From Eledone cirrhosa (Eukaryota), in contig OZ024743.1 of NCBI GenBank assembly GCA_964016885.1, forward strand, positions 237,460,001 to 237,524,000: a stretch of DNA of 64,000 nt, written 5' to 3'. Positions within the stretch are counted from its first letter, which is position 1; every line of letters starts with the position of its first letter. The notes beneath the pieces were generated by a model. It saw only the letters and a program-made list of their open reading frames with translations. It was not told the DNA's origin and did not search any database. A program made the position numbers and the translations under genes. Positions 1-64,000 of the stretch are shown piece after piece.

Positions 1-1702
1 GGAATGGCAGCAGTTCTTACTGAGATCTCTTCTAGGAATGGCGGCAGTTCTCACTGAGATCTCTTCTAGGAATGGCAGCAGTTCTCACTGAGATCTCTTC
101 TAGGAATGGCAGCAGTTCTCACTGAGATCTCTTCAAGGAATGGCAGCAGTTCTTACTGAGATCTCTTCTAGGAATGGCAGCAGTTCTTACTGATATCTCT
201 TCTAGGAATGGCAGCAGTTCTCACTAAGATCTCTTCTAGGAATGGCAGCAATTCTCACTGAGATCTCTTCTAGGAATGACAGCAGTTCTCACTGAGTTCT
301 CTTCTAGGAATGGCAGCAGTTCTTACTGAGATCTCTTCTAGGAATGGCAGCAGTTCTCACTGAGATCTCTTCTAGGAATGGCAGCAGTTCTTACTGAGAT
401 CTCTTCTAGGAATGGCAGCAGTTCTTACTGAGATCTCTTCTAGGAATGGCAGCAGTTCTTACTGAGATCTCTTCTAGGAATGGCAGCAGTTCTTACTGAT
501 ATCTCTTCTAGGAATGGCAGCAGTTCTCACTAAGATCTCTTCTAGGAATGGCAGCAATTCTCACTGAGATCTCTTCTAGGAATGACAGCAGTTCTCACTG
601 AGATCTCTTCTAGGAATGGCAGCAGTTCTCACTGAGATCTCTTCTAGGAATGGCAGCAGTTCTCACTGAGATCTCTTCAAGGAATGGCAGCAGTTCTCAC
701 TGACATCTCTTCTAGGAATGGCAGCAGTTCTCACTGAGATCTCTTCTAGGAATGGCAGCAGTTCTTACTGAGATCTCTTCTAGGAATGGCAGCAGTTCTT
801 ACTGAGATCTCTTCTAGGAATGGCAGCAGTTCTCACTGAGATATCTTCTAGGAATGGCAGCAGTTCTCACTGAGATCTCTTCTAGGAATGGTAGCAGTTC
901 TCACTGAGATCTCTTCTAGGAATGGCAGCAGTTCTCACTGAGATCTCTTCTAGGAATGGCGGCAGTTCTCACTGAGATCTCTTCTAGGAATGGCAGCAGT
1001 TCTCACTGAGATCTCTTCTAGGAATGGCAGCAGTTCTCACTGAGATCTCTTCAAGGAATGGCAGCAGTTCTTACTGAGATCTCTTCTAGGAATGGCAGCA
1101 GTTCTTACTGATATCTCTTCTAGGAATGGCAGCAGTTCTCACTAAGATCTCTTCTAGGAATGGCAGCAATTCTCACTGAGATCTCTTCTAGGAATGACAG
1201 CAGTTCTCACTGAGTTCTCTTCTAGGAATGGCAGCAGTTCTTACTGAGATCTCTTCTAGGAATGGCAGCAGTTCTCACTGAGATCTCTTCTAGGAATGGC
1301 AGCAGTTCTTACTGAGATCTCTTCTAGGAATGGCAGCAGTTCTTACTGAGATCTCTTCTAGGAATGGCAGCAGTTCTTACTGAGATCTCTTCTAGGAATG
1401 GCAGCAGTTCTTACTGATATCATTTCTAGGAATGGCAGCAGTTCTCACTAAGATCTCTTCTAGGAATGGCAGCAATTCTCACTGAGATCTCTTCTAGTAA
1501 TGACAGCAGTTCTCACTGAGATCTCTTCTAGGAATGGCAGCAATTCTCTTCTAGGAATGGCAGCAGTTCTTACTGAGATCTCTTCAAGGAATGGCAGCAG
1601 TTTTCACTGACATCTCTTCTAGGAATGGCAGCAGTTATTACTGAGATCTCTTCTAGGAATGGCAGCAATTCTCACTGAGATCTCTTCTAGGAATGGCAGC
1701 AG
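1..1702. repeat. 34-bp minisatellite, about 50 copies, runs off window start
   Basis: GGAATGGCAGCAGTTCTCACTGAGATCTCTTCTA. Confidence 0.98.
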
Positions 1703-1823
1703 AAGACTGACTTATATATTAATTACTATATCTAACAAGGATCCAAAGTGATGGTCTCACATAAAATGATCCAAATTAGTTAGGAGACAAACACACACAC
1801 AATCACATTATATTGTACACACA

Positions 1824-1858
<35 letters not shown>

Positions 1859-2215
1859 TCAACCATATTGTACATGCATACACACACAGTCACACTATTA
1901 CATTTTACACACACACTAATATATTGTACACACACACACTTTTGGTATGTGCAAGTGAGCCAAAAGTATGACAAACATATTTCAATTTATGATTCATTTA
2001 ATCCTTTTTATGTCAAACTACCTGACCCCCCCCCCCCCCAGTTCTGTGAGAGGGAATTGTCTATTTTATTGTGTCTTATATTTATCTAAAAATCTCCCAT
2101 CATAATTTTATGTAGAAACCTTTGTTAAGTTATGTTCCAAACTCTAGCACAATAATTTTAAAAAGTTAGTTATATTAATTACTAAATGCTTTCAAATTCT
2201 TTATAATTAAAAAAA

Positions 2216-3118
2216 GTCATAAGCAGTGTCTTTCATTAGAAATATGGTAATGAAAGGGTTAAAGACATAGACAGTGTCTTTCATTAGAAATATGGTAATG
2301 AAAGGGTTAATGACATTGACAGTGTCTTTCATTAGAAATAAGGTAATGAAATGGTTAATGACATAGACAGTGTCTTTCATTAGAAATATGGTACTGAAAG
2401 GGTTAATGACATAGGCAGTGTCTTTCATTAGAAATATGGAAATGAAAGGGTTAATGACATAGACAGTGTCTTTCATTAGAAATATGGTAATGAAAGTGTT
2501 AATGATATAGACAGTGTCTTTCATTGGAAATATGGTAATGAAAGGGTTAATGACATAGATAGTGTCTTTTATTAGAAATATGGTAATGAAAGGGTTAATG
2601 ACATAGACAGTGTCTTTTATTAGAAATATGGTAATGAAAGGGTGAAAGACAGATAGTGTCTTTCATTAGAAATATGGTAATGAAAGGGTTAATGACATAG
2701 ACAGTGTCTTTTATTAGAAACATGGAAATGAAAGGGTTAATGACATAGGTAGTGTCTTTCATTAGAAATATGGTAATGAAAGGGTTAATGACATAGTGTC
2801 TTTCATTAGAAATATGGTAATGTAAGGGTTAATGACATAGACAGTATCTTTTATTAGAAACATGGAAATGCAAGGGTTAATGACATAGACAGTATCTTTT
2901 ATTAGAAATATGGTAATGAAAGGGTGAAAGACAGATAGTGTCTTTCATTAGAAATATGGTAATGAAAGGGTTAATGACATAGACAGTATCTTTTATTAGA
3001 AACATGGAAATGCAAGGGTTAATGACATAGACAGTATCTTTTATTAGAAATATGGTAATGAAAGAGTTAAAGACATAGACAGTGTCTTTCATTAGAAATA
3101 TGGTAATGAAAGGGTTAA
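2216..3118. repeat. 48-bp minisatellite, about 19 copies
   Basis: GACATAGACAGTGTCTTTCATTAGAAATATGGTAATGAAAGGGTTAAT. Confidence 0.97.
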
Positions 3119-3325
3119 CCCTTTAGTGTTCAAACCGGCCCAAACTGACCAGAATTCTCTACCTCTTCCTGTTGAAACTGGCTGTAACTGGTCACTCAAA
3201 CTGATGCTAGGGTATTGTTTTCAAAATAAATACTTTCAAAATCTCATAGATTCGATATTATGTGAAGTAAAGCCTTTACCATTAAAATATAATAGTATAT
3301 ATAAAATAATGTAAATGCTAAAGGG
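3119..3325. mobile_element. piggyBac-type MITE
   Basis: TTAA|CCCTTTAG...CTAAAGGG|TTAA; 207 bp; family repeated many times in the window. Confidence 0.75.
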
Positions 3326-3639
3326 TTAAATGTAACCCTTAAATATGATAACTTACTATCAGTGTTGCTAGTGCATATATGAGGTTGAAAGGTACATAAT
3401 ATCTCACTGAATTCTAATATTTTTGACAGCAGTCAAGTTAAGTTAGTCTACAACAGTAAAGTATGAAACATTTATAGCCATTGGGATTTTAAGACTCATT
3501 TTAACAATTATTCACTTGTCCATATATATTACATTAATTGTCTTCTTCACATTCCTTCAGTGACACCCACCACCCCTAATTGGTAATTAATATAATTGAT
3601 ATTACTCTAAGAACATCATTATTATAAACTGACCCTTTT

Positions 3640-3782
3640 GGGTGGATTGGCAGTATCAGTTGAGGGTCGGACACCATGCTTTGCAGCTTAGAGTTACGGC
3701 CCTTTGTGATCTGGGTTCAAAACCCACTGAGGTTAACTTTGTCTTTCATCTTTACGGGGTCGATAAAATAAAGTACCAGTAA
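3640..3782 (+). mobile_element. SINE, second family (reverse copies at about 29319-29490, 47385-47580, 47680-47805; partial at 7468-7550)
   Basis: B-box-like GGTTCAAAACCC followed by conserved core GAGGTTAACTTTG.CTTTCATC.TTACGGGGTCGATAAAATAAAGTACCAGT. Confidence 0.65.
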
Positions 3783-4608
3783 TGGTGGTTGGGGTGGTGG
3801 TTGTGGTGGTGGTGATGGTGGTGGTGGTTGAGGTGGTGTTGGTGGTGGTGGTTGTGGTGGTGATGGTGGTGATGGTGGTGGTGGTGTTGGTGATGGTGGT
3901 GGTGGCGGTGGTGGCGGTTGAGGTGGTGGGGTGGGGTGATGGGGGTGTGGGGTGGTGGTTGAGGTGGTGGTGGTGTTGTTTGAAGTGGTGGTGGTTGAGG
4001 TGTTGGTGGTGTTGGTGGTGGTTGAGGTGGTTGTGGTGTTTGAGGTAGTGGTGGTGGTGGTGTTGTTTGAGGTGGTGGTGGTTGAGGTGTTGGTGGTGTT
4101 GGTGGTGGTGGTTGAGGTGGTGGTGGTGGTGGTGGTAGTGGTGGTGGTGGTGGTTGAGGTGGTGGTGGTGATGGTTGAGGTGGTTGAGGTGGTGGTGGTG
4201 GTGGTTGTGTTGTTTGAGGTGGTCGTGGTTGAGTTGTTGGTGGTGTTGGTGGTGGTTGAGGTGGTGGTGGTGGTGGTATTGGTGGTGATGGTGGTGGTGG
4301 TGGTGGTGGTGGTGGTGGTGGTTGAGGTGGTGGTGGTGGTGGTTGAGGTGGTGGTGGTTGAGGTGGTGGTGGTTATGATGGTGGTGGTGGTGGTGGTTGA
4401 GGTGGTGGTGGTTGAGGTGGTGGTGGTTGAGGTGGTGGTGGTGGTTGAGGTTGTGGTGGTGGTGGTGGTTGAGGTGGTGGTGGTGGTTGAGGTTGTGGTG
4501 GTGGTTGAGGTGGTGGTGGTGGTGGTGGTGGTGGTGGTTGAGGTTGTGGTAGTGGTGGTGGTTGAGGTGGTGGTGGTGGTTGAGGTGGTGGTGGTGATGC
4601 TGGTGCTG
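3783..4608. repeat. Degenerate (GGT)n microsatellite
   Basis: GGT/GTT/GAG triplets. Confidence 0.97.
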
Positions 4609-4673
4609 ATGTATATATATTTTAACATAAATATTATAACCAATGAAAATGTATTTGTTGTCTTTATTTTATA

Positions 4674-6255
4674 CTAGCAGTGGTACCCGGCGTTGCACGA
4701 GATAAGGTATTTTGGAAAGCGGGCCGCCAACAGACCTAATCGTGGGAAAACTGCATGAGTGGACAATATGTAAAGAAAATAAACCGAATACTCTGATGGC
4801 TTGATAATCTTTAAGATTTTCCTCGGTGAAGCAGTAAAAATACAGGTTTTCACCTAGGGGATCAAGAAAATATTTTTTTTTTATGTGCAAAATATGCCTT
4901 GAAATTTCGGGAAAATCGGCTAGTCGTAACGCCTCCAAAAAGCCCTAAAAAGTTTTTCACCTAATGCGGGCCCTAGGCCATAAAAAGTTGGATTTTCTTT
5001 GATCACGGTATGAAGAAGAGACTGACTAATACATAGTTACAATTTCAAGGAAATCACTCTGACATAACGCCTCAAAAACCCCCTAAAAAGCTTAAAATAC
5101 GCAGTTTTTCACTTAATGCGGGCGCTAGGAGACCGAAAAGTTGAATTTTATGTGCATAACAGTCCCTGAAACATAAGTAATACACATGTAAAGTTTGAAA
5201 AATATCGGTTGGGTACTTCTCGAGTTTTAGGGATTCAAACTCACACACACTCACACACACACACATACATCCTCAGGGAAGTGACGTAATGCAGACAGCC
5301 AGACATACAGACAGATATTATAAGGGCGCGACGTTATATGTATGTATCTATCTAAAAAGAGAAAGACTAAGAATTATAGAGAGAGTTAAATCACCTAATG
5401 CGGTCCCTAGGGCATTGAAAATTAGAATTTTTATTTTGCTCAGAACACTCCCTGAAACAAGTATTACATGTGTAAAGTTTGAAAACAGTGAGTTGGGTGC
5501 TTCTCTGGTTTTAGGGAATGAAACTCACACACAGAGACATCCTCAATTTTATATATATAGACTAGCAGAAAACCACCCGGTGGGCAGTTTTCTGCTAGCA
5601 AATCTAGTGTATATACTGATATTGTTGTGATTTGGATGAGAAATGTTTTCGGCACTACATGTTCACCGTCTCTCGGTGTGTCTTTTATGCATGTATAAAT
5701 ATATATGTTATCTATACGGTGAAATCTTTGAAATAAATATATGTTAAAACGAAAAAGGAGAAAAAGAGATTAGTGACGGAAATATAAACGTTATGATACA
5801 TAAACGTTATGATATAACGATGGAAATATATAAACGTTTACGATAAAACGATGGAAATAGAAACGTAAGCCGAAACACTCGTGAGTCGAAACACTCGTAA
5901 AGCGAAACGTATAAATAAAGATTAATGTAATGAATTTGAAAAGCATAGAGATTTGAAACCGCGTCTATTTGTTTCCTTGGCATTTTTTACAGATGGACAG
6001 ACAGACAAACAGAGAAATGCCCATTATATATTATAAGTAGACTTGGCATGGTGTCAAGTCAGAACCGCCTCGAACTGGTTACTTCTGGCTTGTGCAAGGT
6101 GTCTCTATAGCAACCAGCGATTCCCTCGGCCTCAGTGACCAAAGTCAGTGGAGAGGGGAAGGTAATGTTTCTATAGCGACAGTGTTTCTCTTGGTAGTAC
6201 CAAAGTGGAGAAAGGAAGGGGAAGGTAATATTTCTGTAGCACGTGTTTTAGCGTC

Positions 6256-6322
<67 letters not shown>

Positions 6323-6464
6323 GCTATCCCCCCCTCGTAGTCTGTCTCTTTCTTTCACTCTCACTCTCTCTCTACGCGTGTGCAAAAAAACATTCGCACG
6401 CGCGCACGTGTTTCCACTGTCGGACAGACAGACAGAGAAATTGCTGGTTATATATATAAGTAGA
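4674..6464 (-). mobile_element. Tandem non-autonomous Helitron-like elements (4674-5561 and 5562-6464)
   Basis: Minus-strand ends ...TGCAACGCCGGGTACCACTG-CTAG|T and TC-TATATA starts; head-to-tail junction TATATAGA|CTAG at 5561/5562; internal (CAGA)n. Confidence 0.55.
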
Positions 6465-6471
6465 TATATAT

Positions 6472-6472
<1 letters not shown>

Positions 6473-6503
<31 letters not shown>

Positions 6504-6830
6504 TTAACGTCTATCTTCCATGCTAGCATGGGTTAGACGAGAGTTGTCCCACTTGAGGCAAGGTTGGTCAGGTGACTGTATCTCGCACGTATAGGACTGT
6601 ATCTGGCAGGTTTTCTACGGCTAGATGCCCTTCCTAACACCAACCACATTTACAGTGTGGACTGGGAGGTTTTTACCGTGTAACCTATACGGCCACATTA
6701 CAGTGTGGACTGGGTGTTTTTTTGTCGTGACACCTCATTTATTTAGGACTGGATGTTGTGGTACCAACATAACTTTACAGAGAAAGGGTGTTGTTGGTGG
6801 GAGTGGGAATGTGGAGTAGGGGTAGTGGGA
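6473..6830 (-). mobile_element. SINE 3' portion with (GAT)n tail (related at 7545-7800, 44220-44445)
   Basis: Shared GGTGTTAGGAAGGGCATC.AGC.GTA and CTAACCCATGCTAGCATGGAAG...GACGTTAAATGATGAT. Confidence 0.65.
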
Positions 6831-6870
6831 TGGGGGTGTATATTTGATATATATATATATATATATATAT

Positions 6871-7289
6871 ATAAATGTAATCTGAGTTTTTCGAATATTA
6901 ATAATAACATTCGATTCATTTGCAATTATGCAAACAAGCCTCATTTTTAAAGCCATGTCAGTAGAACGAACACTTCATTCTTGCTCTTGTGTTGACATGT
7001 AAACAGAACTGCAGACACTAACGTTTCTGGGTATCAACCTTCATCAGTACAGCTCACTGTTCACCTGCCAACTGTCAGAGCTTGTGAAAATATATGCTAT
7101 TTTCTAAAATATACAGTGACTGATCAACCTGATTTGCATATTAGCAGTCTGCAGTTTTATTTACATGCCAACACAAGAGCAAGAATGAAGGGTTCATTCT
7201 ACTGACATGGCTTTAAAAGTGAGGCTTGTTTGCATAATTGCAAACAAATTGAATGTTATCAATATTTGAAAAACTCAGATTACATTTAT
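6871..7289. repeat. Inverted repeat, about 145-bp arms (6871-7016 / 7147-7289)
   Basis: Arms are reverse complements with scattered mismatches; further arm copies at 21635-21756 and 52443-52520. Confidence 0.9.
7007..7054 (-). ncRNA. Minimal type I hammerhead ribozyme motif (family B)
   Basis: Minus strand AGCTGTA CTGATGA AGGT-TGAT-ACCCA GAAAC GTTAGT GTC^TGCAGTT; 7-bp stem I, GUC cleavage triplet. Confidence 0.75.
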
Positions 7290-8349
7290 TGTATTCAGCC
7301 ATGTAGAGCGTCAATTTTTTTTTAATTTTTTTTTTTATATATATATATATATTCCAATATTTGTAATGATATATATTTTTAATATATAAAACACTGTGGC
7401 TCTGAGATAGGTACTCGACTACTGACCAGGAATGGTCAGAACACAATATAATAGTGGTTTCTGATTTAGGCACAAGACCAATAACTTTGAGGGGAGGGGG
7501 AAGTTGATTAAATCAACCCCAGTACATTACTGGTACTTTGTTTTATCGTGGAGGTGCCATGACAAAAAAGCACCCAGTCCACCTGTACAGTGGTCGTGTA
7601 GGCGCCACGGAAAAAAAGCACCCAGTACTCACTGTAAATGAGGTTGGTGTTAGGAAGAGCATCCAGCTGTAAAAATCAAGCCAAAATCAGTTCTGTATGA
7701 GCGAGACATGGTTACCTGACCTGGCATTGCCCACAACAGGACAACCCGTCTAACCCATGTTAGCGTGGAAGAATGGATGTAAAATGGTGATGATGATGAT
7801 ATATTTATATGATGGCTGCCCCCTTATTATCGAGTATGGCCATTGCACGATATAACATTATTAATAATTATTAATTAATTCCATCATGCAATACCTGTGC
7901 GTGAAGATTATTTTTAAATTGATGAAAGACTGTGCACTGAGCCAATCCCACTCTCTGAGCGACAGTAGCTATAACCTGAAAAGAAGAAAAGATCAACATC
8001 ATCGGTAACTACTGAGTCGCAGATTTTATGTCGGAGTTATCCCAGTTTCCTGAGTTGCCTTCTCCTAGAAGAATGCCCTAACAAAGGCTAGGGGTCCTTC
8101 ACTCCAAGTGGTTTAACCGCGCGATCGGGTATCCAGCCTGACTATTTCTATGTCCCCGTGCATATACACACATATGCACACATGCATAAACCTCCTCACC
8201 AAATAAACTTGGTGGGGTTGCCGGTTTAGTTACCGATGACCTGACCATGCGACAGGTTGTACTGGGTTATGTGTTACCAGTAGCACTAAAGAGCAACCTG
8301 ACATACATACATACATATGCTGTTGCAAACTCGTATTCAAGCATTGCCA

Positions 8350-8797
8350 TCACCTGGCAACTGACTTGGTAAACACCTACAAAATTGTTAACCATCTTGC
8401 CAACAACAACTGAGTACCTTTTTGATTTCCATGTGTCTAACACACGTGGGCATGGCGCGTGTGTTAGACACATGCCCAAAAAGTCAGAAAACAGCACAGT
8501 TCCCATGACTTTCGGAAACATTTTGTCACGCTCAGAGTTGCTGAAGCATGGAACAAACTACCTGCATCAGTTGTTAGTTGTCGAGACACTGCATCCTTTA
8601 AAACCTCCATGCTTCCCGAGATTCGCCAACACTACACCTAATGTTCCCCCTCCATACACATACACACATGTATATCATGACTCACACACTACTCACTTCC
8701 CTGACATTTGTATATTATTCTATGTACTATACATGCACCTTTGACGAGTTGTAGTGCACCTGAGCACTTTACACAATAATTTTATTATTATTATTAT
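8350..8797 (+). mobile_element. CR1-like LINE 3' end, copy 1
   Basis: SNTRGH...RVAEAWNKLPASVVS; tail ...cacaataattt(tat)n; homologous to 16865 and 57010 copies. Confidence 0.75.
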
Positions 8798-8799
8798 AC

Positions 8800-10285
8800 A
8801 AATGCTCAAAAATGTGAGGCACAAATGTAGCTCTTTAAACCAGCCAAAGACTTGTACCCTCTGCCACATACATGGCAACTGTAGGCTCCTCTGGGACTTT
8901 CCATTGTTTGGTTCTCACTGTTTGTTGTCGTGTGTCTTTTAAGACCTCCCATGCTAGCACATTCCTTGCCACGTTCCTTACACCTTTTCAGATCATAATC
9001 TACATGAGGTCTACTGTTATTACTTTGTTAATGTCTAATTAATCCCGCTTTGCTCAGGCAGACTCGGCCACAGTGCTGGCAAACCAGATGATGTTCAACA
9101 GTTGGCAGTTCAGAACAGTCTCCTTATCTTACCTTCCTTTTCAGTGTAAGGTGTTCTCTTCGACGAGTTTCAAAGTGTTCACTACCTGACTTGATCAAAT
9201 GTCTCCATTTCACTCGCTCCTCAGCCATTTTCTCCCATTTGTCAGATGAAATTCCAGCACAAGCCAAGGTGCCCCTGACACAATCCCAGTACTGCATTTT
9301 TGGTTTGTGTGGTGGTCACCTTCCTTTGCAAATTTCTCCGTAGAGAAGTTGTTTTGGAATGCGCACATTCAGACACATTCATCACACATTCGGACCACGT
9401 GACCTCACCACCTCAACCGATGCCGAAAGACCATCCTCTCTATAGTCACACACCTGCTCCGTTTGAGAACTTCCAAATCACTGACGAACATTTTTCCTCA
9501 CACCCCAAGTATGTTACGAAGAGATTGTTGGTGAAACCTCTCCAGTTCCTTGAGGCACTTTCTGTATGTGACCCACGTTTCACAAGCATAAAGCAAAGAG
9601 GACGCGACACAAGTCAGATACACTTTTACCTTGGTTTCAATGGCGGTACCTCGTCTGGACTATAAACATTCAAGCAGCCGTCCAAAAGCATCACTGGCTT
9701 TTTTGATTTTTAAGGATATCTCATCCTCAAGTGTGCATGGATTGTTCAACGTACTACCAAGGTAAACAAACTTGTCAGCAACTTTTAGCCTCTTTCCGTA
9801 CACGTACACACTTGGTGTAGTGTATTTTTCCCCAGGTGCTGGCTGATACATCACAACAGTCTTTTCCAAGCTTATTGTGAGGCCCAAAGCGCTGCAAGCT
9901 TCAGAAAAAGAGTTCAAAATATGCTGCATGTCCCTTTTTGAGTGTGCAAAAAGATCGCAGTCATCTGCATACAAAAACTCTCGGGTTATAGATGTTAATA
10001 CCTTCGTGCTTGCACCAAAGCGCCTGATGTTGAACAACCTTCCTGAAGTGCGATACCTGATGTAAACTACATGCGAACAATTTTTCCTGAATGCCATGAC
10101 AAATACTATCATAAAATATAAGGGAAACAGAGTTGGAGCCGGAATGTGCCCCTGCTTCACTCCATCTTCAACTGATATTGGTTCAGAGATGTTACCACCA
10201 ATACTGACCCATCATGAAAAAAACGCAGAATCTTCCCAAACTTTGGAGGGCAGCCAAGCTTTTCCAAAATTTTCCACAATGCAGT
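8800..10285 (-). mobile_element. RTE-clade LINE fragment (RT to 3' end), decayed
   Basis: ORF 9660-10160: KQG..PAPTLF, IRYRTSGRLFNIRR, FLYADDC, GLTISLEKT, FVYLGS, KASDAFGRL. Boundaries approximate. Confidence 0.85.
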
Positions 10286-10768
10286 GCTACCAGTAGCATG
10301 TCGGGTCGTTGGCGACTAAACCGGCAACCCCACCAAGCTTGATTGGTAAGGAGTGTGGTATTTGGAGACCCTGCGGGATGAAAAAACAAAACTCAACAAA
10401 GGGCGGGGGAATTGAATAGAGTCAACGGCCATCCAAATACTGTGTACATGTCGGTGTACTCTATTTGTATATACTTATGTATATGCATTTTTTTTTGTAT
10501 GTATATATGTGTGTGTGTGTGTGTGTATGTGTATATATATATATATATGTATGTATATATACATATATGTGTGTGTATATATATATATATATGTATGTAT
10601 ATATACATATATGTGTATATGTATGTGTATATTTGATATATCCTCGGATGTCTGTTTGCATACGTATACCTCTATTTATACATATATGTATATACATGCA
10701 TACATATATACATACACACATACATATATACATACACACATACACACACGCACACATACATACATACA

Positions 10769-10799
<31 letters not shown>

Positions 10800-10923
10800 G
10801 TATATATATATATATATATATCTATGTATAAATGATGATGATGATATATATATATATATATTCATCACCATCATCTTCATCATCACCATTTCACATCTTT
10901 TTTCCATATTAGTGTAGGTTATG

Positions 10924-10954
<31 letters not shown>

Positions 10955-11029
10955 ACATTTTTCTTTGTATGTATATTTGTGTGCATGGCATGTATGTGTG
11001 TATGTGTGTGTGTGTAGGGGGGGGGGTAT

Positions 11030-11066
<37 letters not shown>

Positions 11067-11374
11067 ACTTTCGTTACCCTTGAAATGTCTGTGACTGATG
11101 TTGGCAAGAGATGCTTGAGTGAAACTAAAGACGATTACCCCTAAATTTTGTGGGCCCCCCATGGGTAATGTCAACATAAAGTGTATTTGTTGTGAAGGTG
11201 TGGGTAAATGAGGCATACACAAGGGTTAAGAGTAAGTGTTATCACAGGGCAATGCTATACCTTTCAGGGTTCCTGACACACTACCCGAATTCAAAATGAA
11301 AATGTTTTGCCAAAACAGACTTCTAGTACTTGAAAATCTACTAGTCACAGATGAGTGAATGTTTAAGAGACCAG

Positions 11375-14300
11375 ACTACCTGACTACTAAAGGTAGTTAC
11401 AGTAAAGGTGTACTACCTGACGACTAAAAGTAGTAAAACAAGGTGTACTACCTGACTACTAAAGGTGTACTACCTGACTACTAAAGGTAGTTACTGTAAA
11501 ACAAGAAGTAATACCTGACTACTAAAGGTGTACTACCTGACTACTAAAGGTAGTTACAGTAAAACAAGGTGCAATACCTGACTACTAAAGGTAGTTACAG
11601 TAAAACAAGGTGTACTACCTGACTACTAAAGGTGTACTACCTGACTACTAAAGGTAGTTACAGTAAAACAAGGTGTACTACCTGACTACTAAAGGTGTAC
11701 TACCTGACTACTAAAGGTAGTTACAGTAAAACAAGGTGTACTACCTGACTACTAAAGGTGTACTACCTGACTACTAAAGGTAGTTACAGTAAAACAAGGT
11801 GTACTACCTGACTACTAAAGGTAGTTACAGTAAAACAAGGTGTACTACCTGACTACTAAAGGTGTACTACCTGACTACTAAAGGTAGTTACAGTAAAACA
11901 AGGTGTACTACCTGACTACTAAAGGTGTACTACCTGACTACTAAAGGTAGTTACTGTAAAACAAGGTGTACTACCTGACTACTAAAGGTAGTTACAGTAA
12001 AACAAGGTGTACTACCTGACTACTAAAGGTGTACTACCTGACTACTAAAGGTAGTTACAGTAAAACAAGGTGTACTACCTGACTACTAAAGGTGTACTAC
12101 CTGACTACTAAAGGTAGTTACTGTAAAACAAGGTGTTCTACCTGACTACTAAAGGTAGTTACAGTAAAACAAGGTGCAATACCTGACTACTAAAGGAAGT
12201 TATGGTAAAACAAGGTGTACTACCTGACTACTAAAGGTAGTTATTGTAAAACAAGGTGTACTACCTGACTACTAAAGGTAGTTACTGTAAAACAAGGTGT
12301 ACTACCTGACTACTAAAGGTAGTTACTGTAAAACAAGGTGTACTACCTGACTACTAAAGGTAGTTACTGTAAAACAAGGTGTACTACCTGACTACTAAAG
12401 GTAGTTACTGTAAAACAAGGTGTACTACCTGACTACTAAAGGTAGTTACTGTAAAACAAGGTGTACTACCTGACTACTAAAGGTGTACTACCTGACTACT
12501 AAAAGTAGTTACAGTAAAACAAGGTGTACTACCTGACTACTAAAGGTAGTTACAGTAAAACAAGCTGTATTACCTGATTGTTAAAGGTAGTAAAACAAGG
12601 TGTAATACCTGACTACTAAAGGTAGTTACTGTAAAACAAGGTGTAATACCTGACTACTAAAGGTGTACTACCTGACTACTAAAGGTAGTTACAGTAAAAC
12701 AGGTGCAATACCTGACTACTAAAGGTAGTTACTGTAAAACAAGGTGTACTACCTGACTACTAAAGGTAGTTACAGTAAAACAAGGTGCAATACCTGACTA
12801 CTAAAGGTAGTTACTGTAAAACAAGGTGTACTACCTGACTACTAAAGGTAGTTACAGTAAAACAAGGTGCAATACCTGACTACTAAAGGTAGTTACTGTA
12901 AAACAAGGTGTACTACCTGACTACTAAAGGTAGTTACAGTAAAACAAGGTGCAATACCTGACTACTAAAGGTAGTTATTGTAAAACAAGGTGTACTACCT
13001 GACTACTAAAGGTAGTTACAGTAAAACAAGGTGCAATACCTGACTACTAAAGGTAGTTACAGTAAAACAAGGTGTACTACCTGACTACTAAAGGTAGTTA
13101 CAGTAAAACAAGGTGTACTACCTGACTACTAAAGGTAGTTACAGTAAAACAAGGTGTACTACCTGACTACTAAAGGTGTACTACCTGACTACTAAAGGTA
13201 GTTACAGTAAAACAAGGTGCAATACCTGACTACTAAAGGTAGTTACAGTAAAACAAGGTGTACTACCTGACTACTAAAGGTAGTTACAGTAAAACAAGGT
13301 GTAATACCTGACTACTAAAGGTAGTTACTGTAAAACAAGGTGTACTACCTGACTACTAAAGGTAGTTACTGTAAAACAAGGTGCAATACCTGACTACTAA
13401 AGGTAGTTACAGTAAAACAAGGTGCAATACCTGACTACTAAAGGTAGTTACAGTAAAACAAGGTGTACTACCTGACTACTAAAGGTAGTTACAGTAAAAC
13501 AAGGTGCAATACCTGACTACTAAAGGTGTACTACCTGACTACTAAAGGTAGTTACTGTAAAACAAGGTGCAATACCTGACTACTAAAGGTAGTTACTGTA
13601 AAACAAGGTGTACTACCTGACTACTAAAGGTGTACTACCTGACTACTAAAGGTAGTTACAGTAAAACAAGGTGCAATACCTGACTACTAAAGGTAGTTAC
13701 AGTAAAACAAGGTGTAATACCTGACTACTAAAGGTAGTTACAGTAAAACAAGGTGCAATACCTGACTACTAAAGGTAATTACAGTAAAACAAGGTGTACT
13801 ACCTAACTACTAAAGGTGTACTACCTGACTACTAAAGGTAGTTACAGTAAAACAAGGTGCAATACCTGACTACTAAAGGTGTACTACCTGACTACTAAAG
13901 GTGTACTACCTGACTACTAAAGGTAGTTACTGTAAAACAAGGTGTACTACCTAACTACTAAAGGTGTTCTACCTGACTACTAAAGGTAGTTACAGTAAAA
14001 CAAGGTGCAATACCTGACTACTAAAGGTGTACTACCTGACTACTAAAGCTAGTTACTGTAAAACAAGGTGTTCTACCTGACTACTAAAGGTAGTTACAGT
14101 AAAACAAGGTGTTCTACCTGACTACTAAAGGAAGTTACTGTAAAACAAGATGTAATACCTGACTACTAAAGGTAGTTACAGTAAAACAAGGTGTAATACC
14201 TGACTACTAAAGGTGTACTACCTGACTACTAAAGGTAGTTACAGTAAAACAAGTTGTACTACCTGACTACTAAAGGAAGTTACAGTAAAACAAGATGTAA

Positions 14301-15695
14301 TACCTGACTACTAAAGGAAGTTACAGTAAAACAAGATGTAATACCTGACTACTAAAGGTGTACTACCTGACTACTAAAGGTAGTTACAGTAAAACAAGGT
14401 GCAATACCTGACTACTAAAGGTAGTTACTGTAAAAAAAGGTGTACTACCTGACTACTAAAGGTAGTTACAGTAAAAAAAGGTGTACTACCTGACTACTAA
14501 AGGTAGTTACTGTAAAAAAAGGTGTACTACCTGACTACTAAAGGTAGTTACTGTAAAACAAGGTGCAATACCTGACTACTAAAGGTAGTTACTGTAAAAA
14601 AAGGTGTACTACCTGACTACTAAAGGTAGTTACTGTAAAAAAAGGTGTACTACCTGACTACTAAAGGTAGTTACAGTAAAACAAGGTGTACTACCTGACT
14701 ACTAAAGGTAGTTACTGTAAAACAAGGTGTACTACCTGACTACTAAAGGTAATTACAGTAAAACAAGGTGTTCTACCTGACTACTAAAGGTAGTTACTGT
14801 AAAACAAGATGTACTACCTGACTACTAAAGGTAATTACAGTAAAACAAGGTGCAATACCTGACTACTAAAGGTAGTTACAGTAAAACAAGGTGTACTACT
14901 TGACTACTAAAGGTAGTTACAGTAAAACAAGGTGTACTACCTGACTACTAAAGGTAGTTACTGTAAAACAAGGTGTTCTACCTGACTACTAAAGGTAGTT
15001 ACAGTAAAACAAGGTGTACTACCTGACTACTAAAGGTAGTTTCTGTAAAACAAGGTGTACTACCTGACTACTAAAGGTAGTTTCTGTAAAACAAGGTGTA
15101 CTACCTGACTACTAAAGGTGTACTACCTGACTACTAAAGGTAGTTACAGTAAAACAAGGTGTACTACCTGACTACTAAAGGTGTACTACCTGACTACTAA
15201 AGGTAGTTACAGTAAAACAAGGTGTACTACCTGACTACTAAAGGTGTACTACCTGACTACTAAAGGTAGTTACTGTAAAACAAGATGTAATACCTGACTA
15301 CTAAAGGTAGTTACAGTAAAACAAGGTGTACTACCTGACTACTAAAGGTAGTTTCTGTAAAACAAGGTGTACTACCTGACTACTTAAGGTAGTTACAGTA
15401 AAACAAGCTGTATTACCTGACTACTAAAGGTAGTTACAGTAAAACAAGCTGTACTACCTGACTACTAAAGGTAGTTACTGTAAAAGAAGGTGTACTACCT
15501 GACTATTAATGGTAGTTACTGTAAAACAAGGTGTAATACCTGACTACTAAAGGTAGTTACAGTAAAACAAGGTGTAATACCTGACTACTAAAGGTAGTTA
15601 CAGTAAAACAAGGTGTACTACCTGACTACGAAAGGTAGCTACTGTAAAACAAGGTGTAATACCTGACTACTAAAGCTAGTTACAGTAAAGGTGTG
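11375..15695. repeat. 4.3-kb minisatellite of mixed 41-bp and 22-bp units
   Basis: GGTGTACTACCTGACTACTAAA with or without GGTAGTTACAGTAAAACAA. Confidence 0.98.
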
Positions 15696-15869
15696 CTACT
15701 CTCTGCCATAACCTGTTGGTTTATTAGGAACAACATAGTCTTTGTTACCATCAAGTCTGACACCTGCATATTTAATACTCAAGGTTGGATTTAGACCTTG
15801 AGGGTCCCTGGGGCACTTTTGTTTTTTGTGGGGTTGGGTCCTCATACAAAAAAATTAGAACAGAAAAAT

Positions 15870-16610
15870 TAGGGTGCTAAATATCCAGGTACACATTGTA
15901 CAGTTAGCCTAGGGTGCTAAATACCCAGGAACACATTGTACAGTTAGCCTAGGGTGCTAAATACTCAGGTACCCATTGTAGAGTTAGACTAGGGTGCTAA
16001 ATACCCAGGTACACATTGTACAGTTAGCCTAGGGCGCTAAATACACAGGTACACATTGTACAGTTAGCCTAGGGTGCTAAATACCCAGGTACACATTGTA
16101 CAGTTAGCCTAGGTTGCTAAATACCCAGGTACACATTGTACAGTTAGCCTAGGGTGTTAAATACCCAGGTACACATTGTAGAGTTAGCCTAGGGTGTTAA
16201 ATACCCAGGTACACAGTGTAGAGTTAGCCTAGGGTGTTAATTACCCAGGTACTCATTGTAGAGTTAGCATAGGGTGTTAAATTCCCAGGCACATATTGTA
16301 GAGTTAGCCTAGGGTGTTAAATACCCAGGTACACATTGTAGAGTTAGCCTAGGGTGCTAAATACCCAGGTACATATTGTAGAGTTATCCTAGGGTGCTAA
16401 ATACCCAGGTACAGGTTGTAGAGTTAGCATAGGGTGTTAAATACTCAGGTACACACTGTAGAGCTAGCCTAGGGTGTTAAATACCCAGGTACACATTGTA
16501 GAGCTAGCCTGGGGGTGTTAAATACCCAGGTACATATTGTAGGACTAGCCTAGGTTGTTAAATACCCAGGTACACATTATAGAGCTAGCCTGGGGTGTTA
16601 AATACCCAGG
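15870..16610. repeat. 40-bp minisatellite, about 18 copies
   Basis: AGGGTGCTAAATACCCAGGTACACATTGTACAGTTAGCCT. Confidence 0.97.
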
Positions 16611-16864
16611 CAATGGCTCTTATTATTCCAGTTTCTATGCAACACATTTGAGAAATACTTCAAACAGCTTTATTCCTGAACTATATGGCCACAAGACAGA
16701 CTGTGACAGAAGAATAAGTTGGCAGATAGATGGACAGATAGATAAAGAGTTAGATAGATAGATAGACAGACATACAGACAGATAGATAGACAGGCATACA
16801 GACAAACAGATAGATAGATAGATGGATAGATAGACGGATAGATAGATAGAGAGACAGGCATAGC

Positions 16865-17895
16865 ATCTACCATACTCTGAACGCCTTGCTTCCCTGGGTA
16901 TGGATACATTAAAGCTCCGATGTCTGGCAACTGACTTGGTAAACACCCACAAACTTATTAACTACCTTTCCAACAACAACCCTGAGCACCTTTTTGAATT
17001 CCATGTGTCTAACACACGTGGGCATACCTACAAAGTCGGAAAACAGCACAGCACCCATGAATTTTGGAAACATTTTTTCAAGCTCAGAGTTGCTGAAGCA
17101 TGGAACAAACTACCTGCATCAGTTGTTAGCTGTTGAGACACTGCATCCTTTAAAACCTCCACGGTACAAACTACCTGCATCAGTTGTTAGCTGTCGAGAC
17201 ACTGCATCTTTAAAACCTCCACAGAACAAACTACCTGCATCAGTTGTTAGCTGTTGAGACACTGCATCCTTTCAAACCTCCACGGAACAAACTACCTGCA
17301 TCAGTAGTTAGCTGTCGAGACACTGCATCCTTTAAAACCTCCTTGGAACAAACTACCTGCATCAGTTGTTAGCTGTCGAGACACTGCATCCTTTAAAACC
17401 TCCTTGGAACAAACTACCTGCATCAGTTGTTAGCTGTTGAGACACTGCATCCTTTAAAACCTCCTTGGAACAAACTACCTGCATCAGTTGTTAGCTGTCG
17501 AGACACTGCATCCTTTAAAACCTCCTTGGAACAAACTACCTGCATCAGTTGTTAGCTGTCGAGACACTGCATCCTTTAAAACCTCCATGGAACAAACTAC
17601 CTGCACCAGTTGTTAGCTGTCGAGACACTGCATCCTTTAAAACCTCCATGGAACAAACTACCTGCACCAGTTGTTAGCTGTCGAGACACTGCATCCTTTA
17701 AAACCTCCATACTTCATGAGATTCGCCAACACTACACATGATATTCCCCCTCCATACACACACACATGTAAATCATGACTCATACATTCTTCATTTTCCT
17801 GATATTTGTACATTATTCTATGTACTATACATGCACCTTTGATGAGTTGTAGTGCACCTGAGCACTGTACACAATAATTTCATTATTATCATAAT
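16865..17895 (+). mobile_element. CR1-like LINE 3' end, copy 2, with internal 61-bp x10 tandem array
   Basis: MDTLKLRCLATDLVNTHK...SNTRGHTYK...RVAEAWNKLPASVVS; array 17102-17710. Confidence 0.8.
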
Positions 17896-17926
17896 TTTAG
17901 ATAGATAGACAGACAGAGAGACAGAC

Positions 17927-17965
<39 letters not shown>

Positions 17966-18020
17966 GAGAGAGAAAGAGAGAGAGACACAGACAAATAGCT
18001 AAGTAGATAGATAGATAGAT

Positions 18021-18464
18021 ATATTTCTTTATTTGCCACAGTGGCGTACAAAAATGGGACATTACAAGACGTGATGGTGGGGGTTTTACATAAAATCTTT
18101 AACAATAACAACAACAATAAAATATATACAAAATAAAACAATCGAAATCCCCATTAGGGAATGAACGATACTGTGGGGTTGTTTTACACCCCGTGGATAG
18201 AACAACCCTCAACACCAGGAACACGTTTTGTAGGTGTTCCTGTCTTCCCTCTGTTTATCTTCCTCAACTTACAGTTTTATATACAGAGAAGGTCCATTCA
18301 CTCGGGCCATTTTCGCCACATTCACCCACCTTTCAGCGAATTTACTGGGGTGTAGCACCTCTGTCTCCACTCTCACCTTCCTTCTGAAGTGGTACTTAAA
18401 GAAGAGGATTAGTTGTTGTCTGGAGAGAAAGGTGTTTGCCCTCTGTCCTTTTAACCTCGTCCAG
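18021..18464 (-). mobile_element. Tx1/L1-like LINE 3' end inside (GATA)n
   Basis: IWTRLKG...FFKYHFRRKVRVETEVLHPSKFAERW resembles a Tx1/L1 ORF2 C-terminus; 3' UTR ends AATAAAGAAATA(TCTA)n. Confidence 0.6.
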
Positions 18465-18838
18465 ATAGATAGATAGAGAGAGAGAGACAAATAGCTAGGT
18501 AGATAGATAGATATACTGATAGATAGATAGATAAAGAGACAGACAAATGGCTAGGTAAGTAGGTAGGTAGGTTGGTAGATCAATAAGTAGACAGACAGAT
18601 TAAGCGAACAGGTACCAAAATACAAATGAGTAAAATGATACGAACAACTGATAAATCGATCAGTTTTATTACCTTGATGATGATAATATTGATATTAGTT
18701 TGATTACCTTGATGGTAGATAAATCTAAGTTGATGATGATGATGATATTGATATTAGTAATAATAATAATAATAATTTCCTGTATTGAGATGAATTTGGA
18801 AGGAGTACAGGTCAATTGAGGTGTGAAAATAAGTGGGT

Positions 18839-18872
<34 letters not shown>

Positions 18873-19047
18873 TAGAGATAGGTATAGAAAGTATTGTAGC
18901 AAGAAGCCAACAGTATTCCATAATAAATAATATATATGGATATCAAATTTATTATTATTACTATATATATATATATATATATATACATATATATATGTCA
19001 TACATATATATATATATATATACATATATATATGTATATATATGTAA

Positions 19048-19164
<117 letters not shown>

Positions 19165-19489
19165 CATATATATATATATATATTTAAATGTATATATATA
19201 TATATATAGAGAGAGAGAGATAGAGGGAGAGAGAGAGAGATATCTAGAGAGAGGGGATTGATGAAGGTAGATTCTACATATGTATTTACACCCACACATT
19301 AAACTGGTGTCGCTCACATCTCAATAATCAATAAAGTGGTTTTGTTTTTATCATGATTTATGAAACACTCTAAAAATTACTGCTGGAGACTTCAGTTTCA
19401 ACAGAGACAGAAAAACTATGGTAAACATAGTCTACTATTTTCTATGTCTCTTAAATATTTCTATATTTCCTTCTACTGCAACATACTAG

Positions 19490-21596
19490 AGGGCTTGGAT
19501 ATCTGGTAGTTGTCTCTGATATAAGGGGCTTGGGTATCTGATAGTTGTCTCTGATATAAGGGGCTTGGGTATCTGGTAGTTGTCTATGATATAAGGGGCT
19601 TGGGTATCTGATAGTTGTCTATGATATAAGGGGCTTGGGTATCTGGTAATTGTCTATGATATAAGGGGGCTTGGATATCTGGTAGTTGTCTCTGATATAA
19701 GGGGCTTGGGTATCTGATAGTTGTCTATGATATAAGAGGACTTGGATATCTGGTAGTTGTCTCTGATATAAGGGGCTTGGGTATCTGATAGTTGTCTATG
19801 ATATAAGGGGCTTGGGTATCTGGTAGTTGTCTCTGATATAAGGGGCTTGGGTATCTGGTAGTTGTCTATGATATAAGGGGCTTGGGTATCTGGTAGTTGT
19901 CTATGATGTAAGGGGCTTTGGTATCTGGTAATTGTCTATGATAGAAGGGGCTTGGGTATCTGGTAGTTGTCTATGATATAAGGGGCTTGGATATCTGGTA
20001 GTTGTCTATGATATAAGGGGGCTTGGGTATCTGGTAGTTGTCTCTGATATAAGGGGGCTTGGGTATCTGGTAGTTGTCTATGATATAAGGGGGCTTGGGT
20101 ATCTGGTAGTTGTCTAAGATATAAGGGACTTGGGTATCTGGTAGTTGTCTATGATAGAAGGGGCTTGGATATCTGGTAGTTGTCTATGATATAAGGGGCT
20201 TGGATATCTGGTAGTTGTCTATGATATAAGGGGGCTTGGATATCTGGTAGTTGTCTATGATATAAGGGGGCTTGGATATCTGGTAGTTGTCTATGATATA
20301 AGGGGGCTTGGATATCTGGTAGTTGTCTCTGATATAAGGGGGCTTGGGTATCTGATAGTTGTCTATGATATAAGGGGGCTTGGGTATCTGGTAGTTGTCT
20401 CTGATATAAGGGGGCTTGGGTATCTGATAGTTGTCTATGATATAAGGGGGCTTGGGTATCTGGTAGTTGTCTATGATATAAGGGGGCTTGGGTATCTGAT
20501 AGTTGTCTATGATATAAGGGGGTTGGGTATCTGGTAATTGTCTATGATAGAAGGGGCTTGGGTATCTGGTAGTTGTCTATGATATAAGGGGGCTTGGGTA
20601 TATGGTAGTTGTCTATGATATAAGGGGCTTGGATATCTGGTAGTTGTCTATGATATAAGGGGGCTTGGGTATCTGGTAGTTGTCTCTGATATAAGGGGGC
20701 TTGGGTATCTGATAGTTGTCTATGATATAAGGGGGCTTGGGTATCTGGTAGTTGTCTATGATATAAGGGGGCTTGGGTATCTGATAGTTGTCTATGATAT
20801 AAGGGGGTTGGGTATCTGGTAATTGTCTATGATAGAAGGGGCTTGGGTATCTGGTAGTTGTCTATGATATAAGGGGGCTTGGGTATATGGTAGTTGTCTA
20901 TGATATAAGGGGCTTGGATATCTGGTAGTTGTCTATGATATAAGGGGGCTTGGGTATCTGGTAGTTGTCTCTGATATAAGGGGGCTTGGGTATCTGGTAG
21001 TTGTCTAAGATATAAGGGACTTGGGTATCTGGTAGTTGTCTATGATAGAAGGGGCTTGGATATCTGGTAGTTGTCTATGATATAAGGGGGCTTGGATATC
21101 TGGTAGTTGTCTCTGATATAAGGGGGCTTGGGTATCTGATAGTTGTCTATGATATAAGGGGGCTTGGGTATCTGGTAGTTGTCTATGATATAAGGGGGCT
21201 TGGGTATCTGATAGTTGTCTATGATATAAGGGGGTTGGGTATCTGGTAATTGTCTATGATAGAAGGGGCTTGGGTATCTGGTAGTTGTCTATGATATAAG
21301 GGGGCTTGGGTATATGGTAGTTGTCTATGATATAAGGGGCTTGGGTATCTGGTAGTTGTCTATGATATAAGGGGCTTGGGTATCTGGTAATTGTCTATGA
21401 TAGAAGGGGCTTGGGTATCTGGTAGTTGTCTCTGATAGAAGGGGCTTTGGTATCTGGTAGTTGTCTATGATATAAGGGGGCTTGGGTATCTGGTAGTTGT
21501 CTCTGATATAAGGGACTTGGGTATCTGGTAGTTGTCTATGATATAAGGGGGCTTGGGTATCTGATAGTTGTCTATGATATAAGGGGGCTTGGGTAT
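19490..21596. repeat. 35/36-bp minisatellite, about 59 copies
   Basis: GGTAGTTGTCTATGATATAAGGGG(G)CTTGGGTATCT. Confidence 0.98.
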
Positions 21597-21644
21597 ACTG
21601 TACTGACGAGAGGTAATCACCCAGAAACATAAGTGTTTGCTGTT
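21597..21644 (+). ncRNA. Hammerhead motif, family B, degenerate
   Basis: ACTGTA CTGACGA GAGGTAATCACCCA GAAAC ATAAGT GTT TGCTGTT; homologous to 7007-7054 and followed by the same downstream repeat. Confidence 0.6.
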
Positions 21645-21756
21645 CTGTTTATATGTCAACACAAGAGCAAGAATGACGGGGTCATTCTACTCACATGCAT
21701 AATTGCAAACGAATCGAATATTAATCAATATTGGAAAAACTCAGATCTACATTTAT

Positions 21757-21790
21757 TATATGTTTCAGACACTAGTCCTTCATCAGAAGA
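21757..21790 (-). ncRNA. Hammerhead motif, family A, truncated
   Basis: Minus strand TCTT CTGATGA AGGACTAGTGTCT GAAACATA; same upstream CT-rich flank as 30799. Confidence 0.55.
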
Positions 21791-22673
21791 TAGAGTTAGA
21801 AATAGAAGATAAATAGAAAGTAGAGAGTGGTGAGAGGAAGGAATGGGGGAAATGGGGGGGGGACATGTGCATATGTGTGTGTATGTGTGTGTATATATGT
21901 GTGTGTGTATATATGTGTGTGTGTATGTGTGTATGTGTATGTGTGTATGTGTATGTGTATATATGTGTGTGTATGTATGTGTGTGTATGCATATGTGTGT
22001 AGGTGTGTATGCGTATGTATTTGTGTGTGTGTACATCATGATCCTTCTTCTCCTCCTCCTACTCCTCATCATCCCCCTCCCCCTCTATCATTCACCACTG
22101 CAAGGAGTGTTTCACTTTCCTTCCCATAATCTTTTAGTCAAACCAACACACAATATTGTAAATTCCTGTTATATGTGTGTGTTAATATGTGGTGTATGTG
22201 TGTGTGTGTGTGTTAATATATGGTGTATGTGTGTGTGTGTGTGTTAATATATGGTTATGTGTGTGTGTGTGTGTGTGTTAATATATGGTGTACGTGTGTG
22301 TGTGTGTGTGTGTGTTAATATATGGTGTATGTGTGTGTGTGTGTGTTAATATATGGTGTGTGTGTGTGTGTTAATATATGGTGTGTGTGTGTGTGTGTTA
22401 ATATATGGTGTACGTGTGTGTGTCAATATATATGTGTGTGTGTGTCTTGTATCATTGACCTAAGATGACCCCAGTCTCATCCAGCAACAGAAAAAACAAG
22501 TAGATGTGTTGTGTGTGTTTGTGTGTGTGTGTGTGTGCTTGTGTGTGTATGTGTGTAGGTGTGTGTGTATGTGTGTATGTGTGTGTATGTGTGTAGGTAT
22601 GTGTGTAGGTGTGTGTGTGTATGTGTGTAGGTGTGTGTGTATGTGTGTAGGTGTGTAGGTGTGTGTAGGTGTG

Positions 22674-22731
<58 letters not shown>

Positions 22732-23006
22732 TGTGTGTGTGTTTGTGAGTGTGTGTGTTGTTGCTGTTCTTCTAATTCCTGTCTTCAAAGGTAATGTTAT
22801 CAAGTGTGTTGCCATTGTTGCAGGTGAAATGACCAGAGATTCCATATTAAAAGGGATTTAGGAGAGATTACCCCCCACCCCACCCCCTAATCTGTTTTGA
22901 TAAATTGGTGACTGTAAGATAATCTGGATTTCTCCTAAACTTGAACTCAAATACACTTTGATGTTGGGTTGATTGGAGGGTTATCTCCCTTCTAACCCCC
23001 CCCCCC

Positions 23007-23512
23007 TGTAACATAGACACACAGACCCTGACATCTGTACAACTGTAACATACACACTCTCCAGACACTGACATCTGTTCAACTGTAACATAGACACACA
23101 GACACTGACACCTGTACAACTGAAACATACACACTCTCCAGACACTGACATCTGTTCAACTGTAACACAGACACACAGACACTGACATCTATACAACTGT
23201 AACAAACACCACTGCTCCACTCCAGACACTGACATCTGTACAACTGTAACATACACCACTGCTCCACGTCAGACACTGACATCTATACAACTTTAACATA
23301 CACCACTACTCCACTCCAGACACTGACATCTGTTCAACTGTAACATACACCACTGCTAAACTCCAGACACTGACATCTGTTTAACTGTAACATACACCAC
23401 TGCTCCACTCCAGACACTGACGTCTGTTCAACTGTAACATAGACACACTCCAGACACTGACATCTGTTCCACTGTAACATACATCACTATCCCATTCCAG
23501 ACACTGACGTCT
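23007..23512. repeat. Variable 36-47-bp minisatellite
   Basis: CAGACACTGACATCTGTTCAACTGTAACATACAC core. Confidence 0.9.
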
Positions 23513-24441
23513 AGCAAAGAAGAGTTCCAAAACAAAGGGAGATAAGGGACGAGCCTGTACGAGTCAATACCCTGGCCGCAACTACATTGTGTCCGTGGAC
23601 AGATACAGCAACTGTCCTATTGTGGAGGAGGCTTCCAATTGTGCAGCAGGACGAACTGACGTCGGGCGTTGGGCCAGAATTTACCTCAAAGCACACAGCA
23701 CACCTTCTATACACTGGACAATCAATCCTTCACACTCCTGTACAAAAGCCTGATACGTCTACACCTTGAGTATGCTTTCGTTATATGGGCACCCAAGTTA
23801 GAGAGAGTCAAAGACATTATTTAAAATTTGCAGCGAAGAGCAACAAATCTCGTCCAGGGCCTCTCTTCACTACCCTACAAAGAACATCTTCAGAATTTCG
23901 GACTCCCTACACAAGAGTTTAGGAGGCAAAGGGCAGGCTTTTAAAATACTAAACGAGTTTTATAAAGTACAGTACACTAGAAGGTGTCCAATCTATGGCA
24001 ATGTGCTGTTGAGAGAGGTACTCAGCAGGACTACCCGAGGACACAACCGGAAGCTCCAGGTGCAACACCAACCAAGTCCTACGAACCACTTCTGCACCTG
24101 TGATCAACCACTGGAACAACCTCAAACAAGAAATAGTTGACACTTTGGGTATGGTGTGGTGTGCGGTGGCCGGAGGCTGGGGAGTGCTCGACCGGAAGAG
24201 TGCTTGACCGGAAGGGTGCTTGACCGGAAGGGCGCTCGACCGAAAGGGCCAGCAGGTCTGCCTCTCTCTAGGGTGGTCAGCGAAGGTGGTGGACGTCAGT
24301 TTTGGAGCTCCCGGTTAACGAGTTGGATTGTACGTACGTGGGAGAGGAGAAACCAGCATTAGATTACCGGTGCCAGCAATAAGCGGTAAGTGAAGTAGCT
24401 TTTTCTAACCACAAGTTATTTCGGCACTGGAAAACGATTAG

Positions 24442-24928
24442 ATGGAACGTGAACGCGTTGACATTTTTGCAGCTGAAATACGGCGATTGGCCATGTTGGC
24501 TGGATATCAGGTGGAATGCGAACGCACGGTGCGGTTGGCGTTCATAAATGGATTTCCAGACGACATAGCGGTGAAACTGCAGCAAGTCCCGGGTTACAAG
24601 GAAATGGAGATACGTGCACTGGTGGAGCAAGCCCGCATCATAGCAGAAGATGCCAAGAAGAGTGTCGTGGCGATAGCAATGACAGAGGCCCAAGGCAGCC
24701 GGCAGCGAAATGGTGAAAGGGAGGCAACCACGGCACGCGGTCGCCCGTGAACGTTTAGAGGTCGTTTTTTTTAGGTGCCAGGGCCCGCACATGGTGAGAG
24801 ACTGTAGAGAGTCAAGGCCGGACAAAAATTGCTACCTGTGTAAGCGACCAGGCCACATCGCTACTAGCTGCGACCAGGGAAACGATCCAAGGGGAACTAC
24901 TGCGCCGGTAGCTGCCCCTTACGAGTAG
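24442..24928 (+). pseudogene. gag: gag remnant with two zinc knuckles
   Basis: ERVDIFAAEIRRLAMLAG..., FRCQGPHMVRDC and CYLCKRPGHIATSC; frameshift/stop near 24750; appears 5'-deleted. Confidence 0.8.
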
Positions 24929-24932
24929 AGGC

Positions 24933-27694
24933 ATGCCCGTGGTGAAAGTCTTCGTGAGGGGAAAGCCACAGCGAGCCCTCGTGGACACGGGCTGTACGAC
25001 GACACTGGTGACCGCGAGGGCGGCACAGAGGTGGAAAGGGAAGAGCAGCGTAAGGGCAGCCGACGGTAGGAAAATTGAATGCCGAGGTCGCAGCGAGGTG
25101 AAGATGGCGGTACGGGGAAAGAAAATAAGGCTTTCTGCCATCGTAGTCGACAACGTGGTGGATGGGATCGGCGTAGTTATGGGCATGGACGCAATTGGCC
25201 GTCTAGGAGGCGTCACAGTGAACAGTGTCGGTGTGTCGTTTGGCGGCGCCGCATCGGTATGCGCTGTGAATACGTGACAGGAGAACCAGAAGGCCCACGA
25301 GGAGAAATATCCCGCTTACACTATACAGGACAAAGACTTCAAGGCCGTGTTCGATGGGCAACGATGGGTTGTTGAGTGGTACTGGAAGGGAGAACCACCA
25401 ACACTGAAGATCAAAGTGGGCTGCTATCAACACACATTGAAGGGAGACATTAGGATCGAGTTTGAGCGAGAGGTAGAGAGATGGATTGAGGAGGGCATAC
25501 TGCTTCCCTGAAAAGAGGAGGTGAAGTGTGGAGTATTGCCGTTAATGGCGGTGGCGCAACCCACGAAGAACAAGGTGAGGCCGGTACTGGACTTTCGGGA
25601 GCTGAACGAGCACGTGTCATGCCACACGGGTGGCGAGGTCACGGATGTCTGTGGGGAAACCCTGCGTGAGTGGAGACGCATGACGGGGGCCTCCGCAATC
25701 GTCGATCTAAAGTCGGCATACTTACAATTACACATAGATGAGAAGCTCTGGCAGTATCAGCTGGTCAGGTATAAGGGCCGGACATATTGCCTGACCAGGC
25801 TCGGTTTCGGGCTCAACTCTGCACCGAAGATCATGGCGGCGCTCCTCAAGACCATTCTGGGAAAGACCGACAAGATTAAGAGGGCCACTAATTCCTACAT
25901 TGACGACATCCTAGTGGACGAGTCTGTAGTTCGGCGGCGGAGGTCACGAGCCATTTACAGGGTATGGACTGGCTGCGAAGCCGTCAGAAGCGTTGGAGGG
26001 AGGAGCTGCGCTGGGACTTAGGTTACGGCGAGACAGGACGGGCGTGTTAGTATTCCAGAGGGGAAATGAAGTTCCAGAACTGGGCCCAAGTATGAGTAGG
26101 CGGGAGCTTTTCTCGGCGTGTGGAAAGTTGGTGGGGTACTACCCGATTGCTGGGTGGCTCCGGACGGCATGCAGCTATGTCAAGAGAGTGACAGAGTGGG
26201 AGAGAGGACGGTGGCCATGATGCAGGAGATCGTGGAGAGGGTGAAGGCCGACGACCCAGTGCGGGGACGCTGGTATGTTCCCAAATTGCAGAGCGGAACC
26301 GTATGGTGCGATGCCAGCAGCATAGCGCTAAGTGTCACTTTGGAGATAGGAGGTGTTGAGGTTGAGGATGAAGCCTGGCTTAGGAAGAAGGACGATTGCA
26401 ACCACATCAATGTGACCGAACTGGACGCGGTGTTGAGAGGGGTGAACCTCGCCCTAAGGTGGGGACTGCGCACGATCGAAATCCGCACCGACTCGGCTAC
26501 TGTACTCGGATGGGTGAGATCAGTGCTCACCAGTGAGAAGAGAGTGCGAACGAGAGGGGCGGCGGAGATGCTGATAAAGTGCCGCCTGGGAACTTTAGGA
26601 GGGCTGGCCACCGAGTTCGACCTGAGGCTGAGCGTAGTTTTCGTGCCCTCAGAGAAAAATAGGGCGGACGTTTTAACCAGGGGGAAGAAAGCCTGGATGG
26701 AAGCGCCGGAGGAGGTAGAAGATGAAATAGCTGCCGTGTGTCGGCTGACCGAGTCGGATCTGAAAGGATTGCATGCCATGCACAACATGGGAGTGGATAG
26801 GACTCTGTTCCTAGCCAGGAGAATCGACTCGGACGTTAGCAGACACAGTGTTCAAAGAGTGGTTAGAGGCTGCGTCCGATGTCAATCCATTGATTCTACC
26901 CCGGGTGTGCACGAAACGGGAAGCCTCCCGGTGGATCGCGATTGGCGGTGGATGTAATACACTACCGACAAGGAACATACCTCTCAATGGTCGACTGTGG
27001 ACCGGGACGGATGGCGATATGGAAGGAGATGAAGACTGGAACGGCCGAGGAAATCACGCGGACGTTGAGAGAGGTGTTCTTGGAGCGGGACCCTGTGGAC
27101 GAACTGCTGATGGACAACAGCGCAGCATTCCGCTCGGAGGTGCTGAGGGAGATGCTCGATGGATGGAAGGTGGACCGTTTCTTCAGAGCAGCGTACAGGC
27201 CGAGCGGAAATGGAATCGTAGAGCGACACCACCAGACGATCAAAGCAATGGCGGAGCGGGACCACATCTCACCAATGGAGGCAGTGTTCTGGTACAACAT
27301 GTCTCGTCGGGTGGGACAGGTTGAGGAATCGGTGCCACACAGAGCAGTATTCAAATACGAGTGGCGGCACCCGTGCACACCACCACAACGGCCAGTGGAG
27401 AGAGAGAATGCATTCGTGCAGGTGGGCGAAGAAGTCTGGGTTAAGCCCCCAGATGCACGTTGCACATCTCAATGGGGAAGGGGAACGGTGACGGCCGTAA
27501 ATTCCCAGAACAATGTGTCCGTGGACGGAGTACCACGTCATGTCCTGGATGTCCGTAGAATTACTGTGTCAACGGACTCCGAGGAAGAGGAAACCCAAAA
27601 GTGCCGCCCCAACACTGCGGAGATCGCAAAGAAGTCGCAAACCACCAACCTGGACAGCAGACTTTCATATGCAGCAGGACGAGGGGGAAATTGA
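24933..27694 (+). pseudogene. pol: pol remnant (protease, RT, RNase H, integrase) broken by frameshifts and a stop
   Basis: LVDTGC protease; RPVLDFRELN, VDLKSAYLQ, YIDD RT; WCDAS/TELDA/RTDS/NRADVLTR RNase H; H-H-CxxC and DVIHY/DNSAAF/NGIVER integrase; spread over several frames, in-frame TGA near 25509. Confidence 0.9.
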
Positions 27695-28207
27695 TCCTTG
27701 AGATCAGGGGGGGGCGTGTGGGTATGGTATGGTGTGCGGTGGCCGGAGGCTGGGGAGTTTTCGACCGGAAGAGTGCTTGACCGGAAGGGTGCTTGACCGG
27801 AAGGGTGCTCTACCGGAAGGGCCAGCAGGTCTGCCTCTCTCTAGGGTTGTCAGCGAAGGTGGTGGACGTCAGTTTTGGAGCTCCCGGTTAACGAGTTGGA
27901 TTGTACGCACGTGGGAGAGGAGAAACCAGCCATTGGATTACCGGTGCCAGCAATAAGCGGGAAGTAGCTTTTTCTAACCACAGACACACCCTCAGTCAAC
28001 CTCTTTATGTCAAGACTCAAGAAGGGGTGGACCAACCACCCGCTCGAGTTTAACTACTGCTTCTCTTATTGATGCCCATCTGGGAGGTATCGATACCAAG
28101 TGATGCTCGATACTAAGAAGAGAATCATCTCTACCTTGGTATAAGTCTAATTACCCTTACCAGGTACCAAATGAACATACTTAAGATATGATTTAAAATA
28201 TATAAGA

Positions 28208-28325
28208 AAGCGCATGGCTGAGTGGTTAGAGAATTGGATTCTAAATCATGAGGTTGTGAGTTCGATTCCTGGACCGGGTGATGCGTTATGTCCTTAAGCA
28301 AGACACTTTATTTAACGTTGTTCCT
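28208..28325 (+). mobile_element. tRNA-derived SINE head
   Basis: A box TGGCTGAGTGG, B box GTTCGATTCC, body GTCCTTAAGCAAGACACTTTATTT. Confidence 0.7.
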
Positions 28326-28948
28326 TCTATCTGGAATTGCGACCGATAGATAGTATTAGCAATTGGAAAGACCAACGGAAACATTGTTCCCTCGGTCCGA
28401 TTTGACGAAAGTCGATCGACTGACGATATATAAGATTAAATATTTACAGGCGAAGAAAAGAAAGACAAATTAGTAAGGCAGAAAAAGAACTGGGTAGGGA
28501 AAGAAACAAAAAAGGAAAAAACTATAAATGATATAAGTTTAAAAGAAAGAACAAACACACAGAAGCATGTAGCACACACATCTAGGACCACACACATAAA
28601 AAGGCAGGTGAAAGGGGTGGAGAAACGAACCGCTGTCGGAACAAAAGATAACAATATCGCGAGGAGCACTAGAAAACCTCTCTAATAATTTTTTAGGTAA
28701 GCCAGTACGCTTGCAGTGTTACCACGAGTGATGGGGAGGCTAATGCGCTGGAACAACCTCGCAGTCAGTAGCCCGACTCACACAAACGTATCCAACGCCG
28801 GAGGCTGGAAAAGATTTTTTGCATTACAGCATTGTGGAAATATCGGAAACGGTGAAGAGAATCATATGGTGTTATGATCTGTCACATGATTTGGTGTGGG
28901 TGAGTGTGGACTGTATAGTGGAAAATGCAGGCTTGATAATTTTTTAGT

Positions 28949-29265
28949 GGGAGTGCATGGCCCAGTGGTAAGGGTGTTGGACTTACGATCATAATGTCAT
29001 AGATTCGATTCCTGGGTTAGGTTGCGTGTTGTGTTCTTGAGCAAAACACTTCATTTCACGTTGTTCCAGTATATTCTGCTGAAAATATGTACCAGTAATA
29101 GCTGGAGGTTTAACCCTGTGATGGACTGGCGTCATGTCTAGAGTACTCTCTGTCGCTTCACGCCATGAAACCAGCACTGGACAGACTTTAGCCCTGTGAC
29201 GGACTGGTGTCCTGTCCAGGGGAGAGTATTGTACTCTCAGTCGCTTCACACCACGAAACTGAGAG
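28949..29265 (+). mobile_element. tRNA-derived SINE
   Basis: A box TGGCCCAGTGG, B box ATTCGATTCC, body TTCTTGAGCAAAACACTTCATTTCACGTTG; internal duplication. Confidence 0.7.
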
Positions 29266-29777
29266 ACTAGACTAGGTCAGAACTAGAAGTGTAAAAAAGG
29301 ATAATTGTTTTTATTTTGGGCACAAGGCCAACAATTACCCAGTACATTACTGGTCCTTTATTTTATCGACCCCCGTAAGGATGAAAGGCAAAGTTAACCT
29401 TGGCAGGGTTTGAACTCAGAATGGAAAGGGCCGTAACTCTATGCGTCAAAGCATGGCGTCTGACCCTCTACCGATACTGCTAATCCACATGATAATGATG
29501 ATGATGGATTATAAAATAAAAGAAATAAGAAATAAACACAAATATAGAAGATTGATGATTTTTATTTATTTGACAAAAATATATAGCAATCAATATTCAT
29601 TTTGTAATATTTTCTTCATTAAAAGAACATCGTTGTTGATGTATTAAATTTCTCCGTACATAGACATATACAAACATAAAGAATAAAGGGAGGGAAATAT
29701 CTGATTCTTGGATATAAGGGAATTAAGAGATTGTGGCAGTGTAAAGTATTTTGACAAAACACAAATAATTAATAGTA

Positions 29778-29836
<59 letters not shown>

Positions 29837-30022
29837 GACGTAAAATAAGAAAATTTTAAAAATTAAAAATTAACTTACTATTTTTAAAATGTTCTTATTT
29901 TACGTCTTTCATATAATTGTTCTGCATCCCCCTGCATAGAACCACCTAGGTACTATGACATAACTTATGTATTTGCTAGCATTAGTGTACATCTGTACGC
30001 ATATGTTGGTAAATATACTAAT

Positions 30023-30074
<52 letters not shown>

Positions 30075-30076
30075 AT

Positions 30077-30157
<81 letters not shown>

Positions 30158-30232
30158 TGAATATATATATATATATATATATATATTATGGAATACTGTT
30201 GGCTTCTTGCTACAATAATTTCTATACTTTTC

Positions 30233-30281
<49 letters not shown>

Positions 30282-30798
30282 CCACCCCTCCACTCTCAAG
30301 CGTGAACCTAACACCTTACGTAACTGTACTCCTTGTTGTTGTTATTTATTTTTCCAAGATATATATATATATAGAGAGAGAGAGAGGGACCAACTATATA
30401 TGCTCACTCCACTTTTCCCTTCACTGCTCTGTATACACACATACACACCCTTATATTAACATACTTTTGCTCATAACTCCGTACTTACATGCACACACAC
30501 TCTTTTACTCACATATACACACACGTTTTTTCTTAGCTTCGTACAGACGTATAATAACACACACACACATGCTTACGCATGTGCTCAAGTATAGCTCTTT
30601 TTACAAAAGTTTTTTTTTTCCATTTCAGGTAGACGCGCTCCATCATCCACTTTTCTAAAAAACAAATCATACACAAAACGCCAGCACCAACAGTTTTGCA
30701 AGAGATATCAACATGAATGGACCTGTTATTTTTATCTAAAGACATTTTTTCCAATTCCATCCTGCCCGGCCCGTCAATCTATCTTATTTCTCATTCTT

Positions 30799-30835
30799 TC
30801 TTCTGATGAAGGACTAGCGTCCGAAACGTTATGAC
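30799..30835 (+). ncRNA. Minimal hammerhead motif (family A)
   Basis: TCTT CTGATGA A GGAC-TAGC-GTCC GAAACGTT; perfect stem II and palindromic stem III; stem I 3' strand imperfect. Confidence 0.65.
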
Positions 30836-30938
30836 CCTCTTCCAGCGTTAACCTAATATATACCTTCCATATACTGTACCGATTGTGTTGTTATTTCTGT
30901 TTACCTTTTACATACGTATATGTGTGTGAGTGTGTGAG

Positions 30939-31045
<107 letters not shown>

Positions 31046-31211
31046 AAGAGAGAGAGAGAGATAGTATGGGAGAGTATGTTCAGTCTTGTAGTTTTTGGTA
31101 ATGATGAAGACTACATTATTACAGTTCCACTGAAAGATGTTTTGTAGTTTTTGTTCTTCATAGTGGCAGTGAAAACTTTGAGATGTTTTAAGTGGAATGA
31201 AAGCTTAGTAA

Positions 31212-32030
31212 AGGAGGACTTGGGTAGAGGAGGACTTGGGTAGAGGGGGACTTGGGTAGAGGAAGACTTGGGTAGAGGAAGACTTGGGTAGAGGAGGACT
31301 TGGGTAGAGGGGGACTTGGGTAGAGGGGGACTTGGGTAGAGGAAGACTTGGGTAGAGGAGGACTTGGGTAGAGGAGGACTTGGGTAGAGGAAGACTTGGG
31401 TAGAGGAGGACTTGGGTAGAGGAGGACTTGGGTAGAGAGGGCTTGGGTAGAGGAGGACTTGGGTAGAGGAAGACTTGGGTAGAGGAGGATTTGGGTAGAG
31501 GAGGACTTGGGTAGGGGAGGACTTGGGTAGAGGAGGACTTGGGTAGAGGGGGACTTGGGTAGAGGAGGACTTGGGTAGAGGGCCCTTGGGTAGAGGGGGA
31601 CTTGGGTAGAGGAGGACTTGGGTAGAGGAAGACTTGGGTAGAGGAGGACTTGGGTAGAGGAAGACTTGGGTAGAGGAGGACTTGGGTAGAGGAAGACTTG
31701 GGTAGAGGATGACTTAGGTAGAGGGGGACTTGGGTAGAGGGGGACTTGGGTAGAGGGGGACTTGGGTAGAGGAAGACTTGGGTAGAGGAGGACTTGGGTA
31801 GAGGAGGACTTGGGTAGAGGAAGACTTGGGTAGAGGAGGACTTGGGTAGAGGAAGACTTGGGTAGAGGGGGACTTGGGTAGAGGGGGACTTGGGTAGAGG
31901 AGGACTTGGGTAGAGGAAGACATGGTAGAGGAGGACTTGGATAGAGGAGGACTTGGGTAGAGGGGGACTTGGGTAGAGGATGACTTGGGTAGAGGGGGAC
32001 TTGGGTAGAGGAGGACTTGTGTAGAAGGGG
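31212..32030. repeat. 16-bp G-rich minisatellite, about 50 copies
   Basis: GACTTGGGTAGAGGAG. Confidence 0.97.
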
Positions 32031-32269
32031 TTAGAGCTAAAGCTAAACCTTATAGAGGAGATGATGAAGGAAGGTTGAACTGGAAAAACACTGTCCAACC
32101 TATATAAAATTGAGAAAACAAATATGAAATAATTATGTCAATATATATTCTTCTTCTTGTCATATAACATATACATAATAGTTAAATAGGCATTGGGACA
32201 GGTGAGCCAGACTAAGGTATGATAGTATTATGGATTGTCTCCAGGTTGCCAGGGCGGGTGCAATCCTGA

Positions 32270-34545
32270 ACAACAGATAGTACTGTCTAGTCAGGGTGCC
32301 TAACAACATACAGTACTGTCTAGTCAGGGTCCCTAACAACATTCAGTACTGTGTAGTCAGGGTCCCTAACAACATACAGTACTGTCTAGCCAGGGTCCCT
32401 AACAACATACAGTACTGTCTAGCCAGGGTCCCTAATATCATACAGTACTGTCTGGTCAGGGTCTCTAACAACATAGAGGACTGTCTGGTTAGGGTCTCTA
32501 ACAACATACAGTACTGTCTAGTCAGGGTCCCTAACAACATATAGTACTGTCTAGTCAGCGTCTCTAACAACATACAGTACTGTCTAGTCAGGGTCCCTAA
32601 CAACATACAGTACTGTCTAGCCAGAGTCCCTAACAACATACAGTACTGTCTAGTCAGGGTCCCTAACAACATACAGTACTGTCTAGCCAGGGTCCCTAAC
32701 AACATACAGTACTGTCTAGCCAGGGTCCCTAACAACATACAGTACTGTCTGGTCAGGGTCTCAAACAACATACAGTACTGTCTGGTCAGGATCCCTAACA
32801 ACATACAGTACTGTCTAGTCAGGGTCCCTAACAACATACAGTACTCTCTGGTCAGGGTCCCTAACAACATACAGTACTCTCTGGTCAGGGTCCCTAACAA
32901 CATACAGTACTGTCTAACCAGGGTCTCTAACAACATACAGTACTGTCTAGCCAGGGTCTCTAACAACATACAGTACTGTCTAGCCAGGGTCCCTAACAAC
33001 ATACAGTACTGTCTAACCAGGGTCCCTAACAACATACAGTACTGTCTAGTCAGGGTCCCTAACAACATACAGTACTGTCTAGCCAGGGTCCCTAACAACA
33101 TACAGTACTGTCTGGTCAGGATCCCTAACAACATACAGTACAGTCTGGTCAGGGTCCCTAACGACATACAGTACTGTCTAGCCAGGGTCCCTAACCACAT
33201 ACAGTACTGTCTAGTCAGGGTCCCTAACAACATACAGTACTGTCTAGCCAGGGTCTCTAACAACATACAGTACTGTCTAGCCAGGGTCTCTAACAACATA
33301 CAGTACTGTCTAGCCAGGGTCTCTAACAACATACAGTACTGTCTAGCCAGGGTCCCTAACAACATACAGTACTGTCTGGTCAGGCTCCCTAACAAAATAC
33401 AGTACTGTCTAGCCAGGGTCTCTAACAACATACAGTACTGTCTAGCCAGGGTCCCTAACAACATACAGTACTGTCTGGTCAGGCTCCCTAACAACATACA
33501 GTACTGTCTAGTCAGGGTCTCTAACAACATACAGTACTGTCTAGCCAGGGTCCCTAACAACATACAGTACTGTCTAGTCAGGGTCTCTAACAACATACAG
33601 TACTGTCTAGCCAGGGTCTCTAACAACATACAGTACTGTCTAGTCAGGGTCTCTAACAACATACAGTACTGTCTAGCCAGGGTCCCTAACAACATACAGT
33701 ACTGTCTAGCCAGGGTCTCTAACAACATACAGTACTGTCTAGCCAGGGTCCCTAACAACATACAGTACTGTCTAGCCAGAGTCTCTAACAACATACAGTA
33801 CTGTCTAGTCAGGGTCTCTAACAACATACAGTACTGTCTAGCCAGGGTCCCTAACAACATACAGTACTGTCTAGCCAGGGTCCCTAACAACATACAGTAC
33901 TGTCTGGTCAGGGTCCCTAACAACATACAGTACTGTCTAGTCAGGGTCTCTAACAATAGACAGTACTGTCTAGTCAGGGTCCCTAACAACATACAGTACT
34001 GTCTAGCCAGGGTCCCTAACAACATACAGTACTGTCTAGCCAGGGTCCCTAACAACATACAGTACTGTCTAGCCAGGGTCTCTAACAACATACAGTACTG
34101 TCTAGCCAGGGTCCCTAACAACATACAGTACTGTCTAGCCAGAGTCTCTAACAACATACAGTACTGTCTAGCCAGGGTCCCTAACAACATACAGTACTGT
34201 CTGGTCAGGGTCCCTAACAACATACAGTACTGTCTAGTCAGGGTCCCTAACAACATACAGTACTGTCTGGTCAGGGTCCCTAACAACATACAGTACTGTC
34301 TAGCCAGGGTCTCTAACCACATACAGTACTGTCTAGTCAGGGTCCCTAACAACATACAGTACTGTCTGGTCAGGGTCCCTAACAACATACAGTACTGTCT
34401 GGTCAGGGTCTCTAACAACATACAGTACTGTCTAGCCAGGGTCCCTAACAACATACAGTACTGTCTGGTCAGGGTCTCTAACAACATACAGTACTGTCTA
34501 GCCAGGGTCTCTAACAACATACAGTACTGTCTAGTCAGGGTCCCC
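32270..34545. repeat. 33-bp minisatellite, about 69 copies
   Basis: CAGTACTGTCTAGTCAGGGTCCCTAACAACATA. Confidence 0.98.
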
Positions 34546-34630
34546 ACAGGGTCTTTCAGTTTCCCATCAATGGAGATGATTGGCTGTCCTGGCATGTGTT
34601 GTGTGGATCTGATTAAGGGACACCTGTTTT

Positions 34631-34684
34631 TGATGATGATGATGATGATGATGTTGGTGATGATGGTGGTGGTGATGGTGGTGG

Positions 34685-34734
<50 letters not shown>

Positions 34735-34906
34735 ACGATGATGATGATGATGATGATCATGATGGTGGTGACGATGATGATGATGATGATGGTGGTGGTG
34801 ATGATGGTGGTGGTGATGATGATGGTGGTGGTGATGATGATGATGGTGATGATGATGATGATGTTGGTGATGATGGTGGTGATGATGATGGTGACGATGA
34901 TGATCG

Positions 34907-34944
<38 letters not shown>

Positions 34945-35210
34945 GTGGTGGTGATGATGATGATGATGATGATGATGGTGGTGGTGATGATGATGGTGGT
35001 GGTGATGATGATGGTGGTGGTGATGATGATGGTGATGATGGTGGTGATGATGATGGTGGTGGTGATGATGATGGTGATGGCGGTGGTGATGATGATGGTG
35101 ATGGTGGTGGTGATGATGATGGTGGTGGTGATGATGATGGTGATGATGGTGGTGGTGATGATGATGGTGATGGTGGTGGTGATGATGATGGTGATGGCGG
35201 TGGTGATGAT
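34631..35210. repeat. (GAT/GGT)n microsatellite
   Basis: Direct inspection. Confidence 0.97.
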
Positions 35211-35614
35211 AGATGAATCTTTAATAAAAGAATTTTGTAAAAAGAAAAATAATCACTGTATATAGATGTATGTATATGTATATGTATGTATATAGATGTA
35301 TGTATATATGTGTATGTATATAGATGTATGTATATATGTGTATGTATATGGATATATGTATATGGATGTATGTATATGTATGTATGTATATATGGAAGTA
35401 TGTATATATAGATGTATGTATATGGATGTCTGTATATATGGATGTATGTATATGTATATATGTATATATAGATGTATGTATATGTATGGATGTATGTATA
35501 TATGGATGTATGTTTATATGGATGTATGTATATGTATATGTATATCTATGTATATGGATGTATGTATATATATATGTATGTATATATGGATGTATGTATA
35601 TATATGTGTGTATG

Positions 35615-35650
<36 letters not shown>

Positions 35651-35741
35651 TGTATATATATGTATGTATATATGTATATGTATGGATGGATATATATGTA
35701 TAGACATATATGGATGTAAATATATGTATGGATGTATATGG

Positions 35742-35772
<31 letters not shown>

Positions 35773-35919
35773 TGTATGTATATATATATATATATATATG
35801 TATATATGGATGTATGTATATATATATATGTATGTATGTATATATGTATGTATATATGGATGTATGTATATATATTATGGATGTATGTATATATATTATG
35901 TATGTATATATATTATGTC

Positions 35920-36523
35920 AGGTCACCAGTTGGTGCTACTGGTAACATGTATCCCAGTACAACCTGTCACATGGTCGGGTCGTTGGCGACTAAACTGGCA
36001 ACCCCACCAATGTTTCTTGGTGAGGAGGGTGACTTTGGACATTCTGCAGGACTAAAAACAAAACCTGTCAAAGGGCAAAGGAGCTCTTAAGAGTCAATGG
36101 CCATCCAAAATCACCGGGATGACCCCTTAGCCTTTGTCAAGGCAGAATTCTAGGAGAAGGAAAACTCTGATATAACACCTGCAACCCTGATGGTATTCAA
36201 TGATGTTGACTTGTTCTTCTTTTTGGTAAATATCATCTTGGTTAAGAGAGTGGGACTGGCTTTGTGCAGTGCCTTTTCTTACTATAAAAGCTTCACGGCA
36301 CAGGCATTGCTTTATATCTGGAGATCTCTCTGCACTTGTGGTCACATGGTACCATGGGCCCAGCACTATGTGTCAATAATTGTCACAAGTGTAGTGTTTG
36401 TACCAGAGTTTTCAAGTCGCTGGCTGGACTAAAATGTCACACTAGTTCAGTGCATCGGTAGGGGTTCTCCTACATGGATATAAAGTAGTGGCCATACTCG
36501 AAAACGAGTTGGCAGCCACCACC
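35920..36523 (+). mobile_element. Dispersed non-coding repeat (also 7812-8290 minus and 10285-10445 plus)
   Basis: Shared GTCGGGTCGTTGGCGACTAAAC.GGCAACCCCACC, CTAGGAGAAGG and TGGCCATACTCGA...GGCAGCCA blocks. Confidence 0.55.
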
Positions 36524-37560
36524 ATATATATATGTATGTATATGGCTTATTGGTAGAATTAAAAAAAAGGCTAACAGAAACAATTTAGTTAGTTACAGTG
36601 TGTGTGTTTATGTGTCTGTGTGTATGTATGTTTGTGTGTCTATATGTGTGTTTATGTGTATGTATGTGTCTGTGTGTGTATATATGTATGTATGTGTGTA
36701 TGTGTCTGTGTGTGTATATATGTGTGTATGTATGTGTGTATGTGTCTGTGTGTCTATATGTGTGTATGTGTGTATGTGTTTATATGTGTCTGTGTGTGTG
36801 TATGTGTTTGTGTATCTATCTATATATATGTGTATGTATGTGTGTAAATGTGTGTCTATATCTGTGTATGTATGTGTGTATGTATGTGTGTCTATGTGTG
36901 TGTATGTGTCTGTGTATCTATATATATATATGTGTATGTATGTGTGTAAGTGTATGTGTGTCTATGTGTGTATGTATGTGTCTATATGTGTGTATGTATG
37001 TGTCTATATGTGTGTGTATGTTTATCTATAAAACAGTTTATGACATTTACAAGATAAAGACTCTGGTCTTCTAAAATAAAATATATATTGAAGACAAAGA
37101 ACTTTCTCTTATTTTACTGTTTCTTCCTTTTTTTGTTCTTAGATGAAACTTTTTGTTAAGCAAGTGTAATGGCTTCTTATCTCATTCCAAGAAGGGTAAA
37201 AGAAAACAATATCTTAAGTGTTGTCAGAACTGGGAGTAGGAGGTAGGGGAAGGGTGAGAATAAAATAATTTGTTTGATTCAACTGAAAAACAACCAAATC
37301 ACTCTTCCTTCGCCCCACCTGCTGTGGAATAGTAAAATGTAAATTTTGAGATGTTTTAAGAATTAACATATGTGTCAAGTCTTTCAACTGAAAAACACAT
37401 TTGTTAGGATTCATACACAGTATTATTGAATGCCAAATATGAGAGAAAGTGTGTTAGGTATAGTTTACAGTATATATACACCATACACACAGACTTACAG
37501 TATATACACTTGCACACACCATATACACAGACTTTTATATGCATATACACACACATCTAC

Positions 37561-37608
<48 letters not shown>

Positions 37609-37856
37609 CCACATGTGCTTGCCGGCTGAGAGAAAGGAGTACTCAATACTGAAGTAGAGGTTTAATATTCATTTATAATAAGGCTAAAAAGTGAGTCTTG
37701 TTATTCTGGAGTTTTGCCTGTTTATCACAGGGTCATCAGGCAAGAACTCAGCTGTCATGTCAATGACATACAGATCTATATGCTATATATATATATATAT
37801 ATATGCTATATACACATATATATTTTAAAAAATAGAAGTGTGACACACGAGTTGTG

Positions 37857-38219
37857 ATATATTAGTAAAAAGGAAAAGAAAATGCTAACAAATTTTTCCC
37901 AGTGAAAAATAGTTTAATTAGGAATAAGTATAAATTAGTAACAAGTATTAGTTAATATTCAGTTTTAGTTTTAAGTTTTTACCGGTTGCGCATTTCTTAT
38001 GCTTTTCAAAAATAATTTTGAGATAGAGTGCTCGTGATTTTTGAGCCCTCTATCTCAAAATTATTTTTGAAAAGCTTAGGAAATGCGCAACCGGTAAAAA
38101 CTTAAAACTAAAACTTAATACTAACTAATACTTATTACTAATTTATACTTATTCCTAATTAAACTATTTTTCACTGGGAAAAATTTGTCAGCATTTTCTT
38201 TTCCTTTTTACTAATATAT
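37857..38219. repeat. Long foldback, 177-bp arms with 9-nt loop
   Basis: 37857-38033 is the reverse complement of 38043-38219 with few mismatches. Confidence 0.95.
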
Positions 38220-38393
38220 ATATATATATATGGGACTTTCCTGGTGATTTCATACGAATGAAATAGTTCTAGTCCTGTAGAAGTAATTTCTATATAATAT
38301 GTATTTGTAAAAAGTAACTGGAAATAACAAAACAAACAACACAGTACAATGAAAAAATATATTAGTTTAACGCTTTATATAGTAGGAAAATAG

Positions 38394-38429
38394 TCTTTAT
38401 GTTTCAAATACAAGTCCTTCATCAGAAGA
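38394..38429 (-). ncRNA. Hammerhead motif, family A, degenerate
   Basis: Minus strand TCTT CTGATGA AGGACTTGTATTT GAAACATA AAGA; stem I TCTT/AAGA retained. Confidence 0.55.
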
Positions 38430-38545
38430 TAGAATGAGAAATAAAAGATAAAATAGAAAGAGAGAGAAGAGGAAAGTCATCATCATCATCATCATCATGG
38501 TTTAATGTCGATCTTCCATGCTAGCATGGATTGGACGAAAAGGAA

Positions 38546-38649
38546 ATGCTTACAGCACCTAGGTTTCCCATGTGGTCACCCATTTAAGTACTAACTAGGC
38601 TCGATGTTGCTTAACTTCGGTGATTGGATGAGAATTGGTGTTTTCAGCG

Positions 38650-38654
<5 letters not shown>
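38546..38654 (-). pseudogene. 5S rRNA pseudogene, missing about 10 nt at the 5' end
   Basis: Minus strand ATAACGCTGAAAACACCAATTCTCATCCAATCACCGAAGTTAAGCAACATCGAGCCTAGTTAGTACTTAAATGGGTGACCACATGGGAAACCTAGGTGCTGTAAGCAT matches metazoan 5S, including box A and box C, with several substitutions. Confidence 0.9.
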
Positions 38655-38698
<44 letters not shown>

Positions 38699-38700
<2 letters not shown>

Positions 38701-40510
38701 AGATAGAGTCATCCCACAAATAAGAAAATACGTTATTTTACCACTCTGGGAAAACACCTCCCAGGTAATTAATTGGTTTAAAAATATTAGGTGTAAATCT
38801 TCTGCTTCTTTCCTACAGTTTGATATAGATAATTATTATTCTTCTATATCACCCATACTCCTGAATAAAGCATTAATATTTGCTAAAAATAGATCTAATT
38901 TAACTTCGGATGACATTAACATTATTACACATGCTAGACAAACACTTATTGAATTTCAGAATGAATACTGGACCAGAAACACTTATAGTAATCTTTTTGA
39001 TATTACTATGGGTTCAAGCGATTCTGCCCAAATTACTGATCTTGTGGGCCTCTTTCTCCTTTTCAACATAAATGCCTCTTTTCCCCACCTCAAAGGTGGT
39101 TTATATCGTGATGACTGTCTTCTTCTTTCTAACAACCTTAGCCTTTCAGAAATCGAAAAAAACAAAAAGCATATTAGAACTTTCCTTAAAGACTATTATA
39201 ATCTTAATATTACTTTTGAAAAAACAAGTAAAGTAGTAAATTTCCTAGATATAACTTTAGATTTAGCTACGGGTATATACCAACCTTACCATAAACCTAA
39301 CCAAAACTTACATTACATACACTCACAATCTAATCACCCTAAATCTATCCTTAAAAACCTTGCATATAATATATCACTTAGAATTTCTAACCTTTCTTCT
39401 AACCAAGATGTATTTGATAAAAATGCGACCTTTTATAATGAAGCTCTAGATAGAAGTGGCCACAAAAATAGATTAGAGTATATAACTTCTACTAAAAATA
39501 CTGAAAACATACAGCATAATATTACCAACAAACACCAAATGAAAAGTACACACCTAAATGCCACCCACAGTATACCCCAAAATACTAAATCTTCTAATAT
39601 AAAGTATAGTAACCCTCAAAAAACTACTCATCATAAGACTATAATAAATATTAATAATAAAACTCCTAATAAAAAAGATAAAACACCTAAATCTACAAAT
39701 ATAACTAAAAATAGTTGTGGTGAGATCATTAACATTATTCCTCCTAGTAAAAATCATGATACAACATATAAAAATAATAAAAATAATAAACAACATAGAA
39801 ACCGTAATAGACGAGTTACTTGGTATAATGCTCCTTTTAATTTACAAGTTAAGGATAATATTGCTAAAAAATTTTTTTATATCCTTGAGAAAAACTTCCC
39901 GCCAAACCACAAATACCATCAAATCTTAAATAGGTCTACAGTTAAATTCTCATATTCTACAACAAATAACATAAAACAAAATATAAGTGCATATAATGCA
40001 TATAAATGTAAGAAAACTATAAGTATACCACCAGTACATCAAATTAACAATAATATCTCCTCAAATACAGAATTAACGAAAGGATGTAACTGTAGAAACA
40101 AAACAAACTGCCCATTAAAAGGGAATTGTCTTGTTAACAACATAGTCTATAAATGTAATGTTAAAACTAAAGATTCTATTTGCTCATATATAGGAGCTAC
40201 CTCTAACAATTTTAAGACAAGGTATAATACCCACAAACATAGCTTTAAAAATGCCGCACTGGCTAATACAACATCTCTAGCAGAAAAAATCAATAGTTAT
40301 AAAAATAAAAATATAAAATATGATTTGACCTGGAGTGTGCTCAAAAGAGCCACCCCTTATCAAAATAATAGAAAGGAATGTAGATTATGTTCCCAAGAAC
40401 TATTTGAAATAATGAAGTCTAGGGATATCTTATTAAATAAAAGACAGGAATTAATTATATCGTGTAATCATAAACTAAAAAAAACATTTAAATATTATAA
40501 ACCTAATTAA
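38699..40510 (+). CDS. Penelope-like element ORF, 5'-truncated: reverse transcriptase + C-terminal GIY-YIG endonuclease
   Basis: QFDIDNYYSSI, ITMGSSDSA, GLYRDDCL, NFLDITLD RT motifs; CNC-x4-CPLKGNC, IVYKC...YIGAT...FKTRYNTH GIY-YIG; CRLC...LLNKRQE...CNH. About 600 codons without a stop, starting abruptly after (AT)n. Confidence 0.93.
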
Positions 40511-42368
40511 TAACATTATTCTAGAATTTAATTTAATTTAAATGTTAGTTAACCTATAAATTTAATTTAATTAATATTTTATTACAGATGAGAAAATATT
40601 ATGTAATCATTAATTTTGAAAAACCTTTAAATATTACTAATATATATTCAGTAATTTAATTTATAGATTAATTTTAACTTATTTTAACCTTTTATTATAA
40701 TTTTTTAATTTAGTTTAACCTTTTATTATAATTTTTTTTTTTTTTTTTTTTTATTATAATTCTTTTACAGATAAAATATAACAAAATAATATCATGTATC
40801 CTATGACGGAGAAAGAATTTTTAGTATTATTGACCTAATTAATATACATTTTGGAAATATATTTATTATTTGGTTTTAGCTTTAATCAACCTAAAACTTT
40901 AATTTTAATTTTAATTTGCTTAAAATTAGTATCCTTGTACAGACGAATTGCAGAATTTCATGTAATCATAGAATGGGAGGTGTTTTTGGATATATACCTA
41001 GTTAATATATTCTGTGCAAATTTTTTGAAAAAGATATGTATATCTATATGTATATGTATATGTGTGTATTGTATGTGTATCTGTATGTATATTTATGTGA
41101 CTATATATGTATGTATGTGTATATATATGTATATATATATATATATATGTGTATGTATATGTATATGTATGTGTATGTGTATGTATATGTATATGTATGC
41201 GTATTAATTTTGATTTTTATTTGCATATAATTATATTATGCTATTGATGAAATACAATATCTGCTTTATGTATTGTATACCTAATTAACATATACTAATT
41301 AACATATACTATTGAAATAAATATATAATTTTTAACTTAGTTAACATATAATTTATATGCTACTACCGATGTAATACTTTATTTTATTTTTATTTGGGTT
41401 TCTTTTCCCTATTACTAAATTCATCTCCTAATATTGATACCATAACGTTATTAACTTTAATTTAGTTATAATGTAATTAATAATCTACTACTGTTTGACT
41501 TCATAATTCTGCTTCAAATATTATAAACCTAACTAATTTACACCTTGGAAATCAATATGTTGACTATCTTTGGTTTAGTTGACATATGATTAATGGTATA
41601 CTTTTTTATTTTGTGATGCATAGATTTCGTATTTCCTAGCACTGAAAATATGTAGGAACATACATTGAATTAAGATATGGAAAATATTATAGGTTTTTTG
41701 AAACATATATTTACTTTGATCCCCTTCTCCAAACCCCCCCCTTTCCCCCATACTATTATCATCTGTTTTTGTAAGTGTATATGTATGAATATATGTGTAG
41801 ATGGGTGTCTATATAGTTTTTTTTTGGTATTTATTTCTAAATATAAAAATACATATATGAGCATGTAAATAGGAATGTAAGATTGAGTGTGTATATATGA
41901 TTGTACATACATATGTATGTATATATATGTATATATATGTATTATATATGTACGTGTATGTGAATGTGTGGTATATATATGTGTATGTATATGTATATAT
42001 GTGTGTGTATGTGTATGCTTGTATATAGGAATATATGTGTGTGTATATATGTATATATGTGTATATGCGTGTTTGTATGTATGTGTATATGGGTTCTGTA
42101 TATATTTGTATGTCTCTCTATTTATATGTTTATCTTCGTATCTATGTGATATATGTGTGTGTGTGTGCACGTATGCATATGTATGTGTTTGTGTGTGTTT
42201 GTATGTGTGTGTGTATATATATATTTGTATTTGCGCACACTCACATACACATATATATATATATATATATATATATGTGAGTGTGTATGTGTGTCTGTAT
42301 GTGTGTGCGTGTGTGTATATGTGTATATATAGATATATATGTGTATATATGTGTATGTGTGTGTATAT

Positions 42369-42406
<38 letters not shown>

Positions 42407-42545
42407 ATATAGGTGTCTATGTGTGAATATATGTCTTTATTCGTATGTGTGTATTTATATATGTTTATATTTAGGTGTATGTATGTATGTGTATGTATGT
42501 ATGTATATGTATGTATGTGTATGTATATGTGTATATGTGTGTATA

Positions 42546-42576
<31 letters not shown>

Positions 42577-42793
42577 TATTCTTTATTAATATTGTAATAT
42601 AACTTATGTGTATGTGTGTATAAGTGAGGTTGTGTATGTATATATACTATGTGTATATATAAGAGTAATGAAATATATATATATATATATATATATATGT
42701 GCATGTCTGTATTTTATGTGTGTGTGTATATATATATGTGTATGTGTGTATATATGTATGTATATATACATATGTGTGTACGTGTGTGTATGT

Positions 42794-42838
<45 letters not shown>

Positions 42839-42947
42839 TGGATGTTTGTATGTGTTTTCATGGTGGTATGAGTGTGGGATATATATGTTTGTGTATAAGT
42901 ATATGTATGTGTATGTATATATATATGAGTCTATGTGTGTGTGTATA

Positions 42948-42996
<49 letters not shown>

Positions 42997-43761
42997 ATGT
43001 GTGTATGTGTTGCGCGTGTGTGTGTCCGTATTTTTATCTTTTTATATGTGTATGTGTATGTTCGTGTAAATGTATGTGTGTGTATGACAGTATAGGTATG
43101 TGTGTATGTATGTATGTGTAGATATCTCTATGTGCGCGTACATGTATGTATGTGTATGTATATCTGTATGCGTATGTACATTATATTATATGTAATATAT
43201 TTTATTGTTTTTATTTTTTTATTTTTCATAATTTATAGATACATTTATATTAGGCTGTCTGGTCTGACAACCTAATACTGACCCCCCCCCCCTCCCACCT
43301 AATTTCTGTATCTTGATCTTGAAATGTGTGTACCAATGTGTTTATGTGAGTGACTTAATTTCTATTTGCTTATGATTTTATATCCACATATATAAATGTG
43401 AGTGGGGGAGTGTGTGTGTTTGTGTGTTCGTGGTTATGTGTATATTTATATATATACGCACATGTATGTGTGATTATACTGATATGTGTGAGTATGAAAA
43501 AAATATATTTATATGCTTGACTCCATAAGTATCATTGCGTATCTTATCAGCGCATTAAGCTTACAGAGATATTAACCTTGAAATTTTTTATTTGCATCCA
43601 TCTTTTTAGTATGCACATACAAATTATACACACATTATTGTAAAATGTGTGTGGGGTTTTACATGTATATACACACACCAAACTGCTTTTTAACCCTTTG
43701 TGTTTTCATTGGTCAATTTTGAACTGATATTTTGAATTGTTGTTATTATCAATAAATATAC

Positions 43762-43916
43762 TTCATTATTTCTGAAGACGGCGTATATATGAGTTAGGTA
43801 TGTATATTTAATCTTGATAATTTGTATAATTTTGTATAATTTTGTACATAGATCTGTTAAATATGCATACCAATTATAACACATATATACCCTAGAAACG
43901 ATCGTTAAATAGTGAA
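43762..43916 (+). ncRNA. Type I hammerhead ribozyme with about 115-nt extended stem II
   Basis: Stem I TTCATTATTT/AAATAGTGAA; CTGAAGA 43772-43778; GAAAC 43895-43899; palindromic stem III AACGATCGTT; stem II helices GTATATATG/CATATATAC and GGTATGTATATTTAA/TTAAATATGCATACC. Confidence 0.8.
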
Positions 43917-44101
43917 CTTTTTTTGTTTAATATAAGGAATTGTTTGTTCATTATTTGTTTAATATTTTATCTTGACTCTGTATACCGTTTATCTTTCACC
44001 GAAATTGGATTTTCATTACATCTCTTCTTTCCATGATATCCGGAATACATTGAGTTCTTCATACGGATTGGACACTACCGTAAACTCTTGGTAGATTTAT
44101 C

Positions 44102-44143
<42 letters not shown>

Positions 44144-45839
44144 ATATACAGAAGACCCGACTTCCCACAGGAACAATCTGAAACTGAAGCATATAGACAA
44201 TATGCCCTCATCCCCTCCCACTGCAAAGTGGTCGTGGAGGTGTCACGGCAAAAAAGCACCCAGCACTCACTGTAAATGAGGTTGGTGTTAGGAAGGGCAT
44301 CCAGGTGTAAAAATCAAGCCAGAATCAGTTACCATATGAGCAAGACAAGGTCACCCAACCTAACATTGCCCACAACAGGGCAACCAGTCTAACCCATGCT
44401 AGCGTTGAAGAATGAACGATGATGATGATGATGATGTTGATGGTGATATATATATTTATGTGTGTATGTGTGTATGTATTAGTGTATGATGTGTATATAT
44501 ATATATATACACACTTAATATGTATATATGGGGTTCAGATGTATTTTAAAATATTACACATTTGTTCAGTTTTCCATTTTTAAAAACATTATTGTATAAT
44601 TTTGTAATTTATAATCTATTTTAGGATTTTGTTTATGGGAGGGTTATTTGAAATGTGTGTGTATGTGTGTATGTGTGTGTTTGTATGTATGTAGGTATGT
44701 ATATATGTGTATGTATGTATGTATGTATGTGTATGTATATATATCTGCCTGTCTGTATGTATGTATATATGTCTGTCTGTCTGTCTGTCTGTTTGTATGT
44801 ATGTGTGTGTATGTATGCATGTATATGTGTGTATGTATGCATGTATATGTGTGTATGTATGCATGTATGTGTGTATGTATGCATGTATATGTGTGTATGT
44901 ATGTATGTATATGTGTGTATGTATGCATGTATATGTATGTATGTATGTATATGTGTGTATGTATGTATATATATGCGTGTATGTATGTATGTATGTATAT
45001 TTGTGTATGTATGTATATGTGTGTATGTATGTATGTATGTATATATATATCTCTGCCTGTCTGTCTGTTTATATGTATATATGTATATTTGTCTGTCTAT
45101 ATGTATATATATGTATGTATGTATGTATATGTATGTATGCATGTATGTATATCTGTTTGTCTGTATATATGCATATCTGTCTGTCTGTCTGTATGTATAC
45201 ATGCATCTATGTATGTATGTATGAAAGTATGTATACATGTATGTATGTATATCTGTCTGTTTGTATGTATACATGTATGTATGTATGTATGTATGTATGC
45301 ATGCATGTATATCTGTTTGTCTGTATATTTGTATATAAATAATCCTTAAAAGTATATAAACTTCCTTTATTACAAGCAGCGACAGTTCTAAGAAGAGAAC
45401 CTTTCTAAGAATGTGTTTGCCAAGAATTCTCAATCCCTCGGAATTCTTCCCTTAAATCTCATTTGGAAGGAAACAATTTTTGGTTAAAAAAACCAATAAG
45501 AACATATTTCTGTGATTTTAAAGTATAACAAGTGATCAGATATGGGATATCAAGTTGTTTGTCATTCTTGTTAGAACTTTTAATATTAATAAATTAAACA
45601 TACAAATACAAAATAGCCAAAAATCTCAGAAAAAATTAAAAAAATGAAAGAAAAAAAAGGTTAAAAGTTAATGTGGAAGCATTTAATAAAACTGGCTTTG
45701 TACAAAGCTTGGATGGATTATAATTGTAAACACATGTCCTCACACATACATATACATACACATGTAGCTGTTCATACCAATACATACAACAATAAATATA
45801 CACACAAATTTATATGTATACAGACACATATATATATAC

Positions 45840-45887
<48 letters not shown>

Positions 45888-45922
45888 GTAGATATATATA
45901 TATGTAGATATATATATGTATG

Positions 45923-45985
<63 letters not shown>

Positions 45986-46279
45986 ATATATATATATATG
46001 TATATATATATATTCATTAAAAACAACAGCAGGACTGGAAACTTTATAATTTTAATTTATTGCATCATCATTTCCGGAATCACCAGTTCTACTCATTGGT
46101 AAACAACATAAATGGTATATATTATATATAAAATAAAGGTTTAGATGCAGTGATTTCGATGTTGTTGTTTACAATTTGCTCAACAAATTCATTTGGAACA
46201 CAGGCATGGGATTAATTGTAAGACAACATTCCCAGCCAGAAGTCTAAGCTATGAAAACACTGTAATTATTATATTATAT

Positions 46280-46333
<54 letters not shown>

Positions 46334-46466
46334 GTGTGTGTGTATTTATATATAATTGGAAAGATGATGAATTAGTGGGATGGTGTTGTGTCGACTAGAT
46401 TGTTTTTTTTTCTTTTTAGCTGGATGGATTGGGGGTGACACATCTGATGGGGCATTTATTTAGTTG

Positions 46467-46513
<47 letters not shown>

Positions 46514-47187
46514 TATATATATATATACACACACACATATATATATATATTGAACTAAAACCTGTTGAGAAAGTGACTTCCTTGTTCAATCATCTTACCA
46601 GAAGCCTAACATTATTTGTATAAGTGGACAGTACTTGATTTAGGAGTCGCAGAAACCCAAATGCTGTATTTTACCAACCATCCAGGGGTCCGGGTAAATT
46701 TTTCAATCACATAATTTTTTATTTGTTTGACCCGAATTACTTGGTTGTTTCTATGGTTGTGCGGATGACGGTTTAACCATCGTCTCAGTGTGTTTGGCCT
46801 TTAACGTATGTTGTAGCTCTGGTTTGTTAGAATCTATTGAGTGCTTGTCACACATCTCGGAAGTTGTTTTTCGCTAATTCCAAAGCCGAAATACGATTCT
46901 CGCTAATTTATAATTATATACATATATATATATGTATATATATATATACATATATATATATATGTAGTAGTACTGGTGCTGCAATAAAATGCAGCCTGTA
47001 CACAGTGTAAACTGTTTGTCATTAGGTAGTGCATCCAGCTGTAGTATGACAGGCAAAGTTTACCTCAGCAGGAACCTAAATAACCAGAACAACTACTTCA
47101 TTACATTGACCCAGCACTCTCATTCTGCCAATCCACTATCCTATTCTACCCACCAAAAAAATAACAAAAAATGAACACACCTCCAAG

Positions 47188-47340
47188 AACTCGGAGGTGC
47201 ACCAGGTGTAAACTCGGAGGTGCACCAGGTGTAAACTCGGAGGTGCACCAGGTGTAAACTCGGAGGTGCACCAGGTGTAAACTCGGAGGTACACCTGGTG
47301 TAAACTCGGAGGTGCACCTGGTAATGCAGTGTAAACTCGC
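47188..47340. repeat. 23-bp minisatellite, about 6 copies
   Basis: AACTCGGAGGTGCACCAGGTGTA. Confidence 0.95.
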
Positions 47341-47986
47341 ATGAAAATGTCAAAAAATAAATATGATAATATGTTTTGATTTAGGCACAAGGCCACCAAT
47401 TTTGGGGGAGGGGAAAGTCGATTAAATCAACCCCAGTGCATTACAGGTACTTTATTTTATTGACCCCGTAAGGATGAAAGGCAAAGTTAACCTCGGCAGG
47501 ATTTCAACTTGGAACATAAAGGGATGTAACCATATGTCACAAAGCATGTTATACGATGCTCTACCAATATTGCCGATCCATCACCGTCATAATAATAAAC
47601 CCCCTCCTAGGTTTCTCTGGCAGTTGTTAGGTATCAATTGGCTTCAGATCAGTCCCTGATCTCAGAGAATAATGATTTCTGATTTAGGCACAAGGCCAAC
47701 AATTTGGGGGAGGGTAAAGTCGATTAAATTGACTCCAGTGCATTACTGGTACTTTATTATTTCGACCCTGTAAGGATGAAAGGCAAAGTTAACCTCAGCG
47801 GGATTAATAATAATAATAATAATTGTTTCTACTTTTGGCACAAGGCCAGCAATTACCCCAGTGCATTACTGGTACTTTATTAATAACCAAAATAGTCCAA
47901 TTAAACTGCTGTCGGCTTCCCTTGACAGTGAAAGCATTAAGAGAAAGATATAGGTGCAAACCAGGCATGGGCAACTTTATTGAGTA

Positions 47987-48244
47987 GTGGACCACATAGG
48001 ATGTGGTCCATCATAAGGTGGACCACATAGGATGTGGTCCATCATAAGGCAGGCCACATAGGATGTGGTTCATCATAAGGTGGACCACATAGGATGTAAA
48101 CCATCATAAGGTGGACCACATAGGATATAAACCATCATAAGGTGGACCACATAGGATGTGGCTCATGATAAGGTAGGCCACATAGGATGTAAACCATTAT
48201 AAGGTGGACCACATAGGACGTGGGCCATCATAAGGTGGGCCACA
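47987..48244. repeat. 31-bp minisatellite, about 8 copies
   Basis: GTGGACCACATAGGATGTGGTCCATCATAAG. Confidence 0.95.
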
Positions 48245-48756
48245 CTACTAAAACAAGACAATTTTGAAATTAGATGTGCTATTCAGAAAGTCAAACAGGC
48301 CACATGCTGCTCGCGGACCACAGTTTGCCTATGACTGGGGTAAACACATAAAACAATTATATTAGACGTCTCCAATGTTTCACAATCAGGCTCCACTTTG
48401 ATTTAAAAATAGAATCTGAGCCATCACCATGGTCAGATAAAGTTAGGATATAGTATATAGCATGGTATATACTATATAGTATGGTATATAATATATTATA
48501 TAGTATGGTATATAACATACTATATAGTATGGTATATAATGTAATATATAATATAGTATACAGCATGGTATATAATATATTATATAGTACGGTATATAAC
48601 ATACTATATAGTATGTTATATAATATATTATATAGTATGGTATTTAACATATTATATAATATGTTATATAGAATAGTATATAATATATTATATAGCATAG
48701 TATATAACATTATATAGTATGGTATATAACATATTATATAGTATGATATATATAAT

Positions 48757-49072
48757 GGAGGCACATGGCTTAGTGGTTAGAGCATTGGCCTTGCAATCGA
48801 AAGGTTGTGAGTTCAATTCTCAGACCAGGTGATGTGTTGTTTCCTTGAGCAAGACACTTTATTTCACATTGCTCCAGTTTACTCAGCTGTAGAAATGAGA
48901 TGGGGTCGCTATCATTCAACTGCAAAGTGGTCGTAGAGGTGCCACGGCAAAAAAGCACCCAGCACTCACTGTAAATGAGGTTGGTATATCCAGCTGTAGA
49001 AATCAAGCCAGAATCAGTTCCCGTCCCACCATTGCAAGGAGGGAAAAGTTGACGTAAAATGAAATGAAATGA
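48757..49072 (+). mobile_element. tRNA-derived SINE inserted in an AT-rich minisatellite
   Basis: A box TGGCTTAGTGG, B box GTTCAATTC; (GAAAT)n tail; same satellite on both sides. Confidence 0.75.
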
Positions 49073-49463
49073 TAATATATTATATAGTATGGTATATAAC
49101 ATATTTGATAGTATGGTATATAATATATAATATAGTATACAGCATGGTATATAACATTATATAGTATGGTATATAACATATCATATAGTATGGTGTATAA
49201 TATATACTATAGTATACAGCATGGTATCTAACGTAGTATATATGCCCCATTCTTAAGTCCCACACCTCACCACGATTGGACAAAGTATATGGACCCCATT
49301 TTGAAGTTTTAAGCTCCCACCAAAATATTGTCACCTTCTGGAACACTGGATCAGTCTACAGTGTAGGTTTTGTTATAAAATAGATCTCAAAAGTCAAAAA
49401 TATTGAAATAAACACCATATTGTAGATTTGTAAAGTTTCACTTGATAACTAGACATAGTCTAA

Positions 49464-49743
49464 CCCTTTAGCATTTAAACCGGCCATATCTGGTCTGAAT
49501 TGTCTCACCTCTTCCTGTTCAAACTGGCTGTAACCAGCCACTCATACTGATGTTATGGTATTGTTTTCAAAATATATAACATCAAAATCTCATAGATTCA
49601 ATATTATGTGAGGTAAAGCCTTTACTATGAAAATGCAATAGTATATATAGAGTAATGTAAATGTTATGTGAGATATTATATGAGGTAAAGCCTTTACTGT
49701 GAAAATGCAATAGTATATATAGAGTAATGTAAATGCTAAAGGG
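49464..49743. mobile_element. piggyBac-type MITE
   Basis: CCCTTTAGCATTTA...TAAATGCTAAAGGG|TTAA; internal duplication. Confidence 0.75.
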
Positions 49744-50204
49744 TTAAGTATACTTCCATATACTGAAGACTACAGTTAATATATAACAATTGTGTTGTTT
49801 ATAAAAATGTTCACTGTATCTCTGTATGTCATGAGAATTGATTACAAGGGTTGCCATTAGAAAGGCTATCTGGCATTACTTTAAAAAGCATCCCCAAGAT
49901 GTGGAAGACTCCTGTCATGTGACCTGCAAGGCTATTATCTGCTTTAATAGGGACAAATCACCTGCAAAGCTAATCTCTGAAAAGTGACCTTGTAATGTTT
50001 GTTATTGTTGTTGTCCATGAATATATTTTTCATGTAGCTGTATGAATGTCTCTCTACCATATTCCTACATGTAAGAAGCAACTAAAAGGGTTGATGTTAT
50101 CCAACATTAAAACATTCCTTCAAAACAGGACTCTATAATAGGATTAGACCTGACATAGGACCTTGCAAGGCTAACTTCTGCTTTAGCAGAGTAAATTGCT
50201 ATAA

Positions 50205-50708
50205 CCCTTTAGCATTTAAACCGGTTGTATCTGGCCAGAATTTTCTCACCTCTTTCTGTTCAAACCAGCCGTAACCAACCACAACCAGTCGCTCATACTG
50301 ACATTAAGGTATTGTTCTCAAAATAAATAATATCATCAAAATCTCATAGATTCAATATTATGTGAGATATCATGTGAGATAAAGCCTTTACTGTGAAAAT
50401 ACAATAGCATATAGTAATGTAAATATTATGTGAGATATCATGTGAGATAAAGCCTTTACTGTGAAAATACAACAGTATAGAGTAATGTAAATGTTATGTG
50501 AGATATCATGTGAGATAAAGCCTTTACTGTGAAAATACAATAGTATAGAGTAATGTAAATGTTATGTGAGATATCATGTGAGATAAAGCCTTTACTGTGA
50601 AAATACAATAGTATAGAGTAATGTAAATGTTATGTGAGATATCATGTGAGATAAAGCCTTTACTGTGAAAATACAACAGTATAGAGTAATGTAAATGTTA
50701 TGGATTAA
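50205..50708. mobile_element. piggyBac-type MITE with internal 68-bp x5 tandem array
   Basis: CCCTTTAGCATTTAAACCGG start; units at 50363, 50431, 50499, 50567, 50635. Confidence 0.7.
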
Positions 50709-51016
50709 AATGTTATTGTGTTGATAGAAAATATATTTATGAAGCATTTATCATAAAAACTGGTAAAAACTCAAATGTTGAAGTAAATAGCTGTTCTACA
50801 ACAACCCAAATGACATTTAAATCACATGAAATTGGAAAGCTATCTATGTATCTATAGCTACCTATTTATCTATCTATGTACCTATCTACCTACCTCAATC
50901 TATCTATCTACCTATTTATCTATCTACCTATCCGTCTATATACCTACTTATCCATCTATCTATCTACCTACCTACCTACCTACCTATCTACCTATCTATC
51001 TATCTATCTATCTATC

Positions 51017-51398
51017 TTCTTTTTTTCAAATACCACTTTGGAAGAAGAATCAGGATGGAGAGAGAGGTGCTGTACCCCAGCAAGTTTTATGAAAGGTGGG
51101 TGAAAGTGGCGAGAATGGCCCGAGTGAATGGGCCTTCTCTCTATATCAGCCTGTAGGTTGAGGAAAAGGAGGAGGAGAGGAAAGGAGTACAAGCTCTTCG
51201 TACTCCTGGAGATGAGGGTTGCACATTTTTTTTCGGGGGTATGTGTTACCCATATAAACTGTCTCCCTCTATTGGGGAAAATCGACTAACTTTTAAATTC
51301 CATCTGTGATAACATTTTACACGTTTTTATTGTATGTAAACTTCCCCCTTTGTATTTGTCCCCTTCTTTTGTGCCCCTGTGGCTAATAAAGAAATATA
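51017..51398 (+). mobile_element. Second copy of the Tx1/L1-like 3' end inside (TCTA)n
   Basis: Homologous to 18021-18464 (GGCGAGAATGGCCCGAGTGAATGG; AATAAAGAAATATATCTATC). Confidence 0.6.
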
Positions 51399-51660
51399 TC
51401 TATCTATCTATCTATCCTTATAGAGAGATAGATATCTGAAGACTGTAAGTATGAGAAACATTGATGACTGTATTGTGCTATATATTAGATGTAATAATAA
51501 ATATATGTGATGTCACTACTGTCGTTAGTTCAGGCAAGATTTATAGAAAAAAGACAAACATTTACACTTTTCCCTCATCAATATTATATAAATGAAAACA
51601 AAAAGAGAAAATACTATTGATTTTTACACTTAATCATCATCATCATATATATATATAAAT

Positions 51661-51695
<35 letters not shown>

Positions 51696-51723
51696 GGTAT
51701 TTATATATATATATTTATATATG

Positions 51724-51792
<69 letters not shown>

Positions 51793-51935
51793 ATATATAT
51801 ATATACACACATATGTGTATATATGTATGTATATATGTGTGTGTATAGAGAGAAAGAAAGACATATGTATGTATATATCTAGTTCTCTGTCTCAAAATAT
51901 GTAAACATCAAACATTAAATGATAATAAGAATGAT

Positions 51936-52018
<83 letters not shown>

Positions 52019-52271
52019 AGATTGCACTTTGATATATTGCTGGTAATATACACCATATTTCTGTTGTAAATAACAGTTTCTAATTGGTATTACCAATTCC
52101 ACTGGTGTCACCTGGACAATTCAATCAAAACTACCTCTACCCTCACCTGAACAATTCTTTCAACTCGTCATACCTTCTGCTTTTTTCTTCACTTCATTCT
52201 TTCTCTTCACCTCTTTTTATATTAGCTGCCCTAAAATGGCCCCAAAAAACCCTGTACATACCAATCATTAT

Positions 52272-52314
<43 letters not shown>

Positions 52315-52651
52315 TGTGTATATATATAGATTTATGTATATACATACATATATATGTGCATATATATATTGACGTATATGTGTGTATATATATACATTAT
52401 ATCTATTATAATATATATTATATGCTATATATATATAATTAAAAAAATGAGGCTTGTTTGCATAATTGCAAACAAATCGAATATTATTATTAATATTCGA
52501 AAAACTCAAATTACATTTATTATATATATATGTATGTATATATTTATGTATATGTGTATATAAATATATTATATGCATTATACATATACATATATATACA
52601 TCGATATATTTCATAAAAATTTCTTTCCAACAGCTCCAATCAATATATATA

Positions 52652-53232
52652 TCATGTGTCACATAACAACAACCAAATGTTCCAAAATAAAATGGGTAAG
52701 ACATACAATAATGTTGCAAGGGAGAAGACAGAGTGACCTTGAGATGTGACATGATGACTTGTAAAAGACTGTACGGCAGCGCTACTCTCTTGCTGGCTTC
52801 GCATTTGTGTAGCTGACCTTTTGTCATGTTCACACCGGATCCCTCCAAATTCACTTGGACAAAAACATTTAAAACTTGGTCGCCGTTGGTGGTAACGACA
52901 TATACCTCCATTCATACATGGTTTCTGTATACAGTAGTCTTTGTATTGGCACTCTGAACCAGTTAATCCAAGAGGACATATACATTCCTCACGACCTTCA
53001 CGGGCGTATGATAAACATGAGCCTCCGTGCATGCAGCGAAGTCGCTTACATTTATTGATGACAATTTCACACCTGGGTCCAGTAAACCCTTCAGGACACC
53101 TACAGCGGCTTGGGCTCATGCACGTGCCACCATTTTTGCAGGGACAAGGTAAATGTAGTTCACAGTTTTTTCCTCCATAGTCACTGCGACAGTCACAGGC
53201 ATAATCATTGATCAGATCTACACAGGTGGCCC
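52652..53232 (-). CDS. Delta: Delta-like Notch ligand terminal coding exon: EGF6 end, EGF7-9, stalk, hydrophobic C-terminus, stop
   Basis: tttcag acceptor; 581 nt open frame GATCVDLINDYACDC...CEHDKRS...VFSLATLLYVLPILFWNIWLLLCDT-TGA (52654-52652). The seven exons sum to 1470 nt in one frame. Confidence 0.9.
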
Positions 53233-54260
53233 CTGAAATTAAGAGGAGAGAACAACATATGAAAATAGCTGTGGAATTGAGATGGGTTTAGAGAACAACT
53301 GAAGGATTTCAGATAAATGTTTTATAAAATAAATAAGAAAATTATAATAAGCATGATTCTACACACAACAATGCTTTGGGATCAGTGGCTTAGGATGATC
53401 CCAGCCTTGTTGAGCAAGAGGAAGAAGAAGAGGACAACTTTACTCAGGAGGTTTAACAAGAAGATCCCTTTGTAATAATCTCTCTTGTCTCCCTTTTTTT
53501 TAAATTGGAATTATCACTTTCGATTGCCAATGCTCAAGTGCCTTTCTAGAGATCCAGGCCACCTAGCACACACTAGTCAGCCAGAGAATACCTTCTCTAT
53601 TTAAGGCTTTTAACATCTCGGGTTGGTTTTTATCTTCTCCAGAGGCCTTACTGCATTTGAGCTCTTTAACTGCTCCTGTGACCTCAGCCTCAGAAAGATT
53701 AGTTATTGCTCCCAAATGCACCTTGTGTACTTCTTCAAGTTGTTCATTAAGGAATTATCTCAAATAGTTCACACATCACGGATAATTCCATTTCTAATAA
53801 ACTACATTCTATTTCAATTAATTATTCCATTATGTATGGAGCCCTAACTTTTGAGGGAGTTGTAGGGGTTCCATATTAATATACAGTTGTTCTAGGGTAC
53901 TTTAAACCTGGTGGGGCCCAACACCTCTCTAGGTCTGAATAAAGTAGATTTCTTCCAGAGAAGGATAAAGAGTGAGGGAAAGGAAGTGAGAGATATAGAG
54001 GAAGAATCTACCCCAGTACTGACCTTACACTTAACATATGATTCTTACATTTAAATAGGGATCCTGTAAAATGAGTGGGTTTTTATAGAACCAGAGCCAG
54101 TTTTGGCCAGATTGGTAACAAAAGGGTTAAACTGAATGCTTTTAAAGGATGTTTGAGTGATATCATAAACATAACATCCAGATTATCATTAATGCCCCAA
54201 AACTAGAGGTTGTCCCTTCTCAATAAACCGTAGATTACAATAAAAAGTACAAATACATAC

Positions 54261-54474
54261 CATTTTGACATGGTAATGATAGACATTCGTTGATTTCTTT
54301 TTCACAAAGATCACCAGTAAAACCTTTAGGACATGCACACCAGCCACCCAGTTCTCCAGTAACACAAGTGCCATGATTCTCACAGACGATTTTCTCACAG
54401 GATTTCACACGGTTTTCACAGCGGTCTCCATAGAAACCTTCAGGACAATGACATCTGTAGCCTGTATGTATTTC
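54261..54474 (-). CDS. Delta: Delta-like Notch ligand exon, EGF4 end, EGF5, EGF6 start
   Basis: tctcag acceptor, gtatgt donor; 214 nt; EIHTGYRCHCPEGFYGDRC...CEKEINECLSLPCQN. Confidence 0.95.
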
Positions 54475-55462
54475 CTGAGAAGATAAACAAAATGACATGA
54501 AAATTACAGCTCCCACTTTAGTTGGCTCCTTATGAAGGTCTCATGGGAGGTTTGTTGGGTGTGGTAGGGTCTATCATGAAAAGCAGTGTGAAATAAAACA
54601 TCTTACTCAAGAACACAACATACCACTTGGTTGTGAATGGCAGTACAACACCCTAACCCTGGGCCACTTTTCCTCAGATCAATAACTAGCAATATTTACT
54701 ATGTATATAGAAACATGCTACACACATACACTATAACACATACACACTATAACACATACACACTATAACACATACACACTATCACACATACACTCTAACA
54801 CATACACACACACACTATCACACACACACACACACACTCTCACATACACTATCACATACATACACACACATCAATACACACACACACTATCAAATACACA
54901 CACACACTATCACATACATACACACCCTATCACACACACATATACATACACTATCACACACACACACACACTATCTCACACACATACACTATCACACACA
55001 CACATACACACACACATACACTATCACACACACACATACACTATCACACACACACACAGCGTTTATTTCGAGTTTCAAGTAATGAGAAGAGGAATTCAAT
55101 TTAAATAAACTATATATTCTACATAATGTATTGAGTACTTTCTTGCTCGTTTATTGACAAACAGCAGTTCTTGAATTACACACACACTTCTGTATGTTAT
55201 TTTATTGAAGTAAATATTAAGTTTAGTAAATCTCTTCAAATTCTCTGTTAATCAACTCTGAACGTCCTGTACCAAATGAACCACATTAGCAAGACATTCT
55301 GTACCAAACATTGCTATGACAGTCTCGCATTAACCCTTTAACATTTACATTACTCTATATTTACTATTATATTTTTAGGGTATGGCATTGATATATGATG
55401 AAGAAAAGGTTAGAGAGAGAAAGGGCGAGAGACTAGAGAAGGAGGGGGAGAAGGAGAGAAAG

Positions 55463-55502
<40 letters not shown>

Positions 55503-55526
55503 CAAATAGTAACAAAATTCACTTAC

Positions 55527-55693
55527 AACACATTTGCCATCATTTAGACAAGGGTTTATCCGCGGACATCTTTTGTACTGACAATTTGTTCCTTTAAATG
55601 CTGGAGGGCAGGAACATGTATAATTAAAGGACGGATCAAAGTGACAACTTCCGCCATTTTGACAAGGTTTATATTTGCTGCAGTATTTTTGAT
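55527..55693 (-). CDS. Delta: Delta-like Notch ligand exon, EGF3 and start of EGF4
   Basis: tttttag acceptor, gtaagt donor; 167 nt; DQKYCSKYKPCQNGGSCHFDPSFNYTCSCPPAFKGTNCQYKRCPRINPCLNDGKCV. Confidence 0.95.
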
Positions 55694-55812
55694 CTAAAAA
55701 ACAAATAAATTGAGAATTAAACATAAAATATCTAGGTTTTGTTAATCTTTTACTATTTTCAGGCATTAGACTGCGACCATGCTGGGACAAGTTTAACACA
55801 TTATCATATACA

Positions 55813-56290
55813 CTAGCAGAAAAACCACCCTTCGGGTGGTTTTCTGCTAGCATGTGTAGTGTGCATATTGATATTATACGCAGGTATATATACATGTAGA
55901 TATGATACATCAAATAAAATCGTAATTGACAATATACACAGAAATTGAATGAAGACTGCGTTACACTGTCTTATGTAATCAGTAACGTAATCCATGATAC
56001 ATAAAAAAAAAACGATATTATATATAAACTGTATTAGGAGAAAATTAGTGACGGAAATATATGAATGTTTATTTAAGCGATCGTTAACCGGAAATGTTGA
56101 CATTTGAAAATTTTAAAGAAGTGAATCTTAAAATAAGCAACAAAATTATTTATATTTAATCAACAGCCACGAAATTTAGTAGATAAATTATGTAATATTC
56201 ATTCATTATTTATTCAAAGTAATCCAACTTATACAAATGGGATAAAAAAATATATTCTGGACGCAGTCCCGCACTTCTTACTTTATTATA
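55813..56290 (-). mobile_element. Helitron-like element related to 5562-6464, in a Delta intron
   Basis: Same palindromic end CTAGCAGAAAA(A)CCACCC-TTC-GGGTGGTTTTCTGCTAG and shared internal sequence (TAGTGACGGAAATATA). Confidence 0.5.
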
Positions 56291-56552
56291 GTTTACATTA
56301 CTGTATATTTACTATTTTCAGGCATCAGACTGTGACCATGCTGGGATCATTTCAACTCTTTGGCATTTATTTTACTCTATATTTACTATTATATTTTCAT
56401 GGTAAAAGCTTTACCTCACATAATTATCTCACATAATATCGAATCTATGAAATTTTGATATTTATTTTGAGAACATTACCTTAACATAAGTATGAGCAGC
56501 CAGTCTGAATAGAAAAAGGTGAGAGAATTCTGGCCGGATATGACCGGTTTAA

Positions 56553-56773
56553 CCCTTTAGCATTTATTTTACTCTATATTTACTATTATATTTTCAAGGT
56601 TAAGGCTTTACCTCCCATAATTATCTCACATAATATCGAAGCTATGAGATTTTGATGATATTTATTTTGAGAACAATACCTTAACATTGGTATGAGTGGT
56701 CAGTTAGAGCCAGTCTGAACAGAAAAAGGTGAGAGAATTCTGGCCGGATATGACTGGTTTAAATGCTAAAGGG
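56553..56773. mobile_element. piggyBac-type MITE within a cluster of partial copies (about 56350-56945)
   Basis: TTAA|CCCTTTAGCATTTA...TAAATGCTAAAGGG|TTAA. Confidence 0.75.
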
Positions 56774-57009
56774 TTAAAACCTTTATCTCACATAATCTCA
56801 AATCTACAAATCTAGAAGATTTTAATGACGTTATTGTTTACTTTAAAAATGATAACTTAACATTGGTGTGAGCTGCCAGTTACAGCTGGTCTGAAAAAGA
56901 GGAGAGAATTCTGGCCAGATACATCCTGTTTAAATGCAAAAGGGTTAAAGGGATCCTAAAGATGTCAAGAAGGCTGAGGGTGTCTTAGCATCACTCAGCT
57001 TTTGTCAGC

Positions 57010-57700
57010 CGCTCTCCAGCTATCTATTTAAAGCTATATATAGCTATGGTGTGGCCACACTTAAAATTTGCATCACCAGTCTGGAACCCCTATCTTGCTC
57101 AGAACATTGACCTCCTGGAAACTGTTCAACCAAGCAAATACCCTCCACCAGGTATCTACCATACTCTGAACGCCTTGCTTCCCTGGGCATGGATACATTG
57201 AAGCTCCGACGTCAGGTAACTGACTTGGTAAAGACTCACAAAATTACTAACCATCTTGCCAACAACAACCCTGAGTACTTTTTTGATTTCCATGTGTCTA
57301 ACACACGTGGGCATGCCTACAAAGTCAGAAAACAGCACAGCTCCCATGACTTTCGGAAACATTTTTTCACGCTCAGAGTTGCTGAAGCATGGAACAAACT
57401 GCCTGCATCAGTTGTTAGTTGTCGAGACACTGCATCCATTAAAACCTCCATGGAACAAACTCTGTGCATCAGTTGTTAGTTGTCGAGACACTGCATCCTT
57501 TAAAACCTCCATGCTTCCTGAAATTCACCAACACTACACCTGATATCCCTCCTCCATACACATGCACACATGTGATAACTCATACACTATTCACTTCCCT
57601 GACATTTGTATATTATTCTATGTACTATACATGCACCTTTGATGAGTTGTAGTGCACCTGAGCACTGTTCACAATAATTTCATTATTATTATTATTATAT
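57010..57700 (+). mobile_element. CR1-like LINE 3' end, copy 3, in a Delta intron
   Basis: YIAMVWPHLKFASPVWNP..., ORF 57189-57479; 61-bp unit duplicated; (tat)n tail. Confidence 0.8.
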
Positions 57701-57921
57701 CAACAACAGTACTTAATTTTTTCATGTCTGGTAGTAATTTTATCAGTCCCTTTTTGTCAAAGTGTTAAGTTTCAGGACAAAAACACAAACATACACACAC
57801 ACACAAACACATTGAAGGGGATCATTAACTACCATTAAATAAGGTACTCAATACGATGGTAGAGAAAAAGCATATTTATTATATAGAAATGACTTCTACA
57901 GGATTAGAACTGTTTCATTCG

Positions 57922-57976
57922 GAAGAAGAAGAAGAAGAAGAAGAAGAAGAAGAAGAAGAAGAAGAAGAAGAAGAAG

Positions 57977-58006
<30 letters not shown>
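57922..58006. repeat. Pure (GAA)n of about 28 units in a Delta intron
   Basis: Direct inspection; 66 nt from the donor at 58072. Confidence 0.98.
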
Positions 58007-58008
<2 letters not shown>

Positions 58009-58072
58009 TATCTATCCTGGCTTGGAATCAAAATACTATTGTGTTTTACATAAAATAAATTGCTAAACTCAC

Positions 58073-58203
58073 CAATATTACATAGGAAACCAGTCCAGCC
58101 AGCCTCACAGATGCACTGCCATGGCTCATAACAAATTCCATGTAAACAATTCGGATCTTTCTTGCACTTGGTACAAAATTCACCTTCCCAACCGATTTGA
58201 CAG
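58073..58203 (-). CDS. Delta: Delta-like Notch ligand exon, end of EGF1 and EGF2
   Basis: tttcag acceptor, gtgagt donor; 131 nt; SCQIGWEGEFCTKCKKDPNCLHGICYEPWQCICEAGWTGFLCNI. Confidence 0.95.
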
Positions 58204-58861
58204 CTGAAACACAGAATCAAGTAGATTGATAAAGATGATGGGAATAGAACCAGTGATGAATGTTATAAAGAGAAATAGAGTGGGATGGTTGGGTCATGTG
58301 TTGAGGAAGGATGACTGAGAGATGTAAATAGAACCAGAGAAATAGAGTGGGATGGTTAGGTCATGTGTTGAGCAGGAAAAATTACCTTAAAACATTTGTT
58401 GTCTTTTGTTGTCATAAGCAAACAAAATATTTAGAAAAATATGAAATAGATTTATGAAGTATGAAGGTGTGGGTTTGAATCCCACATGTGTTAATGTCAG
58501 TTTCTCCCATTAAGGGAGCTTCTCTGTCTTATGAAATTGTGGGTTTGAACCCCCACATGTGTTAATGTCAGTTTCTTCCATTAAGTCTATGTCTTATTAT
58601 TTAAACTATTTTTCTAGAGTAAAAAAAATTGATGAAGTCTTAACTTTCTCATAAATTAATTTACTTGTTACTTAGACAATTATAAGTTTGTGACTCACTG
58701 GCTCACTAGTTTTTTGAAATATAAGACAGATGAGTAGGTGATGTTATATAGATTAAACAGTAACATTGAAATGGTAATGACAGTACTTTAATGACTGTAA
58801 TAAGACGGTAATAATGACAGTGCTAATGAGAAATTCACCATTTAACCCAGAAGAACATTAC

Positions 58862-58922
58862 CTGCATTCCTTTGGTTTCTTGCAAAATCCATAAGAATTG
58901 TGACATTTCTCAGGACAGATTG
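58862..58922 (-). CDS. Delta: Delta-like Notch ligand exon, EGF1 (DOS region) N-part
   Basis: ttgcag acceptor, gtaatg donor; 61 nt; AICPEKCHNSYGFCKKPKEC; phase 1 in, phase 2 out. Confidence 0.92.
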
Positions 58923-58980
58923 CTGCAATAGGAAACAAATACAATCAGTTAGATACAATTTTCTTGTAAATAAGATTTAA

Positions 58981-59310
58981 CCCTTTAATATTCACATTAC
59001 TCTATGTATGTTCACAATAAAGGTTTTACCTCAAATAACATTTACATTATTCTATATATACTGTTGTATTTTCACAGTAAAGGCTTTACCTCACATAATA
59101 TCTCACATAACATTTACATTACTCTATATATACTAATGTATCTTCAGAGTAAAGTCTTTACCTCACATAATATCGAATCTATGAGATTTTGTTATTATTT
59201 ATTTTGAGATCCATATCTTAACATAAGTATGAGTGGTTGGTTATGGCCAGTTTGAACAGAAAGAAATGAGAGAATTCTGGCTGGATACAGCTGGTATAAA
59301 TGCTAAAGAG
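58981..59310. mobile_element. piggyBac-type MITE with internal repeats
   Basis: TTAA|CCCTTTAATATT...AAATGCTAAAGAG|TTAA. Confidence 0.7.
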
Positions 59311-59464
59311 TTAAAGTCCATTTACCCAACTAAAGAAGGGATTAGACATGTGGGCCCCATGATAAACTTCATACTCATCATGTGGTTCATCATTAGGCAA
59401 TGTTTTACAGCCAGATACTTTTATATATATTCTACAATATTTTTTACATATATATATGTATATA

Positions 59465-60343
59465 CAAGGTGGCCCAAAAGTCACACAGGGGTTGCAACTG
59501 TTTATAATTTTTTTTCTTTCTTTTCAGGAATTATATGAACTAGGCCTGGGAAATTAATTATGGAAAAATACAGCAACGCACCCAAGTTGTGAAATTCTTC
59601 TACCAAAATCAGGGGTCGATAAATCAGACCCAGAGAGCATATTGGTGACACTATCGAGTGAGAGATGCTCCTAGTGACAGTGCAATTAGGAAATTGGTTA
59701 ATCATTTCGAAGAGCAAGGAGCAGTAAGTGATCAGCCACGCTCTGGGAGGCCTTGCACTGTCAGAACTGATGAGACAAGGGAACAAGTTCGAGAGAGTGT
59801 CGAGGAAAATCCAGGCACATCAACTTGAAGGCAGTCAAGATAGCTCGGGATTTCACAAACTTCTCTGCAAAGGGTTCTCAGAAGAGAGACAATGCAGTTG
59901 CTATGGCAGTGCTTTGGAGAGAGAATAATCTCCCGTTACGGCAATGTCAACTAGCCATCGTGTTCCCCAGACTTGACTAACCCTGACTTCTTCTTGTGGA
60001 GTACCCGAAGGAGAGGTTTTATGTCAACAAACCATAGACCCTGGAGCAACTGAAGAAGAACATCAATAGAGACATCAGGGAACCTGAAACCCTTGCAGCT
60101 GTTAAGGAGCACGTTATAGAAAGAGCACAGTTGTGCAAAGCCGAAAATGATCGCCATTTGAAAGATGTAATTTTTCATAAGTAATGTAGAGGTGTGACAA
60201 CGTGACAAGATGTGACAAGGATTGACGAGTGTAAAATAATTTCCATTATGTCCTTTAAGTTGTATCAAAATTTCATACATCAATTTGTACAATTCAGGAA
60301 GTTAATAAAAACTAAAACCCCTGTGTGACTTTTGGGCCACCCT
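59465..60343 (+). mobile_element. Internally deleted Tc1/mariner DNA transposon in a Delta intron
   Basis: 29-bp TIRs CAAGGTGGCCCAAAAGTCACACAGGGGTT / AACCCCTGTGTGACTTTTGGGCCACCCTG, TA on both sides; decayed PSCSPDLTNPDFFLW and YVNKP.TLEQLKKNI transposase motifs near 59955-60065. Confidence 0.9.
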
Positions 60344-60550
60344 GTATATGTAAAAAATATTAGTTTGTTTCTCAATTGATATATCATCCTATATCGTTTA
60401 CAAATATATTATATATGTATTATATAATATATATAATCATCATCGTTTAACGTCCATTTTCTATGCTATACATACATTATATATATATATTGTTTCTGTT
60501 ATTTTACTTCTATTTACTAAAACATATTCTAATAGTAATGAAGAACTCAC

Positions 60551-60805
60551 CTTGGTCACAATAGTCTCCCTTCCAGCCTTCCATACATTTTCTGGTACCA
60601 TTTTCCGTGCAGTAATAATGACCAAATTCATCGTTTCTGGCTCGACAAAAATGATCACATGCTTTACCAAAGTAGTTTTTGTTACAAACCACCCGATAAT
60701 CAAAACTCATCATCGTAATGTTGGAGCGGCGTACTTTCTTGACCCATTTACGAGATGACTGTACGATGTTGGTATCAACAACACGTTGAATCATATAACG
60801 AGGAT
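60551..60805 (-). CDS. Delta: Delta-like Notch ligand exon, DSL domain
   Basis: tgtag acceptor, gtgagt donor; 255 nt; DPRYMIQR...FDYRVVCNKNYFGKACDHFCRARNDEFGHYYCTENGTRKCMEGWKGDYCDQ is a canonical DSL domain. Confidence 0.97.
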
Positions 60806-61158
60806 CTACAATACATAGAAAATGAGAGTTGATCAAAGACAATCTGGGAGAACTACTAAATTATCAATTATTTAACAAAACTTCTTAACCAATAACTCCT
60901 GGTGGAATTGTAGGGGCACTCTAGTGACATTCATGGACTTCTTTATTTAAACCTGGCTAAGTCCACCTCTTTTCCAGGTCTAAACACTGCTGATTTATTC
61001 CCGAGAAAGATAGAGAGTGATAGAGTAGAAGTGAGAAAGAGATGCAGAAGAAGAATCAATCCCAGTACTCGACTTATAAACTAATACTAACTTTCAAAAT
61101 CTAGCTAGAAAACCTTATCAGTAAACTTGCCTGACTCTATACAGCAGCAAGTGTTTAA

Positions 61159-61373
61159 CCCTTTAGCACTACTTTATATATACTATTGTATTTTTTTTGA
61201 AAAAGACTTTATCTTACAAAATATCTCACTTAATATTGAATCTATGAGATTTTGATGTTATAAATTTTGAGAACAATACCTTAACATGAGTATGAGTGGC
61301 CAGTTATGACCAGTTTGAACAGAAAGAGGTGAGAGAATTCTGGCCGGATACGGCTGGTTTAAATGCTAAAGGG
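61159..61373. mobile_element. piggyBac-type MITE
   Basis: TTAA|CCCTTTAGCA...TGCTAAAGGG|TTAA. Confidence 0.75.
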
Positions 61374-61952
61374 TTAAAGTTAATTTATTCCCCTAAAACA
61401 TGAGGGCCCCATGATAAACTTCATACTCATGATGAGGTCCATCTTTAGGTAATGTTTTACAGCCAGATGCTTTTCTTGGCATCAACCATTTTAATCCCCT
61501 CATACAACATGCAGGGATACAGTGTATTTATTTAGCTCCCCTGCAAAACGTATGAGATTTCTTGTAATGTTCTTTTTTGGTCATGTATAAGTTTTTAATG
61601 TCTAAAGTAAATTAATTATAGCAAGAATGCTTCCACTTAAAATAAAATTTGTCTGGAAATAGACTAGCAAAATTTAATAAGCGGGGGGTAGATAAGAAGG
61701 GGGTGGGGTCTGAAAAATGAATACACGGTGGGGTGGGGTGAGGGGGTTATTCAAATGACCATACTTAACTCTTTTGATACTTATCCAAAACCATCTCTGA
61801 GTGTGTTTTCATAATAAGAGCCTCTGTCCTATTTTGAAAAACTCTGCTCTTGACTGGACGCCTCTCTCTTGCAAGAGTTAATCCCTAGTTGTTGCTGCTG
61901 CAACACTTTTTGTCAGCAGAGTGGACAGGAAGAATGTAAAGTCCTGTCTTGG

Positions 61953-62205
61953 TCATGACATACCACATGGTCCAGGTATTAAACCAACAACCCATGATCA
62001 TGACATACCACATGGTCCAGGTATTAAACCAACGACCCATGAACATGACATACCACATGGTCCAGACATTAAACCAACAACCCATGAACATGACATACCA
62101 CATGGTCCAGACATTAAACCAACAACCCATGACACACCACATGGTCCAGACATTAAACCAACAAACCATGAACATGACATACCACATGGTCCAGGCATTA
62201 AATCA
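61953..62205. repeat. 45-bp minisatellite, about 6 copies
   Basis: CATGACATACCACATGGTCCAG..ATTAAACCAACAACCCATGAA. Confidence 0.93.
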
Positions 62206-62435
62206 ATAACCTTAAAATCATAAGTCACACCCCCTCTGGGCCATAAAGTTAATGAAACAGTAATGAAATATAGAGTGAATTCACTGCTGACACCATATAC
62301 CATATTTGGTGGTGTATAAGACCCCCCCCCCCACACCTACATCACCAGATGGCTAAAAACATATCACCTGGGTTTTATATATGAAGTTGAATTGTCGATA
62401 ATATTGAATACTTAGATATAAATGGAGCAGGGCTG

Positions 62436-63190
62436 TTATATATCTGGAGGTCTTATGTATCTGGAGGTCTTATGTATCTGGAGGTCTTATATATCTGGAG
62501 GTCTTATATATCTGGAGGTCTTATATATCTGGAGGTCTTATATATCTGGAGGTCTTATATGTCTGGAGGTCTTATATGTCTGGTGGTCTTATATGTCTGG
62601 AGGTCTTATATGTCTGGAGGTCTTATATATGTGGAGTCTTATATGTCTGGAGATCTTATATGTCTGGAGGTGTTATATGTTTGGAGGTATTATATGTCTG
62701 GAGGTCTTATATATCTGGAGGTCTTATATGTCTGGAGGTCTTATATGTCTGGAGATCTTATATATCTGGAGTCTTATATATTTGGAGGTCTTATATGTCT
62801 GGTGGTCTTATATGTCTGGAGGTCTTATATGTCTGGAGGTCTTATATATGTGGAGTCTTATATGTCTGGAGATCTTATATGTCTGGAGGTGTTATATGTT
62901 TGGAGGTATTATATGTCTGGAGGTCTTATATATCTGGAGGTCTTATATGTCTGGAGGTCTTATATGTCTGGAGATCTTATATATCTGGAGTCTTATATAT
63001 TTGGAGGTCTTATATGTCTGGAGGTCTTATATATCGGGAGGTCTTATGTATCTGGAGGTCTTATATATCTGGAGGTCTTATATATCTGGAGCTCTTATAT
63101 ATCTGGAGGTCTTATATATCTGGAGTCTTATGTCTGTGGTTGTTATATGTCTGGAGCTCTTACATATCTGGAGTCTTATATATTTTGGGA
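62436..63190. repeat. 17-bp minisatellite
   Basis: GGAGGTCTTATATATCT. Confidence 0.96.
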
Positions 63191-63326
63191 TCCTATATTT
63201 CTAGGGCTCATATACTCGGGATTGTTATACGCCATCAAATACAGTAAGTAGATCTCACTTTTAACTCACAAATACTTTACCAGATTCCTTTTATACAATG
63301 ATACAAAGAACTAGATATTTACTTAC

Positions 63327-63387
63327 CTCGCGATGTACGATTCTTCTGTTTGTCATGCCAGGCTTCAACAGTCAATGTGAATGATTG
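63327..63387 (-). CDS. Delta: Delta-like Notch ligand, first coding exon in window (C-terminal part of MNNL/C2 domain)
   Basis: ttttcttcttcag acceptor, gtaagt donor; 61 nt encoding QSFTLTVEAWHDKQKNRTSR+G, matching the F-S/T-L-x-x-E-A-W-H motif of DSL ligands; ends in phase 1, in frame with the next exon. Upstream exons lie beyond 64000. Confidence 0.85.
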
Positions 63388-63419
63388 CTGAAGAAGAAAA
63401 GTAACACCATATTATATAT

Positions 63420-64000
63420 GAAGTCTTCACAGTTGTATTTTTTCAGTCCTTATCCAGGATTCAACACCAATAGGTAAGGGTTGGCATGAATACTGAATTA
63501 AAGATAGTGAGTTTGGTTTTTACACCTTCACATGAACGAACATTGAAGCTGGCACATTACTGCACCCAGCTCCTGCAATTCTTACTCCATTCTGTCTGCC
63601 GGGGCTGTGGGGAGGCCACCAATATGATTGACTGACTTGTCATTTATCAGTCAGATGTTCCAACGATTCTATTTATATATATTTATATATATATATATAC
63701 GTTCATATATATAAATATATACATTTACGTTTAGGTTGTGCCTTGAAATCAATTAGTTTTAACTCAATATACATTAATCCCGTTAATTCAACCTTCTACC
63801 TTCCATCACTCATGAAATCAATTTTGAGTTACTTGAACTTTTCCACCTGGTTCAGTGGAACTCCACTCAAATGTAAAGTGCACTTATCAAGATGTGCAGC
63901 ACTCAGCACCAAACCTATCAAGTGCACATCGGAGATCACCTTCTGCCAACTTAAGAACTAACATGCTGTTTGGAAATTCCAGCTGAGCGATCCTACACCC
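63420..64000 (-). mobile_element. Decayed RTE-like LINE fragment in a Delta intron
   Basis: Minus-strand remnants LHLSGVPLNQVEKFK and KTKLTIFNSVFMPTLTY, with stops. Confidence 0.5.

Follow-up and report, generated by a model that had tools for sequence, protein, structure and literature searches.

An octopod ortholog of mollusc Delta2 with a conserved early stop and a candidate GPI-attachment signal

The Notch ligands of flies and vertebrates cross the membrane once and carry a tail that powers the pull by which Notch is opened. Vertebrate DLL3 is a Delta that is cis-inhibitory only; it keeps a transmembrane (TM) segment and a lysine-free tail, and its DSL domain is degenerate. The existence of GPI-anchored and TM forms of a ligand has an analogy in ephrin-A and ephrin-B.

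In molluscs, He et al. (2021, Sci Rep 11:11378; PMC8166818) described Delta2, a mollusc-specific paralog that stops 1 to 10 residues past the arginine following the TM segment of Delta1. The early end was ascribed to separate, lineage-specific frameshift or nonsense changes with loss of the TM segment, expression was described as complementary to that of Delta1 and generally lower, and the gene was reported lost in three gastropods (PMC8166818). Delta2 is reported missing from Aplysia, Biomphalaria, Elysia, and the chiton. The GPI-tethered Notch ligands that we found in the literature are engineered probes only. In the work of Langridge et al. (bioRxiv 2021.02.11.429991), a receptor carrying the fly NRR was not activated by an FSH-Delta chimera tethered by GPI. 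NRRs lacking the plug responded to ligands that were tail-less or GPI-tethered, and lag-2 null worms were partly rescued by LAG-2-GPI. The DSL ligands of the worm itself are predicted to be non-GPI and were not detected in a GPI proteome that does contain the Jagged-like EGF protein C02B10.3 (PMC3302757). In flies, lysine-less Delta shows increased cis-inhibition (PMC10655352). Here we analyze a tail-less Delta gene of the octopod Eledone cirrhosa. Notch is reported to maintain retinal progenitors in these animals (review PMC10970066).

Gene structure

Our analyses placed the last seven of nine coding exons in a 64,000-nt stretch of the genome (hereafter the window), all on the minus strand. 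The spliced gene encodes 604 aa, with GT-AG at each junction, and its product reads, in order, signal peptide, MNNL, DSL, nine EGF units, a 58-aa stalk plus tail, and stop. With the signal-peptide exon set apart, the remaining eight exons give a 586-residue frame with a single stop and 54 EGF cysteines, that is, nine units, of which the first two are the DOS pair (counted among the nine, not additional to them). The original prediction, of an intact ectodomain frame with intact splice sites, is thus borne out, as is its MNNL-DSL-DOS-9xEGF architecture, except that the window does not include most of MNNL or the signal-peptide exon. The main MNNL exon (exon 2, 291 nt) is ∼32 kb beyond the window end, and the signal-peptide exon (exon 1) is ∼105 kb past it, ∼72 kb upstream of the main MNNL exon. 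This first exon has 18 codons and a strong phase-0 donor (score 44 against 31 for the next best); its product is similar to the N-terminus of the Octopus bimaculoides protein and is predicted to be a signal peptide, as GPI-anchored proteins carry.

Within the window, exon 3 (63327 to 63387) encodes the middle of MNNL (C2), and exon 4 (60551 to 60805) the end of MNNL and the DSL domain with its intact Notch-binding face (Pfam DSL E 1.2e-18, PDB alignment and motif listing). The DOS pair is divided between exon 5 (58862 to 58922), which holds the first part of EGF1, and exon 6 (58073 to 58203), which holds the end of EGF1 and EGF2 (Pfam EGF_DL_JAG E 5.6e-10). Exon 7 (55527 to 55693) encodes EGF3 and the start of EGF4, and exon 8 (54261 to 54474) EGF4 to EGF6. 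The last exon (53232 to 52652), single-copy in the 3.0-Gb genome, completes EGF6 to EGF9 (52829 to 53232) and continues, from HDKR at 52828, into a Ser/Thr/Gln-rich stalk (52745 to 52828). A predicted ω region follows (52730 to 52744; rule-based, as opposed to a trained predictor), with the serine of S-Q-G at 52744 to 52742 and the glycine of G-H-S at 52738 to 52736; these small residues, which the prediction had pointed to, are followed by 29 and 27 residues, respectively. The predicted GPI-signal tail (52655 to 52729) comprises a 23-residue hydrophobic run (52729 to 52661) and D-T, and ends at a TGA (52654 to 52652) established from the frame, from DNA contigs, and from octopod orthologs. 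The spliced frame therefore does contain the 23-residue stretch, the two further residues, and the stop that had been described, and the tail has no basic stop-transfer cluster, no lysine, and no intracellular domain. Under the definition of canonical Delta given by Gazave et al. 2017 (PMC5356439), the gene has the signal peptide, MNNL, DSL, and at least nine EGF units; where the definition calls for a TM segment and an intracellular domain, it has two residues after an apolar run. A putative polyadenylation signal lies ∼130 nt 3′ of the stop (52516 to 52521, minus strand).

The window also holds apparent mobile-element sequence. On the plus strand, a 628-codon open frame (38624 to 40510) has no Pfam match at E 0.01; by eye it resembles a reverse transcriptase of the Penelope type that ends in a GIY-YIG domain. 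A similar frame occurs in the upstream intron of the Delta2 gene. Retroelement remnants lie at 25512 to 27691 (plus strand; weak matches, each in its own frame, to reverse transcriptase, RNase H, and integrase) and at 9663 to 10211 (minus strand; a further reverse transcriptase fragment).

Relationship to mollusc Delta2 and to canonical Delta

Sequence comparison identifies the gene as the octopod ortholog of the mollusc-specific Delta2. In a tree of 31 rows, built from MNNL to EGF3 with the tails excluded and rooted at the midpoint, the gene adjoins Argonauta, whose protein is 83% identical to it over 585 aa. A branch (99/97*) separates ten short-tail mollusc rows, this gene among them, from Delta1 and Jagged, and the branch leading to Delta2 is a long one. 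Eight of the 37 chosen proteins stand outside this tree (P0122, P0183, P0036, P0048, P0058, P0214, P0068, and P0223). The gene thus shows both marks of Delta2, placement in the clade and termination near the end of the TM segment of Delta1. It is an ortholog of XP_014771450.1 (P0002) and XP_021356594.1 (P0026), which stand second in the Delta column of Table S2 of PMC8166818, a place labeled Delta2 in other rows of that column. A homolog search with the last EGF unit and the tail as query returned none of 29 candidates, though orthologs were in the database.

The identification of a Delta-type ligand therefore holds as to family and missing tail, with the qualification that the gene is a paralog, canonical Delta lying elsewhere, on contig C6. 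What the original prediction missed is that the gene is the mollusc Delta2 already described with early termination (PMC8166818). The gene agrees with the published Delta2 in its MNNL-DSL-EGF ectodomain and in a stop shortly past the position of the TM segment of Delta1. The difference lies in how the end is read: He et al. saw TM loss through separate mutations, whereas we read it as a putative conserved GPI-attachment signal. The words "GPI" and "anchor" do not occur in the main text of PMC8166818, and no GPI reading of Delta2 was found in the full-text literature searched, which covers mainly journals other than subscription titles, nor in the accessible portions of PMC8166818, Gazave et al. 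2017 (PMC5356439), and the 2024 review PMC10970066. The tail-less paralog and its early stop are thus already published, and the GPI-signal reading appears new. To the Delta2 set we add Littorina, Mercenaria, Tegillarca, three more scallops, and Argonauta.

Several public Delta2 models look mis-spliced, in that either the EGF array is cut short or EGF4 contains an intron-like insert: P0001 (Octopus vulgaris CAI9731602.1), P0002 and P0004 (O. bimaculoides), and P0145 (Pinctada).

Eleven DSL matches were found in the genome. The canonical Delta on contig C6 has a strong TM segment, a basic cluster, and a lysine-bearing tail, and it groups with bivalve Delta1 in the tree. At this locus (93.80 to 93.92 Mb; L002, L003, L019, L020, L031, and L032) there are two near-identical tandem copies, which differ mainly in the stalk and may have arisen by recent duplication or may be two haplotypes that the assembly left uncollapsed. 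Seven more DSL matches, which are divergent, lie on contigs C2 (L023, L024, L026, L006, and L007 at 90.87 to 90.97 Mb; L028 and L029 at 355 Mb) and C4 (L025 and L027 at 260 Mb); those on C2 adjoin long EGF exons.

The stop codon and the C-terminal tail

In each of three DNA-type runs, which may derive from the assembly's own sample, one contig spans 52609 to 53595, and the interval 52609 to 53398 has no differences listed. In a further run, X4, a contig crosses the spliced junction of exon 8 with the last exon, and a second reads unbroken from 53030 to 52752, through the stalk, ending before the ω codon and ∼100 nt short of the TGA; X4 is treated as RNA solely because of the contig joining two exons, no run being recorded as RNA. 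Comparison with orthologs, which the original prediction had proposed, places the stop at the same position in O. bimaculoides (P0002 and P0004) and Argonauta hians (P0003). The stop is therefore very unlikely to be an assembly error, the outcome that would have undone the prediction, since the TGA is present both in DNA contigs and in octopod orthologs. The single TM-like downstream frame, near 39841, was rejected because it runs antisense to a long ORF that is unrelated. Inspection also spoke against a CaaX or PDZ end: the cysteine is the antepenultimate residue, and the final residue varies (T or I).

We compared the tails of a Delta2 set of 12 proteins, made up of the ten tree rows together with Pecten and Argopecten, which share a 90% cluster with Ylistrum. 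Ten of the 12 have a stalk, a small-residue triad, a spacer, and a weakly hydrophobic apolar end, that is, a hydrophobic C-terminus without a cytoplasmic domain, as in GPI-anchored proteins. The other two (O. vulgaris P0001 and Pinctada P0145) end inside the EGF array, without a tail, and are probably faulty gene models. Glypicans and alkaline phosphatases are GPI-anchored in other animals, and three such ends from this genome (two alkaline phosphatases and one glypican; the last exons of 5′-nucleotidase and a second glypican were not found) served as GPI controls. As TM controls we used 75 of 80 candidate Delta and Jagged proteins (P0011, P0044, P0053, P0185, and P0228 were dropped). The best 19-residue hydropathy was 1.11 to 2.08 for the ten Delta2 tails and 1.51 to 1.72 for the GPI-type ends, compared with a mean of 2.96 (1.98 to 3.72) for the TM-bearing ligands, only two of which were at or below 2.1. 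A rank test of eight Delta2 tails against the 75 controls gave p 5e-6, to be read with the relatedness of the sequences in mind, as they are not independent. At least two K/R residues follow the TM segment directly in 71 of the 75 controls, and the small triads of the alkaline phosphatase and glypican ends lie 22 to 30 residues from the C-terminus. The genome has three alkaline phosphatase genes with GPI-like ends (L076, L077, and L078, contig C22), two of them an inverted, near-identical pair.

The published rule for GPI signals, of a small ω residue, a small ω+2 residue, and 20 to 30 residues removed (Kinoshita 2020, PMC7125958), describes nine of the ten full Delta2 tails, including that of this gene; in its loose form it also describes 13 to 40 of the 75 TM ligands when these are cut just past the TM segment. 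A tighter pattern, [NS]-x-[GSAC] with 26 to 29 residues after it, which was chosen after inspection of the tails, occurs in eight of the ten. S-x-G-x-S is kept in all three octopods with a full tail, O. bimaculoides and Argonauta having the same S-R-G-x-S followed by the apolar run. The tails of Littorina and Mercenaria are long, with their best sites 37 to 38 and 30 to 39 residues from the end. The PredGPI scheme (PMC2571997) places a polar spacer of ∼7 to 10 residues between ω+2 and the hydrophobic tail; this spacer is clear in the scallops and Tegillarca and short in the octopods, where apolar residues begin at ω+5. Thus, as the original prediction suggested, the end is a candidate GPI-type signal, which the tail appears to fit better than a TM segment, and a GPI anchor on Delta2 is predicted with good, though not full, confidence. 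Because all lineages stop at the same place, we infer that a single ancestral GPI signal would explain the common position more simply than separate frameshifts.

Other explanations of the short end were weighed against this one. A second view, by which misassembly, pseudogenization, or a minor isoform (the main one being spliced to a downstream TM-plus-tail exon) accounts for the end, would be in keeping with the RNA contigs stopping short of the TGA and with weak donor-like sites at 52737 (5/7 consensus matches) and 52706 (4/7). However, the TGA in the DNA contigs and the same end in models made independently for two further octopod genera speak against it, X4 reads unspliced through the donor-like sites at 52854, 52835, and 52817, and nine Delta stalk-TM-tail queries found no tail exon remnant in the window (best E 0.096), although three of eight foreign queries of this kind detected the canonical locus on C6 at E ≤ 0.004; we regard this explanation as very improbable. 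Taken alone, the Eledone tail could pass as a TM segment: its hydropathy, 2.07, is among the highest of the set, the best window is uncharged, and all 23 residues of the run are apolar. An uncleaved helix with a two-residue cytosolic end, which would make Delta2 a dominant negative or a cis-inhibitor somewhat like DLL3, also agrees with a stop roughly where the TM segment of Delta1 ends (PMC8166818). A single-sequence fold of the last exon, poor overall (pLDDT 46), contains a confident helix at residues 171 to 191, which does not discriminate because GPI-signal tails are helical as well. The absence of a stop-transfer cluster, a small triad whose distance from the C-terminus is nearly constant, the Lys or Arg inside the apolar run of orthologs (O. 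bimaculoides and Mercenaria), and the hydropathy of only 1.11 in Ylistrum all count against a TM helix, and we consider it improbable. Less probable still is a Delta2 that is secreted, retained inside the cell, or moved to an adhesive or matrix role. The TM loss proposed by He et al., the expression complementary to and generally lower than that of Delta1, and the three gastropods reported without Delta2 (PMC8166818) would suit such a change, as would the long branch in the tree. A secreted protein would have no need of the hydrophobic C-terminal run found in ten of the 12 proteins, however, and the DSL face of the octopods is intact.

Notch binding and the octopod receptor

The DSL domain of the gene has F, R, R, D, and F at the positions of JAG1 F199, R201, R203, D205, and F207, residues of the Notch-binding face that are needed both in cis and in trans (PMC3415683). 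Given this intact face, Notch binding by Delta2 is likely, a judgment drawn from the alignment; in several bivalve and gastropod Delta2 members the F199 or F207 position is substituted. The account that we favor, tentatively and at a little short of an even chance, is that the gene is an octopod Delta2 that is GPI-anchored, binds Notch without the epsin pull, and serves mainly as a Notch brake. What was observed is how the gene is built, its conserved stop, its place in the clade, the anatomy of its tail, and its DSL face; to this the account adds a proposed mechanism. GPI transamidase would cleave at the S-x-G or G-x-S site, and a lipid anchor would replace the C-terminus. Delta2 would then bind Notch EGF11-12, like other DSL ligands, and, having no cytoplasmic side, would be neither ubiquitylated nor engaged by epsin. 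It would inhibit Notch in cis and, in trans, compete with Delta1 and Jagged; GPI-cleaving enzymes might release it. The failure of the GPI-tethered FSH-Delta chimera to activate a fly-NRR receptor (bioRxiv 2021.02.11.429991) and the stronger cis-inhibition by lysine-less fly Delta (PMC10655352) speak for such a brake.

The receptor raises another option. One NOD match, and hence one Notch, was detected in the genome, with its LNR exon at L046:1435-2004 (contig C18). Compared with that of human NOTCH1, its LNR-A/B linker is short by one residue, the gap falling at the leucine after C-S. A second hydrophobic residue remains in the linker, and the C-terminal part of the HD looks divergent, with bulkier residues; both may compensate for the absent leucine. 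We take the plug of Langridge et al. to be NOTCH1 L1482, an equation drawn from PMC3145759 together with our own assumption. In NOTCH1, L1482 and F1484 of the linker fill a void over the S2 strand (PMC3145759; PMC4537882). The missing leucine puts endocytosis-independent activation beside a decoy or brake: Delta2 might be a GPI-anchored true trans-activator that works without the epsin pull, on an octopod NRR tuned, as in LIN-12 and GLP-1 of C. elegans, to low force. The leucine is lacking in the single Notch detected and kept in a metagenome-contig Notch (L049, the only useful locus of two found), and the response of plug-less NRRs to GPI-tethered or tail-less ligands, along with the partial rescue by LAG-2-GPI (bioRxiv 2021.02.11.429991), gives the idea a precedent. 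Yet the absent plug was seen in one species, its equation with L1482 has the basis given above, the second linker residue and the divergent HD may compensate, and a canonical Delta1 with its tail is retained. We therefore think trans-activation unlikely, though well worth considering. A broader version, in which a GPI-anchored full-length Delta has been kept since the ancestor shared by shelled molluscs and cephalopods and activates the plug-less octopod Notch, seems unlikely too and somewhat more doubtful. If true, a single animal would have two Notch routes, the canonical one through Delta1 and one free of ligand endocytosis, the latter arrived at independently of nematodes.

A natural GPI-anchored Delta across cephalopods, bivalves, and a gastropod, if confirmed, would be a new form of Notch ligand and would reinterpret the published TM loss. 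Delta2 and the plug-less octopod Notch would also form a ligand-receptor pair for testing endocytosis-free Notch activation outside nematodes. Compared with canonical Delta or Delta1 (fly Delta, vertebrate DLL1 and DLL4, and the C6 gene), Delta2 shares the signal peptide, MNNL, DSL, DOS, nine EGF units, and conserved Notch-binding face; unlike them, it lacks a strong TM segment, a stop-transfer cluster, a lysine-bearing tail, and an ATEV/PDZ end. With vertebrate DLL3 it has in common that it is a Delta paralog not expected to trans-activate by the ubiquitin route, although Delta2 combines a missing tail with a canonical DSL domain, and DLL3 a TM segment and lysine-free tail with a degenerate one. 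Its C-terminus resembles those of glypican and alkaline phosphatase, which likewise follow a signal peptide at the other end of the protein with a small ω triad, a spacer, and a moderately hydrophobic end; GPI attachment is established for these families in other animals and is predicted for Delta2. Finally, the secreted DSL ligands of Caenorhabditis elegans and the LAG-2-GPI and FSH-Delta-GPI constructs have no cytoplasmic domain, as in Delta2, and an octopod Notch without the linker leucine adds to the likeness to the worm system; the two constructs are artificial, whereas Delta2 is natural and has a full nine-EGF ectodomain.
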